In this document: in pieces, positions 1 through 64,000 of the stretch | Numbering within the stretch: the stretch's first letter is position 1 | How the letters are laid out: each line of letters begins with the position of its first letter | NCBI GenBank assembly: GCA_045863295.1 | Contig: BTWA01000020.1 | Location: 32,001-96,000, forward strand | Reading direction: 5' to 3' | DNA from: Candidatus Hydrogenedentota bacterium | Lineage (GTDB): Bacteria > Hydrogenedentota > Hydrogenedentia > Hydrogenedentales > SLHB01 | Length of the DNA: 64,000 bases | Position numbers and translations under genes: made by a program | Notes under the pieces: model-generated | Told to the model about the DNA's origin: nothing | What the model saw: only the letters and a program-made list of their open reading frames with translations | Database searches by the model: none

Positions 1-1
1 C

Positions 2-1948
2 TTTTGGACCCCCTTCGAAGAGATCTGGTTCGCCACCGAAGGTTTTTACAACGAGCACGTGCATTGCGAGCCCATGGAATTCGCAATCGAAATGGGATTC
101 CCCGGCGTGCTGGCCTATCTGGGTGTGCTTCTTGCCGGCAGTTGCACCGCCCTGAGTCTCGCGCACACACCAGCAAACCGCACGCTAGGCCTGTCCATGG
201 CTGCATTCTTCACGGTGTTCGGGTTGGACAGCGTCTTCGGCTTCAACGCGCACGCACCGGTTTCCGCCATGTTGTTCTTCATGGTGGCCGGAGCACTTGA
301 CGGTATTGGCGTCGAACGCACGCCGTTTTCCGGCTCACGCGCATCTCTCGCCAGACTGCTTCCATATGGCGTCGCCTTTGTAGCCCTGCTCCTCGTCCTC
401 TGGAACGTTCAGGTGTTTCGCTCCATGGCTGTGTTGAAAAGGGCTATCGACGGGTCAGCATCGGGACTCGCATTTCGATCGCCAGCGCTATTCGCAACGA
501 GTGAACGCATCACACCATGGCACTGGCAGGCCCCTTTTGAGTACGGGCGAATGCTGGCCCGGCAGCACAAGTATGACGAGGCGGAGACTGCCTTGGGGCG
601 CGCACTTGAGGACAACCCCAATTTCGTACTTGCGCACACTTCGCTCGGACGCGTCCAACTGGACAAAGCCCAAACTCTAGATCCCAACACACCTGAGTTC
701 AGCGAAGCCCTCGCTGCCGCGCGGGAAAGCGCCGAGGCCGCAATCGCCATGTGCGCGCCACTCCCGGAAGCCCACGAACTGCTCGCCGATGTCGCCCTCG
801 CGCCCCTCGAGAAAACACACGTGTGGCCTCCAGCAAAGTCCAACGACGCCAGCGTTCCCAAGGACGTTGTGACGGCCGCGGAAAAGCACGTTGCGCTCGC
901 CATTGCCAATTATCCGGAGAGCCCGGAAGCCCAATACGCCAAACTGGTCGATCTGCGATTGGCCTTGGGCGACTCGTCAGGCTCCGAATCCGCGATCTTG
1001 CGATTCATTGACGCGTATCCATCCTCCTATGAGGTGTGGAAAAAGACGGCACGTTGTATCGAACGCATCGACTCCGCCACTCGTTTGCACCACGCGATAC
1101 TCCACCAGATCGATTATTTCCAAGGCATTCGCTCCAAAAACGACGACCCCGCACTTCGCACACTGTTATCGGGCATGTATTGGTGCAAGTCCGCCATCGA
1201 GGAATCGCAAAAAGGAGATTACGCCTCCGCGGAGGCCTCGTTGCGCCGATCCGTCGCCATCGCTCCATCGAATCCGGACGCATGGCGCGCGTACAGCCGG
1301 TTCGCTCTACGACACAACCAGCATGCCGCATTCAAACGTGCCATCCGGCTGGCCCGGGACTCCGCTGAAGCCGGCCTGCCCGTCGGCGTGGCCGCACTTT
1401 CGACTGCCTTTCAAGGTGGCACTGAAAACCTACTGAAAGCGGCCACGGAAGCCGCTCAGGCGGCGATGCAATTCGCCAATCGTGTCGGACTCGCGAATGC
1501 CGCTGAACCCGTGGAAGCGGAAGTCGCATGGGTCGCGGATTGGCTGCTGATGGAGTTGCGGCAACTGAGTACGGACGATTCGGCTGCCGCGGATCTCGGT
1601 GTAAATCTCGGCGTCATTCTTGCCATTGCAGGCCGAACAAACGAAGCCGTGACCCTGTTCGATTCGTGGAACCCTCGTCTGCCCGCGAACGATCAAAACA
1701 AGGCCACAACGTATTGGCACCACGCGCTCATGCGTGAAAACCGTTTTCAAGATGCGGCCATGCTTGCGAGGCAGGCTCTCGAAAAGGATCCACAAAATGT
1801 GACGTTGATGGTACTCGAAGCACGCTCCCTCACCTCGGCGGGTTCGCTTGCGGATGCCGCAAGCCTTTATGAGAAAATACTGGCAACGGAGGATTTGGAC
1901 CCGCAAATGCGGGGCCTTATCGAAGCCGAATGGCAATCAGCGCAATGA
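2..1948 (+). CDS. O-antigen ligase (Wzy_C)-like membrane protein with C-terminal TPR repeats, 5'-partial
   Basis: Frame is open from the window start. HVHCEPMEFAIEMGFPG resembles the ligase H-x-H...E-x-G motif, followed by TM helices and many TPR-like helices (YDEAETALGRALEDNPN). Confidence 0.7.
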   Translation, partial: FWTPFEEIWFATEGFYNEHVHCEPMEFAIEMGFPGVLAYLGVLLAGSCTALSLAHTPANRTLGLSMAAFFTVFGLDSVFGFNAHAPVSAMLFFMVAGALDGIGVERTPFSGSRASLARLLPYGVAFVALLLVLWNVQVFRSMAVLKRAIDGSASGLAFRSPALFATSERITPWHWQAPFEYGRMLARQHKYDEAETALGRALEDNPNFVLAHTSLGRVQLDKAQTLDPNTPEFSEALAAARESAEAAIAMCAPLPEAHELLADVALAPLEKTHVWPPAKSNDASVPKDVVTAAEKHVALAIANYPESPEAQYAKLVDLRLALGDSSGSESAILRFIDAYPSSYEVWKKTARCIERIDSATRLHHAILHQIDYFQGIRSKNDDPALRTLLSGMYWCKSAIEESQKGDYASAEASLRRSVAIAPSNPDAWRAYSRFALRHNQHAAFKRAIRLARDSAEAGLPVGVAALSTAFQGGTENLLKAATEAAQAAMQFANRVGLANAAEPVEAEVAWVADWLLMELRQLSTDDSAAADLGVNLGVILAIAGRTNEAVTLFDSWNPRLPANDQNKATTYWHHALMRENRFQDAAMLARQALEKDPQNVTLMVLEARSLTSAGSLADAASLYEKILATEDLDPQMRGLIEAEWQSAQ

Positions 1949-2760
1949 CAAACCGTGTAGGTAAACTCAACCACCTATCTGTACTGAAAATGCGGCTATT
2001 CGTATTCCTCGCCCTAGCCGCATGCTTCGCCGCCTTTCAATCTGCATTTAGCCATTGGGGGCGCACGTGGGCCATTGCGTTGTATAAACCGCTGCTGGAG
2101 GAATCCGTTAACGCGGCCATTGCAGACGACAACTATGGCCTTGCAGAGTCTGTCATGGTGCGCGCGTTAAAAACGTCGCCGGAATACGCCTCCAGCATTC
2201 TGGATTTCACAGGCAGCGCCCTGCGAGTCATGCCCTTGCTGGCACGAGAATTGGATCACGTATATGCCGACGGCCCACATGAAAACGGCGTAATGCGCGC
2301 ACGCGTACTGTTCGCGTCTGGCGCGCATGCCGACGCGATCGACGGATTCCCGGACTCGGATAAAACGGACGGCGGATGGATTATCACCCACATCAAGCGG
2401 ACCAACTTGATGAAACAGGATCGCTATCGGGATGCGGCCGCGTTGCCCCCTGATCCGGTAAACAACAAACTCGAAGCGCCCGCTGGACTCACATACTCTA
2501 TCGGTCAATGGACAACAGAGGTGAACGTCAATGCCGAAGGCTTCGCCGCTGTCGCGGCCGGCGATTTTGAAAGCGCCGCCCCTGCGCTCGAGCGCGCAAC
2601 CGCCGACCCGGAAACAGCCGTAAGCGCCTGGATCAATTTGGGCATTCTGGCAGAAGCGGCCGGCGACCCCGTGAATGCTTCGGCAAACTACGCGCAAGCC
2701 GTCAATCAAGGCGTGTCGCCCGCGCTCGCCGCCCGTCGGTTGCTCGCTCTCAATCCTTAG
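1945..2760 (+). CDS. Membrane-anchored TPR protein
   Basis: ATG overlaps the upstream TGA. N-terminal hydrophobic helix; C-terminal TPR (AWINLGILAEAAGDPVNASANYAQA). Confidence 0.6.
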   Translation: MTNRVGKLNHLSVLKMRLFVFLALAACFAAFQSAFSHWGRTWAIALYKPLLEESVNAAIADDNYGLAESVMVRALKTSPEYASSILDFTGSALRVMPLLARELDHVYADGPHENGVMRARVLFASGAHADAIDGFPDSDKTDGGWIITHIKRTNLMKQDRYRDAAALPPDPVNNKLEAPAGLTYSIGQWTTEVNVNAEGFAAVAAGDFESAAPALERATADPETAVSAWINLGILAEAAGDPVNASANYAQAVNQGVSPALAARRLLALNP

Positions 2761-2959
2761 CCCGCATTTTGCACCACGCTTAAATCATGCGTGGAAGATT
2801 TAAGTACAGTCTCCGTGGCGCAAAATGCTCACACAGAATTCCTTACGCTTGAAATGCTGAGGATATTTCACATGCACACTGTAAGTGCGCCAGTTTTGGT
2901 AACAGGCCGGTTGAATTGTTGGTACACAGTTTATTGGACAAATTCGTGAAATATCCGGG
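2761..2959. mobile_element. MITE-like element, copy 1 (199 bp)
   Basis: Imperfect TIRs CCCGCATTTTGCAC / GTGAAATATCCGGG, flanked by TTAG on both sides (2757-2760 and 2960-2963). Homologous to 18470-18668, 32358-32540 and 35188-35314. Confidence 0.75.
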
Positions 2960-4225
2960 TTAGTTCGTGTCGCTCCGCGTCCGCGCGTTGATCGTCCCCA
3001 TCACAAAACCCAATAGGATCGCCAGCCCGGAAATCTGAATAAAGGGCATAATCTGGCTAAACGCCAAATAGACCAGGGTGACCGCCCCCGTCGAGAACAC
3101 CCGGCTCTTGTACTCCTCATCACGCGCCGATCGATACGCGGACACCCACTGCACGCCAATCGCACTCCACAACCAACCAAAACAAGCGAGACCAAACCAA
3201 CCAAGCTCAATCCAAAAACTGATGGGCACGCTGTGCACGGTCGAGCCAATGGGCTTACCAAGCGGATCCGTCAGGTCCTTCCCTATCGCATGTGCCGTGT
3301 CCAGCCCGTGCCCGAACCAGCCCCCACGGACAGCCTCCTCGCCCGCGCGGGCGTAATGCATTACACGGGAAGCGGTGGATCGATCGCCAGCCTGGGCCCC
3401 CTCATATACCCTGCGCTGCACGGACTCAATAAAATCCGGCTTCATGGCCCACAACCCTAAGGCCCCTGCGGCGCCTATTGCTCCAATTAACAACGCGAAC
3501 GTCATCCGGTGGCGAGTCAGCATCAGCCGCCACAACACAATCACGGCACTTATCGCCCATCCTGTGCGCGACATGGTTAGCGCCAAACCGGCCGCAATGG
3601 CTATCCCCCCAAGAATCGCGGCCGCTTGGCGGATACGCGTGGACCATACAGCGGGTTCAAACAACAGACAGGCAAGACCAAACACCAGGAACAACGCTTG
3701 CTGATTGGCATCAGGATGACCAACGCATATTCGCCGGATGCCCAAGGTCAACGTCGCCATATCGACGGTGGGCCGGACACCCAGTTCGGCGCTGGCCAGC
3801 ACCGCCAACACCCCGCTGAATGCCGCGCCACCAGCGAAAACAGGCGCAAACGCGCGAAGCGCCGGCGGTTCGGAAATCGCCGTTGAGACCGCATAAAACA
3901 AAACCGCATACTGAACAAAAAGCGTCATGCCCCGGATCGACGCATCGCGATCGACGGAACCGGGAATGGACAGCGCGCAAGCCAACGCGAACAGCGCTAA
4001 CGCACCGTCTATGCCGGTCGCTGCAAACGGCGCGCGTTTGCACAAGACGCGCCTCGCCATCACCACCGCAATCAACAGCAGGCCGCCCGCTTTCACAACC
4101 GTGACCGAAGTGCCTGGAACAACAATTGCCGCCTGCGCCGGCAACGAAAACGCCACCAGACACAACAGAAAATACTCGGCCTGCGACAGAAGGACGCGCA
4201 CTGTGCGCAGCACGTTATTCTCCAT
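2960..4225 (-). CDS. O-antigen ligase/polymerase (Wzy) family membrane protein
   Basis: Many TM segments; motifs LTMSRTG, STASR, GHG and TVHSVPISFWIELG typical of Wzy_C. Confidence 0.8.
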   Translation of the reverse strand: MENNVLRTVRVLLSQAEYFLLCLVAFSLPAQAAIVVPGTSVTVVKAGGLLLIAVVMARRVLCKRAPFAATGIDGALALFALACALSIPGSVDRDASIRGMTLFVQYAVLFYAVSTAISEPPALRAFAPVFAGGAAFSGVLAVLASAELGVRPTVDMATLTLGIRRICVGHPDANQQALFLVFGLACLLFEPAVWSTRIRQAAAILGGIAIAAGLALTMSRTGWAISAVIVLWRLMLTRHRMTFALLIGAIGAAGALGLWAMKPDFIESVQRRVYEGAQAGDRSTASRVMHYARAGEEAVRGGWFGHGLDTAHAIGKDLTDPLGKPIGSTVHSVPISFWIELGWFGLACFGWLWSAIGVQWVSAYRSARDEEYKSRVFSTGAVTLVYLAFSQIMPFIQISGLAILLGFVMGTINARTRSDTN

Positions 4226-4234
4226 GGCTGCCTG

Positions 4235-5380
4235 TCATGGCCCGCGCTCGCCGCAATCGTACGCAATGGCCGGCATATCCGATGCAACTCCGGAAGCTTC
4301 GCACACGGTGACAACCCCGTCCATCCGTAACACGGCAAACACATAGGCATTGGGCATTACGGTCTCCGGAGGAATGCGCGAAACGCCCACAATCGATTCA
4401 AGCGCGGCGCGCGCCTCACGGGACATTTCGCCGACCGCGCGCCCAGAAGCCATGCCAAACACAAAAGGATACGGCTGCGTGGCACGCCACCAGGCTTCCA
4501 GCGTTTCCCTTTCGTTGCTCAGCGCCTTCAACGAAATCGTCTCCCGGCATACAATGGCCGGCGAATTCGGATCAACAGCGGCCAGCAACCAGCCATCCGC
4601 CTGTTCCGAAGCGCGCATCGGCCCGAACTGAACGCGATACCGGTTACCCTCGGCGTCGCCGGTCGCGATCAATTTCCAGGACATGCCCAACCCGGGCCGC
4701 CCCGCGGATAGGCCGCATGCCGTCGGGCCAATCAGGCCCACCGCGCGCGCAAGTTGGCCGTCGGAAAGTCCGGCCTCCGCAATTCGGACCGCAGGAATCC
4801 GAAACACATCGGAAAAAAGCTCCGATCCGTCCAGGCAACGAATAGCCGCGCCGTCACCCGGCATCACACGCAACAACGAATAGAATTGGGGCCAATCGTC
4901 CAGGCTCGCTGCAACGCGCGCCGATCGCAACAAGCCCAGTGGAGTGGCCAACGTAGTGGGATTACGTTGAGCAATCTCACCCAAAAGAGTAGTCAATTCG
5001 TCCCGCGTCGGCGGTGGAAGAACGGCAGGGCCGCGCGTCCGTGTTCCCGATGCGGCCCAGATCAAATGCTCAAGTGCGACATCGGGCAGATCCACCTCCA
5101 GGCGGCAACGGCTGATCTGAAAATGCGTCCGCGCATCAAACGGATGGCTGTACAACATTTGCCCGGCCGCCTGGGCCGCCTCCGGCCACTGCCCGGCCTC
5201 CATAAGGGTGTTCACGCGCTCAGCCTGCGCCGCTGTTCCTCGTTGCCCGCCATAGCGAGAAGAGGCCTGATAAAGCACCGTCAGAACAATTGCGGTACAG
5301 ACTGCAAGCCACGCTATCGCCTTCTCTCGAAAACTTGATGGGCGCGTTACCTCGATCCGTTCCGGCGCATGCTCGGTCAT
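4235..5380 (-). CDS. Membrane-anchored hypothetical protein with TPR-like segment
   Basis: ATG overlaps the upstream stop. One N-terminal TM, then AGQWPEAAQAA...PFDARTHFQISRC. Confidence 0.55.
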   Translation of the reverse strand: MTEHAPERIEVTRPSSFREKAIAWLAVCTAIVLTVLYQASSRYGGQRGTAAQAERVNTLMEAGQWPEAAQAAGQMLYSHPFDARTHFQISRCRLEVDLPDVALEHLIWAASGTRTRGPAVLPPPTRDELTTLLGEIAQRNPTTLATPLGLLRSARVAASLDDWPQFYSLLRVMPGDGAAIRCLDGSELFSDVFRIPAVRIAEAGLSDGQLARAVGLIGPTACGLSAGRPGLGMSWKLIATGDAEGNRYRVQFGPMRASEQADGWLLAAVDPNSPAIVCRETISLKALSNERETLEAWWRATQPYPFVFGMASGRAVGEMSREARAALESIVGVSRIPPETVMPNAYVFAVLRMDGVVTVCEASGVASDMPAIAYDCGERGP

Positions 5381-6627
5381 GAAACCGATTCCATACGCAA
5401 GGCATCGAACCAAATCTCCCCCAGGGTCTCGGGTTCGCTTCCTTCGGCAGGGCGACGCAACATGACAAGCAGACTCGCGGTATCACGGGGAACCTCGAAT
5501 TGCAGCGTCAGCGGTGTCCAGTCGCGCGTCCCCGTCAACAACGCACTTCGTGTCAAGAAACCCGCGCGGTTGTCCGCGTCACACACTTCAATGCACGCCC
5601 CCATCCCACCGGCATCGCGTGTGCGCACCCAACCGGTAATCACATAACGGCCCCCCGCCATCACCGGCACTTCCTGCCATAGCCCCAGGTTCTCGCGGGC
5701 CGGAAGCGACACGCGCAACGCTTGCCGCCCTTCCAACTTCACATCCCGATCCACCGCAACCGATGCGCGATCGCTTACCTCTCCCAGCCAATACCGGCGA
5801 CCCAATTCGCCCGCCTCAAAGCTACCGTTGGACAGCGTGCTGTGCCGCTCCGGGAAAACATACACGCCATCAATCCATACAGTTCCATGGGACCCGTCTG
5901 CAATCAGGGCAAATCGGATCGGCGCTGTCTCCGCTACAAATGGCAAAACATACTGCTTCCAGTCGGCAACGCCCGTCACAAGCTCCGTCGTATGGGTGCT
6001 CCCCACGCCCGCCCGGACTCCCGCACCGGTTACCGACTCCGCGCGGATCCAGCAACTCAATTGATAGGCATACCCGGGTATGACGGCAATCGGTTGCGCA
6101 ATCAATTCCTCGGCGCTTGAATCAAATTCGATCCGCACCGACGTCCTGCCGTCGACCGGCTCCGAACCAACCACGGCCGCGCGCACGGCTGGCGCGCCGC
6201 CCACATACCAAGGCGTGTCCGGATCCATCAACGTTTCCAAACCCGGATCGGTGACAATGGCATTGTCGCGATCTACGACCGTGCCGGCCTTGTGCCCTCG
6301 CTCCGCAAGAATCCACTGAAGGCGCTGCAGACAATTCTGGCGCGCCTTTTCCGATTCGATGCCCAAACGCAACGCCGTCCGGTACGACTCCACAGCCTCG
6401 TTCAGCCGCCCTTCCGCCTGAAAGAGTATTCCCTGCCGCAGCACCGTAGACGCGTCCGAAGCCTCCGATCGGGCAATCCAATCCAGCCCAAAACGGCTGA
6501 AGACCAGCACGAATCCGATCAGCAGAAGCAACAAGAGAATGGAAAATGCGATGGAAACCGCAGGCAGCCCACGGAAAGCCAACGGAGCATTCGACTCGAC
6601 CGGTTCTGATGGGACAGGGTTGCTCAA
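5377..6627 (-). CDS. Membrane-anchored TPR protein with two carbohydrate-binding (CBM_4_9-like) domains
   Basis: TM, one TPR, then two galactose-binding-like domains (NGSFE..., QEVPV...YVITGWVRT, GTRDW, G.VWIDGV/IWFDAL). Confidence 0.7.
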   Translation of the reverse strand: MSNPVPSEPVESNAPLAFRGLPAVSIAFSILLLLLLIGFVLVFSRFGLDWIARSEASDASTVLRQGILFQAEGRLNEAVESYRTALRLGIESEKARQNCLQRLQWILAERGHKAGTVVDRDNAIVTDPGLETLMDPDTPWYVGGAPAVRAAVVGSEPVDGRTSVRIEFDSSAEELIAQPIAVIPGYAYQLSCWIRAESVTGAGVRAGVGSTHTTELVTGVADWKQYVLPFVAETAPIRFALIADGSHGTVWIDGVYVFPERHSTLSNGSFEAGELGRRYWLGEVSDRASVAVDRDVKLEGRQALRVSLPARENLGLWQEVPVMAGGRYVITGWVRTRDAGGMGACIEVCDADNRAGFLTRSALLTGTRDWTPLTLQFEVPRDTASLLVMLRRPAEGSEPETLGEIWFDALRMESVS

Positions 6628-6859
6628 AGTGACTTCACCCGTATATGCAATGCACCAAGAATACGAATGCCCCTGATGGTAAATGTTCCACCGATGACAA
6701 ACAAACCCCGGCCGCGCGGCTTCCTTTCACGTGCGGCAACTCCGCCGCACATTGTGCGCGGCCGCCCGTATTGATTACTCTTCCTATCTGCGAGGTTCCG
6801 GCGCGGTTTACCCGCCGGTAGAAGGCCGCGCGAAGTCCCGTGGCTATGGAATACAACGC

Positions 6860-8281
6860 GTGACGGGTACAAAGATCAAAACGAATCGCATCGGATCGGA
6901 ACCTGCAAACGATCGCATCCGGCCGGGTGGAGCGATCAGAGCACTGCTGGGCCTGGATCTGCTGGGCGCCGCCGCCAGTTCCTTCGCGGCTCTGACTATT
7001 CGATTTGCAGGCGCTCCGCCATGGCAAAATGTCGAGCCTTATGTCTACACATTTGCCGTGCTGCTCGCGGTGCGCCTCTTCGCGGCATACGCATCCGGAC
7101 TCTACGATTTCCGCCACAAACTCACCACCGTCGATCACGGTTTCGCCGCTGTCGGCGCCGCATTTTGGGGCGTCGCTACCGGTTATCTTATGCTCACTGG
7201 CATTAGTTTCTACTACCGGCCCGAATGGGAACTGTCGCGATGGGTCGCACTACTCGATTTCCTCTTGCTGGCGGCGTGGTTCGCCGCATCCCGTTCCGCC
7301 GCGCTCGCATGGCTGCGCCGCCGCGGATACGAGTTGCGCCTCGCGCTCGTGGGCGACCCCACTGCCTGCCGCGAACTTGCGCAAGAAGTACACCGCGAAG
7401 CCCCGGTTTCCATCCGGCTTGCAGGCTACTACACAACCAGCGAATCTCACCAAGACTCCGGCGCGCTCGGCTCCATGACGAATCCCGGCACCGCCGCCGA
7501 ACTCGAACTCGCCGACCAGATTATCCTCGCAGGAATTGACCCCTCCCTGACCGTCGCCCCTGTCACGCTGAGCCGCATCGACCCGCGCAAAACCGAATTC
7601 TTCCTCTTTCCCGGCCTCGACCTCTCGCTCCTAGCGGGCACCCGCATCATGCGTGTGGCCGGGCTCCCCGTTGTCCCTTTACGCTCCGCCTACCTGTACA
7701 GTGCGTACCGGCCCATCAAGCGCATCGCCGACGTGCTCGGCGCTGTGGTTCTGCTCATCGCCGCCTTGCCCGTGATGGCCGTGGCCGCCGCCGCCATCCG
7801 ATGGACCTCCCCGGGACCAGCCCTGTTCGTACAGGATCGCGTCGGGCTGAACGGCTCATCGTTCCGCATGATCAAATTGCGCACCATGATCCCCAACGCC
7901 GAGGCCAACAGCGGCGCCATTCTCTCCACCGAAGGCGACCCGCGAATTACGCCCCTCGGCCGAATTCTCAGACGATACCGGATCGACGAACTCCCCCAAC
8001 TCTGGAATGTCCTCCGGGGTGAAATGAGCTTCGTCGGACCCCGCCCCGAACGCCGGGAATTCGTCGACCAATTCGTTCAAGAAAATCCACTCTACGAATG
8101 GCGTTTCCAAGTCCGCCCCGGCCTCACAGGACTCGCCCAAATCCACGGCCGCTACGACACCGACTACAAACACAAACTCCGGTACGACCTCGTCTATATC
8201 AACACCGTCTCGTTCCCCACCGACGCCCGCATCCTGTACGCAACCATTCGAACCGTCCTCACCGGCCAAGGCGCACTGTAA
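6860..8281 (+). CDS. Polyprenyl-phosphate sugar phosphotransferase (WcaJ/WbaP-like priming glycosyltransferase); start uncertain, ORF open from 6731
   Basis: N-terminal TMs and CoA-binding-like region; C-terminal KRIAD, SPGP, KLRTM, DPRIT, IDELPQLWNVLRGEMSFVGPRPE, RPGLTGLAQ. Confidence 0.9.
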   Translation: MTGTKIKTNRIGSEPANDRIRPGGAIRALLGLDLLGAAASSFAALTIRFAGAPPWQNVEPYVYTFAVLLAVRLFAAYASGLYDFRHKLTTVDHGFAAVGAAFWGVATGYLMLTGISFYYRPEWELSRWVALLDFLLLAAWFAASRSAALAWLRRRGYELRLALVGDPTACRELAQEVHREAPVSIRLAGYYTTSESHQDSGALGSMTNPGTAAELELADQIILAGIDPSLTVAPVTLSRIDPRKTEFFLFPGLDLSLLAGTRIMRVAGLPVVPLRSAYLYSAYRPIKRIADVLGAVVLLIAALPVMAVAAAAIRWTSPGPALFVQDRVGLNGSSFRMIKLRTMIPNAEANSGAILSTEGDPRITPLGRILRRYRIDELPQLWNVLRGEMSFVGPRPERREFVDQFVQENPLYEWRFQVRPGLTGLAQIHGRYDTDYKHKLRYDLVYINTVSFPTDARILYATIRTVLTGQGAL

Positions 8282-8390
8282 TCGCAGTCAAAAACAACAT
8301 ATCTATCCCCATCCCTTTCGTCCCTTAGGCCCCTTCTACCCATCGCGAACCCGTACCTCCTTGTATCGTCACTTTTATTGCAGGGGTGCG

Positions 8391-9593
8391 TCAGGCGGGC
8401 GCGTTCGGAGTTCCATGCAATGCCTCGTGGTACACGTTGAGGTATTGCTGCGCGATGGCGTCCCAATTGTATTCCCGGAGCACGTGGTTGCGGGCGCTTT
8501 CGCCTAGTCGTGCCGTCTCTACGGGATTCTCAATAAGCTTCGTAAGTTGCGCCGCCAAATCGGCCAAATCGGCCTTTTTGAACGTAACTCCATGCGGAGC
8601 CGGATTGCCTTCGGGATCGCCGTCCGGATACCCCAGACGAGGCGGGTCAATCACCTCGACCACTTCGGGAATGTCGCTGGTCAGACAACAACGCCCATTG
8701 CCCATGGCTTCCAGCAACACAATAGGGAGACCCTCCAAATCCGACGGCAGGCAAAACAGATAAGCATTGCTGAAGGCCTCTTCCTTGTCCGCACCGTAGA
8801 GCGCGCCTGTGAACACGATGCGGTCGTCACCCTCGGCCAGCGTGCGCACGGTCGTGTAAAACTCGCCAGCGTGGCGGGCGTCGCCCACGATCGCAAGTTT
8901 CATGTCGGTGTCCACCGCGCGAAAGGCCGGCACCAGGTATTGCGCCCCCTTCTCCGGCACGATGCGGCCAAGGTAGAGAATGTACTTGCCGGGCTCAAGG
9001 CCGTGTTTCGAAAGAGACTGCAACGGACGATGCGGTATGGCGGGAACGCCATTGGGAATATAGACCACATCTTTCCCATACGCCTCGGGATAGTGACGCT
9101 CCAAAAAGCGCGACACCACCGTGGTACGGTTCGGAAAGTGCAACGCACACCATTCGCCGATACGCAGCACAGTCTTCGCAACCGTGCCCCACTTGTCCCT
9201 GCGATAGTCGAGACCGTGAAGCGTGCAGACTGTCTTTCGGCCAAAAAGACGCGGAATCCATGAAAGAACCGCCGGACCCATGGAGTGAAATTGAATGACC
9301 TCGCATTGCCAGATGGCCACGATCATGGAAAGAAACGAATGCGTAATCGCTTCCAAATGCTTGGTGTAGATGGCGGGCAGGCTCACCAGTTTGACGCCAT
9401 GGTATTCCTTCAGTCCATCGGTGTTGTATTTCTTGCGCACATACACCGTGACGTCGTGACCCGCCGCGGCCTGGCGCGTGGTGACTTCCTCGATGAGCTT
9501 TTCCACGCCGCCCGCCGTGCCGCTGGAGGCCCCCCCAATGGTGATGAGACCAACTACGCCAATGCGCATGGGTTTGTGTGCCACGTCAACCAT
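8391..9593 (-). CDS. Glycosyltransferase family 4
   Basis: GGVE, LYLGRIVPEKG, PSDLEGLPIVLLEAM. Confidence 0.9.
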   Translation of the reverse strand: MVDVAHKPMRIGVVGLITIGGASSGTAGGVEKLIEEVTTRQAAAGHDVTVYVRKKYNTDGLKEYHGVKLVSLPAIYTKHLEAITHSFLSMIVAIWQCEVIQFHSMGPAVLSWIPRLFGRKTVCTLHGLDYRRDKWGTVAKTVLRIGEWCALHFPNRTTVVSRFLERHYPEAYGKDVVYIPNGVPAIPHRPLQSLSKHGLEPGKYILYLGRIVPEKGAQYLVPAFRAVDTDMKLAIVGDARHAGEFYTTVRTLAEGDDRIVFTGALYGADKEEAFSNAYLFCLPSDLEGLPIVLLEAMGNGRCCLTSDIPEVVEVIDPPRLGYPDGDPEGNPAPHGVTFKKADLADLAAQLTKLIENPVETARLGESARNHVLREYNWDAIAQQYLNVYHEALHGTPNAPA

Positions 9594-9596
9594 CGG

Positions 9597-10856
9597 CTAC
9601 ACCGACGCCGCGGCGGGGGTCCGGCCAAGTACACGGTTGTAGACCTTCATCACCTGCTCGTATTGATGGGGCGCGTCGTATTCCTCCTCGGCGCGCTTGC
9701 GGGCATTCCGGCCCAGAGTGCGCAGGCGATCACGATCGGCCACGGCAAGGCCTATGGCCCGCGCGAGATCCGGGGCATCGCCCGCGGTGAATTGAAAACC
9801 GGTTTGCCCGTCGAACACCATCTCGCCCAGCCCGCCGATGCGCGCGCCGATGACCGGCTTGCCGTAGGCATACGCCTCAATCAACGCAAGCGGACAGTTC
9901 TCATACCATTCCGACGGAATCAACACCGCCATCGAATTGCGAATCGCGGCACGTAGCGTGTCTCCAGAGAGGTGGCCGGTCAATTCAAGATTCGTCATGC
10001 CGCTTTCCTTCACGAGACCCTTGATTGCGTCTTCATAGGGGCCGCGGCCTGTAATCTTGAGTTTCACATTCGGGAACTGCTTCATGGCTTCGATGAGTGT
10101 GGGCACGCCTTTCTCCGAAGAGAGGCGGCCAAGATAAAGCAGGTAATCGCCAGGCTCGTATTGCGGCTCGTATTGATCCACATGGATGAAGTTCGGCACA
10201 TACGTGACTTTCTCGCGCGGTATGCCAAACTCGATTATCTTGTTGGCCGTGAAGCGCGCCGGCGCCACAAACAAATCATAGAGTTCGTTGTAGCGCTTCC
10301 AATGGTGCACATACATCTCCACCGTATTCACCACGCTGCCCAGCAGCGATCCCTTGTTGCAACGATGAATCGCGCATTGGATGTAGTGGTGCCCCTTGCA
10401 CCGCTCGCACACACCGTCATGGGTGAGCATCTTGTAGTTGGGGCAGACGATCTTGAAATCCTGAACCATCATCACAATAGGAATGCCGCGCTTCTTGATC
10501 TCCGGAAGAATGCTCGGTGTGATCTGGTGATGGTAGTTGTGCAAATGAACAACGTCATACGGCTCGTCATCCAGCAATCGCGCAATCTTGCGCCTCGCCT
10601 CGCCGTTATAAACCGTTTTCGCGGCAATCTTCAGCTTTCCCTGGAGGCCGCCCGGGTTCTCGTAGTTCACATGCTCGATGAAATATCCCGACTGCTCGCA
10701 CGGAATGTTTTCGGGATGCGCCATCGAAAAAAAATGGACCGTATGTCCATGATCGCGCAGCAACTCCGACAACCCGAGGTAATACAACTCCGCGCCGCCA
10801 TTGAGAAAATGAAACTTGTTGATTTGCAGAATGCGCAACGGCGCAGCCGGTTCCAA
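9597..10856 (-). CDS. Glycosyltransferase family 4
   Basis: GGAE, YLGRLSSEKG, PSEWYENCPLALIEAYAYGKPVI. Confidence 0.9.
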   Translation of the reverse strand: MEPAAPLRILQINKFHFLNGGAELYYLGLSELLRDHGHTVHFFSMAHPENIPCEQSGYFIEHVNYENPGGLQGKLKIAAKTVYNGEARRKIARLLDDEPYDVVHLHNYHHQITPSILPEIKKRGIPIVMMVQDFKIVCPNYKMLTHDGVCERCKGHHYIQCAIHRCNKGSLLGSVVNTVEMYVHHWKRYNELYDLFVAPARFTANKIIEFGIPREKVTYVPNFIHVDQYEPQYEPGDYLLYLGRLSSEKGVPTLIEAMKQFPNVKLKITGRGPYEDAIKGLVKESGMTNLELTGHLSGDTLRAAIRNSMAVLIPSEWYENCPLALIEAYAYGKPVIGARIGGLGEMVFDGQTGFQFTAGDAPDLARAIGLAVADRDRLRTLGRNARKRAEEEYDAPHQYEQVMKVYNRVLGRTPAAASV

Positions 10857-10968
10857 AGAAAAATCTCCCGTACCCCGAAAGAATCACACAGCCCGGGCCA
10901 AAGTGTAGCAATCCCCCGCGGGAAGCATCAAACCATCCGGACCGCCGCGCCCCACCGGAAAACCCGGC

Positions 10969-11907
10969 TCAGCCCTTCTTCCGCGGCCGGCCCCGAATGA
11001 TCGACCCGTAACCTGCCGCCATTCCGGTGATCCAGGAAGTGTTGCGCTGGCGAATCGCCTGATTCAGACGCTGAAGGCTGAAGCCCAACTCGCTCCACCA
11101 GAACCACGCCCAATGATACGGAGTCTTCGGCAGATGCTTCTTGAACACATAGTAGTGATTGTAGATCTGCATCGCCGCAAGCTCTTTGTGATCGGTGCGC
11201 GCGGAAGGCGTCTCCACGTGCAACATGCCCGCCTTGGGGTTGCAGAGAATGCGTCCCAGTTTGCCGGCACGATACGAAAACTCCAAATCCTCCAGAAATC
11301 CATACCCATAAAAATGCTCGTCAAAAGTAATGCGATCGAAAATTGACCGCCGGTAAGCGCAGCAACCGCACCCCACTTCCAACTCGTGCACGTCCGTATA
11401 GCCGCTGTACCACGTGTACGAACCAAAACCCGACGGCAGCATGCGGCCTGTGCCATTGATGTGGGGCATCCCGAAAAAACGGAAAAGCGCCATGCGCGCC
11501 GGCGAAACCTGCTTGGGCAATCGGAGAATCGGACTCACGGCCACCACATCTTCGTTCCCGGACAACCGAAACACGCGTTGTATCTCCGCAATATAGTCAG
11601 GATCGAGGATAACGTCGTCGTCGAGAAAGTGAAGTATGTCGCAGGTCGCGGCGCGAATCCCCACGTTGCGCTGCAGCGTCAGCCCGGGCTCGGACCGGAG
11701 GTAATTCACCCGGACCGCAGGATTGCCCACGGCATACTGTCTGACAATCGCATCGGTGTTGTCGGAACCCGAATCAACGACCACGACTTCGTCCGGCGAC
11801 TCGGTCTGCGCGGCCAAACTTGCAAGGCACTTCTGCGTGTCGTGAACGCGATCCTTCGTGCAAATGACAATACTGCAGCGGATTGGATTGTCTTTATGGA
11901 AATTCAT
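10969..11907 (-). CDS. Glycosyltransferase family 2
   Basis: SIVICTKDR, VVVVDSGS, RNVGI, FLDDD, FDEHF.GY..LED. Confidence 0.88.
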   Translation of the reverse strand: MNFHKDNPIRCSIVICTKDRVHDTQKCLASLAAQTESPDEVVVVDSGSDNTDAIVRQYAVGNPAVRVNYLRSEPGLTLQRNVGIRAATCDILHFLDDDVILDPDYIAEIQRVFRLSGNEDVVAVSPILRLPKQVSPARMALFRFFGMPHINGTGRMLPSGFGSYTWYSGYTDVHELEVGCGCCAYRRSIFDRITFDEHFYGYGFLEDLEFSYRAGKLGRILCNPKAGMLHVETPSARTDHKELAAMQIYNHYYVFKKHLPKTPYHWAWFWWSELGFSLQRLNQAIRQRNTSWITGMAAGYGSIIRGRPRKKG

Positions 11908-12131
11908 GACTCGGTTCACGCAAATTCGTAGTGGTGCTGCCGAACACAAACGCGATTCGACCGCCTGCCAATTGGGCCATGGCCGCACGCGCACCACGCT
12001 TGCAAGTTCACCTGGTATGCTCCATGGAATAGGGTGATGGTCTTCAGCACGGCTCCGCAGCCGTTGAGCAACGATCAGACTCCCGAGTGTACCACGGCGG
12101 AACAGATTCAAACCATGGCCGAATCAAAAGA

Positions 12132-12704
12132 TCACTCCAAGGTGTTTTCCAGAATCAGGCGTACCGCCTCCGCCAAATCCGGCGCCACCGGACAATCCAG
12201 ATGAGGAAGCGGTACTCCAGCCCGATAGCGTTCCGCATCCAATCCACTCAAGACAAAGATCGGCTTGCAGCCCGCATTGCCCGCCGTGATCAGATCGGAA
12301 TAGGAATCGCCCACAAAATAGGTCTGGACTATTTCGAATCCATACTGATCCCTCGCCTGGTGAATCAGCCCAGGCTTCGGCTTGCGGCACAAACACGCAT
12401 CCTGTGCAAGGTGAGGACAACAGTAAAAGGCCTCGATCCGGCCACCCGATTCCAATGCGACCTTTTCGCGGATATGATCGTGGATTTCTTGCAGGATCTC
12501 AGGGGCCAGCATCCCCTTCCCGACACATTGCTGATTGGTGACGACCAACACGGAGTATCCGGCAGCGTTTAGATCCGCAATTGCCCGAGCGGCCCCAGGA
12601 AGGATTTCAACCGCGCTTGTCTCGAGAACGTACCCGTCCCGCACGGCCCGATTGATGACGCCATCCCGATCCAGGAGAACACATCGATTCACGTTGGTAC
12701 CCAC
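12132..12704 (-). CDS. gmhB: D-glycero-D-manno-heptose 1,7-bisphosphate phosphatase (HAD-IIIA)
   Basis: LDRDGVIN, VVTNQ, CPH...CLCRKPKPG, VGDSYSD. Confidence 0.85.
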   Translation of the reverse strand: MGTNVNRCVLLDRDGVINRAVRDGYVLETSAVEILPGAARAIADLNAAGYSVLVVTNQQCVGKGMLAPEILQEIHDHIREKVALESGGRIEAFYCCPHLAQDACLCRKPKPGLIHQARDQYGFEIVQTYFVGDSYSDLITAGNAGCKPIFVLSGLDAERYRAGVPLPHLDCPVAPDLAEAVRLILENTLE

Positions 12705-12804
12705 ACCCTTTCGAACAGTAACAAGCCCACGCTTTGACCGGCGGCTCGCTTCCTGTGTAGTCTACCGCTTTCCACAATTTCGGGGACTATTGCGGGAACA
12801 CCGG

Positions 12805-13893
12805 ATGCCCATGCATTTCTGTTTGACCATAGTGTCTGCCATCGCATTACTGCAAGTCGAATCGGGCCAAACTCCCGCATCCACCCAAGCCGCGATCGAT
12901 CCGGCCATCCTCGAAAAGGCAAAGGCCATCGTCGCCGAATACACGCCGCAAAAAATGGTGTGGGTGGAAGGTTTCAAAAACGGCCTGCGGGTATCCGGCA
13001 TCACCCTGCCGGAAGAGTCTGACGGCGCGCCCCAGGGCGGAATGACCGTGCGGGTGTCGCTGCCGCCATGGTTTGAATCCGATCGGCTGCTCGGCACGGT
13101 CACCCTGAACAAACCGCTTACAATCCGCCTGCTCTGGTCCATCGATCCCACGCCGCAACCCAGCCCGCGTAACGGGGCCTATGCCGTGCGCCTCGCACAA
13201 CACGACGGATATGCGCGTCTATTGCAACCAAACCCGGTCAATGTGGACACCGCCGGCCTGAACTACGGCGACGTTTTCTGGACCGATCACACGTTGCCTC
13301 CAATGAACGTCAGTCCGGCCGGTCTGTACAACGTGATCGTAAGTAACAACACATCCCCTACTCAAAACATCCCCCTGGGTCAGGTCCTCGTGCCGCCTGT
13401 GCCGGAACCGCAACCCGAAGTCGTGGAAAAACTGAAAACCCTGTATCCCCAAGGTGAAGTCCTCTCATCCGATCACGTGGTGCTGAGCCGATGGTTCGGC
13501 ATTGCAGTGCCGAATCCAAAACCCGGGTTTCAAGCCCGAAGCATCGTCATTATTTCCAGCGCGGATTGGATCGAGGAACTGCCCAATGAAACCGTGATCG
13601 CCGAAGTAACGGTGAAAGACTCGGCCGGAAAATCGTTGAAACGCAATCTGCGGTTGGGCAAGGAAACAGCGTCAACGTGGTACAACTACCACGTGCGCGG
13701 AAATCTGCAGCACGAAATGGCCCCCGTCGCCTGGTCGTGGGAACAAAACGTCGAAACCGTCAACTTCGAAGCCAACGTATACACCGGCCAATTTGAATTG
13801 GAAGAAGGCTTCGGGCCGCTGCAATCCGTGGAAGTAACCTATGCGGCGGAATCAGGACTGCTCCGGATTCGCGGCATGGCCATGTTGCCTTAG
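12805..13893 (+). CDS. Secreted hypothetical protein (beta-rich)
   Basis: Long ORF with a signal-peptide-like N-terminus (MHFCLTIVSAIALLQ); no family recognised. Confidence 0.6.
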   Translation: MPMHFCLTIVSAIALLQVESGQTPASTQAAIDPAILEKAKAIVAEYTPQKMVWVEGFKNGLRVSGITLPEESDGAPQGGMTVRVSLPPWFESDRLLGTVTLNKPLTIRLLWSIDPTPQPSPRNGAYAVRLAQHDGYARLLQPNPVNVDTAGLNYGDVFWTDHTLPPMNVSPAGLYNVIVSNNTSPTQNIPLGQVLVPPVPEPQPEVVEKLKTLYPQGEVLSSDHVVLSRWFGIAVPNPKPGFQARSIVIISSADWIEELPNETVIAEVTVKDSAGKSLKRNLRLGKETASTWYNYHVRGNLQHEMAPVAWSWEQNVETVNFEANVYTGQFELEEGFGPLQSVEVTYAAESGLLRIRGMAMLP

Positions 13894-14675
13894 CTCTCGT
13901 TCGCCAATCGCCCCAACGCTTTCGCCGCACCCAGATGAGACCGGCTCTGCTGTAACGCGTTCGCATACCAGTCCCTGGCCGAGTCCGGCCGCCCTTCGAG
14001 TTCGGCTATCACGCCCAGCCAAAACGCGGAGTCGCTCCGGCTGTGCTCGGCCCAGTCCCGTTGGAACAAATCTTTGGCCCTTGTGCGGTCGCGCTCGTAC
14101 AACAGCGCATACCGGGCCGACGCAAATGGATTCGACGCTGTGGCCGCGGCCCGGGCCTGCACCCGCAATTCCTCGGGCAATGCTCGAGGGTCAGCTTCGG
14201 CTACCGCGGTACTCGCGTCCGACAATACCTCCACGGGGTTGTTCGCAAACGCATCAGGGAGTCGCGACTGACTGACTGCGCCGCCAAACCGCAGCTCCAT
14301 TTCCGAAGCAAGCGAATCGGCGGCGGCCGAGTCGGCAACCGCAATGAAATGGCTGAACCGTGGCAGGATGACCCAATCGTCCGAAAACTGCCATGCCAAT
14401 TCCGGCAATAACGCGGGGCGTGCCCGCACAACATCAATCAACAGGGTTTCGGCATTGCCGACTTTGCCCCGCTCAATATCCTCCTTGCTGATGCGAATCG
14501 TCTCGTCCAGAACGAACCGGTCCATCCGCTTGCTTAGAATGCGGTGCGCGACACTAATCATAAACGCCGAAATGATAAGTATAAGCACCAGAAGAAGCGC
14601 GGTCGCCACCAACGGACGAATCGGCTTCGGCGCGGTTGGACGGTATTTCGCGCTCTCGTCCACGGCAACCGGCAT
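13890..14675 (-). CDS. Membrane-anchored TPR protein
   Basis: TGATG coupling to hddA; N-terminal TM; C-terminal TPR (AFWLGVIAELEGRPDSARDWYANAL). Confidence 0.6.
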   Translation of the reverse strand: MPVAVDESAKYRPTAPKPIRPLVATALLLVLILIISAFMISVAHRILSKRMDRFVLDETIRISKEDIERGKVGNAETLLIDVVRARPALLPELAWQFSDDWVILPRFSHFIAVADSAAADSLASEMELRFGGAVSQSRLPDAFANNPVEVLSDASTAVAEADPRALPEELRVQARAAATASNPFASARYALLYERDRTRAKDLFQRDWAEHSRSDSAFWLGVIAELEGRPDSARDWYANALQQSRSHLGAAKALGRLANES

Positions 14676-15736
14676 CACGCCAGCTCCACCAGGTGCCAAC
14701 GCGCCTCCAGATCGGAATCGGTACGAAAAAAGGGCTCGTCATACACCACGGAAGCTCCGTCGTGATCGAAGGTGAACAACATTTCCTTTGCGCCCGCGGC
14801 CCGCATCGCCCTTGAAACCTCTTCGCGCGCGGCGCCTTCGCAATAGAGCATCAGGAAGCCGCCGCCGCCCGCGCCCGCGATCTTGCCGCCCACCGCCCCA
14901 TTGGCAAGCGCGAGACTGTAAAGCTCGTCGATATGAGGGTTGCTGATCCCCGCCGCCACGCGCTTCTTGCTCTCCCATGCCTTGTGCAGCAGTTCGCCAA
15001 ACTTCCGGAGTTGCCCGGACTGCAACACCTGAATGCCTTCGCCCACCATGTCTTTGATCTCGGACAATGCGGACACTGTGTCTTTCTTTTTGTCTTCGCA
15101 AGCTTCCTTCTGGCGGCTGAGAATGCTGGAGGATTCGCGGGAACTACCGGTGAAGAACAAAAGAATGTTAGATTCCAGCTCCCGCATCAACACCGGATCA
15201 AGATCGATGGGATGCACTGTCACCCCGTCCGCGCGAAACTCGATGTGCTTGAGTCCGCCGAACGCCGATCCGTATTCATCCTGTTTCCCGCCGGGATGTC
15301 CGAGCATCACGCTGTTGATATGGTACGCCGCTTCCGCAAGCGCGTATCGATCGAAATGGCGTTGTTGAAACACGCTCAGCGCCTTGACCATGCACACGCT
15401 CACCGCGCCGGAGGATCCCAGTCCCGTGCCCGGCGGAATCTCGGAAGCAAGAAAAATACTGGCCCCGCGATCCATGCCCACATACTTGATGGCGGAAATG
15501 GGTATCTGTAAATCGCCTTCCACGGCTTCGGGCCGGAGATCGTCGAGCGTCTGCATCACACGCAGATCGGCCGAAATCAATTGCACGCGTCGCTCAGGCA
15601 GTTCGCTGATGAGTGCGTAAAAGTATTTGTTGATGGAAGCGCTGATGACGGCGCCACCATGCTTGGAGTAATAACTCGGGAGGTCCGTACCGCCGCCGAA
15701 AAAACTGATGCGCACCGGTGCGCGAACAATGAGCAT
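14675..15736 (-). CDS. hddA: D-glycero-alpha-D-manno-heptose-7-phosphate kinase (GHMP family)
   Basis: APVRISFFGGGTD, PPGTGLGSSG, GKQDEY, GGKIAGAGGGG. Confidence 0.85.
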   Translation of the reverse strand: MLIVRAPVRISFFGGGTDLPSYYSKHGGAVISASINKYFYALISELPERRVQLISADLRVMQTLDDLRPEAVEGDLQIPISAIKYVGMDRGASIFLASEIPPGTGLGSSGAVSVCMVKALSVFQQRHFDRYALAEAAYHINSVMLGHPGGKQDEYGSAFGGLKHIEFRADGVTVHPIDLDPVLMRELESNILLFFTGSSRESSSILSRQKEACEDKKKDTVSALSEIKDMVGEGIQVLQSGQLRKFGELLHKAWESKKRVAAGISNPHIDELYSLALANGAVGGKIAGAGGGGFLMLYCEGAAREEVSRAMRAAGAKEMLFTFDHDGASVVYDEPFFRTDSDLEARWHLVELA

Positions 15737-15740
15737 TCCG

Positions 15741-17150
15741 CTACCCCCGAACGACCGACGCGCCCGCTCGCACGACGCCCGAAACAAGCACATTGAAATC
15801 AAAAGCCAGCGACTGATTGTCCAGGTAGGCAACATCCCACGCCAATTGATCCGACGACGCCACAAGCTGGCCGTCCGCCGCCGCGTTGAATCCGACCATG
15901 CCCGGACGCACGGCCAGGATCCGGCGTTCCCACGAATTATAGTGCAAGGCCCGCTCCAAGTCGCTTGGCCGGGGACCAACAAGACTCATGTCGCCCTTGA
16001 GTACGTTCATGACTTGAGGGAATGCATTCCACATCGCCCGCTCGCCTGTGGCGCCCGCCCCGGTGTCCGGGTGAAATAACAACAAATCGAACGGCCGGCC
16101 CTTGAGTCCCGCAACGCGCATTCGTTGCAGTACCGGCACGTGTTTGCGCGCGGCCCGCAACGAACGCCACCCATACACCACGCCGAATAAGGGAAGCAGG
16201 CTCAACGCGCCCACAAGATCCGCCGTGCGCTTCACGGCCGCGCTCATCACCGGCACTTTCAACGGCCGCAGATGGACCAACGGAATAATGCCCAACCGAT
16301 CCACTTGCAGCTTCGACGAGTACACTTCGAAAAACTCCGGCACGAGCCGGACTTCGATGCCCTGGGCCGTACAATCGGCAATGAGATTCAACAATTCATC
16401 ACTCTTGCGCGCCGAAGTGGCGATAATGATCAAATCGGGATTCAGATCCAACAGGCGCCGCGACACTTGCGACGCCGAACCGCTGCGCACGCCGTGTGCC
16501 GAGACATTCTCAAGCACAGGATTGTCGCCGCCACGATACATGAGCCCCGTCACACGGTAGCCGAGTTGAGGATTGAGGCGTATGGTTTGAAGCAGGCGAT
16601 TCGCGTTTTGTGTGCTGCCCACTAGAACAACCTTTTTCACCCCGATGCCAAAACACAACATGGCCAGCACGACGATGCGCGCACCCAACTTTGTGGCAAA
16701 GGCCATTGTGGTGGCTATGAGCCAGTAGTAGGCGAGAAACGCACGAGAACCGAACACACTCGCCTGACCGTACCCGGCCACGGAAAGCAACAGGGTCGCG
16801 ACAGACGTCGTAAGTACAATTCGGATCACGAGATCCAGCGGCAGCCACGTTCGGTGCAATTGGTATATGCCCGCTTGCCGCAACATAAGCACATACGCCA
16901 CCGACACCAGAGACAAGGCAAGTTGTGTACCGGGTCGGGAAAGTACGTCGAGAAGCGAGTCAGCGAAGGGCACGGACCCGTACCGCAGCGAATAGGCAAT
17001 GGCAAACGCCAAGACCGGTGTAAGCAAATCCGCCGCGACCAGTCCCAACAAGAACAAAGGCCTGCGGAGACGCCGCCAATACAGGATGGATCGGTCCCGT
17101 ACTTTGACGACGTTCAGGGCAACCCCTTGGTAATTCGCCATTTCCGCCAT
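15741..17150 (-). CDS. Polyprenyl sugar phosphotransferase-like protein with degenerate catalytic motifs
   Basis: WcaJ-like architecture with KRTAD, PQVMNVLKGDMSLVGPRP and RPGMVG, but the KFR[ST]M and DELPQ motifs are altered. Confidence 0.75.
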   Translation of the reverse strand: MAEMANYQGVALNVVKVRDRSILYWRRLRRPLFLLGLVAADLLTPVLAFAIAYSLRYGSVPFADSLLDVLSRPGTQLALSLVSVAYVLMLRQAGIYQLHRTWLPLDLVIRIVLTTSVATLLLSVAGYGQASVFGSRAFLAYYWLIATTMAFATKLGARIVVLAMLCFGIGVKKVVLVGSTQNANRLLQTIRLNPQLGYRVTGLMYRGGDNPVLENVSAHGVRSGSASQVSRRLLDLNPDLIIIATSARKSDELLNLIADCTAQGIEVRLVPEFFEVYSSKLQVDRLGIIPLVHLRPLKVPVMSAAVKRTADLVGALSLLPLFGVVYGWRSLRAARKHVPVLQRMRVAGLKGRPFDLLLFHPDTGAGATGERAMWNAFPQVMNVLKGDMSLVGPRPSDLERALHYNSWERRILAVRPGMVGFNAAADGQLVASSDQLAWDVAYLDNQSLAFDFNVLVSGVVRAGASVVRG

Positions 17151-17374
17151 GATATCCCCGGCGCTTACACCCGAGTATCGCGCCCGATAGGCATCCCTAA
17201 CTGCCATTTGGAAAGCGCCTGCCCTGAAACCCGAGCGGTTCCACGCATTCTCCGCGGACCCAATGCACCGCCGCGAATAAAGCATGGGGAACAGGCACTT
17301 GTCTAGAATATACTACCAACTAATGGGGATTTTTCCAAGCTGGGCTCCATGACTTGAGGTGGGAGGACGACGAA

Positions 17375-18469
17375 TTGGATGCCAGGACGCCGCCAAGGAG
17401 CAAGCTCCGTATCCTGCATTTGGCGGAAAGCCCCTATTTCGGGGGGATTACGTCCCATATTCTGACGGTCGCGAAGGCCTTCGAAGGACACCCGCGCTAT
17501 GAAATCGTCGTGGGAACGTTGCCGGGCCGGGGTGGCGCAATGGCCCTCCTCGATCAGGGGGCCGAGCAGGGGATTCCTGTACGCGTGGTCCCGATGAAGG
17601 CAACGTTCGACATGAGAGTGTTTTTTGGATTGCGGCAACTTGTGGCTGACCAAGGCATAAACCTCGTCCATACGCACAACTACCGGTCGACAATGATCGC
17701 ACAACTGGCGATGCTTGCCGTACCCACGGTAAATACCTGCCATGGCAAAGCCATTCAAGCCACGTGGCGGGTGCGGATGTGGCAGTGGATGGAATTGCAG
17801 GTAATGCGGGGGCGCGGCCATGTAATCGCCTGCTCAAGGGACGTGGAACAGTGGTTGGTTTCAAAGGGGGTTCCGCCCCGTAATACACGTCTGGTGTACA
17901 ACGCATGCGCGGGGCCTTCCGAAATTCCGTCGCCGCAGGTCCGATCCGAAGGCGTTACATTCCTGTTTGTCGGCCGTGTGGTACCGGGCAAAGGGGTTGA
18001 TCAGTTGGTTCGGGCCATTGCGGAAGTGCCTGGCGCCAGAGGTGTCGTTTTGGGTGACGGTCCTCTGCTGGGCTCGTGCGAAAACCTTGCCCGGGAACTG
18101 GGATCCCGTGTGCGGTTTGAGGGATTTCACAAAGACCCCGGTCCATTCTACGAGGCCGCCGATGTGGTCGTATTACCTTCGGATATGGAAGCGTTTCCCA
18201 TGGTGCTGTTGGAAGCCGCCGCGTGGGGCCGTCCCGTCATCGCGACACGCGTGGGCGGCATACCGGAGATTGTGGAAGACGAAGGGAACGGATTGCTGGT
18301 CAACCCCGGAGACGCGACGGCGTTACGGGCCGCAATGGCCCGAATGATGAACGGGGAAGATCGGGTGCGTATGGGGTTGCGGGCGCGGGAAGCGTGGGAA
18401 CAACGGTTTTCCCCCACCTCACTGGTGAGCGCGCTGGAGCGCGTCTACGATGAAGTGCTTGGCATTTAG
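17375..18469 (+). CDS. Glycosyltransferase family 4
   Basis: TTG start after GGAGG; FVGRVVPGKG, PSDMEAFPMVLLEAAAWGRPVIATRVGGIPE. Confidence 0.9.
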   Translation: MDARTPPRSKLRILHLAESPYFGGITSHILTVAKAFEGHPRYEIVVGTLPGRGGAMALLDQGAEQGIPVRVVPMKATFDMRVFFGLRQLVADQGINLVHTHNYRSTMIAQLAMLAVPTVNTCHGKAIQATWRVRMWQWMELQVMRGRGHVIACSRDVEQWLVSKGVPPRNTRLVYNACAGPSEIPSPQVRSEGVTFLFVGRVVPGKGVDQLVRAIAEVPGARGVVLGDGPLLGSCENLARELGSRVRFEGFHKDPGPFYEAADVVVLPSDMEAFPMVLLEAAAWGRPVIATRVGGIPEIVEDEGNGLLVNPGDATALRAAMARMMNGEDRVRMGLRAREAWEQRFSPTSLVSALERVYDEVLGI

Positions 18470-18668
18470 CCCGCATTTTGCACCATGCTTAACGCGTGCG
18501 TGGAAGACTGAAGTACAGTCTCCGTGGTGCAAAATGCTCACACAGAATAGTTTGGGCTTGAGACGCTGAGGATATTTCACGAGCACACAGCACTTGCATC
18601 GGAATGGTCAATGGCCCGATGGAATCGTCGTTACACAGTTAGCTGGACAACGTCGTGAAATATCCGCG
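18470..18668. mobile_element. MITE-like element, copy 2 (199 bp)
   Basis: Same ends as copy 1 (CCCGCATTTTGCACC...GTGAAATATCCGCG); TTAG at 18466-18469 and 18669-18672. Confidence 0.75.
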
Positions 18669-19556
18669 TTAGCGCGGCTTCGGGGCGGCGGAATCGTTGC
18701 CTGTAACAATATTCCAGTACGCCTTTGCGCGCGCCGCGAAAAAACGGCCTTCCATGGCAATGGCCAACGGGTACAGGTCCAGCGGAAAATAGCGCGGCGC
18801 CCACAAGGGACTTGCCGCGCATTTGGCCGCCGTATACGCCACAAGCGGAAAAAGCGGCCGCCCATGCATCCGACGAATATACAGGCCCTTAACGGCGGGA
18901 TTGCGCACGCGGCGGCACGCCCCGTCCCAGTCAGTCTGGTAGCGGTGCCGGACGGCAACGCCCGGATCGTAGTAGATGGTCTTGCCTCGTTGGGCGAGGC
19001 GTAGACAAAACTCCCAGTCCTCGCTGTTGTGGCTAATATCAGGATCGAAACCGCCAAGTTCTTCGAACAAGGCGCGGGAAATGAGAAAATTCATCATGGG
19101 CACGGCGGACACGAAATGCGGCCGTGCTCCAAACCCAATCTGCGCGCGGTAGTGCAGATAGCGTTCAAGTTTTGAGTCCAGGGAGTAGGCATCAAACCCG
19201 CCGCACAGCGTGTCCGCGCGCGATCGATGACGCAGCGCAAGCATGCCCTCAATCCAGTTCGACGGCACGACGACATCGTCGTCGGTCATGAGCAGAAAAT
19301 CGCCCTTGGCTTCACGGGCTGCGGTATTTCGGGCAATGCCCGGTCCGCCGCCGGCGGACCGCACCGCACGCAACCGGCCGCCGCTCGACCGCGCGTATTC
19401 GGCAAGGATATCGGAAGTGCCGTCCGTGGAAGCGTCGTCCGAATAGATCGCCTCAAAGTCCGCGCCCGGCTGGTTCAACACCGATTCGATGTTTTCACGG
19501 AGGATCTCGCCGCGGTTGTGCGTGGCGACAATAACACTGACTCGAACAGCGGACAT
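18669..19556 (-). CDS. Glycosyltransferase family 2
   Basis: VSVIVATHNR, DDASTDGT, ARNTA, MTDDD, GGFD...SEDWEF. Confidence 0.88.
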   Translation of the reverse strand: MSAVRVSVIVATHNRGEILRENIESVLNQPGADFEAIYSDDASTDGTSDILAEYARSSGGRLRAVRSAGGGPGIARNTAAREAKGDFLLMTDDDVVVPSNWIEGMLALRHRSRADTLCGGFDAYSLDSKLERYLHYRAQIGFGARPHFVSAVPMMNFLISRALFEELGGFDPDISHNSEDWEFCLRLAQRGKTIYYDPGVAVRHRYQTDWDGACRRVRNPAVKGLYIRRMHGRPLFPLVAYTAAKCAASPLWAPRYFPLDLYPLAIAMEGRFFAARAKAYWNIVTGNDSAAPKPR

Positions 19557-19620
19557 GCAGGCACTCCCGGCGAATGATCGCCCTATTGTGATAGACTGAT
19601 CGCGACGCTTCAACTCCGGC

Positions 19621-20547
19621 ATGAACCAACTGAAAGTACCGATGACCTTCGAGCCCACACGATCTTCCGGCGCGCCGCTCGTGTCCGTGATCATGCCCAC
19701 GTACCACAAGGATTCGCTCGTCTTGTTGCGCGCGGCAGTGGAAAGCATCCTGATTCAAACCTTTGCGGACTTCGAGTTTCTCATCGTTATTGACGGAGTG
19801 GTGCCGGACGAAACCCGCAAGTTTCTGCAGGAAACCTACGCGCGTGATGCGAGGGTGCGCCTAATCGCGCTACAGGAGAACCGGGGTTCGTCGCATGCGC
19901 GAAATACCGCAATCCGGGAAGCGCGCGGCGAATTCATCGCAATCATGGACGCCGACGACGTGTCCCAACCGCAGCGCTTCGAGCGGCAGTTGGCCTTCTT
20001 GAACGATACCGGCGCCGATGCCTGCGGCAGCTTTTACGACGTCATCGATTCCCACGATCGCGTGGTGGGCAAACGCGAAGTGCCCACGAGCGAAGCGGCC
20101 ATCCGCCGTGCGCTTTACTGGTTCAATCCGATTCCCAATCCCACCATCATGGCGCGCGCGAATCTGATGAAGGCGCATCCCTATCCCGAACGGTATCCCG
20201 ACGGCTCCGTGTTCTGGTACGGCGAGGATTATGCCCTGTGGGTCGGAATCATTCTCGAAGGACACCGTGTATTGAACCAGCCGGAATCCCTGCTGCGGTA
20301 CCGCGTAAACGATTGGTTCTGGCGGCGCCGAACGGGAACAGACGCGTTCTACACCGACTTCAGCGTGAAATGGAGCACGATGAAACTGTACCCGCTCTAC
20401 TGGCGGCCATGGGTGGCGCTGATCAGTTTCGTTACCGCATCGACCCGCCTTTGGCCAACGTGGACGCTGGCATTGATCTACCGCCTGCGGTCACGGCTTC
20501 GGTTTTCGCCCGATGTACGCGTTCACGATCGGACAGGGTTGAAATAG
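19621..20547 (+). CDS. Glycosyltransferase family 2
   Basis: VSVIMPTY, IVIDG, ARNTAI, IMDADD, RFERQ, EDYALW. Confidence 0.88.
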   Translation: MNQLKVPMTFEPTRSSGAPLVSVIMPTYHKDSLVLLRAAVESILIQTFADFEFLIVIDGVVPDETRKFLQETYARDARVRLIALQENRGSSHARNTAIREARGEFIAIMDADDVSQPQRFERQLAFLNDTGADACGSFYDVIDSHDRVVGKREVPTSEAAIRRALYWFNPIPNPTIMARANLMKAHPYPERYPDGSVFWYGEDYALWVGIILEGHRVLNQPESLLRYRVNDWFWRRRTGTDAFYTDFSVKWSTMKLYPLYWRPWVALISFVTASTRLWPTWTLALIYRLRSRLRFSPDVRVHDRTGLK

Positions 20548-20661
20548 CCATACGCGTCAGACCGAGGGTGTCGAGGGTTGAATCGCGCGGCGCACGGTGC
20601 AAACGGAATGGTGCGCAGTGCGTAGGGTGAGTGCAACTGCGCAAAGAGCGTGTGGCTGGAC

Positions 20662-20677
20662 TGGCGCGGGCACTGCT
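20662..20677 (+). promoter_or_regulatory. Possible sigma54 (-24/-12) promoter for the gmhA operon
   Basis: TGGCGC-GGGCA-CTGCT has GG-N10-GC spacing. An upstream inverted repeat TGCGCAGT...ACTGCGCA lies at 20612-20643. Confidence 0.3.
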
Positions 20678-20830
20678 AGAACCGGCGCGTGAAAAACCGG
20701 GTGAAAATGAGATACTGTAGGAGTAATTGCGGAATTCGGCGCGCCGTATGTTCGAGAATGGCAAGCATGACGGACAACGGCCCGTTCATTCGTGGATGGC
20801 CAACGATTATTTACCAGTAAGGACCCGATC

Positions 20831-21412
20831 ATGTTGACCCTGGACAATTACATTGCCGGTTTGACCAAGGCCTTGAACGGCATCGACCGGAAGGCATTTG
20901 ACGCGCTCGTGGCGGAAGTAACCCGCGCGCACAAGGAAGACAAGTTCATTTACACGTGCGGCAACGGGGGCAGCGCCTCCACCGCTTCGCACATGATCAA
21001 CGATATCGTGAAAGCCCCGAACGACGCATCCGGCTGTCGGCCCATCCGCGCCATCGGTCTCACGGATTGCACGCCGCTGATGACGGCCCTGGCGAATGAC
21101 ATCAGCTACGATCAAATGTTTGCGCGGCAACTCAACGCCTGGGGCCGCGAGGGCGATCTGCTGATCGCCATTTCCGGCAGTGGCAATTCGCCGAACATCC
21201 TCGAGGCCATCAAGCTCGCGAAGCAACGCGGCATGCGCACCGTCGGGATGACCGGCTATTCCGGCGGCAAAATGGCGGAGATGGTCGATGTGCACCTCCA
21301 CGTGCCCTGCAATTGCATGGCGCAGGTGGAAGACGCGCACCTCATTCTCCAGCATTGTCTGGTGGAAGTCTTGAAAATCGTCAACGGCGGAAAGAGCCCG
21401 GCCACGATATGA
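20831..21412 (+). CDS. gmhA: Phosphoheptose (sedoheptulose-7-phosphate) isomerase, SIS domain
   Basis: CGNGGSASTASH, TALAND, ISGSGNSPN, QVEDAH. Confidence 0.88.
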   Translation: MLTLDNYIAGLTKALNGIDRKAFDALVAEVTRAHKEDKFIYTCGNGGSASTASHMINDIVKAPNDASGCRPIRAIGLTDCTPLMTALANDISYDQMFARQLNAWGREGDLLIAISGSGNSPNILEAIKLAKQRGMRTVGMTGYSGGKMAEMVDVHLHVPCNCMAQVEDAHLILQHCLVEVLKIVNGGKSPATI

Positions 21413-22086
21413 CTTCGCCGGACAACGCGCATACGGTAACGCCCAGAAGCGATCTGACGTTCGTTTTGAGCAAGCGGTTGTTGGACCTTGTCGTCGCGGG
21501 GGGCAGTCTGCTGCTGCTCTCCCCTGTCTTCATCGCGGTGGCCGTTGCCATTAAGGTGACGTCGCCGGGCCCGGTGTTTTTCCGTGGCACGGTGATCGGA
21601 AAGAATGGCGTGCCATTCACGTACTACAAATTCCGATCCATGGTCGCGGGCGGCGATACGTCAAAGCACAAGGAGTTCATCCAGAAGTACGTGACGGAGA
21701 ACAAGGGGCAGGTGGACGAGTCGGGCAAGGAAGTGTTCAAGCTGACAAACGATCCTCGGGTGACCTCGATTGGCAAGATCATCCGCAGGGTGAGCATCGA
21801 CGAGTTTCCACAGATGCTCAATGTGTTGAAAGGCGACATGTCCGTCGTGGGACCCCGCCCGCCCGTTCCCTATGAATTCGAACTCTACGACGACCGCAAG
21901 AAACAGCGGCTTCTTGTGAAACCGGGCATCACGGGATTAAACCAGGTGCGCCGCCGCAGTCAGAGCACGTTCGATCAGATGTTCGACGACGACATGGACT
22001 ACATTCGCAACCAGTCGATTCTGCTCGATATATTCATCATGATTAAGACCCCGTGGGTCATGCTGTTCGGCGCGGGCCCCACATAA
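21409..22086 (+). CDS. Short (PglC-like) polyprenyl-phosphate sugar phosphotransferase
   Basis: KRLLD, SPGPVFF, YKFRSM, DPRVT, SIDEFPQ...GDMSVVGPRP, KPGITGLNQV. Confidence 0.9.
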   Translation: MTSPDNAHTVTPRSDLTFVLSKRLLDLVVAGGSLLLLSPVFIAVAVAIKVTSPGPVFFRGTVIGKNGVPFTYYKFRSMVAGGDTSKHKEFIQKYVTENKGQVDESGKEVFKLTNDPRVTSIGKIIRRVSIDEFPQMLNVLKGDMSVVGPRPPVPYEFELYDDRKKQRLLVKPGITGLNQVRRRSQSTFDQMFDDDMDYIRNQSILLDIFIMIKTPWVMLFGAGPT

Positions 22087-22100
22087 GCAAGGAGCGCATT

Positions 22101-23213
22101 GTGATCGCATTGGTTACCGGCGGTGCCGGATTTATCGGGTCCCACGTCGCGGATCGGCTCCTCGAAAAAGGCTACCACGTGCGAGTGGTGGACGCATTGC
22201 AGCCGCGCGTGCACCCCAAGGGAAAGCCGGAGTGGGTGAAACCGGAGATCGAATTCTTTCACGGCGACGTGCGCGACAAGGATCTCATGCGAAAGGCCAT
22301 GCAGGGCGTCGAAATTGTCTCGCATCAGGCGGCCTACCAGGATTACATGCCCGATTACAGCACGTTTATCAGCACAAACGTGACCAGCACCGCCTTGATT
22401 CTGGAACTGGTGACGGAGATGAAACTCGACATACGCCGGGTTTCGGTTGCGTCGTCTCAGGCCGCCTACGGCGAAGGCCGCTACACCTGCGAAGAGCACG
22501 GCCCCTTCGAAGCGCGCGGCCGATCGATGGCGCAGCTTGAAGCGTCGGACTGGGAAGTGAAGTGCCCGGTCTGCGGATGCGACACGGACAACCTGCCGCT
22601 CGAAGAAACGATGCAGAATCCGAACAACGCGTACGCGCTGTCAAAACTCTTTGAAGAAATGACCGCCCTGCGCCTCGGCCGGTTGCACAATATTCCAACC
22701 TGCGCATTGCGGTATTCCATTGTGCAGGGACCGCGCCAGTCGCTGTACAACAGTTATTCCGGCGTGAACCGCATTTTCAGTCTGCGCCTGCTGCACAACG
22801 AACCGCCCATTATTTACGAAGACGGCATGCAAAAGCGCGATTATGTACACATCAAGGACGTGGTCGAGGCGAACATGCTGGCGCTGTTCGATGAACGCAC
22901 GAAGTGGGAGCAATACAACGTCGGCGGCGACCGCGCCACCACCGTGCGCGAATTCGCCGCGGAACTCACGAAAGTCCTGAAAAAGGATATCGCCCCAAGC
23001 ATCCCCGGCGAATTCCGCGTCGGTGACAACCGGCACAGCGTCTCTTCGGTGGCGAAGCTGAAGGCGCTGGGATGGAAACCGGAACAGCCGTTGCAAGCCA
23101 TCTTTCGCGACTACATCGACTGGATCGAAAGCTTTGGCAACGTCGGCGAGTATTTCCGTGAAGCCGACCGCTTGATGCGTGAAGCAGGCAGCGTGCGCTC
23201 GGTCAAAAAGTAG
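22101..23213 (+). CDS. NAD-dependent nucleotide-sugar epimerase/dehydratase
   Basis: TGGAGFIG, YALSK, RDYVH; internal CEEHG...CPVCG insert. Confidence 0.9.
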   Translation: MIALVTGGAGFIGSHVADRLLEKGYHVRVVDALQPRVHPKGKPEWVKPEIEFFHGDVRDKDLMRKAMQGVEIVSHQAAYQDYMPDYSTFISTNVTSTALILELVTEMKLDIRRVSVASSQAAYGEGRYTCEEHGPFEARGRSMAQLEASDWEVKCPVCGCDTDNLPLEETMQNPNNAYALSKLFEEMTALRLGRLHNIPTCALRYSIVQGPRQSLYNSYSGVNRIFSLRLLHNEPPIIYEDGMQKRDYVHIKDVVEANMLALFDERTKWEQYNVGGDRATTVREFAAELTKVLKKDIAPSIPGEFRVGDNRHSVSSVAKLKALGWKPEQPLQAIFRDYIDWIESFGNVGEYFREADRLMREAGSVRSVKK

Positions 23214-23308
23214 CCCAAAAAAAAAAAGACCGGGCGACTGTACGCAATAGGCAGTGGATTCCGAGCGGATGGGTCAGCGCTTGGAACGTGAATTCATGAG
23301 AGGTGCTC

Positions 23309-24709
23309 ATGCCCAAGGCAAGCGATGTCCGGGTAACCGGCGCCACGCTGTACTTCCTTCCGGTGAAAACCCGCGTGCCGCTCAAGTTCGGGACCGAGGC
23401 GCTGACACACGTCACCGTGGCGCGAGTACGGATCCGGGTGTGCGACGCCCAAGGCCGGCAAGCGGATGGCTGGAGCGAGACACCGCTGTCGGTGCAATGG
23501 GTATGGCCCGGCGCGGTCGCCTATGAGACGCGCCACGAAGCCTTGAAATCGTTCTGCCGTATACTCACGAAGGCGTGGCCCGCGTCCGGTCATTGCGGGC
23601 ATCCGCTCGAAGTGGGCCATGCGTTTATTGAGTCGGACCTCACGCGTTTGGCGGCGGAGTTCAACGAGGCCCACCCCGGCCATGAACCAATGCCGCACTT
23701 GGCCGCGCTGGTCTGTTGCTCGCCGTTCGACATTGCCTTGCATGATGCGTACGGAAATCTGCAAGGCCTTCCGGTGTATCAGACGTACAACAGGAATTTC
23801 ATGAGCCTCGATCTCGCGGGATTTCTTACGCCCGAAGAAGGCAGCCATGTGTCGTTTGCCGGCCGCTATCCCAGCGACTATCTCGTCGGCCCGGAATCGA
23901 CAACCCTCCCGGCCTGGCACCTGGTCGGCGGATTGGATCCGCTGGACGAATCGGAATTGACAGGTTCGGAACCGGATGACGGGTATCCTGTGCTTCTGAG
24001 GGATTGGATCGAACGCGACGGATTGCGCTGTCTAAAGGTAAAGTTGCGCGGCAACGACATGCCCTGGGATTACGATCGGCTGGTGCGCGTCGGTGCCATT
24101 GCCGTGGAATGCGGATGCCATTGGATTACCGCTGATTTTAACTGCATCGTGACGGAACCCGCCTATGTAAACGAGATCCTGGATCGACTAATGCTGGATC
24201 ATCCCCGCCTCTACGGCATGATCCTCTACGTCGAACAACCATTTCCATACGACTTGGAAGCGCACCAAATCGATGTGCACAGCGTCTCCGCGCGAAAACC
24301 GTTGTTCATGGATGAAAGCGCCCATGATTGGCGGTTAATCCGGCTGGGCAGAGAGTTGGGTTGGACCGGCGTGGCGTTGAAAACATGCAAGACGCAAACC
24401 GGAGCGATTCTAAGCCTCTGCTGGGCCAAGGCGCACGGCATGACCCTGATGGTGCAGGACCTGACCAATCCGATGATTGCGCAGATTCCGCACGTGCTCC
24501 TCGCCGCGCACGCGGGAACAATCATGGGCGTGGAAACCAACGCGATGCAGTTTTATCCCAACGCCTCATCCGTCGAAGCAGAAGTGCATCCCGGTTTATA
24601 TACCCGGCGCGGCGGCGTTGTGGATTGGTCAACGGTTACCGGGCCGGGATTTGGGTACCGGATTGAGGCAATCCCGCGCATCCTGCCGCCGCCCGATTGC
24701 GAGGCATAA
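23309..24709 (+). CDS. Enolase superfamily (mandelate racemase/muconate lactonizing-like) protein
   Basis: KVKL, ADFN, VEQP and MDES metal-ligand pattern; PGFG near the C-terminus. Confidence 0.75.
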   Translation: MPKASDVRVTGATLYFLPVKTRVPLKFGTEALTHVTVARVRIRVCDAQGRQADGWSETPLSVQWVWPGAVAYETRHEALKSFCRILTKAWPASGHCGHPLEVGHAFIESDLTRLAAEFNEAHPGHEPMPHLAALVCCSPFDIALHDAYGNLQGLPVYQTYNRNFMSLDLAGFLTPEEGSHVSFAGRYPSDYLVGPESTTLPAWHLVGGLDPLDESELTGSEPDDGYPVLLRDWIERDGLRCLKVKLRGNDMPWDYDRLVRVGAIAVECGCHWITADFNCIVTEPAYVNEILDRLMLDHPRLYGMILYVEQPFPYDLEAHQIDVHSVSARKPLFMDESAHDWRLIRLGRELGWTGVALKTCKTQTGAILSLCWAKAHGMTLMVQDLTNPMIAQIPHVLLAAHAGTIMGVETNAMQFYPNASSVEAEVHPGLYTRRGGVVDWSTVTGPGFGYRIEAIPRILPPPDCEA

Positions 24710-24739
24710 AAAAAGCGGACCCCGCGACGAGGTCCGCTT
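24708..24739 (-). terminator. Rho-independent terminator of the cytochrome c/Cys-rich gene
   Basis: Hairpin AAGCGGACC/GGTCCGCTT with an A7 tract on the left (U-tract on the minus strand). Confidence 0.7.
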
Positions 24740-24760
24740 GGAAAATCGGGAAACTGGACG

Positions 24761-26959
24761 TCAGGCGACTTTGTCCGCCGCCGGTTCCGCGGGCGTCTCC
24801 GGTTGCTTGCCCACGGCGCCCGGATTGCACTTCTCACACGCCTTCGCGCTCTTGAGCGCCTCAACGCAACATTCGTGCCCGCACGCCGCGCCGCCCGCAA
24901 GCGCCTTGGAGCAGCAACTGTCCGCGTCAAAGAATGCGGCGACTTCGGGTGCCACCGCCGCCGCGGGTTCCGCCGCGGCTTGCTGCGATTTGGGATTGCA
25001 CTTCACGCAGACTTCGCCTTTGGCCGCCGCTTCGACACAGCAAGGATGGTCGCATGTATTGCCTTCCGCGAGGGGCTTGGCACAGCAACTGCCCAGATCG
25101 AACTTGGCAATCAACGCCAGCTTCTTGCCGGCATCCGCATTGCACTTGGCACAGACCTCACCTTTCGCGGCCGCTTCCGCGCAGCAAGGATGGTCGCACG
25201 ACTTGCCCTCGGCTTTGGATTTGCCGCAACAGCCGTCGGCACTGAACAGCGCGGCAAGTTTCGCGGTAACGCCCGCATTGCACTTCGCACATACGGTTCC
25301 CGCCTTGACGGCCGCCAGACAACATTCGTGGCCGCACGCCGTGCCGCCGGCAATGGCTTTGCCGCAGCAGCTCTCCGCGTCCGTGAACAAGGCCACCAAC
25401 TTGGCGGCCATCGCGTTGCACTTGGCGCAGACTTCACCTTTCGCGGCGGCTTCGGCACAGCAGGGATGATCGCACGCTTTGCCGTCAGCCTTGGCCTTGC
25501 CGCAGCAGCCGTCAACCCCGAACAACAACGCCACGGTGGGATTCGCGGGAGCGGCCGCCGGGGTTGCTTCCGGCTTGGCCCCTTGATTCGGATTGCACTT
25601 GGCGCAAGATTCGCCTTTTGCGGCGGCCTCCGCACAGCAAGGGTGGTCACACCACTTGCCTTCAGCCAACGCTTTGGCGCAACAGCCTTCCGCGTCGTAC
25701 TTGGCCACCAACGCCAGTTTTGCCGCGGCGCCCGCGTTGCACTTCTGGCACGCCTCGCCTTTCGCGGCGGCTTCCACGCAGCACGGATGTTCACATGCCT
25801 TGCCCTCGGCCGCGGCCTTGCCGCAGCAGCTTTCGGCGTCGATCAGCAAGGCCACCGGCACGGACGGCTTGGCGGCATCCGCCGGGGCCGCTTCTGGCGC
25901 GGGGGCCGGCGCGGCCTCGGGTGCGGGTGCAGCCTCGGGGGCTGCCGCAACTTGCAGGGCCTGACCCGTGTTGACATCGAGCCCGGGAATGGCGGCGGCC
26001 AATTTCGCGGCGCCCTCAGGCGTCACGCCGCTCTGCCATACGTATAGCTTCTTCAGTTCCTTCAGACCTTCAAGCTGGGCCAGTCCGGCATCGGTTACCG
26101 ACGTGCCGAACAGGTTCAGGTACTCGAGGTGCGGCAGCGCGGCAAGATGCGCCAAGCCCGCGTCGGTAATGGCGGTGCGTTCGAGGTGAAGGCGCGTCAG
26201 ACGCGTCATGCCCGCGATGTTGGCGAGGCCTGCATCGGTCACGCCGGTGCCCGCCAGATTGAGCCACGTGATGTTGGCGGCCATGGGCGCGAGTTGCGCG
26301 AGGCGGTCGTCCTTGACGTCTTGGCCGCCTTGCTGAAAATTCACGGTGATCAACGGGCTCTTCTGATCCAGCGGCAGCGCCAGCGCGCCAAGCGTCTTCG
26401 CGGAGGCCAACGTCTCGGCGGGCAGCGGCGTCACCTCGCCGGCCAATTGCTCCAGAATCTTAAACACTTCCGAGGTGGATTCGGTTTTCGGCGCCATTTT
26501 GACGGCGGAATCCGCCGGGGCCACCTCGCCTTTAGGCTCCTCTACAGGGGCAGCCACGGTGAATGTGCCGAACGATGCGCCCGACTCGATCCATGCCTTA
26601 ATGGTGGCAATCTGTTCGGGAGTCAAGGGATCGCCTTGAGGCGGCATGATGTCCGCATCACCTGCGGGCAGTGAGATGAGTTCAAGCAGAAGACTCTCAT
26701 CCGGCTTGCTCGCAAGTACCACAGGACCGTCTTCGCTGCCTTTCTCGATGGCCTCTTTCGAATCCAGACGCAGAGAAGCCTTTTGCTTCTCCGGCCCGTG
26801 ACAGCCCATGCACCGGGCCTGGAAGATCGGCAAAACTTTCTCGGAAAAGAACTCCGGTCCAACCTCCTCGGCAGTCGCGGCGGGAAGTCCCGCCAAACCC
26901 GCGATCGCAAAGGCGCCAAGAATCAAAACGGTACTGACGTGTGTGCTAAGACGCAGCAT
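24761..26959 (-). CDS. Secreted Planctomycete-type cytochrome c + leucine-rich repeats + seven Cys-rich repeats
   Basis: Signal peptide; VLPIFQARCMGCHG...MPP...WIESGA (PSCyt1-like); LRRs (LNLAGTGVTDAGL, LHLERTAITDAGL, LNLFGTSVTDAGL); C-terminal CC-x9-C-x-H-x-CC-x9-C-x2-CN repeated 7 times. Confidence 0.85.
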   Translation of the reverse strand: MLRLSTHVSTVLILGAFAIAGLAGLPAATAEEVGPEFFSEKVLPIFQARCMGCHGPEKQKASLRLDSKEAIEKGSEDGPVVLASKPDESLLLELISLPAGDADIMPPQGDPLTPEQIATIKAWIESGASFGTFTVAAPVEEPKGEVAPADSAVKMAPKTESTSEVFKILEQLAGEVTPLPAETLASAKTLGALALPLDQKSPLITVNFQQGGQDVKDDRLAQLAPMAANITWLNLAGTGVTDAGLANIAGMTRLTRLHLERTAITDAGLAHLAALPHLEYLNLFGTSVTDAGLAQLEGLKELKKLYVWQSGVTPEGAAKLAAAIPGLDVNTGQALQVAAAPEAAPAPEAAPAPAPEAAPADAAKPSVPVALLIDAESCCGKAAAEGKACEHPCCVEAAAKGEACQKCNAGAAAKLALVAKYDAEGCCAKALAEGKWCDHPCCAEAAAKGESCAKCNPNQGAKPEATPAAAPANPTVALLFGVDGCCGKAKADGKACDHPCCAEAAAKGEVCAKCNAMAAKLVALFTDAESCCGKAIAGGTACGHECCLAAVKAGTVCAKCNAGVTAKLAALFSADGCCGKSKAEGKSCDHPCCAEAAAKGEVCAKCNADAGKKLALIAKFDLGSCCAKPLAEGNTCDHPCCVEAAAKGEVCVKCNPKSQQAAAEPAAAVAPEVAAFFDADSCCSKALAGGAACGHECCVEALKSAKACEKCNPGAVGKQPETPAEPAADKVA
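24824..25840 (-). repeat. Seven intragenic repeats encoding a 7-Cys/1-His module
   Basis: For example CCGKAAAEGKACEHPCCVEAAAKGEACQKCN and CCAKALAEGKWCDHPCCAEAAAKGESCAKCN; identical spacing in all seven. Confidence 0.9.
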
Positions 26960-27082
26960 GGCTACTCCCTTTCCGGCTTTCATTTAGAGGGGTTGCCGGG
27001 ATAGCCCAATCCCAACCAATTCCTGCATTGTGGCACGCCCACGGGCGGCGTGGCAAGCCGGTTGGCCGGAAGGCTGGCCGGC

Positions 27083-28906
27083 CTACTGCATGGACACGCG
27101 TTGTGCGGTGCGGGTGTGCTGCTTTTGAACGGGAACGAGCGGCGGTGAGGACCCCGGGGTGAAATACCGGGCCATGTGCTCGTCAATCTTCGTTGGCACG
27201 GGAAATCCTTCGGTAAACATATCCCTGAGAAAACTGGCATCGGTGTCGCGATGGATCAACGTCCGGTAAAACGCCTCGCGTTTATAGGCGTCCAATGCCG
27301 CGAACTGCGTGCCGTCGGCCAGAGGCGTGAACGCCTCGGGCGCGGTAGCCGCCTCGGCACTGCCAGCAGGGGCGCCCCAGCGAAGCTCGGGCGGATGGTT
27401 GGGGTCAAACGAAAGGTCGTACAGTCGGCGCTCAATCTCCTGCAAGGTCAAGGTCACTTTCTCGCCTTTGGAATTGGTGTATTCAATGGATTTCGAAGCG
27501 AAGATGCGCCGTTTTTCCTGTCGCAATGCATAGGCAAAATCGGCCTGACTGTAAACGCCCTTGCGGGAAAGGCGGTCGAAATTCACCAATTCGGGCCGGC
27601 TCGCGTACCAGTCGATGGCATCGTCGATCCAACTCATCAACTGGAAATACTCGGATCGATAATCCACGTCGAGCGAAGCCGTCGAAAACGAACCCCACCG
27701 GCCCTGTTCGTTGAATACGTTCTGAAAGCGGTTCCCTTCCGGAAACGGGATGGGGCCCTGCGTTTGCACCTCATTCCAACCGGCCTGCACAAATCCCTCG
27801 CGGGTCTTGAACGCCTCGACAATCTGGTCCGCGAATGAATCCAGCATGGCCACCGGATCGATGCTCTCGGCCGTGCGCAGTTTTTCGCGAATATAGGCAT
27901 GAATGCCCTCGGGCTTGCCGGGAAACTGATCCGATTTTCCATTCATCAGCGCTTCGTACACGTCGTATTGTTCGAGCGAATAGCCAAAGGCCTTCATTTC
28001 CTCGTCGGTCATGCGCCGCACACCGGTGACTTTGCCCTCGGCATTCGTTTCCGCATAGGGGAACCGGTACTGACGGAAGCCGCGAAAGCAGCCTGCATAA
28101 GGATTGGCGGCGTTGCTCGATTGGCGCGGAGCAAGCCCCGTCACGGCATTGATGGTGTTGTGGGTGTAAATGTCGCGCGAAACGGCCGTCGTCGCATCCA
28201 GAAAGTACACCTGACCGTAAGGATCCGTATTCCCAAGCACGAGCACGTGCCCATCGTGATAATACATGACGCCCGGCACGAGATACCGGGGGTCAATGGC
28301 AACCGGTACGGTGTCGGAATGCTGCGCGTTTTGAGCGGTCGGTTCCACCCGATAGTTGCCGGTGCAAAAGCCTGTGACCGCGTCGACGAAAAACTGATGC
28401 GTGGACGAATAGTCGAAGCTGCTGGACCAGGTCACAGGCTCGTTCTTGACGGCCGTGCGCAAATCGGTGCCGTCGGTCGACCGCACATACGTGATCATCC
28501 AGGGAAGGCCACGGCGATAAGCGTAATACGAACCCAGCGAAATGGTCAGCTTGCCGCAGTCCAGGATCGTGTGCATCGCATGCATGCTGGCGGGATCGAG
28601 TTGCGGGTTGCTGGGTTCGCCGGCAAACGCGGGGTCCAACAGAAGGTTCATCTCCGGGTCGTTCAGCACGGCCTCGATCTTCGCCAGCCGTTGCTTGGGA
28701 TTGCCGCGCGACTTCACGTGAAAGATGTTCTGTACCCATTTCGAATAGTGCTGAAACTCAGCGGGAGTCCACTGGCGGTAAAGGGGCCAGGCTCCGCGCT
28801 CGGAATGTATCGTGGCCGGGTTCGGATCCTCGGTCCAGGCGGACGTCGTCACAACCAGACAGAGAATCCCAAGTGCAAGACAACTCCGGAGTGGGGATGC
28901 GTTCAC
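27083..28906 (-). CDS. Secreted hypothetical protein, possible Cys-His-Asp hydrolase
   Basis: 607 aa with a signal peptide; motifs LDCGKL, DGHVL, FLDA and SFDPNHPPELRWGA. Confidence 0.65.
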   Translation of the reverse strand: MNASPLRSCLALGILCLVVTTSAWTEDPNPATIHSERGAWPLYRQWTPAEFQHYSKWVQNIFHVKSRGNPKQRLAKIEAVLNDPEMNLLLDPAFAGEPSNPQLDPASMHAMHTILDCGKLTISLGSYYAYRRGLPWMITYVRSTDGTDLRTAVKNEPVTWSSSFDYSSTHQFFVDAVTGFCTGNYRVEPTAQNAQHSDTVPVAIDPRYLVPGVMYYHDGHVLVLGNTDPYGQVYFLDATTAVSRDIYTHNTINAVTGLAPRQSSNAANPYAGCFRGFRQYRFPYAETNAEGKVTGVRRMTDEEMKAFGYSLEQYDVYEALMNGKSDQFPGKPEGIHAYIREKLRTAESIDPVAMLDSFADQIVEAFKTREGFVQAGWNEVQTQGPIPFPEGNRFQNVFNEQGRWGSFSTASLDVDYRSEYFQLMSWIDDAIDWYASRPELVNFDRLSRKGVYSQADFAYALRQEKRRIFASKSIEYTNSKGEKVTLTLQEIERRLYDLSFDPNHPPELRWGAPAGSAEAATAPEAFTPLADGTQFAALDAYKREAFYRTLIHRDTDASFLRDMFTEGFPVPTKIDEHMARYFTPGSSPPLVPVQKQHTRTAQRVSMQ

Positions 28907-29160
28907 GGGTCAGCACTCTCCTTGCAGGATGCGGCAGTTCTTCTCTTCGGATCCGCTGCGTTGGCACGTGCGTGGCCTGCCAAGCGCCCGTCTAGCGTAC
29001 CACAATCGACCGTACAAGTCATCAGACCCAGACCGTGCATCCACCATATGTAGGGGCAGATGAGCAAACGGATCGTTCCGGATCGGCGCACGGGGACATT
29101 CCCCCTTTGACAAGGTCGCGGGGTCTGTCGTAGCGTGACGCCTACTTCGACGGGGAATGC

Positions 29161-29736
29161 ATGAACGACACCACGATACAACAGTTTTGCTCAGCCTTTT
29201 TGGCTGTATCGGGTAAGCCGCACCGGGCCTCCACACTGGCGCAAGCGGCGGCGCTCGTCGTGCAACTTGCCGCGCCACTCGCTCCAAAACCCGTGGCGCT
29301 CGCGAACTTGCCCGAAAAATGGATGACCGCCATCAGAGACGCATGCGGCGCGGCGGGGATCGACGTGGTGGCCCCCCCTTGGATTCATGACAATCTACCC
29401 GCAAGGATTGACGATGCGGGGCTCGGGGTGACCGGCATGGCATTCGCCATCGCAGAAACCGGAACACTCGTGGAAATAACCGAGGACGATGCGGACCGGC
29501 TTGTCTCCGCGTTGCCACGCACCCACATCGGGATCGTGGCTGCGGACACCTTGGTGGGTGCATACCGGGACGCCGCTGGGCCATTGCGGCAAGCCCTTGG
29601 CGCGGACACAAAGAAGTGTACGGTGAGTTTCATTTCAGGTCCCAGCCGAACCGGCGACATCGAATTGAAGTTGACGCTGGGCGTGCACGGACCGGAAGTG
29701 GCCCATGCCATCATCCTTGAATCCGATGAACGCTGA
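29161..29736 (+). CDS. LUD-domain protein (LutC/YkgG family)
   Basis: AIAETGTLV, SALPRTHI, ISGPSRTGDIELKLTLGVHGP. Confidence 0.85.
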   Translation: MNDTTIQQFCSAFLAVSGKPHRASTLAQAAALVVQLAAPLAPKPVALANLPEKWMTAIRDACGAAGIDVVAPPWIHDNLPARIDDAGLGVTGMAFAIAETGTLVEITEDDADRLVSALPRTHIGIVAADTLVGAYRDAAGPLRQALGADTKKCTVSFISGPSRTGDIELKLTLGVHGPEVAHAIILESDER

Positions 29737-30251
29737 TGGGAGACCAACGACAGGTGAACACGCAGGAATTGGCGCTTGAGCTGGAGCGATGCACCAACGA
29801 CGTGCTCGCCTTGTTGGCCGCGGCGCCGGACGAGGCCATTTTTCGCAAACCCGGGGATAGCCAATGGTCTGCCGCGGAAGTGGTCGAGCATCTGATCCTG
29901 CTGGAATTCGGCGTATTGCGCATTCTTGGGGGAACCAGCCTGCCGCCCACCCGCGCCCACGATGCGGAAGTCCCCGCCATTCTGGACGCATTGGAAGACA
30001 CCACAAGGACACTCCACGCACCGCCGCCCATCGCGCCAACCGGCCGCTACCAGGACCGGGAAAAGTTGGTGACCGCGTTCAGCGGCGTTCGCGGTAAACT
30101 GCGCTTATGGCTCCCGGATCACGACGTGACGCTGCTCTATCCCGACTTCCGGCACGCCCTGTTCGGCGAGCTCACGGGGTATGAATGGATCTGCTTTGTC
30201 ATCGGCCATACGCGCCGCCACATGCAACAGATGCAACGCGCGATGGCGTGA
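29736..30251 (+). CDS. DinB family protein
   Basis: WSAAEVVEHL, HALFGEL, HTRRHMQQM. Confidence 0.8.
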   Translation: MGDQRQVNTQELALELERCTNDVLALLAAAPDEAIFRKPGDSQWSAAEVVEHLILLEFGVLRILGGTSLPPTRAHDAEVPAILDALEDTTRTLHAPPPIAPTGRYQDREKLVTAFSGVRGKLRLWLPDHDVTLLYPDFRHALFGELTGYEWICFVIGHTRRHMQQMQRAMA

Positions 30252-30263
30252 AGGAGTGCGCAG

Positions 30264-32357
30264 GTGACCCAGGAACGGTACAAGCGCCTGAACGCACGGA
30301 TTCAGGAAGCGTTGGACGACAGGTCCAAAAGCCGGGCACTGTTGCATTGCATGCAACGAGGACGGGATAACCGCTCCGTCCGGTTGCAGTCGCTGCCCGG
30401 AGGTGCGTCCTTTCGGGGCGAGGTGAAGGGCGTTAAAGAGCGATGCATCGCGGATCAGGAACGGCTGGTCGCCCACTTCACGGAGAATGCGGAGAAACGC
30501 GGCGTCAAGGTCTTTCGCGCGGCTTCCGGGATGCATGCGATTGAATACATGCTGCGTCTGGCGCGATCGCGCGGCGCAAAAACCATCGCCAAGTCCAAGT
30601 CGCTGACCACTGAAGAGATCGAATTAAACCAGCCGCTCACCGACGCGGGCATGCGCGTGGTGGAAACCGATCTGGGCGAACTCATTATTCAACTGGTGGA
30701 TGAAAAGCCCTATCACCTGGTCTTTCCCTCCGTGCACAAAATGGCCCCCGAAGTGGCGGAGATCTTTTCGAAGGCCACCGGTGCGGCAGTCTCTCCGGAC
30801 ATTCCTTCGATCATGAAAGTGGTTCGCACATACTTGCGCCCCATCTTTCTGAGCGCGGACATCGGGCTGACCGGCGCGAATATCGGCATCGCCGAGACCG
30901 GCGGAATCGTTATTGAAACCAACGAAGGCAATGGCCGGCTCGTATCGAGCATCGGTGACTGCCACGTCTGTGTCATGGGGCTGGAGAAGATCGTGGCCAC
31001 GGTCGAAGATGCGTTGCTGATGGTCATGGCCCATCCCGTGAGCGCATCCGGCCAGTTGCCGACAACCTATGTAACGTGGATGCACGGACACTCGCCGCTC
31101 GGCGAAGCAAGCCGCGCTCGCGAGTCCCACATTATTCTTCTGGACAACGGACGAACCGCGATGCGTGACGACCCGGCCATGCGTGAAGCGCTCCATTGCA
31201 TCCGGTGCGGGGCATGCATGAATGTCTGCCCCACGTACGGCGTGGTCGGCGGACACACGTTCGGGTACATCTATCCCGGTCCCATCGGCATCCCGTGGAC
31301 AGCGCAGGTGCACGGCATGGAGAAAGCTGCTGCGTTTGCGCCGCTGTGCATCTCGTGCGGTCTGTGCAAGGAAATCTGTCCAGCGGACATAGACATACCC
31401 ATGATGATCGCGACCGTAAAGCACAGGGACGCCAAGGTAACCCCACATTCCAAACCCGATCGCACCATGATGAAGGCGGACCGGTTCGCCCGGCTGGGGA
31501 GTGTGACGGCCCGTGTTGCCAATTGGATGTTGAAGAATCCGGCGGCTCGCGCGGGCATGGAGGCGATGCTGGGGGTATCCGCGAAGCGCGTCATTCCGCC
31601 GTTTGACCGGACGCCGTTCACCAGGCGATTTCATGCGCGAACAAGACCGGAGGGGCCGTTCCTGCGCCGGGTGGCGTTGTTCGTCGATGTGTATGCCGAG
31701 TACAACGCGCCACACTTGGCAATGAAAGCGGTGTCACTCCTCGAGGCCGCCGGGTGTGAAGTCGTGCTGCCGGATCAACGGCCCAGCGGGTATCCGTTTA
31801 TCGCGTACGGCGATTTGGATCGAGCCCGGGAAACGGCCGAGTACAACGTGGATAGGCTGGCGCCGTTTGTAAAAGATGGATGCGAGATTGTATCCATTGA
31901 GCCGACGGCGGCCTACTGCTTGCACCATTCCTACGCAGCCTTGTTGGCCGGTGACGATAGAGCGCTCCTCCTCGCAAATCACAGCCACGAATTATTTCCT
32001 TACTTGTTGGATCATGAAGGCACGCCCGCTCGAACGCTGGAAGGCCGGCGTCTCGGATTTCATATCGCGTGCCACCAGCGGCCCATGTCAAACGGCGAAG
32101 CCGCGATCGAGTGGTTGCGAAGACGCGGCGCGGAGGTCAGTCGAATCGAAACCGGAACGTGTTGCGGCATGGGAGGAACGTTTGGCTTGAAAGCGGGACC
32201 ACTGGGTCACGGGCTATCCATGGCGGTGGGCGAACCATTGTTCGCGTTATTTAAGAATGCCACCATTGACACGATTGTCACGGAAAGTAGCGTTTGCGGG
32301 ATTCAGTTGCGCGAGGGGACGAAGTTGCCGGTTCTACATCCGCTGCAATTACTTTAA
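30264..32357 (+). CDS. LutB-like LUD + 2x[4Fe-4S] + CCG-domain oxidoreductase
   Basis: KSKSLTTEE, ETDLGE, TNEGNGR, CIRCGACMNVCP, CISCGLCKEICP, HIACH, CCGMGG. Confidence 0.85.
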   Translation: MTQERYKRLNARIQEALDDRSKSRALLHCMQRGRDNRSVRLQSLPGGASFRGEVKGVKERCIADQERLVAHFTENAEKRGVKVFRAASGMHAIEYMLRLARSRGAKTIAKSKSLTTEEIELNQPLTDAGMRVVETDLGELIIQLVDEKPYHLVFPSVHKMAPEVAEIFSKATGAAVSPDIPSIMKVVRTYLRPIFLSADIGLTGANIGIAETGGIVIETNEGNGRLVSSIGDCHVCVMGLEKIVATVEDALLMVMAHPVSASGQLPTTYVTWMHGHSPLGEASRARESHIILLDNGRTAMRDDPAMREALHCIRCGACMNVCPTYGVVGGHTFGYIYPGPIGIPWTAQVHGMEKAAAFAPLCISCGLCKEICPADIDIPMMIATVKHRDAKVTPHSKPDRTMMKADRFARLGSVTARVANWMLKNPAARAGMEAMLGVSAKRVIPPFDRTPFTRRFHARTRPEGPFLRRVALFVDVYAEYNAPHLAMKAVSLLEAAGCEVVLPDQRPSGYPFIAYGDLDRARETAEYNVDRLAPFVKDGCEIVSIEPTAAYCLHHSYAALLAGDDRALLLANHSHELFPYLLDHEGTPARTLEGRRLGFHIACHQRPMSNGEAAIEWLRRRGAEVSRIETGTCCGMGGTFGLKAGPLGHGLSMAVGEPLFALFKNATIDTIVTESSVCGIQLREGTKLPVLHPLQLL

Positions 32358-32540
32358 CCCGCATTTTGCACCCCGGAGACTGTACTTCAGTCTTCGTGGT
32401 GCAAAATGTTCACACAGAATTCTTTAAGCTTGAAACGCTGAGGATATTTCACGAGCACACTGTAGGTGCGCCAGCTTTGGTAACAGGCCGGTTGAATTAT
32501 TGTTACACCGTTAATTGCACAAAGTCGTTAAATATCCGGG
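32358..32540. mobile_element. MITE-like element, copy 3 (183 bp; left-arm loop shortened and inverted)
   Basis: Same ends; TTAA at 32354-32357 and 32541-32544. Confidence 0.75.
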
Positions 32541-32876
32541 TTAAGACTTATCCGCGGGTCTGGGCGCAATGTCGGGCTCGCTGGACTGAATCCATTCCAC
32601 TGGCTTCCACGCACGGGTCTTGCAGACCGCTTGAACCGTGTGCCCTTCACGGTTCGTGTAGACGACCGTGTAATGACGGCCGTCCCGTTCTTCGGTAAAG
32701 GAACCCCATTCGGCATTCCACTCGATGCTCACCATCTTGCCGCCCAGCTTTGCAATCGCCGATCGGACCCGGCGCGCGTCATACTTTTCCTTGAACAGCT
32801 CGAGCGAAAAAGCGAATGCGATGAGGCCGCCGAGCAGCAGACTGATCGCCAGGAAGAGTGGGTTGTCCATGTGCAT
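32541..32876 (-). CDS. Small membrane-anchored hypothetical protein
   Basis: N-terminal TM plus small soluble domain; fills the gap between neighbouring genes. Confidence 0.55.
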   Translation of the reverse strand: MHMDNPLFLAISLLLGGLIAFAFSLELFKEKYDARRVRSAIAKLGGKMVSIEWNAEWGSFTEERDGRHYTVVYTNREGHTVQAVCKTRAWKPVEWIQSSEPDIAPRPADKS

Positions 32877-32879
32877 GCG

Positions 32880-33278
32880 CTATAAAGTCTCCGGAGCGTG
32901 TTCAATGGCCGGGCCAGGGGCGGGCCGGTAGGCCTCCAAAGCCTCGGCAATGTCGTCGTACAAATGTTCGGGAACATTCAAGGTGCAGACTCCCCGTTCT
33001 CCGCTGTCTCTCCGGTAGTCGACCGGAGCGATGATAACACGAGTCTTGTCCATGCCAAACTTCGCCACAATGCAGAAGATTTCTTCAATGGCCCGATCGC
33101 CGATGGCCAGACACCCGATGGATGCCGCGCTGCCATGAATACGAAGGTCACCCCCGAGACTCGTCCGGTTTTCATTCTCCGCCCATGCAACGTCAAACGC
33201 ATTGGGATAGTTGACTCGAAGGGAAAGGCAAAAGGAACTTTTCGGATTCAGCGAGGCGCGCATTGCCCGGCGATTCAT
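32880..33278 (-). pseudogene. L,D-transpeptidase (YkuD/YafK-like) C-terminal half, probably 5'-truncated
   Basis: LNPKSSF.LSLRVNYPNAFD...GGDLRIHG...SIGCLAI retained. The usual N-terminal part (signal peptide, EGD..TPEG motif) is absent and the ORF abuts the upstream GT2 stop. Confidence 0.55.
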
Positions 33279-34576
33279 GGTTCGTGCACTGTCGCGGCAA
33301 GCGACGGCGCAAGCAGCAGCGCGCGTTCACGCGATTCCGCCGCACGCCGGGGATCGCCGAGGCCGTCGAGCGTCCGGGCAAGCCCCCAGTGCACCAGCGG
33401 ATCTTCCGGATCTTCCTTGAGCGCCTGTACGTAGAGTGCGAGCGCCATGCGGTGGTCACCCGACCGAAGAGTGTTGTCTGCCTCCAACCGGAATCGAAGT
33501 GCTCGCAATCGGGCCACGGGCTCCGGTAGTCCGGGCGCGAATCCGCACGCCAGTTCCAGGTGGCGTTGCGCCTCCGGCGGATGCCCGGCGAGGTCGGCCG
33601 CGCGCGCAACGTAGAGTCGCGCCAGAATGTGGTTGGGGGCCTGTGTAAGCGCTCCGTCGAGCCGGGCCGTGGCGGCGTCCAAGCGACCTTCGCGAATGTC
33701 GACGGCCGCGAGCGCCGTAAGCACGTGGGGAGGCGCTATTCCGTGCCTCTCCAGAGTCTCCAAAACGTGGCTAGCCTCTTCGGTGTCTCCCCTGTTCAGA
33801 AGAAGGTTGGCCAACGTCGTGGCGGCGGGCAGGTCGAGCGGATCGCGTTCCAATACGCGCCGGCACAGCGGCTCCGCCTCGTCGGCCCGATCCATGGACA
33901 CCAGTTGTTCCGCGAGGTCGTGCAGCGCTTTGGCATCGTCCGGACGCGCGGCAGCCTTCGCCTCCAGAATGGAAAGGTAACGAACCGCCTTTTGTGCGTT
34001 GGCCGGCGCATAGCCGTAGTGATGGATGAGGACATCCAGTCTGCCCACCACCCCGCCAAGTTCCAATACCGACTCCGTAATGTTCTCATGCACCGGTTCC
34101 CGGTATTCAAAGCCGCGCCCGTTTCGGAACAACCGGAGCAAGGGCACCGCGAGGTACCCTGCGTGGCCGCGTGCAAAAGGATCGCCCGGCCGCGACGGTG
34201 TCCAGCGCCACGCGCGGGGCTCGTCGCAGTAGTTGGCCAAGGTCACTTCAAACGCGTCGGATCCATTGCCGTCGGCATCCACGGTCTGCCGGATGCGCGC
34301 GGCACTTTCCGGGTCGAGGCATTCGTCCGCGTCCATATGAAGGAGCCAGTCCGCCGTTGTGTGGCGCAATACGGCGTTGCGCGCTGCCGAAAAGTCATTG
34401 CGCCAGACAATGTCCAGGACCTTAGGTGTGAAGCGCCGGGCGACGTCTGCCGTGTCGTCGGAGGAACCAGTGTCTCCGATGATAATCTCGTCGGCAATGG
34501 CGGCGACACTTTCGAGGCACGACTCAAGGCACGCGGATTCATTACGCACGATCATGATGATGGCCAGTGTAGGCAT
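33275..34576 (-). CDS. GT2 glycosyltransferase with TPR repeats
   Basis: MIVRNE, DTGSSD, W.NDFSAARN, MDADE, VHE, HHYGY, then TPRs. Confidence 0.88.
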   Translation of the reverse strand: MPTLAIIMIVRNESACLESCLESVAAIADEIIIGDTGSSDDTADVARRFTPKVLDIVWRNDFSAARNAVLRHTTADWLLHMDADECLDPESAARIRQTVDADGNGSDAFEVTLANYCDEPRAWRWTPSRPGDPFARGHAGYLAVPLLRLFRNGRGFEYREPVHENITESVLELGGVVGRLDVLIHHYGYAPANAQKAVRYLSILEAKAAARPDDAKALHDLAEQLVSMDRADEAEPLCRRVLERDPLDLPAATTLANLLLNRGDTEEASHVLETLERHGIAPPHVLTALAAVDIREGRLDAATARLDGALTQAPNHILARLYVARAADLAGHPPEAQRHLELACGFAPGLPEPVARLRALRFRLEADNTLRSGDHRMALALYVQALKEDPEDPLVHWGLARTLDGLGDPRRAAESRERALLLAPSLAATVHEP

Positions 34577-34606
34577 GGGAGCAGTTTAGCGGGCAGGGCG
34601 GGCAAT

Positions 34607-34644
34607 AAAAAAACTCGGGCATCCCTTGCTGGAGATGCCCGAGT
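34607..34644 (-). terminator. Rho-independent terminator downstream of flgM
   Basis: Hairpin ACTCGGGCATC/GATGCCCGAGT with an A-tract on the left. Confidence 0.75.
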
Positions 34645-34664
34645 ATCGTCGTGAGTGGTTGGCT

Positions 34665-34964
34665 CTACAGAAGTTCGCTCAGCTTTCGCGCCACCTCGGC
34701 AATGAGATTCGGCAATTTGTAGTCACCGCGCTCCAGCGCCGCGCGGGCTTCGTCCACGCGTTCTTGCCGGATATCGGGCGTTTCGTTGCCAAGCTGCACG
34801 GCTTGCGCTACCGACGCGGCTTCCTGAGCCTCGGAACTGATCTGCACCCCATCTTGCGGGGCCGGCCCGCGGGATCGCGTCTCTTCGTTGCGACGTTCGC
34901 GGACGCTGGCCGAGCGTTGGGGTTGGGGCTCTGGTATGCCCCCTACTCCCTTCACATCAACCAT
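34665..34964 (-). CDS. flgM: Flagellar anti-sigma-28 factor
   Basis: 99 aa; DGVQISSEAQ...PDIRQERVDEARAALERGDY...VARKL; sigma28 promoter upstream. Confidence 0.85.
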   Translation of the reverse strand: MVDVKGVGGIPEPQPQRSASVRERRNEETRSRGPAPQDGVQISSEAQEAASVAQAVQLGNETPDIRQERVDEARAALERGDYKLPNLIAEVARKLSELL

Positions 34965-35032
34965 GTGTCCATCTCCTTATCAACGGCGCCCTGCGATTGG
35001 CTGAGCGCTTCAATCCAAATCTTCGTTATCTT

Positions 35033-35059
35033 ATATCGGCAGGCACCGCCAAAACTTTA
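35033..35059 (-). promoter_or_regulatory. Sigma28 (FliA) promoter of flgM
   Basis: Minus strand reads TAAAGTTT...GCCGATAT with TAAA-N15-GCCGATAT spacing. Confidence 0.85.
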
Positions 35060-35187
35060 GCCACATTCCGCAAAATCCTTGGCCTCCAACGCCAAGCGTG
35101 GTCTGCAACCCGAATAATGGCACCTAACATAGTATAAAAAATAGAGTTAGGGGATTCAATAAAATCAATATCTTGCACTCTCACTAG

Positions 35188-35314
35188 CCCCTAACGTGTA
35201 TCACGCATGAAGCCTGCGGGGTGCAAAATGCTCACACAGAATCGTTTGGGACAGAAAAGCTTAGGATATCTCACGAGCACATTATACCTTCATCGGACGG
35301 GTGAATAATCGGGG
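35188..35314. mobile_element. Degenerate, shorter copy 4 of the MITE-like element
   Basis: Core GGTGCAAAATGCTCACACAGAAT...AGGATATCTCACGAGCACA; ends CCC.../...GTGAATAATCGGGG; flanks CTAG and CTAA. Confidence 0.6.
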
Positions 35315-35374
35315 CTAACAGTCTGTCGGAAAGGTAGCTTTTCGAGTAGAAATTCGCCTAAGTCCGACAAACTG

Positions 35375-35812
35375 CTAGACGGGAAAGGCTTCTCGAGCAG
35401 GTGAAACGGCAACACACTCCAGGAATTCCGTAACGGAAACCCAGTTCGCGCGCTGCGGGATCGCATCCGGAGCGGACCAGATCGGCGTGCCTACCACGAT
35501 GAAGTCCGCATTCCCGGCCCGGGATGCGTCCATCGCCATATCCCACCATCCGGTCCCCGATAGAGGGCCGGTCGAAACAAACTGCGCCTTTTCCGGTGCG
35601 GTAAACCAACGCAGCCACGACCTCAGAAGGGGGTCTTCCAAACCCAGATCGCGGAGTAGACGCAGGTAACAAGACAAAAGCGGTCGGCTGACAATGACCC
35701 GGTATCGGCCATCGCGCCAAAACGTCAGCACGTCCTTCTCCGTGCGAGCGAATACTCCGTGAATGAACACGTCGGGAAGCAGCACCACTTTGGGTACGTG
35801 GGGATTATTCAC
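35375..35812 (-). CDS. PIN-domain-like protein with degenerate active site
   Basis: KVVLLPDVFIHG, IVSRPLL, AGNADFIVVG...SVTEFL give a PIN_3-like outline; overlaps the HTH gene stop. Confidence 0.55.
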   Translation of the reverse strand: MNNPHVPKVVLLPDVFIHGVFARTEKDVLTFWRDGRYRVIVSRPLLSCYLRLLRDLGLEDPLLRSWLRWFTAPEKAQFVSTGPLSGTGWWDMAMDASRAGNADFIVVGTPIWSAPDAIPQRANWVSVTEFLECVAVSPAREAFPV

Positions 35813-36086
35813 GGGACGCTTCCTCCAGGAGCCGTTCGATGTCGTCGTCGGTGAGGGCCCGGCGCCGTGCGCTGATTTCCGTTTGTTGCCGCAGCAAATC
35901 GAACCCGCCTTTGGACAATGTGATGGATGCATCGATCCACTCGTCGAGAATGCGGCGGCGAAATCGCCATTCCTTGCCGAGTTTGGCTCCGGGAATCTGG
36001 CCTTCCTGAGCCCATTTGTAAACCGTCTGCGGTTTAAGCTTCAGGTACTTCGCGACCTCTTCCACGGTCATGATGTCGTCGTTCAT
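35805..36086 (-). CDS. Excisionase-like helix-turn-helix (HTH_17) DNA-binding protein
   Basis: MTVEEVAKYLKL..TVYKWAQEGQIPGAKLGKEWRF. Confidence 0.85.
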   Translation of the reverse strand: MNDDIMTVEEVAKYLKLKPQTVYKWAQEGQIPGAKLGKEWRFRRRILDEWIDASITLSKGGFDLLRQQTEISARRRALTDDDIERLLEEASRE

Positions 36087-36103
36087 GGTCTCGCCCGCCC
36101 CAT

Positions 36104-36853
36104 TCAATGGATGCCCAACAACTGAAAGACGGAGATGACCACCCCCTCATAAAAATTGAGGTCGACGCCGTGCCGGAACAGTTCGAAATCCCGATCGGGC
36201 GATCCGATAAAGGGGCGCAGGCTCCAGGCCACCTGGGTGCCGACAAAAGCAAAAATCACGATCCACACCTGCATGATGCGGACCGCCTGCTTCGGGTAGA
36301 GCGAAGAACTCTCGCACATCGCTTCAAGGCCTCTCCAAAGGCCCACCATGGCCCAAAGTCCACTAAATCCAAAGATGGCGACGTGCAACAATTTGAGAAA
36401 ATCATATTTCGCGCCGGTCAACGTAAAGAACAGTACTATCGGCGAGCAGCTGGCCAGCAATATGGCATTCAAAGCCATGGCCAGAAGAATTAGCGCAAGC
36501 GTCTGCAGAAACCCCAGATGGGACCCCATGATCACATTCACCACGTACAGCACCGGATAACAAACCGCAAGCGTAATCAAATACAACGAGGGAACTTTGA
36601 CGGCGGAAACCAACATTTGGAGCCAGCCTGTGGATAAACCCATAACAAGACCATGAAAGCCGCTCAGTAGAACCACGATGACGACGAGAACAAGTATCTG
36701 CCGCCCCACGGACTCATTACGGAAGATGCTCTGGAAATAGTCGTCCCGGTTGCGGAGGATGCCGTCCAGATACTTCATGGAATAGGACGAAATGCGTTCG
36801 TTGGAGGACGATGGACTGCCGGATGGAAAGTCAGCAAAACGGGTGGTGCTCAT
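36104..36853 (-). CDS. Multi-pass membrane protein (Yip1-like), function unknown
   Basis: About 5 TMs; SAVKVP.L, PIVLFF, FVGTQVAWSLRPFIGSP. Confidence 0.7.
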   Translation of the reverse strand: MSTTRFADFPSGSPSSSNERISSYSMKYLDGILRNRDDYFQSIFRNESVGRQILVLVVIVVLLSGFHGLVMGLSTGWLQMLVSAVKVPSLYLITLAVCYPVLYVVNVIMGSHLGFLQTLALILLAMALNAILLASCSPIVLFFTLTGAKYDFLKLLHVAIFGFSGLWAMVGLWRGLEAMCESSSLYPKQAVRIMQVWIVIFAFVGTQVAWSLRPFIGSPDRDFELFRHGVDLNFYEGVVISVFQLLGIH

Positions 36854-36984
36854 GCCACGGTACCCTCCCAGAGAATGAAGGAAAATTGCGATCCCGGGAA
36901 CAAGGATACCCCAAATCGAGCGTGATGTCAATGTTTGTTACTGTTTGATACTGTTTTATGTTGTTTAATCGTCGATCCGAGCCG

Positions 36985-38139
36985 CTATATCCCTTCAAAC
37001 GCTTCGGAGTAGAACCGGTTAATTCGGTCCTCCGTGGTATCGCCAACCTGATTTCGAAAGCGGTAGGGCTCCGACGAGATTCCGTGGCTGAACGGGCCAA
37101 TCTGATGGGCTTGGAAACCGTGATCCCTGGCTGCGGGGGAGACCGCCAACTCGTGCAACAGCGTATGGATGCCGTGCACCACGGATTCAGCCGGTTCGCC
37201 GTCCTCGACCCCCAATGCCACGGCAATGGAGCGTATGGATTCGGGAACGTATGTAGCATTGAACCGGAAGACGGGGCCCAGCAGCAGCGCATTGGCCAAG
37301 CCGTGAGGGATGCCGCATTCCAAGGTCAGAGGGTAGCCCATGCCGTGAACAAGGGTGGTTCCGCTGTGGGCGATGATCATTCCGGACAACGTGGCCGCCC
37401 GCATCATCGCGGCACGAGCATCCCGGTCTTCCGGATTGTCCGCGGCCGTGGGCAGGAATTGGCGTACAAGGCGAATGGATTCAAGCGCGGAAGGCGCGTG
37501 CTCAGGTACGGCCTTCTTCGACACCATGCCTTCCATGGCCTGGCTCAATGCATCCAATCCGGTGGCCAACGTTGTGGACCGTGGCAAGGACAGCGTCATC
37601 TCTGGATCGATCAGAGCGGCGGCAGGAAACAGGGCATTGCCGGAAATCGTGCGCTTGGTCCTGTTCTCGTCGTCGACAATCACGGCGTAGGGAGTGACTT
37701 CACTGCCGGACCCGGCGGTGGTTGGAATGGCAACAATCGGCAAACAGCCGCGCGTGAAAGAATCGGCGCCGAAGAAATCCTGGCAGAGTCCCGGGTTGAG
37801 CGTGAGGCCCGCGACCGCCTTGGCAACATCCATCGGACTGCCACCGCCAACCGCGACAACAACGTCGCACCCCGCTTCGCGGGCCAAGGCGGCCGCTTGG
37901 TCGCACAGGCGGGTGCCCGGGTTCTCCACTACGCCTTCAAACACAACCGCGTCCGGAAACCAGAAACGGATTCGATCCAGGTATCCCATGGCACGGGCGG
38001 ATTTTCCGCCAGTCACGACAAAAGGTGTAGAACCGTGGGGTCGCAATGCCGACGGCAGCCGCTTGGCGGCCCCGAATCCGAACAGAATTTCTGTCGGCAC
38101 CCAAGGCGGGAAGGGATCAAAGAGTGCGGGATTACTCAC
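36985..38139 (-). CDS. Iron-containing alcohol dehydrogenase
   Basis: ENP, GGGSPMDVAK, PTTAGSGSEVT, DALSQAME, HGMGY, HGLAN. Confidence 0.9.
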   Translation of the reverse strand: MSNPALFDPFPPWVPTEILFGFGAAKRLPSALRPHGSTPFVVTGGKSARAMGYLDRIRFWFPDAVVFEGVVENPGTRLCDQAAALAREAGCDVVVAVGGGSPMDVAKAVAGLTLNPGLCQDFFGADSFTRGCLPIVAIPTTAGSGSEVTPYAVIVDDENRTKRTISGNALFPAAALIDPEMTLSLPRSTTLATGLDALSQAMEGMVSKKAVPEHAPSALESIRLVRQFLPTAADNPEDRDARAAMMRAATLSGMIIAHSGTTLVHGMGYPLTLECGIPHGLANALLLGPVFRFNATYVPESIRSIAVALGVEDGEPAESVVHGIHTLLHELAVSPAARDHGFQAHQIGPFSHGISSEPYRFRNQVGDTTEDRINRFYSEAFEGI

Positions 38140-38626
38140 CGCGCCGTCCCAGAGCGGCTTTGACGCTGTCCTCCAAATCCTGGATGACCGCATCGCGTTT
38201 GAAGTTGACGCGGCGCAACTTGGATTCGGCTTTGACAGCGGCATCGGAAAAGGGTGCAAGGTCGATGGCTTTGGTCCAATACGTCACCGCTTCGCGAAGC
38301 AGGTCTTTCTTGTACATGACATTGCCCATGTACGTATGTGCGAGGGCATATTCCGCGTCCATGAGGATTGCTTTCCGAAAACATTCCTCGGCGCGCGCGA
38401 AATCTTTTTCGTTGTAATGCTTGCGGCCGCGTTCCAACAGTTTGGCGGCGCTTTGGTGGTCGTAAGGCCCGCGGTTGCTCTGGATGGCACGCTTCAGCTT
38501 GCGCGAATCGCCGGCAATGCCTTTGAGCACGTCGCCGGCGTCTTCCTTTCGTGTGGCAAGGCGCTTGAGGTGTTTGCCAAGGTTCTTGGCATACGTGGAG
38601 ACAGTTTTGCCGATGTCTTTTGCCAT
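38132..38626 (-). CDS. TPR protein
   Basis: Two TPRs (GRKHYNEKDFARAEECFRKAI; AHTYMGNVMY...EAVTYWTKAIDLAP). Confidence 0.75.
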   Translation of the reverse strand: MAKDIGKTVSTYAKNLGKHLKRLATRKEDAGDVLKGIAGDSRKLKRAIQSNRGPYDHQSAAKLLERGRKHYNEKDFARAEECFRKAILMDAEYALAHTYMGNVMYKKDLLREAVTYWTKAIDLAPFSDAAVKAESKLRRVNFKRDAVIQDLEDSVKAALGRRGE

Positions 38627-38775
38627 TTGCGCAGTCCTGTTGGGGATATTCTAACACTGAAATGCGATTGGCACAAAGGCCATGAAAGACTACAGGCCTG
38701 TCACTCCATTCGGACTTCGTGTTGAATTCAGGCGGATTCATTAAGTACAATCTACCCTTCCTGTCCGCTCTCTTT

Positions 38776-38862
38776 GCCGGAGTGGTGGAATTGGCAGACA
38801 CGCATGGCTCAGGACCATGTGGGGGCAACCCTGTGGAGGTTCGAATCCTCTCTCCGGCACCA
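38776..38862 (+). tRNA. tRNA-Leu(CAG)
   Basis: GCCGGAG acceptor stem, D-loop GGAATTGGCAGAC, anticodon arm CATGG-CTCAGGA-CCATG, long variable arm, GGTTCGAATCC, encoded CCA. Confidence 0.95.
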
Positions 38863-39123
38863 CTTATTCCCGACTCCAACCCAAAGTCACCGTTGCATAT
38901 TCGCCGGTCGTTGACCCTAAGATTCCGCCGCCAAGTTTCGAAGTCATGGTTGTACATGGGCTCGCATCCGCGGTCTGTCCCACTTTGAATTCTTTGCAAC
39001 GTGATTGTCGTTCCGGCTTCCATGCGTCTTCGCTCTGTTGGAGCAGGAAAAGACGTTAGCCACCTTAGCCTTCATCCCAGGCCGACTTAGTGCGGACTGT
39101 TATCCCTGAAGAATGGATTACGC

Positions 39124-39162
39124 AAAAGATACGGCCCCGGCAACAACGCGCCGCCGGGGCCG
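39124..39162 (-). terminator. Terminator of the Ro60-Y RNA transcript
   Basis: Hairpin CGGCCCCGGC/GCCGGGGCCG followed on the minus strand by UAUCUUUU. Confidence 0.65.
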
Positions 39163-39171
39163 AAAAGGTTT

Positions 39172-39303
39172 GCCGGATGAATGGTTGGTATGGGCGTTTT
39201 ACCGCTCTACCATCTGAGCTACGATTCAACCGAAGTTGAACGGCCGGACTCGAACCGGCGACCTGTTCGTAATCTAACGATAACCCATCCCATGCGACCC
39301 GGC
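39172..39303 (-). ncRNA. yrlA: Y RNA-like tRNA mimic (YrlA type)
   Basis: 5' GCCGG pairs with 3' CCGGC. Internal order is T-arm GCCGG-UUCGAGU-CCGGC, a UUCG-capped acceptor-like stem, then D-arm UA-GCUC-AGAUGGUA-GAGC. Lies downstream of a Ro60 gene. Confidence 0.85.
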
Positions 39304-39315
39304 AAAAACTCAAAT

Positions 39316-39443
39316 GCGCGGACAAGAGACTGCCAAGGTAGGCGGCCATGCCGAAGCCTGACTGCCTGGGCGGCCAAAAGGCCGCGGGGTTCGAACCCGC
39401 TACGCCCTGTTAATCCAGATAACCCTGTGCAAGCGTCCCGCGC
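39316..39443 (-). ncRNA. Second Y RNA-like RNA (T-arm present, no D-arm)
   Basis: 5' GCGCGGGAC pairs with 3' CUUGUCCGCGC. Shares GGGUUAUC...GAUUA...ACAGG with the adjacent RNA. T-arm GCGGG-UUCGAAC-CCCGC. Confidence 0.7.
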
Positions 39444-39490
39444 AAAATCCGGTTTCGAATGAACCTATCAAACGAACGAGCATGCGTCAA

Positions 39491-41074
39491 TTATACGCGG
39501 CCCGCGGCAAAATCGCTGAGCAGCGCCGGCGCTGCGGTGTCAAACCCCACCACGTCGAGCATGCCGGTATCTTCAGGGTCGGCGATGGTGCATTCCGTCG
39601 CCGTCATTCCCACCACGGCCAGCCGCGCATCAATACCGGTCTCCTGCCGGTATTGCCTCAACGCCACATGAGGATGGACCTGACCGAACCACGTTTCGTT
39701 GTCCGTGTACACCACAAAGGTGTCGACTTCGATATAGTTCCGTCTTGCCCAGACCATGGGCAAGGCACAATCGGTACGGCCGAAAGACCTGTCCTGCGTC
39801 TTCTGCGTAACTGTTTCAAGCGTATCCTGTCTATCGATTCCAAGGTCCCGGAACTCGTCAGCAAAACCCATGCTATGTACACGCGGTTCCGTGCGCACCG
39901 TGGCCAGCGCCATGACCGCGGCGGCCACGTTGGGCGAAAATCCGGGCACACCGGCAATGCTTCCACACGTCATGGATCCACTCACGTCAATTCCCAGAAG
40001 AAATCGCTTGCCCGCGGGTTCCACATTCTGAAACGACAGGTACAGCGCCGCATCGAGTGCGTTACGGATTTCCTGTACCGGTTGCCATACAAGTTTCCCA
40101 CGGAGCCCCTTGCCTGCGCGGTAGGTGTACGAAGCTTTGACAAGATCAATCGGATGCACGCGCGCCTTTCGCAGCGCTTCGACGTTCGTCAACCGTTCGC
40201 TGACCCATCGCGTGTGTTCGCCAAGCGGCTTCAGGAGGTCTTTCGCGCTGAGATTGCCGAGATTCCGCAGCAACGCGCCTATCGGCATGCCCGGCAAAAG
40301 CGCCTCCCAAACGCAGGCATGCGCCAGCAATTCCGGCGGCACCATTTCCCATGTAACTTGGGAACGGTCTCGAATCAACGCGGCGGCCGCCTTCGGCTGA
40401 TGCACCAGCCCCTGCAATTCCAGAAAGACATCGACAATCTCGAGGCGATCAGCCCCTTCCTTCCACACGTCCTTCACGGCAAAATGAAACAGGGCGTCGT
40501 GCGCGAGGCTGCGCGGTTTGGGATGCGAAATACGGATCAGATCCGCGTGCGTGTATCCGTAGCGGTTCCGGTACTTAATTATCTGATGCGCAAGTTCGGT
40601 CGCGCTCTTGCCGTTGTACCACCGCGCAATGCCCGTGCGAAGTCCGCGCCCGTGGCCGCGCATGACCTGCAACTCGCTCATGAACTTCATGAGATGGGAG
40701 GCTGTGCGAGCGACTTGGGGCATGGCCTCCCAGGCGCGGGAGGCGGCTTCGCGTCCGCAACGGCCGCTTGCGCCAACGGCCAACGAAAACAGCAGCGTAT
40801 CCACGCGGGGTGCGCGGCCTTCCTGACTGATCTGCACGATAAGGTCTGCCGTGCGCCGGGCATCCGCGGCAAAACAGTCCTGCAACAACAGGCTGTTGTC
40901 GATAGTCAGCGTGCGCTCGGAGGCGTAATAAGTACCGCCCTCGGTTCCAAGGATCAGGAAGCGGTGCAACCGTGCCCACGGATCGAGTTTGAACACGTAG
41001 CCACCGGCGGAATTCTTCACCTGATCGGCGCGAACCGGCGCCTGTTGATGGGTAGTGTGCTTTGCATAATGCAT
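39491..41074 (-). CDS. rsr: Ro60 orthologue (TROVE + vWA domain RNA-binding protein)
   Basis: QVKNSAGGYVF, RLHRFLILGTEGGTYY, KYRNRYGYTHADLIRISHP, ALLRNLG, ARVHP, vWA DVSGSM, GRTDCALPM, TDNETW, VVGFD. Confidence 0.95.
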   Translation of the reverse strand: MHYAKHTTHQQAPVRADQVKNSAGGYVFKLDPWARLHRFLILGTEGGTYYASERTLTIDNSLLLQDCFAADARRTADLIVQISQEGRAPRVDTLLFSLAVGASGRCGREAASRAWEAMPQVARTASHLMKFMSELQVMRGHGRGLRTGIARWYNGKSATELAHQIIKYRNRYGYTHADLIRISHPKPRSLAHDALFHFAVKDVWKEGADRLEIVDVFLELQGLVHQPKAAAALIRDRSQVTWEMVPPELLAHACVWEALLPGMPIGALLRNLGNLSAKDLLKPLGEHTRWVSERLTNVEALRKARVHPIDLVKASYTYRAGKGLRGKLVWQPVQEIRNALDAALYLSFQNVEPAGKRFLLGIDVSGSMTCGSIAGVPGFSPNVAAAVMALATVRTEPRVHSMGFADEFRDLGIDRQDTLETVTQKTQDRSFGRTDCALPMVWARRNYIEVDTFVVYTDNETWFGQVHPHVALRQYRQETGIDARLAVVGMTATECTIADPEDTGMLDVVGFDTAAPALLSDFAAGRV

Positions 41075-41253
41075 TTCTCGTCTCCGGTATAGTCAGGCAT
41101 ATGCGCATTCACACAGCGATCAGGCATTATTCCGGAACGGCGGTAACTCGGGCAACTGTGCCAACGTCTTTCGAGTCGTGCCCCCGCCCGGGTGCGCTCC
41201 GGCAGGATTTCGGGTAGGATAACGGAAAGGTCAGGCAGTTACAGGAATTACGC

Positions 41254-42669
41254 ATGTTTGAACACGGCGATTTAACCAGCAAAACACTCGGACAATACGA
41301 GGTCGTCGAACGAATTGGACAAGGCGGTATGGGCATTGTCTACCGGGGACGGGATACGGTGCTGGACCGCGATGTCGCGCTGAAAGTGTTGCCGCCTGCC
41401 TTCGCTAAAAATGAACAGTATTTGCAGCGTTTCATGCGGGAAGCAAAATCGGTTGCCCGTCTGGATCACCCGAATATCGTCGCGGTATATGGAGCGGGAG
41501 AGCAGAATGGCGTCTATTTCATTGCCATGCTGTTCGTAAAAGGCGACCTGCTTCAAACCGTCATCGATCGCGTGGGGAGGTTGGATGTCTACCGCGCGTT
41601 GCAGATTACGCGCCAGGCCGCCGAAGCATTGGCGGAGGCTCACCGCAACGATATTGTGCATCGCGATGTGAAGCCTCAGAACATCATGATCAATCAATCC
41701 GGAATGGTGAAGGTCATGGATTTCGGATTGGCCCGGCTTGTGCAAAGCACGAGCGGACTCACGGCAACAGGCGCCATGCTGGGCACGCCGAAGTACATGT
41801 CACCGGAACAGTGCGAAGGGCAGGAGATCGATTGCCGCACGGACATCTATTCGCTGGGCGTAACTTTGTTTGAAATGCTCACGGGACGCCTGCCTTACGA
41901 TGCCGACAGCGATCTTGGCATCATGTATCAAATCGTTCACAAGCCCTTTCCAGAACTGCGATCAATTCGCGGCGATGTGCCCGCGGAGGTTTCCGAGTTA
42001 TTGGAGATGATGGTGGTCAAGGACTCGGCGCAGCGAACCATCACCGCCCAGGAAATCGCGTACCGGTGCGAGTGCATTCTCGCCAACATGACGCCTGTGC
42101 CCCTTGCGGGAAACCCGGCGGACCTGGAAGCGCCGCTGCACCGTGATCTCGCTGATCACCGGCGCCGTCTGAGCGAGCTTGAAACCATCGCCGCGACACC
42201 GACCTTCACCGATTCTGAAGTGGATGAGTTGTCGCGGAGAATGTCCGAACTGAAGCCTTTGGCGGAAGCAACGCCCGCGCCCCCGGTCTCTTACGGGAAC
42301 AAGCCTGCAGGTCCGTGGGGAGAAGCGCGATCGGTGACGCCCGCCGCACCCAGGGCTGCGATGCCCGTCAAGCGGGAAGAGCCCGCGCAGCCGGTCGCAG
42401 CCCGCAGTACCACGCCTTATCCCGCGACTAAGACAAGTCCCTGGGGAGGTTCGCATTCAGTGTCCCAGGTGTCCGCGCCAGCGCCGGACTGGCGAAAACC
42501 CTTTCAGATAGCAATCCGGTTAACAGGTGGGATCGTGAGCCGGATCGTCTTTTGGACGGTCATCCTGGCTTTGCTGTTTCTGGTTTGGGTCGGGTTCGGC
42601 CACGCGGGTCTGTATCCATTGCCGGCGCCGATTGCGCAGTTCCTGGAAGGCACTCCGCGCACCGAATAG
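41254..42669 (+). CDS. Hanks-type Ser/Thr protein kinase with C-terminal TM
   Basis: IGQGGMGIVY, VALK, HRDVKPQN, DFGLA, GTPKYMSPE, DIYSLG. Confidence 0.93.
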   Translation: MFEHGDLTSKTLGQYEVVERIGQGGMGIVYRGRDTVLDRDVALKVLPPAFAKNEQYLQRFMREAKSVARLDHPNIVAVYGAGEQNGVYFIAMLFVKGDLLQTVIDRVGRLDVYRALQITRQAAEALAEAHRNDIVHRDVKPQNIMINQSGMVKVMDFGLARLVQSTSGLTATGAMLGTPKYMSPEQCEGQEIDCRTDIYSLGVTLFEMLTGRLPYDADSDLGIMYQIVHKPFPELRSIRGDVPAEVSELLEMMVVKDSAQRTITAQEIAYRCECILANMTPVPLAGNPADLEAPLHRDLADHRRRLSELETIAATPTFTDSEVDELSRRMSELKPLAEATPAPPVSYGNKPAGPWGEARSVTPAAPRAAMPVKREEPAQPVAARSTTPYPATKTSPWGGSHSVSQVSAPAPDWRKPFQIAIRLTGGIVSRIVFWTVILALLFLVWVGFGHAGLYPLPAPIAQFLEGTPRTE

Positions 42670-42694
42670 AGCATCCTGTTCACCGCCGTCGCAG

Positions 42695-44107
42695 TCAGCG
42701 GTATTGCCGGCCGTCGTGGGCTTCAGGTTCGATTTGTGCCGGTGGATTGACGTGTTCGCGCTCCATGAACGCTTTCAAGTCCGCGACAACGTCCGGGTGT
42801 TTTGAAGCGACATCCGTGGTTTCGCTCCCATCTTCCGCGAGATTATACAACTCTACCGGCCTGTCTTTTCCGGGCCACACCGCTTTCCAGTCGCCCTTGC
42901 GCGCCGCCCGCGGCAATGCCTCGCCCCACAGTTCCCAATACAAATAAGGCTGATACGGAATGGGTACGCCCGCGGTTGGATTCGTCATTGCGGCGTAAAA
43001 AGAGACGCCATCGATTCCCTCAGGGATGCGATCGGCACACTCTGCCGCGTCCGCGAATGTGGGAAAGATATCGGGAAAATACCAGACTTGATTGCTCTCT
43101 GATTGAGGAGACACGCGTGCGGGCCAACGGACGATAGCAGGCACTCGGATGCCACCCTCATACAAATCGCCTTTGTATCCTCGCAACGTTCCGTTGGCTT
43201 TGAAAAACTCGGGACTGGGTATGGAATAGGAATCAGCGCCGTTATCGGAGGTGAAGAGCACGAGCGTGTTTTCGCGAAGGCCTAGCTCGTCCAACTGCTT
43301 CAGCACGTCGCCAATGGTCTTGTCCATGTAAGAAATCATTGCGGCGAGTGTCGCCTTAGGCTCCTCAGGATGAGCGTATCCTTCACGCCAGCGGAATTCG
43401 GGCGGAGTCTCCTCGAACTTGCCCGAGTATTGTTTCAGCGCTTCCGCGGGCGCGGTCCATTCGTGATGGGGAATGGTATACGACAGAAAGCAGAAGAACG
43501 GCGCTTGCCGATTCTCCTGGATGAACGCCTTGGCTCTTTCCGTAATAACGTCGTGAGTGTACTGCTCGCGCTTGTTGCCCTGGTTGCCCGGCAGCGCAAA
43601 GCGTTCGTCGTTGTGCCAGAGATAATCCGTGTACGAAAAATGGGCGTGTTTTTGGTGAAGGTACCCAAAGAACTCGTCGAAGCCCTTCTTGTTGGGCACG
43701 CCCGCAGTATCCGCGTCGCCGAGCCCCCATTTACCGAACAGGCCGGTCCGGTAGCCGGCGCCTTGCAGGAGTTGCGCGAAGGTGACATCGCCTTCCTGTA
43801 GCGAGACGCCGCCGGTATTGCCGCGCACGGAGGTGTGGCCCGTATGGGTGCCCGTCATCAGCGCACTGCGCGAGGGCGCGCACAACGCACATCCAGCGTA
43901 GGCCTGGGTGAATCGCATACCGTCACGCGCCAGTTGATCAAGATTCGGGGTCTGAATTATCTCCTGGCCGTAACAACCAAGATGACCGTAGCCGAGATCG
44001 TCGGCCATGATGAGAAGGATGTTGGGACGCTCCGATTGTGCGTTCGCAGGGGTTAATCCCGCCGCGGCCGCCGCGGCCGCGCTCGCAAGAAATGTGCGCC
44101 GGTTCAT
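42695..44107 (-). CDS. Arylsulfatase (Tat-exported)
   Basis: MNRRTFL Tat signal, PNILLIMADDLG, CAPSRSALMTG, GKWGLG, SDNG. Confidence 0.92.
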   Translation of the reverse strand: MNRRTFLASAAAAAAAGLTPANAQSERPNILLIMADDLGYGHLGCYGQEIIQTPNLDQLARDGMRFTQAYAGCALCAPSRSALMTGTHTGHTSVRGNTGGVSLQEGDVTFAQLLQGAGYRTGLFGKWGLGDADTAGVPNKKGFDEFFGYLHQKHAHFSYTDYLWHNDERFALPGNQGNKREQYTHDVITERAKAFIQENRQAPFFCFLSYTIPHHEWTAPAEALKQYSGKFEETPPEFRWREGYAHPEEPKATLAAMISYMDKTIGDVLKQLDELGLRENTLVLFTSDNGADSYSIPSPEFFKANGTLRGYKGDLYEGGIRVPAIVRWPARVSPQSESNQVWYFPDIFPTFADAAECADRIPEGIDGVSFYAAMTNPTAGVPIPYQPYLYWELWGEALPRAARKGDWKAVWPGKDRPVELYNLAEDGSETTDVASKHPDVVADLKAFMEREHVNPPAQIEPEAHDGRQYR

Positions 44108-45561
44108 GGCTGCTCCCCGGTTGCGGTATCGTTTGGCAGGGATTCCAACAGTTCCAGAACGGTTGCCAGAATCGTGTCGGCGGCGTCCACTTCAAGGTAG
44201 CTGGATCGCGCGCGCCAGGTCTCATAGCCGCCATACCCGTGTTGTTCTTTCGTGGGAAGGTAACCGTTGTAACCGTTCGCAAGCGAGATGGTGAATACAT
44301 CGTCGAATGGACTCTTCTCCTTGATGGCAAGTCCAATTTCCACGAACACCTCGCAGGGAATGGCAGCGATACTGAGATCGCCAATCCGCATGCACTGAAG
44401 TATCAGTTTCTTCGTGGCGGGGTATTCGCTCAGAAAAACCGTCTCGCGCGCGTAGATCTCCGTGAGCCCCTTCATATCGGGTCCGGCCGCCTTTGCTACA
44501 ATCTCTTTGGCCTGGGCCACCTCGTCCACGCTTGGGAGGCGCACACCCACCTCAATCTCTTGGTGCAAAGCCGCCAGCGGAACCCACTCCTGAAACCGGA
44601 CAGATTGATAGGCTTTGTAGACTTCGCCCGCCACCTTGTTGGCCACGCGCGTCATTTGCTCGTAGGGTTGTTGCTGCCAGGGCGCCACTCGGAAGTTGAT
44701 GTTATTGATGTTGCCGCTCGTGCCGTTGGACATCATGCCGACAAAAGGCTTGTCTTGTCCGCCCGCATTCAGCAGTTCTCCCATGCGCCGGGCGAAGATG
44801 CCGAAGTAGTCCGCGGAGATTTCATCCGGGCCCGTGCCGCCGACATAATGCAACGAGTAGTTCGCCAACAGCGCGATCGGCTTGCCCTCAAGAGACTGTA
44901 CCGCGACAAAGGACACCTCCGGATCGATGGGACCCGCCGGCTCCACGAGATCCTCGCTCGCGCGCGGCGGGTTCATCTGCACCGTCTCGCCTTCCTTGCC
45001 AAACGGGTTCGGACCTATGGTGCCGGGCTTCTTGAACCAGCGGCGGTTGAAGACCTCGTCCGGCACGGAACCAGCGCCCCATCCAATTCGAGCCGGTTGC
45101 AGGTTGGTATTGGCCCTGCGGATTCCGTCGCTGATTTTTACAGTGAGATAACGCTGGTATTCGGGATCCGGGTCGCTTTGAAATACCGGGGTGGCGCAGG
45201 CGGCCGTATGGGTATGCGTCGCCGCCACAAGCATGTTAGACGCCGGTATTCCGGTGCCTTCGCTCGCCATGGCCTTGGCCGCGTCGGTAATCTCCCGGGG
45301 TACCATGCAACTGTCGACCATAACAAAGGCGAGTTTGGTCGTCCCGTCATCTAGCACGATCGCGCGGGCATACAGTTCGTCGTGGACGTGCATGGCCGGG
45401 CGGTCGTTCATGTTGCCCGCGATAGACACGCCAAGCCACGGCGTGATATTGCTCGCCGCCGCGCCCGCGCGGAAGACTTTCGTCGGCGGATCCTGCGCGC
45501 ACACCTGAATTGCATGAATCAGTAGAAACAACCCAGCTGCGTATCGAATCCACTTGCCCAT
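44104..45561 (-). CDS. Secreted neutral/alkaline ceramidase-like hydrolase
   Basis: Signal peptide, HDELYARA, ATHTHTA, FNRR, GPIDPEV, NYSLHY, NGYNGYLP...GGYE. Confidence 0.75.
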   Translation of the reverse strand: MGKWIRYAAGLFLLIHAIQVCAQDPPTKVFRAGAAASNITPWLGVSIAGNMNDRPAMHVHDELYARAIVLDDGTTKLAFVMVDSCMVPREITDAAKAMASEGTGIPASNMLVAATHTHTAACATPVFQSDPDPEYQRYLTVKISDGIRRANTNLQPARIGWGAGSVPDEVFNRRWFKKPGTIGPNPFGKEGETVQMNPPRASEDLVEPAGPIDPEVSFVAVQSLEGKPIALLANYSLHYVGGTGPDEISADYFGIFARRMGELLNAGGQDKPFVGMMSNGTSGNINNINFRVAPWQQQPYEQMTRVANKVAGEVYKAYQSVRFQEWVPLAALHQEIEVGVRLPSVDEVAQAKEIVAKAAGPDMKGLTEIYARETVFLSEYPATKKLILQCMRIGDLSIAAIPCEVFVEIGLAIKEKSPFDDVFTISLANGYNGYLPTKEQHGYGGYETWRARSSYLEVDAADTILATVLELLESLPNDTATGEQP

Positions 45562-45697
45562 AGCGACCTCCGGTACTTTGATTTGGGATGAAATCTCACT
45601 GTATCAGACAGGCGCCTGCCAAGCCCAATCCGATGCGTATTGTTGGTTCCGCCTTTGCTATACTTCCCCGTTTCCGGGGCGAATCAGGAGTAGGGTT

Positions 45698-47737
45698 ATG
45701 CGGGTTCTGGTGACGGGTGGCGCGGGATATTTGGGGTGTCACTTGGTGCGGCTTCTGGTCGAGCGCGGGCATGCCGTCCGGGTGTTTGACCGCGTCTGTT
45801 TCGCGGAACAGGTGGCCGAGGAACTTGGCGCGCTGGCGAATTGCGAATTCGTCCGCGGCGACATGCGGCAGCTACACGAGTTTCCGCTATTGCTGGAAGA
45901 CATCGACGCCATAATTCATCTCGCGGGTTTGTCCAACGATCCTTCCTGCGATCTGGATTCGGACATGGCCGTGGAGGTGAATCTCGAAAGCACAGGCCGT
46001 CTTGCCCGGCGCGCCGTGAGGGAAGGCGTGCGGCGGTTTGTCTTTGCCTCCTCCTGCAGCGTGTACGGCAAGGGCGTGTTCGACGTGTTGGACGAGGAAA
46101 GCCCCACCAACCCGCTTACAATCTATGCGCAGACAAAATTGCAGTCCGAAACGATTCTGATGGGCCTGAAAAGCGATCAGTTCGAGCCGGTCATTGCACG
46201 GCCGGCGACGCTGTTTGGCTGGTCGCCCAGGATGCGATTCGATCTCGCCATCAATCAAATGACCGCTACGGCCGCGCGCAACCGGAACATCAGCGTGTTC
46301 GGCGGAGGCAAACAGTGGCGGCCGTTTGTGCACGTGCGCGACGCGGCGCGGGTGTTCGCGGATATGGCCGAAGCGCCCGCTTCGTCGGTCGCGGGACAGG
46401 TATTCAACGTCGGCTCGGACGAGCGCAACTACACAATTATCGATCTTGCCCAACGCATCAGTTCGCTTTTCGAGGGAGTCACCGTCGATGTTGTGAAGGA
46501 CGACGAGGATCCGCGAAGCTACAACGTCCAGTTCGGAAAGTTGAAACGAACGCTTGCCTTTGAAAGCGAATGGGACGTCGAGTCGGGCGCGGACGAGATA
46601 CGACAGTACCTCAGCGACGAGTCGATTAATCCGTTCAGCACGATGTTCTTCAACGTGCGCCGCATGAAGGAAATGCTGGCCACGCCAGTGGCCGAAGGCG
46701 GCGAACCCGTGGCGCCAAGACCGGTGGCCATGGCCCCCGGCAATCCGGCGCTCGCCGCCGCGTTGGGCGCGTGGGTGGCAAAAACACGGGATCGGGATGA
46801 CGTGGGTTCCGCGCGCGTGCAGTTGCAGCGCCTGTTGACCGCTCATTTTGGAAGGCCGGCACTGGTGGTGGGCACTCCCGCAAGCGCCATGTCTATTGCC
46901 TTGAAGGGGCTTGGCATTGGACCCGGAGACGAAGTCGCCGTGGGTGCGTATGGACGTATCGAGACACTTGCCGCGCTTCGAGCCTGCGGAGCCGTAGTGA
47001 ATTTTGCCGATGCGAACCCCGACACGCTGCTGCCGGATCCGGGCGCTTGGAAAGGAGTCGTGTCTGCCAATACCAAAGCGTTGGTTGGCTATTGCCCTGA
47101 CGGGCGCGCTGGACTGCCCGCGTACGTGCACGAGCTGGCGGCCGCAAAAGGATGCGCCGTTATTGAATACGCGCCCGACGGATTGGTCGTGGATGTACCC
47201 AAAGGCGAGTTCGCGCCGGAGACCGTCAGTTGCGTGGGGCTTGCGCCGATGGTGCAGTCCGGGTGGGCCGGGGGATACGCCCTGATTGCATCCCGGGCAT
47301 GGATCGAGTCCGTTCGGCCGGACACGGAAGAATCGGCGCATGCAATACAGGATATTTCGGCGACTGCCGCGCTCGCGCGCTTGGACGGCCTCAAACGGGC
47401 CACGGTCGTGCGACGCCGAATAGCCAGGATGTACCGGTCCGCGTTGTCCGATCTATCCGGCGTTCATGTGATGGGCACGGATGGAAACGGCAGCCAGTCC
47501 TGGCCTCATTTGCTGGTACGGTTTCCCGGACGCGATGCAAACGCGATCCGTTTGGCACTGCGCGCTGAAAATATCGAAACCGCGGTTCCGGCCCAATGGC
47601 TGGATGCGAAACCGGATGGCGAAACCTCGAAACGGGATCGGATTGTCGCATTGCCCATGCACGAACTGATGTCGGATAAAAACGTTCGGGAAGTGGTGGA
47701 TGCGCTGAAGAAGGTGCTTGCGGCAACCCGCGAATAG
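45698..47737 (+). CDS. NAD-dependent sugar epimerase fused to a degenerate DegT/DnrJ aminotransferase-like domain
   Basis: TGGAGYLG, ASSCSVYG, YAQTK, WRPFVHVRD. C-terminal half has GIGPGDEV, RRRIARMY...L and LPMH but lacks the PLP motifs. Confidence 0.8.
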   Translation: MRVLVTGGAGYLGCHLVRLLVERGHAVRVFDRVCFAEQVAEELGALANCEFVRGDMRQLHEFPLLLEDIDAIIHLAGLSNDPSCDLDSDMAVEVNLESTGRLARRAVREGVRRFVFASSCSVYGKGVFDVLDEESPTNPLTIYAQTKLQSETILMGLKSDQFEPVIARPATLFGWSPRMRFDLAINQMTATAARNRNISVFGGGKQWRPFVHVRDAARVFADMAEAPASSVAGQVFNVGSDERNYTIIDLAQRISSLFEGVTVDVVKDDEDPRSYNVQFGKLKRTLAFESEWDVESGADEIRQYLSDESINPFSTMFFNVRRMKEMLATPVAEGGEPVAPRPVAMAPGNPALAAALGAWVAKTRDRDDVGSARVQLQRLLTAHFGRPALVVGTPASAMSIALKGLGIGPGDEVAVGAYGRIETLAALRACGAVVNFADANPDTLLPDPGAWKGVVSANTKALVGYCPDGRAGLPAYVHELAAAKGCAVIEYAPDGLVVDVPKGEFAPETVSCVGLAPMVQSGWAGGYALIASRAWIESVRPDTEESAHAIQDISATAALARLDGLKRATVVRRRIARMYRSALSDLSGVHVMGTDGNGSQSWPHLLVRFPGRDANAIRLALRAENIETAVPAQWLDAKPDGETSKRDRIVALPMHELMSDKNVREVVDALKKVLAATRE

Positions 47738-47741
47738 TCCG

Positions 47742-48533
47742 TCAGTTCTTCTTGACGGAATAGAGGTGGGTAATGGGCAGGCCGTCGCGCAGAATGCGGA
47801 CTGTGTATTTCGATTGCCCCTCCAGCTTTTCCGCGAGTTCGAATATCTTCTCCGGACTGTTGAGCGCTTCGCCATTGATGTTGTAGATGACGTCGTTGTT
47901 GCGCAGGCCCAGCTTGCGCGCCAAGGAAAACGATCCGAGGTTCGCGGACGTCATTCCTGTGACGCCGCCGTCCGGCGTCGTATACATGGTCGGCTGCAAT
48001 TCGGTGAGCAGGACCAGATAGTCCAGCTTTTCCCACTCGCGTTCGAACTCGGCCTCGTCCACAACGAATTCAAACTTGTCCGGCGGCGGGGGCGGCGTAT
48101 TTACCGAGGGCGCGGGCGGTGCGGACGGTTTCGCAGGCGCCTGCGGGGTCACCGGCTGCATGTCCGAAGACGCGCCGCCTTCCAGCCCAATGGCAATCTG
48201 GCGTGGCGTTCCGTTGCGAATGACTACAATGTCCATTACGGCAGTCCCCGCCGCTTTGGAAATCGCGATCCGAAGTTCCGCGTGGCTCGTGACGTAGTCG
48301 CGGTTGATGCGACGGACCAAATCGGAGGCGCGAAAACCCAGCGTGCTGAGCTCATCCGGTGTGGACTTGATACGGAGTCCGCGTGTGCCATCGGACAAGG
48401 TCGATGGCTCCGTATACTTGATGAGGATGTCGCGAAACGCATTTAGCGCGGAGGCAGGAATGACGTGATACTCGCTGCGGCTGGCTCCGGCGAAGGAGGC
48501 CACTTGGAAAAGCATTATGCCCCCAAGAATCAT
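47742..48533 (-). CDS. PDZ-domain protein, GspC-like C-terminus (start uncertain)
   Basis: Two PDZ-like segments (LGFRASDLVRRIN; LGLRNNDVIYNINGEAL...VRILRDG) separated by a Pro-rich linker. Confidence 0.7.
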   Translation of the reverse strand: MILGGIMLFQVASFAGASRSEYHVIPASALNAFRDILIKYTEPSTLSDGTRGLRIKSTPDELSTLGFRASDLVRRINRDYVTSHAELRIAISKAAGTAVMDIVVIRNGTPRQIAIGLEGGASSDMQPVTPQAPAKPSAPPAPSVNTPPPPPDKFEFVVDEAEFEREWEKLDYLVLLTELQPTMYTTPDGGVTGMTSANLGSFSLARKLGLRNNDVIYNINGEALNSPEKIFELAEKLEGQSKYTVRILRDGLPITHLYSVKKN

Positions 48534-48787
48534 CCGGGCAGTGACTCGGCGAGGCGTTGAGCTGAAAGGGACTCGGCGCGGCACGGCACACTCCACGTTG
48601 GCACATCCAATCGACGTGCACGCTACTTCCACGACATAATACCATATATTGTGGTCAACTTGATCAAAAGGCCAGCATTTATGGCCTGCATCCGTTACCA
48701 GACGCTGCGAATCGGGCTGTATTCACGGTTTTTATTGGCGGAAAAGCAATACCCTGTGATAGACTGTTGACAAAAAGGGGTTGGACT

Positions 48788-49255
48788 GTGGAAAGCATAC
48801 TTGCACACCTGCAGAGCAATGCCGTCTTCTACATCATCGGCGCCGTGGTGGCCATTCCCATCATTTACTTCACGCGCCCCTACAGCATCTCCGTCATTCA
48901 GTGGGTAGTCGAACTGGCCATTTACGGCACAGGGCTCCATCTGTTCGTGGCCGGGTTGGTTAGGGTGATAAACGGATTCCAGTACGAAACCCAAATGAAA
49001 ATGCTGGCGGACGAGCGCGTGAATCAGGGCTGGACTACCCCTATCTACCAGTTCTGGAACCTGGAAGCGTACAATCCGCAGTGGGTTGCTTATCTCGAGG
49101 CCGGAATGTTGTTCGCCATCTTTCTATTGATGTTGCGGTTCCGGCCAATGAAAGTTCAAAAGCGGTTTTCAAGCAAGGAAGTTGGACGAAAGGGGTACAC
49201 GCCGCGGTCCAAACCACCTGGTGACACCGCGGGACGTGGAGGACGATCGCATTGA
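48788..49255 (+). CDS. Membrane hypothetical protein
   Basis: Three TM segments; overlaps the next gene's start. Confidence 0.65.
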   Translation: MESILAHLQSNAVFYIIGAVVAIPIIYFTRPYSISVIQWVVELAIYGTGLHLFVAGLVRVINGFQYETQMKMLADERVNQGWTTPIYQFWNLEAYNPQWVAYLEAGMLFAIFLLMLRFRPMKVQKRFSSKEVGRKGYTPRSKPPGDTAGRGGRSH

Positions 49256-50253
49256 GAGTTCCAGAGTATGTGCACGGCTGCATATCAAACGTGTTTACGA
49301 TGTGGGATACCGATGGCCGGTTTCATGAAGCCGGCCAGCGGCGTTTCTTGGACTATTTGGTCGATACCGGCTCGATAACGTCGTTTTTTGTGCGTTCGGG
49401 CATGGGTCAGATGTACGCCTACGAATACGACGACGTAGTTGCCATGGCGCGAACGGCCTGTACCCACTTGGCAGGCAAGGCGCCGGTCATCGTCGGTACG
49501 GCGGGAGTATGGAACGGCAATTACGACAGGCGGCCCGATGCGAAGACGTTTGTCGATCAAGGCATCGCACTCGGAAAAATGGCCATGGAAGCGGGTGCTG
49601 CCGGCGTGGTCCATACCATGCCGGAAGCGATTCTGCCCAACGCGGGGGAATCGTACGGCGACCTGATCTGCCGGTATTTCGAGACCATTTGCGGCGCGGC
49701 CCCCGATGTTCCGGTGCTCGCCTATCAACCACCCCGCACAATTCCCGAATACCGGGTGGACATGAAGATTATTGCCCGGCTGGCCGAGATTCCAAACATG
49801 GTGGCAATGAAAGTATCGACCGCCGACGCCCAGTACCTGTTTAATCTGTGTCATGCAATCTCAGGCAAAGACTTCGCGTTCATCGCGGGCAACGAGAATG
49901 CATTTTATGCGGCGTTGTACGCGGGAGCATCCGCATGCATCGGTCAAGGCTGCACCATCAACGCGCCGGTCGTGCGCGCCATACAGGATCGCTTCGAGGC
50001 GGGGGACCACGAAGGGGCGCTCGCCGCGCAATGGTCCACCAATCATTTGTGCAACGAAGCCCGGTGTCCGGTGGAATTCTTCAAACGCTACGTGACCGAG
50101 AAGGGCTATCCAGTGCCGGTGTACGCGCGCGTGGATAAAAACAACCCCTACGCCGAATCGCCCGTTCCGATCACGCAGGAACAATACGACCATTTCAAAT
50201 GCGTGCTGGAAACGGAAATGGCCAAGTACGAATCCGTTCCGGTGGGTGTATAA
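49252..50253 (+). CDS. Dihydrodipicolinate synthase/N-acetylneuraminate lyase family aldolase
   Basis: SGMGQ (G..GE-like), PVIVG, LAYQPP (Tyr), IPNMVAMKVS (Schiff-base Lys). Confidence 0.8.
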   Translation: MRVPEYVHGCISNVFTMWDTDGRFHEAGQRRFLDYLVDTGSITSFFVRSGMGQMYAYEYDDVVAMARTACTHLAGKAPVIVGTAGVWNGNYDRRPDAKTFVDQGIALGKMAMEAGAAGVVHTMPEAILPNAGESYGDLICRYFETICGAAPDVPVLAYQPPRTIPEYRVDMKIIARLAEIPNMVAMKVSTADAQYLFNLCHAISGKDFAFIAGNENAFYAALYAGASACIGQGCTINAPVVRAIQDRFEAGDHEGALAAQWSTNHLCNEARCPVEFFKRYVTEKGYPVPVYARVDKNNPYAESPVPITQEQYDHFKCVLETEMAKYESVPVGV

Positions 50254-50261
50254 GCCGTATT

Positions 50262-50306
50262 AAAACGAACCGGGCGCCGCACAATCACATGCGGCGCCCG
50301 GTTTTT
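50262..50306. terminator. Probable bidirectional terminator between convergent genes
   Basis: AACCGGGCGCCGCA/TGCGGCGCCCGGTT hairpin with AAAA on the left and TTTTT on the right. Confidence 0.8.
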
Positions 50307-50313
50307 GTGTCAA

Positions 50314-51390
50314 TCAGTTTTCGGCCTTGTGGCTGAGAATGGCACTCTCGTCAAACACACAATGCATGATGGTCTTGCGGCCGTCACGCGTATAAATCAT
50401 GTGAATCTTGCCGTCTTTCGCCTGCAATACCACGGGGTATGCAAAGTCATGCGGCCCCTCGGCGATATTCCGCTTGTAGGGATAGGTCTTGTCGCCATCC
50501 GTCGAAATCGACACGGTCAACGGAGTCCGGTCGTCGGTACTGTCGTTGTACACAAGCAGCAGGTGGCCGTTGGCCAGCTTGATGAAATCAGTGGCCGCGT
50601 TGGGATTCGGGAACTGCGATTCCGTGCCAGCCGCCCAAGTCTTGCCACCATCGCGGGATTCGGACCGCACGATGCGCCCTTCGGGAAACGGCTCGTATCC
50701 GCCGCCGCGCCGAGAATAGCTGATGAGGTAATTCTCGTCCATCTGCACAACGGACGGCTGCAGGTTGCCGTACTTCGAAGTGATGCGGTTGGTTTCGGTC
50801 CACTCGTTGGTCTTGGGATTATACCGTAAAAACAGCGACGTGGTATCGGCCCCGACCTTTTCGCGGTCGTTGCCCGTTTCGTGGTAAATGGGAAGCAGGT
50901 AATCGCCGTCCATCAGCACAATGGGACGGCCGCGCACCATGGTGCCCTTTTCAAACGTCACCATGAAGGAATCCGACCACGTGTTTGCGCCATCATAGGA
51001 CACCTTGCCCTTGATGCGTGAATCCGACCACGTATCGCCGTAGCGCTGTACATAGAAGAGCCACACAAGACCGTCCGGCGCCTGAAACACTACCGGATTG
51101 CCTTCGGATCGGAACGGCGTGTCCGCGATGACCTGCGGCGTGCCCCACGTGTCCGAACCCTTGACCAGCCGCATGCCCCACACCTTGGAATTGGCTTCGT
51201 ATTCGCCGTCGCCGCCGTAGTAGGAAAGGTACAAGTCGCCGTTGTCCAATTCCGCGAACGACGCCGGGTGTTTGTATTCGCCTCCGGGAAACTCCGTGCC
51301 AATTACCTTGGTGGTAACAATGTCCTCTTGGGCAAACCCCGCTCCGGCGGCCACGCACAGCGCCGCCATCACGCATACAACAGTTCTCAT
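50314..51390 (-). CDS. Secreted BNR/Asp-box (sialidase-like) protein
   Basis: Signal peptide; Asp-boxes SYDGANTW, SRDGGKTW, STDGDKTY; PNPNA, RTPL, FAYP. Confidence 0.82.
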   Translation of the reverse strand: MRTVVCVMAALCVAAGAGFAQEDIVTTKVIGTEFPGGEYKHPASFAELDNGDLYLSYYGGDGEYEANSKVWGMRLVKGSDTWGTPQVIADTPFRSEGNPVVFQAPDGLVWLFYVQRYGDTWSDSRIKGKVSYDGANTWSDSFMVTFEKGTMVRGRPIVLMDGDYLLPIYHETGNDREKVGADTTSLFLRYNPKTNEWTETNRITSKYGNLQPSVVQMDENYLISYSRRGGGYEPFPEGRIVRSESRDGGKTWAAGTESQFPNPNAATDFIKLANGHLLLVYNDSTDDRTPLTVSISTDGDKTYPYKRNIAEGPHDFAYPVVLQAKDGKIHMIYTRDGRKTIMHCVFDESAILSHKAEN

Positions 51391-51572
51391 GATTGCAGTT
51401 CCTTCCAGATGTAGTCAGCCTGACACGTGAGGTGTGCCCGGCCTTGCCCAGGAGCGGCCGGAAACACGACATGCAACCCAGTGTACCGATCGACTCGCGG
51501 AAATGAAAGAAATGCATGGGTTGAAGAAGCACGAAAGAGTACGTACGCTTACAGTTCCATCGGGAGGTGAAT

Positions 51573-52796
51573 ATGGCGCGTTCGAAGGAATTTCTACTGG
51601 GCTGTCTCGTGGGCGGCGCGTCGAGTTTCGGTCTATTCTTCTTTATAGTCGGTATTGCCGTGTCGATGTTTTCCGCGCGGCAGTCGACCAATTCATTTCG
51701 CCAGATTGCGGAAGCGCTGCTCCCAAGCGGTGAGTATGATTCGCCCGAAATGGGCGTGCGCGTCAACCAGATCGGTCTTTCCGGCACGGCTATGTGGGAA
51801 AGTCCGGGGTACGGCGATGTCACCAGCCTCGCATCCTACAAGAACGCGGCCGGCGAACTCATGATTGCCGCGGGCGCAAGCGACCGCATCCGTATTATCC
51901 ACGCCGATACTTTGAATGTGGTAAGCGAGATCGCCGTGGAGGAAGAGTATGAACGCCTCGAATTGCTTCATGTGAATGGCCAGGACCCCTATATCTACAC
52001 GGCCGCCACTTGGGGCCTCCCGGCGGCCTTGTTCCATCCCGACGGTACGCTGGCCTGGTCCTACTCGATTCCCTACGGAACCAATATCATGGTGCCGGTG
52101 AAAATCCACAAAGACGGACCGGTAGCATTCGCTATCGGCGGCTATGGCGAAGAATCACTTCACCTGGTGGATTTCAGCGGCGCGCTGGTCTGGAAGGAAA
52201 AAGAGGAAAGCATTTTCAACATCGCGCCGTGGGACGTCGACGATGACGGCGATCAGGAAATTGTCCATAACAACGACGCGTTGCAATTTATTCTGCGCGA
52301 AGGCGATGGCTCTGAACTGAAGCGCATGGATATCGATCAGTACTTCGAAGACTTTACGGTGGTGCCGAGACCGGGCCATGCCAACGGCTCCATGGCCGTC
52401 GGGTTTGAGTTTGGCGATCTCTTTTCCTTGAACGCGGCGGGCGAAGTCATCCGTGTGTGGGAAGTGCCAAATGCAGACTATTACGACACCGGTAAATTCG
52501 CGATCGTGCGACTACAGCCTGGAGAAGAGCAATACCTCGCCGCCTTGCTGACCGATTACATGGACTCCTCTTCGATGATCTGCGTGATGAAGGCCGACGG
52601 CACGCTGTTGTACCAGGAAGTGATCGATCCGGCATTTTCGATGTGCGTGATCGACGCCACGGAAAATGGTGGGGCCGGGATCCTGCTTGGCGGTTATGAC
52701 CGGATCATGCGGTATAGCCTTGCAGGCCCGAATGCCGGCGAACGAGCGGAAGTGCCATCCGCTGAGGCCGTGCCAAGTGCGGATTCCGCAGAATAA
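51573..52796 (+). CDS. Membrane-anchored beta-propeller-like hypothetical protein
   Basis: N-terminal TM; repeated DG.L.W strands; DVDDDGDQEIV FG-GAP/VCBS-like motif. Confidence 0.6.
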   Translation: MARSKEFLLGCLVGGASSFGLFFFIVGIAVSMFSARQSTNSFRQIAEALLPSGEYDSPEMGVRVNQIGLSGTAMWESPGYGDVTSLASYKNAAGELMIAAGASDRIRIIHADTLNVVSEIAVEEEYERLELLHVNGQDPYIYTAATWGLPAALFHPDGTLAWSYSIPYGTNIMVPVKIHKDGPVAFAIGGYGEESLHLVDFSGALVWKEKEESIFNIAPWDVDDDGDQEIVHNNDALQFILREGDGSELKRMDIDQYFEDFTVVPRPGHANGSMAVGFEFGDLFSLNAAGEVIRVWEVPNADYYDTGKFAIVRLQPGEEQYLAALLTDYMDSSSMICVMKADGTLLYQEVIDPAFSMCVIDATENGGAGILLGGYDRIMRYSLAGPNAGERAEVPSAEAVPSADSAE

Positions 52797-52802
52797 GCGA
52801 AA

Positions 52803-54332
52803 TCACCAACTCCGTATCATCGGCCAGTATTTTGACGGGACGTAATGCGAATTGCGGCAGATAGCGATGGGCTGGTTGCGCAGGGATCGCAGGCCGTGTT
52901 CGGGGTTCACCGTGCATACCACTTCGACGGACTCGAAAGACTCCTTGAGCCGTTCCGGCGACACGCCCGCCGCGATCATGATGGTCTTGTCATCGCTCGG
53001 CGGACCCCACATCCAATAGGTCAGGTGCGAGGAGTATGCCTTTGGCAACCCCAATTCCGGGCCGTAGTAATCGATCGCGCCCGCGAACGAGTAACTGCGG
53101 CCGTACAGGAATGCCTTTTCCTTTTCTTCCGGCGTCAGCTTCGCATAAGCCTGCGCCACGCCATCCACCATTTCCTTCCAGCCGAACATCGCGTGCAGAT
53201 CGCCGGTGACCTCGAATGCATTCTTGATTGCGCCCATGGTGATGACCTGAATATACCGATCGGTTGCGTTGATGTTCATGATGGGCAGTGATAACGCCGC
53301 AAACGCCCCACCCACGATCACCATGACCGCCGCCAACACAGGCCGCAGCATGCGCCACGGCTTGTTCCGAAGCCAGCATTCCAACGCTACGGCGCCGCCC
53401 GCAAACAAGATTGCATAGGCCGGCGCGAGATAATAAATTTTGCTCTTGGCAACGACGAGCAGGAGAAACACCACCACATATATCCAGCCAAATACGCGAA
53501 ATGGCCTGCCCGCCTGCGTAAACAGGAAGAAGATCAACCCGGAAATCCACACGAACACATTCGCCGGGTGCAGATAAAGTATCTGCCCGATCAGAAATTC
53601 AGGCAAGGAAATCTTGCTCATGGTCCCCGCATTCAGTTGGCGGATGAACTCCAACGTGGGCCAATCGTTCATGTACTGCCAAATCAAATTGGGCAGAAAA
53701 ATCAGAAACGCAATCGCACCGCCCCCCCACAGGTAGGGACTCTTCAGGTGTTGGCGCAAAGGCGTCAACACAATGCCCGCAGCCAGCCCCACGCCGAAGA
53801 ACGCCATCGTGTGCTTGTTCATCAAGCCAAGCCCCGCGACCACCCCCACCCACAGCCACAACTTCGGATTGTTGTCCTGCACAATGCAGACAATGAGATA
53901 GCAGCAGAGAATCCAGTAAAACGGCTCGAAGGAGGGAATTGACAATATGTTCCCCGATCGCAAATAAACCGGAGCAATCAAATAAGCAAGACACGCAATC
54001 GCCTGCGCAAACGCCCCACCCCCCAAACGCCGTGCCGTCAATCCAGTAAGAAACAACCCCGCCGCCCCAAACACCGCCGAAGCGAACCGGACCGCCGGCA
54101 GGGAATCGCCAATGGTTTCCTGCGCGATCCGGGCGATCCACGGCACCAGTGGCGGGTGATCCACGTAGCCAAACGACAAGTGGTTACCGCAGGCCAGAAA
54201 GTAGAACTCGTCCTGGTGAAACCCGTACCACCGGTTATAAGTAAGGTGAATGGTCAATTTCAGCAGCGCAAATCCGGCCAGAATCGCCAATCCGGTCTCA
54301 ATACGCGGTTTCGTGGTTGCCTGTTCGGACAT
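52803..54332 (-). CDS. GT-C (family 39/ArnT-like) glycosyltransferase
   Basis: DEFYF, GYVDHPPL, GLGLMNK, PNLIWQ, K.YYLAPAY; many TMs. Confidence 0.85.
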   Translation of the reverse strand: MSEQATTKPRIETGLAILAGFALLKLTIHLTYNRWYGFHQDEFYFLACGNHLSFGYVDHPPLVPWIARIAQETIGDSLPAVRFASAVFGAAGLFLTGLTARRLGGGAFAQAIACLAYLIAPVYLRSGNILSIPSFEPFYWILCCYLIVCIVQDNNPKLWLWVGVVAGLGLMNKHTMAFFGVGLAAGIVLTPLRQHLKSPYLWGGGAIAFLIFLPNLIWQYMNDWPTLEFIRQLNAGTMSKISLPEFLIGQILYLHPANVFVWISGLIFFLFTQAGRPFRVFGWIYVVVFLLLVVAKSKIYYLAPAYAILFAGGAVALECWLRNKPWRMLRPVLAAVMVIVGGAFAALSLPIMNINATDRYIQVITMGAIKNAFEVTGDLHAMFGWKEMVDGVAQAYAKLTPEEKEKAFLYGRSYSFAGAIDYYGPELGLPKAYSSHLTYWMWGPPSDDKTIMIAAGVSPERLKESFESVEVVCTVNPEHGLRSLRNQPIAICRNSHYVPSKYWPMIRSW

Positions 54333-54441
54333 GGGTGCTCCCCCTGAACGTTATTTACCCTTGGACGCACCCAGCCACGGTTTGGTTTGAATCCCGGAAT
54401 TCGGGGTGCCTTCCCGCCTCGATCTTCGCTAAAATGGGGTC

Positions 54442-55764
54442 ATGCGCACACGAATCAAAAATGCCATCGTCGTATTACCGGACCAAACGGCGCGAACCGA
54501 CGTCCTGATTGAGGACGAACGAATTGCAGCCATCGACCCCGCGATCCATACACAGGCCGACGAAACAGTGGACGCCACGGGCCTCCACCTGATCCCCGGT
54601 GTCATCGACGATCAGGTTCACTTTCGGGAACCTGGTCTCACCCACAAGGAAGACCTTACCGCCGCCTCGCGAGCCTGCGCAAAAGGCGGCGTGACCTCGT
54701 TTCTCGAGATGCCCAACACCGTTCCCACGACCACAACCTGCGATCGGCTCCATGATAAACTGGCCCTTGCAAAAACGAAATGCCTTGTAAACTACGGCTT
54801 TTACATCGGCGCCACGCCGGACAACCTCGACGAACTGATAAACGCCCGCCGCACCCCAGGCATCAAGATTTTCATCGGCTCCAGCACGGGCGACCTCCTG
54901 GTCGACAATCAGGACGCTCTCGAACGCATCTTTGCGGAAACGACGCTGCCCATTTGCGCCCACTGTGAAGACGAGGCCACGGTGCGCGCCAACCGCGAAG
55001 CCCTCGGCGGCGGCCACTCCGTGGAAGACCACTCGCGCATCCGCGATCACAAGGCCGCCTACATCGCGACGAAACGCGCCATCGACCTCGCCCTTCGCCA
55101 CAAGCACCGCTTCCACGTGCTGCATGTATCCACGGCCGATGAACTGCCAATCATCCGGGGTCAGGCCCCCTACATTACCGCCGAAGTCTGCCCGCACCAC
55201 CTCTTCTTCAGTATCGACGACTACCCGCGACTCGGGTCGCGCATCCAGATGAACCCTTCCATCAAGACCAAGGCGGATAACGCCGCCCTCTGGCACGCCC
55301 TCCGAGACGGCACAATACAAGTTATCGCCACCGACCATGCGCCCCATACCCTCGAGGAAAAGGCCCTGCCCTACCCCAAGTCTCCTTCCGGACTGCCCGC
55401 CGTCGAAAATTCGCTGGCGCTGATGCTCCACGAAGTAAATCAAGGCCACTGTTCGCTGCAGCAAGTGGTGCAATGGATGTGCGACGCGCCCGCTAGAGTC
55501 TGGGATATCCCCTCCAAAGGCCGCATTGCCGAGGGCTACAACGCCGACCTCGTCCTGGTGGACATGAACAAATCCGCCACCATCCTGGACGAACACCAGC
55601 AAACCAAAGCCAAATGGAGCCCGTGGCACGGAATGACACTTCAAGGCTGGGCCGTCAGGACATGGGTCATGGGCCGTGAAGTCTTTCGAGACGGCCACAT
55701 CCATGCCGGGCCGCATGGTCAGGAAATCCAATTCGATCACACCCTGGGCGGCTACTGGACGTGA
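54442..55764 (+). CDS. pyrC: Dihydroorotase (multifunctional complex type)
   Basis: [44 protein letters not shown]. Confidence 0.88.
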
Positions 55765-55906
55765 ACGTTTGCGCGGTGTCGAATGCAGCCGTCTACAGTG
55801 CCCCTCATTCCCTATGGAAACACTCTCGATCCCACACGCCGCCCCCTGAACTTCCCCCGGCGCTGTTTACACTTGGGTTGACGAGCGCCGGTGCATGGGC
55901 GCGGCA

Positions 55907-56809
55907 ATGAGCGAATCCGCATGGCAAAAACGTCTTCGCCTGGAAGAAGGCCATCGCATTACACACCGCCAACGCACCGGCGGCGGCATACGCGCGTACC
56001 TTAACAGCCCCGCGCTTAAACGGATTGCTCTGGTTGCTGCCTTGCGTTTCACAGGGTTGATGACCCGCGCCCGGCGGGAGGCCGATTCGCCCCGGCTCTT
56101 GGAGATCGAGTTCGTTTTGCCCAGGCTGCCACGCGCATTTCAGGGCTTTCGAATCCTCCATCTCTCCGATTTCCATATCGACGGACGGCCCGGTCAGGCC
56201 GAAACAATCCGCGCCTTGCTCGACCCGCTTGCCTATGACATCTGCGTGCTCACCGGCGACTACGATTTCGACTATTACATCAATAACGCTGTCGTGATTG
56301 ACGCCATGCGCCACATCCTCTCCGCCGTGCGCTCTCCGATGATTGGCATCCTCGGAAACCATGACGACAGCGATCTCGTCGAACCGTTGCGGCAAATGGG
56401 TGTCAAAATGCTCCTAAACCAGTCCACATATATTGAGAGGGACGGCAACCGTATCTGGTTCGCGGGCGTGGACGATCCACACCATTACCAATGCGACGAT
56501 GTTGAAAGTGCACTGAGCGATATCCCCCTCGACGCGTTCACCATATTCCTTGCGCATTCCCCCGAGCGGATTGAGTCCGCTGCCGCGCGCCACGTCGACC
56601 TTTATCTGTGCGGCCATACGCACGGCGGACAACTGGTGCTGCCGGGAATTGGCGCGGTCTACAACAACGCGCGTTGCCCGCGGAAGTACATGGCCGGAGT
56701 TTGGGAATGCAACGGCATGCGGGGATTTACAACCAACGGCTTGGGGTGCGTCTACTATCCCGTCCGCTTGAACTGCCCGCCTGAGGCGGCAATCGTCACG
56801 TTGCGCTGA
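55907..56809 (+). CDS. Calcineurin-like metallophosphoesterase
   Basis: LSDFH, TGDY, LGNHD, LAHSP, CGHTHGGQ. Confidence 0.9.
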   Translation: MSESAWQKRLRLEEGHRITHRQRTGGGIRAYLNSPALKRIALVAALRFTGLMTRARREADSPRLLEIEFVLPRLPRAFQGFRILHLSDFHIDGRPGQAETIRALLDPLAYDICVLTGDYDFDYYINNAVVIDAMRHILSAVRSPMIGILGNHDDSDLVEPLRQMGVKMLLNQSTYIERDGNRIWFAGVDDPHHYQCDDVESALSDIPLDAFTIFLAHSPERIESAAARHVDLYLCGHTHGGQLVLPGIGAVYNNARCPRKYMAGVWECNGMRGFTTNGLGCVYYPVRLNCPPEAAIVTLR

Positions 56810-56979
56810 CGTAGACGCGCGCATCTTGCAGCGTCTCTTTTTGCATTTCGGAGTTGGCGCAAAGCCCCGGAAACGCGACAAGATGTCGCGTCTACTCCTT
56901 GAAATTCGGTTGCACTCCAGACATGATTGTGCGCTTGCATGGGGAAGGCATTCCGGGCAACGAACTGAAGTACGATCAA

Positions 56980-57951
56980 ATGACACATACGCAAAATGAA
57001 TACGTCATCGGACTCGAAATCGGCGGCACCAAACTCCAGGCCGTTCTCGGCACACGCGACGGCCGAATCCTGCATACGGAGCGCGGCGTCGCCCCAGTGC
57101 AGGACGGGGCCCACGCGATTCTTTCTTGGTTTAAGGAACCCGTCGCACGCCTTATCGCGCATGCGACCGGCGAAGGCAAACGCGTCGCATCCATCGGCGT
57201 CGGCTTCGGCGGGCCCGTCGAATCCAACGCCGGCAAAGTCATGGTGTCGCACCAAGTCAGCGGCTGGGACAACTTTCCCATGCGCACGTGGCTGGAAGAA
57301 GCCTTCGGACTGCCCGTATATCTGGGCAACGATTCGAATGTGGCGGGCTGGGCGGAATACAGGATCGGAGCTGGCGTGGGCACGCGTCAGTTCTGTTACA
57401 TGAACATCGGCAGTGGCATCGGCGGCGCGCTCGTTATCAACGGCATACTGCACGACGGCCAAGGCCTCGGCGCGGCGGAAATCGGCCACACGCTCGTGCC
57501 CGACTGGACGAATCCGGTACTTGGCAGTGCCAACAAACTCGAGAATCTATGTTCGGGTTGGTCGATTGAAAAGCGCCTGCGCGCGCACCCGCTCGCAGCT
57601 GGAACACCTCTCCACACGCTGGCCCATGGCGACGCGCAAATCATCACCTGCGCCATGCTCGGCGAGGCCGCGCGGCAAGGCGATGCCGCCGCGCTGGCCG
57701 AACTCGATCGTGTCGGCCACGCCGCCGGCATCGCACTGGCCAATGTCATCACGCTCGTACACCCTGAACGCATCGCCATGGGGGGCGGCGTCAGCCTGCT
57801 CGGCGATGTATTGTTGAATCCGATTCGGAAATACGCGGCTCACTATGTCTTCGGCTGCTATCGCGGCAAGTATGAAATTGTGCCGTGTGCCTTGGGTGAA
57901 GCGGTGGTCGTCGCCGGCGCCTTGCTGCTCGCGCCGGAGACCGATGAATGA
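56980..57951 (+). CDS. ROK family sugar kinase
   Basis: EIGGTK, GFGGP, NDSN, GSGIGG, EIGH, LE..CSG, GGGV. Confidence 0.9.
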   Translation: MTHTQNEYVIGLEIGGTKLQAVLGTRDGRILHTERGVAPVQDGAHAILSWFKEPVARLIAHATGEGKRVASIGVGFGGPVESNAGKVMVSHQVSGWDNFPMRTWLEEAFGLPVYLGNDSNVAGWAEYRIGAGVGTRQFCYMNIGSGIGGALVINGILHDGQGLGAAEIGHTLVPDWTNPVLGSANKLENLCSGWSIEKRLRAHPLAAGTPLHTLAHGDAQIITCAMLGEAARQGDAAALAELDRVGHAAGIALANVITLVHPERIAMGGGVSLLGDVLLNPIRKYAAHYVFGCYRGKYEIVPCALGEAVVVAGALLLAPETDE

Positions 57952-58652
57952 AACCCGTCACCAAAGCCTATCTCCTCGCCGCAGGCCTCGGCACGCGCCT
58001 GCGCCCGCTGACCAACTCCATACCGAAATGCATGGTGCCTATTCACGGACGGCCCTTGTGCGATTACTGGTTTGCGTTGTGCGAACAGCACGGCATCACC
58101 GACATCTGCATGAACACGCATTACATGCCGAATCCCGTGCGCGCTTTTGTCGCGTCTTTGCAGCGCAATGTGCGCGTCCATCTCGTGCACGAGGCGGAGC
58201 TTCTCGGCAGCGCGGGCACGATCCGTGCGAACGCCGGCTTCGTCGACGGCGAGGACGCGTTTCTCGTCATCTACGCGGATAACCTATCCAACGTCGATTT
58301 AACGCGCCTCACAGCATTTCACGGCACACATGCAGGGCCACTGACCATGGCGTTGTTCCACACGCCATATCCGTCTCAATGCGGCATCGCGACATTGGAC
58401 AATGACGGACGTATTATCGAATTCATTGAAAAGCCGAAGGAACCCAAAAGCGATCTTGCCAATGCCGGTCTTTACGTCTGCGACACATCCACGCTCGCGG
58501 ACATCCCCAACGACAAACCCATCGTAGACTACGGCCACGACATCCTGCCCCGTTACACGGGCCGCATGTACGGCCTGCCGATCGATTGTTACCACCTCGA
58601 CATCGGCAACATGGAAGCGTATGAAAAGGCGCAGGCGACGTGGAACGCCTGA
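57948..58652 (+). CDS. Sugar-1-phosphate nucleotidyltransferase (HddC/Man-1-P guanylyltransferase-like)
   Basis: LAAGLGTRLRPLT..PK, LGSAG, FIEKP, ANAGLY, DIG. Confidence 0.85.
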   Translation: MKPVTKAYLLAAGLGTRLRPLTNSIPKCMVPIHGRPLCDYWFALCEQHGITDICMNTHYMPNPVRAFVASLQRNVRVHLVHEAELLGSAGTIRANAGFVDGEDAFLVIYADNLSNVDLTRLTAFHGTHAGPLTMALFHTPYPSQCGIATLDNDGRIIEFIEKPKEPKSDLANAGLYVCDTSTLADIPNDKPIVDYGHDILPRYTGRMYGLPIDCYHLDIGNMEAYEKAQATWNA

Positions 58653-58721
58653 GGCGCGAGCGATTCCACCGTTACGCAAGATGCACGGCAGTTCGTACGA
58701 CACCGGCGTGTCCCTCCTGCC

Positions 58722-59546
58722 TCACACCGCCGTCAAATACGCGCCCTTAATCCGCTCCACCAGATCAGCCTGATCGCCCGCCCAGAATTCGTCGGAAAAT
58801 ATCTCCACCTCGATCGGACCGTCGAACCCCGTCTCCTCCACCCAGCCGCGAATCTGTGGAATAGGAATGCAGCCCTCGCCCATCATTCCCCGATCGTTCA
58901 ACATGTCCCGCGTCGGGTGTCGCCAGTCGCACACGTGAAACGAAAAGATGGATTTCCCCGCGCGCCGAATCTCTGCCTGCAAATCGGGGTCCCACCACAG
59001 GTGATACACATCCACTGTAACGCCCACGTTCGGATGCCCGATCGCCGCGACCATATCATTCGCCTGTTTCAACGTGTTCACCGCCGACCGATCCCCCGCA
59101 TACATCGGGTGCAACGGCTCAATGCCCAGCTTCACCCCGCATTCCGCCGCATGGGGCAAAATCCTTTCGATACCAAAGCGAATCTGCCTGCGCGATTCCT
59201 CCAAAGGCAACTTCGGCCATGCGCCGCACACCAGCACCACGAGCGGAGCCCCAATCGCCGCCGCCGTGTCGATCACGCGCAGGTTGTCGTCAATGGCTTC
59301 GAACTGCTCTTCCGGATCCCATTTGGGAAAGAAGCCGCCCCGGCACAGGCTCACCACCTTTAACCCCGACCCCGCCAGCACCCGCGCCGCTTCGGCGTCC
59401 CCCAAGGGATCCACGTGCTGACGCCACACCGTTATCCCCGGCACCCCCGCCACCGCATACCCCGCCACCGCCTCTTTCAACGACCACGGTTTGGTGGTCA
59501 TGGTGTGTAGGCAAAGTCGTTTGATATCGGTCATCGGTTCAGGCAT
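58722..59546 (-). CDS. Sugar phosphate isomerase/epimerase (AP endonuclease 2 TIM barrel)
   Basis: SLCRGGFF, IEPLHPM, DVYHLWWD, HVCDW, DRGMMGEG, EVEIFS. Confidence 0.85.
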   Translation of the reverse strand: MPEPMTDIKRLCLHTMTTKPWSLKEAVAGYAVAGVPGITVWRQHVDPLGDAEAARVLAGSGLKVVSLCRGGFFPKWDPEEQFEAIDDNLRVIDTAAAIGAPLVVLVCGAWPKLPLEESRRQIRFGIERILPHAAECGVKLGIEPLHPMYAGDRSAVNTLKQANDMVAAIGHPNVGVTVDVYHLWWDPDLQAEIRRAGKSIFSFHVCDWRHPTRDMLNDRGMMGEGCIPIPQIRGWVEETGFDGPIEVEIFSDEFWAGDQADLVERIKGAYLTAV

Positions 59547-59609
59547 GGCGTAGGACCCCAATAATTCCAGCACAACCGGTGCTCAGTGTAACACGCCCCA
59601 TTCTTGTGA

Positions 59610-60173
59610 CTACTGTCTCGGCTCATACCGCATCGCCACGGCCCCTGAGGTGAGTTCCAATCGGCCCACAAGTTTTAAGTGCACAGGCTTCGACAAGCCA
59701 GCGAACAAGGTCGGCCCACGGCCCGCTAGGGTAGGATGCACGATGAACTCGTACTCGTCGATAAGACCCAACTCCGTCAATGCCTGCGGCAACGTGACAC
59801 CCCCTACAAATAGTCCCTTGCCCGGCTCCTGCTTAAGCTGCTGAACGGCCTCACCCAAATCTCCGCGCACGAGTTCCGCGTTCCAGTCGACGCTGTCCAG
59901 CGTGCTCGACACGACGTACTTTTTCGCCGCATTGATGGTGTGGGCAAAGGGTAGCATCCACGGCTCCATCCAATCGGGTCTCACTCCCGTCTCCGCAGGC
60001 GTTCGCCACGCTTCCTCCATCATGGTGTACGTCACCCGCCCAAAGAGAAGGGCATCGGCCTGGACGATGTTCTCGGCCGCGTGACGGTGCAATTCTTCGT
60101 CGGGGACGATCCCCGATTGATGATCGCAGCACCCATCCAAGGTGAGGTTGATGGAATAGCGTAGCGGTCGCAT
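59610..60173 (-). CDS. Dihydrofolate reductase/RibD C-terminal family protein
   Basis: TLDG, LFGRVTY, KYVVSSTL, GG..L..., LIDEY, P.LAGRG..LF. Confidence 0.88.
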   Translation of the reverse strand: MRPLRYSINLTLDGCCDHQSGIVPDEELHRHAAENIVQADALLFGRVTYTMMEEAWRTPAETGVRPDWMEPWMLPFAHTINAAKKYVVSSTLDSVDWNAELVRGDLGEAVQQLKQEPGKGLFVGGVTLPQALTELGLIDEYEFIVHPTLAGRGPTLFAGLSKPVHLKLVGRLELTSGAVAMRYEPRQ

Positions 60174-60215
60174 TGTTTTCTCCGGAAGCGGGTTAACAGT
60201 TGAGTGAATGGCCCA

Positions 60216-60656
60216 TCAGGAAGTGAGTTCTTCGGCGAGCCCGATGAGAATGCCCTCCAGGCCCCGGATGTAGCAAAGCCGGTAGGCGGTTTTATACTGG
60301 ACCACTTGGTCGACAACTTCGGCGCCGAGTTTGCGGAGCCGGGCAACCGTATCATCGATGTCTTCCACAGCGAACATGACGCGCAGGTACCCCAAGGCGT
60401 TCACCGGCGCGTTGCGATGATCGGCGGCCACCGCAGGCGCGAGAAATCGGGAAAGCTCGACTCGGCCATGTCCATCCGGCGTGCGCATCATGGCAATCTC
60501 GACGCGCATGCCGCGCAATCCAGTGACGCCTTCCGCCCATTCTCCTTCGATGGGGGCGCGCCCCTCGAGCGTCAGGCCAAGTTCGGTGAAGAACGCAATG
60601 GCGGCATCGAGGTCCTCTACCACAATGCCGACGTTGTCCATGCGCTTGACTGACAT
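60216..60656 (-). CDS. VOC/glyoxalase family protein
   Basis: MDNVGIVVEDLDAAIAFF, VELSRF, FAVEDID, YIRG.EG. Confidence 0.88.
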   Translation of the reverse strand: MSVKRMDNVGIVVEDLDAAIAFFTELGLTLEGRAPIEGEWAEGVTGLRGMRVEIAMMRTPDGHGRVELSRFLAPAVAADHRNAPVNALGYLRVMFAVEDIDDTVARLRKLGAEVVDQVVQYKTAYRLCYIRGLEGILIGLAEELTS

Positions 60657-60712
60657 GATGCCTCCTTGGCGTATAACGCCCTGGCGATGGTGCAACCCAT
60701 TTTCAGAGGTTA

Positions 60713-61360
60713 CTATTTCGTGCGGCGAAGCACCACATGGGTGGCCTTCTCGGTCGCCGCGAACTCAACGCATTCGTATCCCAGCGTGCGAAGGTCAACC
60801 CCTTCGAACAACCGTTCGCCCCGGCTCAACAAGACAGGCGAGATCGCAATGTGCAATTCATCAATGAGCGATTCCCGAAGGTACTGCTGAATAACGTTCG
60901 GGCCGCCGCCAATACGGATGTCCTTCCCGTGGGCGGCCTCGCGCGCCCGGTCCAACGCCTCGTGAATGCCCCCGGTGACGAAATGAAACGTCGTATCGCC
61001 TTCCATCGGAATCGACGGCCGCGCATGATGGGTCAAAACAAAAACAGGCACATGATAAGGCGGATTAGCGCCCCACCACCCCTTCCAACTCAGATCGGGC
61101 CAGGGTCCGCGAATCGGCCCAAACATGTTCCGCCCAAGAATCCACGCACCGATGTTCTCGAATCCACGGGCGGCAAATTCGTCATCTACCCCGGTCGTGC
61201 CCTCACCCGCGCCATGCGCGCTCTGAAACGTCTTCGTCGGAATGAACCACCGGTGCAACTCTTCCCCGCCAACTCCAAGGCCGTGATCAACGTCCTGCCC
61301 CGGCCCGGCCCCATATCCATCCAGCGATATCGTGAAACTCTCAACGCGCACCTTGCTCAT
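60713..61360 (-). CDS. Dihydrofolate reductase/RibD C-terminal family protein
   Basis: ISLDGYGAGP, ILGRNMF, PPYHVPVFVLTH, GG...IQQYL...IDE. Confidence 0.88.
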   Translation of the reverse strand: MSKVRVESFTISLDGYGAGPGQDVDHGLGVGGEELHRWFIPTKTFQSAHGAGEGTTGVDDEFAARGFENIGAWILGRNMFGPIRGPWPDLSWKGWWGANPPYHVPVFVLTHHARPSIPMEGDTTFHFVTGGIHEALDRAREAAHGKDIRIGGGPNVIQQYLRESLIDELHIAISPVLLSRGERLFEGVDLRTLGYECVEFAATEKATHVVLRRTK

Positions 61361-61480
61361 CACCCGGCCTCCATGAACCCATAAGAATGCGTCATCGCAC
61401 ACACCGGCGACAACCAATAGACGAACACCACGCCCCAAAATCGACACAACCCCTAAAGAACCCCCACATTCCCAACTCCC

Positions 61481-61590
61481 AATTCCCTCTCCGCGCCTCC
61501 GCGCCTCTGCGCGAGCCCCTCTTCCCCCTCTTCAAAGCTGTGTTCATCTGTGAAATCTGTGGACAAGCCTTTCGCCTTCCTACGTTCTCA
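61481..61590 (+). repeat. Short periodic pyrimidine-rich repeat block
   Basis: CTCCGCGC 8-mer iterations plus TGTGTTCATCTGTGAAATCTGTGGACAA; nearly identical to 63249-63360 and partly to 61944-62010. Confidence 0.75.
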
Positions 61591-61628
61591 ACTTCCCACA
61601 TTCAAAACCTACAGCCTGCAGCGCAATA

Positions 61629-61790
61629 TGGACTGCGGTGGCAACGGCGAAAGCCATCGACACCGCTTTCACTCTCGAAGCCCAGACCCACCCCCCAACC
61701 AAACGCACCAACAAACCTCACCACCCCATTTTCCAAAGAGCCAAAGCGCAGTTACGGCCCGCCCCGGCGGACTCTGCCGGCGCAGTCCAA
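61629..61790. repeat. REP-like palindromic element
   Basis: Ends TGGACTGCG.../...CGCAGTCCA are inverted; inner CGCTTT/AAAGCG are also inverted. Confidence 0.45.
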
Positions 61791-61943
61791 ATAAGCATCC
61801 GGCCAAGACAACCCTACACACTCAACAACCAGACCACATCCGCGCAACGCCTAGCCAAAATCCAAATCTGCGCACATCGGCGAAATCTGCGGCTAAAGAA
61901 TTCCGAACCCGCCCCTATTCCCAATTCTTCATTCCCAATTCCT

Positions 61944-62221
61944 TCTTCCCCCTCTTCAAATCTGTGTTCATCTGTGAAATCTGTGGACAAGTTGTTCGCC
62001 TTCCCACGTTCCCACGCTCCCGCACACCTCCTCGCATGATCACAAGTGCAACACACCTTTTCTGCATACCCAATCCCACACATCCTGCAATTCCATAATT
62101 TACCCTTGTTTTGTTTTTTCCCCAATGCAACAGCCGGGACAGATAAGTAAAGAGGAACACAGCCATGAAGCGTAAAGACCCGGTAATCGAACCCAACACA
62201 ACCCTCGAAATTCTCGCCATC
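61944..62221 (+). repeat. 278-bp direct repeat, copy A (upstream region plus first ~19 codons of the HGGxSTG gene)
   Basis: Aligns to 63288-63565 at a 1344-bp offset with scattered substitutions. Confidence 0.9.
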
Positions 62222-63175
62222 GTGCCCGGTGTCACCGAGCCCATGCGCAAACATATTCAACGGACACGCGAAACACTCGAACCCGCCGATCCCGACGCCA
62301 ACCGCCGCCTCACCCAACTCGGTACCCCCTGCTCCCCCGCGTGGGACGACGCGTGGATGGCCCAAGTCGACGCCCGCGAACAGACGATCGCCCGCCGCAT
62401 CTGCGGCGCGCGCACCCCGTCTGGCCTACCCTGCGAATTCGAACCCAACCACGAAAACGGGCGCTGCCGGTTTCACGGCGGCTTCAAATTCACCGGCGCG
62501 CCAAAGGCCAACCGGAATGCGGTCGTCCATGGACTCCACACACGCCGTCTCATGACCTGCGGACCCCACTGCCCCGTCTGGCAATCCTGCCCGTGCGCGG
62601 GAAAGGACGTCGAAGACATGCCCCCGAAGAACCGACCCCTCTGTCCCTTCGAGCTGGCCGAGTACAATGCGTTCGTAACGGACGGCATGGCCCTCGTCGA
62701 ACGACGCGGAGGCGCAAATCCGTTCGACAGGCACACCGTGCACACCCTCGCCATGCTCCAGGTCATAATGTCCCGCGCGACCGCGATGCTCGGACTATCC
62801 GGCCTCACCCCCGCTTCCGAATCCGGCGATAAGCCCGGCGCCGCCGTGCAAACCCTCTTGAAACTCATGGCCGAATACCGCCGAGTCCGCGATCTGCTTC
62901 CGCCCGATGGATACAAGCCCACCTCCCACAGCGCCGTGAACCATGTCCTGAGAATGGAAGTCGATACCAACCTCACGCCCGAAGCACAAGAAGCCCTAAG
63001 CCTGCCTCACGACCCCGAAACCCCGCTGGTTGAAGCAAAGCTTGTCACAACCCCCGGACACTCGTTCATCCCAGGCTGGCAAAGCGTCATCGCCCTGCAT
63101 GTACCCCCTAAAACCCCCCGCCGCAAAAAAGAAAACGTATTGATTCCGGATGACCCTCCGGAAGAAAACTCATAA
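62165..63175 (+). CDS. HGGxSTG-domain Cys/His-rich (putative Zn-binding) protein
   Basis: ICGARTPSGLPC...NGRCRFHGG..TGAPKANRNAVVHG plus a second Cys cluster CGPHCPVWQSCPC...CPFE; GAGGA RBS. Confidence 0.75.
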   Translation: MKRKDPVIEPNTTLEILAIVPGVTEPMRKHIQRTRETLEPADPDANRRLTQLGTPCSPAWDDAWMAQVDAREQTIARRICGARTPSGLPCEFEPNHENGRCRFHGGFKFTGAPKANRNAVVHGLHTRRLMTCGPHCPVWQSCPCAGKDVEDMPPKNRPLCPFELAEYNAFVTDGMALVERRGGANPFDRHTVHTLAMLQVIMSRATAMLGLSGLTPASESGDKPGAAVQTLLKLMAEYRRVRDLLPPDGYKPTSHSAVNHVLRMEVDTNLTPEAQEALSLPHDPETPLVEAKLVTTPGHSFIPGWQSVIALHVPPKTPRRKKENVLIPDDPPEENS

Positions 63176-63287
63176 CCAGGCAATAGCTAACCCATGCCTT
63201 GAGCCAAATGCGTTACCTACGTCCTGTTTGCACCCATTCTTCATTCTCAATTCCCTCTCTGCGCCTCCGCGCCTCTGCGCGAGACCC

Positions 63288-63565
63288 TCTTCCCCTTCTT
63301 CAAATCTGTGTTCATCGGTGAAATCTGTGGACAAGTCTTTCGCCTGCCCACGTTCCCACGTTCCCACACACCTCCTCGCAAGATTACAAGTGCAACACAC
63401 CTTTTCTGCATATCCAATCCCACACGTCCTGCAATTCCATAATTTACCCTTGTTTTGTTTTTTTCCCAATGCAACAGCCGGGACAGATAAGTAAAAAGGA
63501 ACACAGCCATGAAGCGTAAAGCCCCGGAAATCGAGCCCAACACAACCCTCGAAATTCCCGCCATC
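63288..63565 (+). repeat. 278-bp direct repeat, copy B (ends in a truncated copy of the gene start)
   Basis: ATGAAGCGTAAAGCCCCGGAAATCGAGCCCAACACAACCCTCGAAATTC matches 62165 onward; homology stops at about 63565. Confidence 0.9.
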
Positions 63566-63636
63566 CCGCCGATCCCGACGCCAGCACACGCCACAAGAAG
63601 CAGGCGCAACATGCCCAACATCATAAGTTCATTATG

Positions 63637-63668
63637 TGTTGACAACAACTATTGTTTCATGATATACT
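63637..63668 (+). promoter_or_regulatory. Sigma70 promoter with overlapping palindromes (putative MarR operator)
   Basis: TTGACA (63639)-N18-TATACT with extended TGn; palindromes TGTTGACAACA and AACAACTATTGTT. Confidence 0.65.
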
Positions 63669-63693
63669 CATCCCATCAAGCAAAGGACCAACC

Positions 63694-64000
63694 ATGACTC
63701 CGTCCCGGCTTCAAAATGAGATACGCCAATCCAAACCGATGCCGTTGGAGGTGGAAGTACACCTCAATCTCAAACGAACGGAAGCCCTGTTGTCATGGGC
63801 GTCGGAAGCCCTCTTCCGAGAACACGGCCTCACCGATGTAACCTACAACATACTGCGCATCCTGCGCGGAGCCGGTGCGGACGGACTCCCCTGTGGGGAA
63901 ATCGGCAAACGTATGCTCACGCGCGTGCCGGACGTCACCCGCCTGGTGGACAGGCTGGTCAAAATGGACTTGGTCGAACGCTATCGAACGGACGAGGACC
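63694..64000 (+). CDS. MarR family transcriptional regulator, 3'-partial
   Basis: Manual translation: MTPSRLQNEIRQSKP...FREHGLTDVTYNILRILRGAGADGLPCGEIGKRMLTRVPDVTRLVDRLVKMDLVERYRTDED. Confidence 0.88.
   Translation, partial: MTPSRLQNEIRQSKPMPLEVEVHLNLKRTEALLSWASEALFREHGLTDVTYNILRILRGAGADGLPCGEIGKRMLTRVPDVTRLVDRLVKMDLVERYRTDED

Follow-up and report, generated by a model that had tools for sequence, protein, structure and literature searches.

A Candidate Second Ro60-Associated Y RNA, Bearing a T-Arm and No Recognisable D-Arm, in a Hydrogenedentota Bacterium

Introduction

In the available text of Chen et al. 2014 (RNA 20:1715; PMC4201824), at least two Y RNAs are reported in all three bacteria studied, and the additional ones are proposed to allow Ro60 to associate with further components; the idea that second Y RNAs recruit other partners is already published. 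According to the same text, the Y RNAs of bacteria are first transcribed polycistronically, the precursors then being processed to separate RNAs, and the effector module of YrlA consists of four stem-loops, named V, T, AS and D. The YrlB RNA of M. smegmatis, which is located between YrlA and rsr and is bound by Rsr, has a possible T-arm, and it is classed in that paper with the hairpins of small pyrimidine-rich loop. The Yrn1 RNA of D. radiodurans also has a T stem-loop; its effector domain is made up of three stem-loops, it tethers Ro60 to PNPase, and no orthologues of it were obtained by BLAST in that study. As far as that text goes, the T-arm is not known in metazoan Y RNAs or stem-bulge RNAs.

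For YrlA (RF02553), a crystal structure exists (6cu1; Wang et al. 2018, bioRxiv 10.1101/312249), and in the accessible part of the preprint the T-loop in the crystal is held by two guanines of the D-loop. At the level of gene order, the operon rsr-yrlBA-rtcBA of S. Typhimurium (PMC7790460, text available in part) runs from Ro60 to a second Y RNA and then to YrlA. In the metazoan Y RNAs and the nematode stem-bulge RNAs (RF01656), the Ro60 site lies in a lower stem and the word UUAUC at the start of the loop domain, and UUAUC is conserved in nematode sbRNAs as well as in vertebrate Y RNAs (PMC4726728).

The DNA analysed here, called the window, is a stretch of 64,000 nt from a Candidatus Hydrogenedentota bacterium. 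An initial annotation had placed in it, next to a YrlA-like RNA, a second Y-like RNA with a different effector domain. In the following, this candidate is compared with the described systems and with the RNAs of other Ro60 loci.

Comparison Set and Covariance Models

The comparison set consisted of 80 Ro60 loci, one genome per species, with 41–50% Ro60 identity, the window's own genome being absent from it. A descriptor composed of GGNCG, a UUAUC-like word 9–30 nt further on and a closing 3′ strand matched 127 modules in 49 loci and the window, the candidate included. Three covariance models were used: R1 was built from the candidate alone, R2 from 48 plain-hairpin Y-like RNAs of other loci, and R3 from 12 D-arm-less, T-arm-bearing Y-like RNAs located beside the Ro60 genes of 12 other genomes. 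The alignment A4 retains the rows of the loci L018 and L008, whose T-loops are 8 nt long and out of register; a realignment of ten sequences without these two rows (A5) was worse than A4 and was dropped.

The Ro60 Locus

The Ro60 (Rsr) protein of 527 aa is encoded on the minus strand, 41074..39491, and was recognised by the Pfam families vWA_Ro60 (3.4e-63) and TROVE (8e-33); the homologue search gave 7851 matches, in which the nearest other protein is 54% identical. On the same strand, the stop codon of Ro60 is followed after 47 nt by the candidate and the candidate after 11 nt by the YrlA-like RNA, so that the candidate has the close, same-strand linkage to a Ro60 orthologue that marks the family. 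The features of the locus are as follows:

41126..41155, minus strand: sigma-70-like site, the sole one in the region, just upstream of Ro60 (site scan)
39491..41074, minus strand: Ro60 (Rsr) gene, 527 aa (Pfam vWA_Ro60 and TROVE)
39315..39444 (39316..39443 in the initial annotation), minus strand: the whole candidate Y RNA, about 128–132 nt (R3, R2 and descriptor matches)
39169..39306, minus strand: YrlA-type neighbour RNA (Rfam RF02553 at 39304..39168, 32.3 bits; R3, 28.2; R2, 22.8)
39122..39162, minus strand: single terminator-like hairpin of 14 pairs with a U-rich tail, 3′ of both RNAs (site scan)

The neighbour has a variable-arm-like hairpin, a T-arm, a 7-bp acceptor-like hairpin and a D-arm, which makes it complete in the V/T/AS/D scheme of Chen et al. 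(PMC4201824, available text). Its match to the Rfam YrlA model RF02553 (E 4.4e-5) lies below the gathering score of 69. Rfam barely detects the Y-like RNAs of Ro60 loci in general, giving them 32–44 bits against the same gathering score in the scans run here.

The sigma-70-like site is a weak lead, one such site having been found in the region where 0.9 are expected from shuffles; neither promoter-like nor terminator-like sites are more numerous there than in shuffled sequence, and the picture of an operon is therefore drawn from the spacing of the genes. A tRNA-Leu gene, the sole tRNA call there, lies on the opposite (plus) strand at 38776..38862 (ARAGORN and Rfam tRNA).

The order Ro60, second Y RNA and YrlA-type RNA is that of Salmonella. 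However, the Salmonella operon goes on to rtcBA (PMC7790460, available text), whereas the Pfam scan of the nine ORFs around Ro60 in the window gave no match to the RtcB or RtcA families. As a side observation, the dihydroorotase of the window has 72–76% identity with proteins of planctomycete MAGs assigned to Pirellulaceae, Planctomycetaceae and Schlesneria, and by this protein the genome has a planctomycete look.

Structure of the Candidate RNA

All the features listed in the initial annotation are present on the minus strand, 39443..39316, which carries GCGCGGGAC (5′ strand), CUUGUCCGCGC (3′ strand) and GGGUUAUCUGGAUUAACAGG; the covariance models lengthen these boundaries by 1–2 nt per side. 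In the order of transcription, the parts of the RNA are as follows:

39434..39443, minus strand: predicted Ro60-binding helix, 5′ strand GCGCGGGACG, a GNCGAA-type variant with a bulged C (sequence; 5′ module of the family)
39422..39433, minus strand: second (upper) stem, 5′ strand, ending in GGG(U) (MFE; pair probability 0.84–0.99)
39415..39422, minus strand: UUAUC motif followed directly by UGG (sequence)
39401..39414, minus strand: 14-nt linker AUUAACAGGGCGUA, which may form a weak hairpin of 3–4 bp or give GGGC (fold)
39407..39404, minus strand: GGGC, which can pair with GCCC
39384..39400, minus strand: T-arm GCGGG-UUCGAAC-CCCGC, with a 5-bp stem and the loop UUCGAAC (sequence; aligned to the T-arm columns of R3)
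39372..39383, minus strand: 4-bp hairpin GGCC-UUUU-GGCC, abutting the T-arm, at the position of the acceptor-like stem-loop of YrlA (fold; 'AS' in the available text of Chen et al. 2014)
39368..39371, minus strand: GCCC, which could pair with GGGC and close the T-arm and the small hairpin (MFE; probability 0.5–0.6)
39340..39367, minus strand: irregular 10-bp hairpin capped by GC-UUCG-GC, at the place of the YrlA D-arm (fold, 0.97–0.99)
39329..39339, minus strand: second stem, 3′ strand ACCUUGGCAGU (MFE and pair probabilities)
39316..39327, minus strand: predicted Ro60-binding helix, 3′ strand UCUUGUCCGCGC, including the family motif CUUGUCC (sequence)

In the predicted Ro60-binding helix, the 5′ strand GACGCUUG keeps GNCG and has CU instead of AA, at two positions that vary widely across Ro60 loci. 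The 3′ strand has the canonical CUUGUCC, and CTTGTCC is among the commonest 3′ motifs of the 127 descriptor modules. One A-G non-pair occurs at the N position, where the A is nucleotide 39436; the bulged C is nucleotide 39435. The second stem is formed by CAGGGU/ACCUUG with further GC and GCU pairs, and GGGUUAUC at 39425..39418 places UUAUC at the end of this upper stem and the start of the loop domain, as in the metazoan Y RNAs.

The MFE fold of the candidate (−58.3 kcal/mol) uses every helix named in the initial annotation, including the retained T-arm, the acceptor-like stem cut down to GGCC-UUUU-GGCC and the UUCG-capped hairpin after it. The pair probabilities in the terminal helix, which has seven pairs, are mostly 0.97–0.99, with 0.66 for the innermost pair; those of the second stem are 0.84–0.99, of the small hairpin 0.97–1.0 and of the UUCG hairpin 0.97–0.99, and the T-arm has about 0.6. 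The three-way closure by GGGC/GCCC, also suggested at first, is indeed possible, since it is in the MFE fold with a probability of 0.5–0.6, and comparative support for it was nil. An alternative pairing, GGG(19-21)/CCC(74-76), was tried and rejected, as it costs 6.8 kcal/mol and has a probability of 0.0. The fold energy as a whole stands out weakly from chance: z is −1.95, and 5 of 200 shuffles reach an equally stable fold.

No D-arm was found within the candidate, either by the heuristic D-arm finder or by eye, which agrees with the original reading. In the V/T/AS/D scheme (PMC4201824, available text), the candidate thus has T, an AS of 4 bp and at best a weak V remnant of 3–4 bp, and the position of D is filled by the unrelated ten-pair UUCG hairpin.

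Relationship to RNAs of Other Ro60 Loci

The model R3 is the main evidence on membership. In the 80 loci and the window it gave 144 matches at E ≤ 1, and all 144 lie on the Ro60 strand; across the loci, GTTATC is found 240 times on the Ro60 strand versus 62 times on the other. In the 64-kb window only three R3 matches were obtained at E ≤ 10: the candidate at full length (39445..39314; 35.9 bits, E 2.8e-5), the neighbour (28.2 bits, E 1.1e-3) and the T-arm of the tRNA-Leu (11.2 bits, E 3). The score of the candidate is lower than those of all 12 training rows (50–81 bits) and ranks 33rd of the 144. Because a model built from other genomes matches it with an E-value of 2.8e-5, the candidate is, by its sequence and predicted structure, a member of the Ro60-linked Y RNA family. 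This match and the position bear out the first claim of the initial annotation, namely that a second Y-type RNA with a different effector domain lies beside the YrlA-like RNA downstream of Ro60.

The model of plain hairpins points the same way: with filters off in 8 kb, the best R2 match is the neighbour (22.8 bits, E 7e-4), followed by the candidate (12.6 bits, E 0.12; 39444..39315), the third-best match having 7.8 bits, and with default filters on the whole window R2 reported the neighbour alone and missed the candidate. R1, built from the candidate itself, picked up RNAs of the YrlA type at other Ro60 loci (L018, 39.7 bits, E 6e-7; L061, 34.6 bits), with 51 of its 56 matches at E ≤ 10 on the Ro60 strand, and gave the candidate's own neighbour only 20.4 bits. 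No full-length relative of the candidate was found by R1 in the 80 loci, where the best matches are YrlA-type RNAs forced into the model, and the layout of small hairpin plus UUCG hairpin likewise had no full-length counterpart among them.

No Rfam model (Rfam 15) matched the candidate at E ≤ 10 in the region scanned. That is to say, a strong full-length match to an existing Y RNA model, which the initial annotation had named as a check on novelty, did not appear: YrlA RF02553, with its gathering score of 69 bits, gave no match for the candidate at E ≤ 10, and neither did RF01656. On other bacterial Y-like RNAs, RF01656 gave 38.4, 37.9, 33.3 and 33.3 bits in four of the eight loci scanned, its gathering score being 38. 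A 23S-rRNA-like appearance of some effector modules was not borne out, no LSU match having been obtained at E ≤ 0.01.

The Ro terminal helix covaries across genomes. In the alignment A3, in which the outer pairs are demanded by the descriptor and the inner pairs are not, the helix is 95.9% paired, none of 500 shuffles reached as high a value, and 38–48% was obtained with the partners slid. In A6, the alignment of 110 R3 hits, pairing reaches 91.0% for the structure and 95.6% for the T-arm, values that lean to the structure since the alignment is model-fitted. The N of GGNCG forms C-G in 86 and U-A in 29 of the 127 descriptor modules. The candidate, with A facing G at this covarying position, is one of three A-G cases, and the other two are likely false positives; both fall in coding or over-long stretches. 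The pair at the N position is likewise missing from three of the 47 plain Y-like RNAs in A3.

The initial annotation had also regarded the candidate and its neighbour as paralogues, on account of a shared signature. The likeness is real, with 44 of 56 aligned columns identical over the first 60 nt, and it is not specific to the pair. When the 114 T-arm-bearing Y-like 5′ halves from these loci and the window are ordered by similarity to the candidate, the neighbour comes 19th, and an RNA from Longimicrobiaceae (L050) is closer (47/63); for the linker alone, the neighbour is second of 86, level with unrelated loci. The reading as specific paralogues was rejected on these ranks. The argument from the pair is weak because the shared signature is family-wide: UUAUC is invariant in the alignments A3 and A4, GGGUUAUC also occurs in cyanobacterial rows of the published YrlA alignment (PMC4201824 supplement, as far as available), and UUAUC is a pan-Y-RNA motif, not one private to the candidate and its neighbour.

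Absence of the D-Arm and the UGG Motif

RNAs that have UUAUC-UGG and a T-arm and lack a D-arm recur at Ro60 loci. There are 110 R3 matches at E ≤ 0.1, and the T-arm is paired in 59 of them; with a D-arm finder that is heuristic and a model that was trained on UGG-bearing RNAs, a D-arm was found in 0 of the 20 that have UGG after UUAUC vs 28 of the 39 without UGG (p 3e-8). When the training rows are left out, a D-arm is found in 0 of 9 UGG-bearing RNAs (p 1e-4), and when the window is left out as well, in 0 of 8 (p 2.4e-4). Cruder tests with boundaries set by regex or descriptor were not significant (p 0.08, 0.16 and 0.22). A fixed 200-nt search caught the D-arms of the next gene downstream, for example that of the neighbour in the window, and the test was therefore rerun with model-defined ends.

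The candidate, in which UGG adjoins UUAUC and a T-arm is present without a D-arm, is among the 20 D-arm-less matches; the window not counted, there are 19 such matches in 18 loci. These matches, together with the published second Y RNAs and the T-arms of YrlB and Yrn1 (PMC4201824, available text), do not sustain the claim of a new subclass made in the initial annotation. It seems fair to say that the layout of the candidate's effector module appears new among the 80 loci, and that a second Y RNA with a T-arm was already published. A systematic description of a D-arm-less class of Y RNAs was not found in the literature searched.

In the candidate, 17 nt separate UUAUC from the T-arm, 14 of them after UGG. 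The usual distance from UGG to the T-stem is 4–9 nt, most UGG-bearing relatives have a linker of 7–9 nt between UUAUC and the T-arm, and in six of nine UGG-bearing modules of a census that includes the window, the linker after UUAUC is at most 12 nt. The candidate thus departs from its relatives in having a long linker. The small hairpin that is possible in this linker would take up one of the UGG guanines.

Comparison with Described Y RNAs

YrlB of M. smegmatis is the closest in the order of motifs. Like the candidate, it is a second Y RNA with a possible T-arm, and the order of UAUCUGG and then the T-arm is shared, as judged from the 25 nt that could be compared; in the part of the paper available, the reverse complement of the probe reads UAUCUGG-CGAC-UUCAAGG-UUCGACU, with four bases after UAUCUGG and then the 5′ half of a T-arm whose loop is UUCGACU, and the class on which R3 was built has its motifs in this order too. 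YrlB is processed from a common precursor, and the same would hold for the candidate. However, YrlB (within 1259411..1259580 of CP000480.1, Table S1) lies upstream of Ro60 and the candidate downstream, and the distance from UGG to the T-stem is about 4 nt in YrlB against 14 nt in the candidate (PMC4201824, available text).

YrlA shares with the candidate the linkage to Ro60, the 5′ module and the T-arm (bioRxiv 10.1101/312249, accessible part), and in both a hairpin follows right after the T-arm at the acceptor-like position; the candidate's neighbour is of the YrlA type. The difference is that YrlA has a D-arm and a 7-bp acceptor-like stem, whereas the candidate has no D-arm and a 4-bp stem. 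Of the elbow of T-arm and D-arm that characterises the YrlA type, only the T-arm was found in the candidate; therefore, the elbow of T-loop and D-loop, as far as the accessible structural account describes it, cannot form in the usual way. Yrn1 of D. radiodurans, in the available description (PMC4201824), has a T stem-loop without the full tRNA-like set, as the candidate does; the likeness was drawn without sequence comparison, and binding of PNPase by the candidate RNA would be pure conjecture. With the metazoan Y RNAs and the nematode stem-bulge RNAs, the candidate shares a lower stem with a putative Ro60 site and the position of UUAUC.

Proposed Function and Alternative Explanations

The preferred reading, with a probability of roughly 0.7, is that the candidate encodes a second Ro60-associated Y RNA, one that has a T-arm and lacks a D-arm, with Salmonella yrlB as its positional analogue and M. 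smegmatis YrlB as its nearest match in motif order. Judged from sequence, it most likely functions as a Y RNA of this kind, YrlB-like and with the T-arm only, and has a variant effector module of its own. In the mechanism proposed, Ro60, the candidate and the YrlA-type RNA would be transcribed as one precursor ending at the hairpin 39162..39132, from which the candidate RNA would then be cut out. Ro60 would bind the terminal helix, in which GGGACG, with its bulged C, forms the 5′ strand and CUUGUCC the 3′ strand. The second stem would end in UUAUC and open into the effector module, in which the T-arm would be stacked on the 4-bp hairpin, with the extra UUCG hairpin at the place of the YrlA D-arm. 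The UGG after UUAUC may give the T-loop the two guanines that are otherwise provided by the D-loop, forming a reduced tRNA 'elbow', and the RNA would either link a partner to Ro60 or control the access to Ro60.

The part of UGG in this mechanism was taken from the structure of YrlA: because two D-loop guanines hold the T-loop there (bioRxiv 10.1101/312249, accessible part), a UGG adjoining the T-arm is, by analogy, a plausible stand-in for them. A wider form of the idea, which we regard as possible but doubtful, is that the candidate might be a divergent member of a widespread, undescribed class in which a single-stranded UGG replaces the D-arm and docks on the T-loop as a minimal tRNA elbow, the UUCG hairpin at the D-arm position being the candidate's own effector architecture. 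If this were true, the YrlA-type and the UGG-type RNA would offer one and the same elbow, built in two ways, to a common partner, or would compete for that partner, rather than recruit different partners.

The same data could also be read as a YrlA-type duplicate in decay, which has lost the D-arm and the variable-arm hairpin, is unbound or unneeded, and is merely carried in the Ro60 transcript. The A-G non-pair, which falls on a covarying position in the Ro helix, would fit this, as would the missing D-arm, the want of a full-length homologue in the 80 loci, the weak z-score of the fold, and GCCCAGGCAG after the small hairpin, which in the pairwise alignment is faintly like the 5′ half of the neighbour's D-arm. 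Yet all five helices are intact, and the differences from the neighbour are compensatory and not disruptive: at three positions of the outer stem both partners have changed and pairing is kept, and in the T-stem one base pair is G-C in one of the two RNAs and C-G in the other, which argues against decay. In addition, the candidate outscores the neighbour on R3, the three plain Y-like RNAs without the N-position pair show that this departure is not peculiar to it, and D-arm-less T-arm Y RNAs recur, that of M. smegmatis being bound by Rsr (PMC4201824, available text). Decay is thus held to be unlikely. Somewhat less likely again is that the two elements form one tandem transcript, or a structured 3′ UTR of the Ro60 mRNA with two Ro60 sites, as might be suspected from the 11-nt gap, the single terminator-like hairpin after both, the nested Y modules at other loci (L002 781-930, L008 2339-2474 and L077 2645-2862) and the polycistronic precursors of published bacterial Y RNAs; but those precursors are processed to separate RNAs, according to the same available text (PMC4201824), and each of the two elements closes on its own terminal helix.

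It is very improbable that the candidate is only a chance T-arm-like hairpin or what is left of a tRNA, with no relation to Ro60, or that it belongs to a small coding gene. Such hairpins are common near tRNA genes, and two ORFs overlap the region, one of 93 aa (39181..39462, plus strand) and one of 94 aa (39065..39349, minus strand). However, four overlapping or nearby ORFs gave no Pfam match at E ≤ 1, neither ARAGORN nor Rfam called a tRNA at the candidate, and R2 and R3 match it at full length, with ends exactly at the terminal helix. The candidate is accordingly best described as a second Y RNA, with the strength given above.

Significance

Read as a second Y RNA, the candidate would be a further case of the rule that a bacterial Ro60 gene has several Y RNAs with different effector modules, and would carry this rule to a Planctomycetota-like genome. 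The survey of the 80 Ro60 loci may outweigh the candidate itself, in that it brought up families of Y-like RNAs which current Rfam models barely detect; all these families carry the UUAUC known from animal Y RNAs. The survey also yields a concrete structural hypothesis, that of UGG in the place of the D-loop, and a curated model of such classes would allow Y RNAs to be annotated in thousands of genomes.

Genomic Surroundings of Ro60

The Ro60 gene of the window lies beside three protein-coding genes, and none of the nine ORFs scanned around it against Pfam matched an rtcB or rtcA family.

Neighbours of the window's Ro60 gene
41254..42669, + strand, Ser/Thr protein kinase
42695..44107, - strand, TAT-signal sulfatase
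44104..45561, - strand, ceramidase-like protein

Many Ro60 genes of the clade (L001–L080, the 80 Ro60 loci of other genomes) are enclosed by long same-strand tRNA gene arrays, for example those of L004, L007, L010, L020 and L078, while the Ro60 of the window, unlike these, lies outside any such array. Across the 80 loci, each of at most 7.7 kb, ARAGORN counted 447 tRNA genes, nearly all on the Ro60 strand; a full-text literature search with "tRNA array" and "Ro60" found no paper.

At four loci the Rfam tRNA model gave "tRNA" matches of 110–150 nt above its gathering score; they look like misread YrlA-type or tandem elements, taken for tRNA with a long insertion. Chen 2014 (PMC4201824) cautions against this kind of artefact.

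Over-long "tRNA" matches
L052, 2492-2642
L040, 2207-2332, 2370-2477 and 2697-2832
L007, 6994-7117
L015, 2730-2849

Tandem and Nested Y-like RNAs

At some loci, Y-like RNAs of mixed type stand in long tandem arrays, with eight matches at L051 and five each at L046 and L018 to R3, the covariance model of D-arm-less T-arm Y-like RNAs. At least two R3 matches (E ≤ 0.01, tallied by hand) were present at 15/80 loci and in the window.

In some YrlA-type RNAs, the expected site of the acceptor-like hairpin, between T-arm and D-arm, is taken up by a second complete Ro-stem/UUAUC hairpin. A single RNA would thus carry two predicted Ro60-binding modules.

Nested Ro-stem/UUAUC hairpins
L002, 781-930
L008, 2339-2474
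L077, 2645-2862
L024
L029
L039, 2496-2773

Effector Modules and Stem-Bulge RNAs

In the RNAs of four loci, the Ro module and GGUUA(U/C)C are followed by the stretch ...GUAACUAUAACGG.CCUAAGGUAGCGA..., which may resemble a conserved 23S rRNA segment; their effector module would then be rRNA-like instead of tRNA-like. The Rfam E-value scan (8 of the 80 loci) gave no LSU match at E ≤ 0.01.

RNAs with this stretch
L007, about 4720-4800
L004, about 4890-4960
L005, about 2945-3010
L040, about 2490-2560

At L027 (2197-2315), a Y-type 5′ module (GGGCUGAAG...GGUUAUC) is directly joined to what resembles the 3′ three-quarters of a tRNA (UGGUAGAGC, an anticodon-arm-like hairpin, a T-arm and ...CCACCA), an arrangement suggestive of a Y RNA/tRNA chimera.

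RF01656, under which Rfam groups the nematode stem-bulge RNAs (Y RNA homologues), matches bacterial Y-like RNAs adjoining Ro60 with scores above or below its gathering score of 38.

RF01656 matches
L040, 2844-2937, 38.4 bits
L028, 2511-2624, 37.9 bits
L018, 1839-1910, 33.3 bits
L052, 1756-1825, 33.3 bits

Through the Ro stem and UUAUC, this is a cross-kingdom link, at the sequence level, of bacterial Y-like RNAs to the stem-bulge RNAs.
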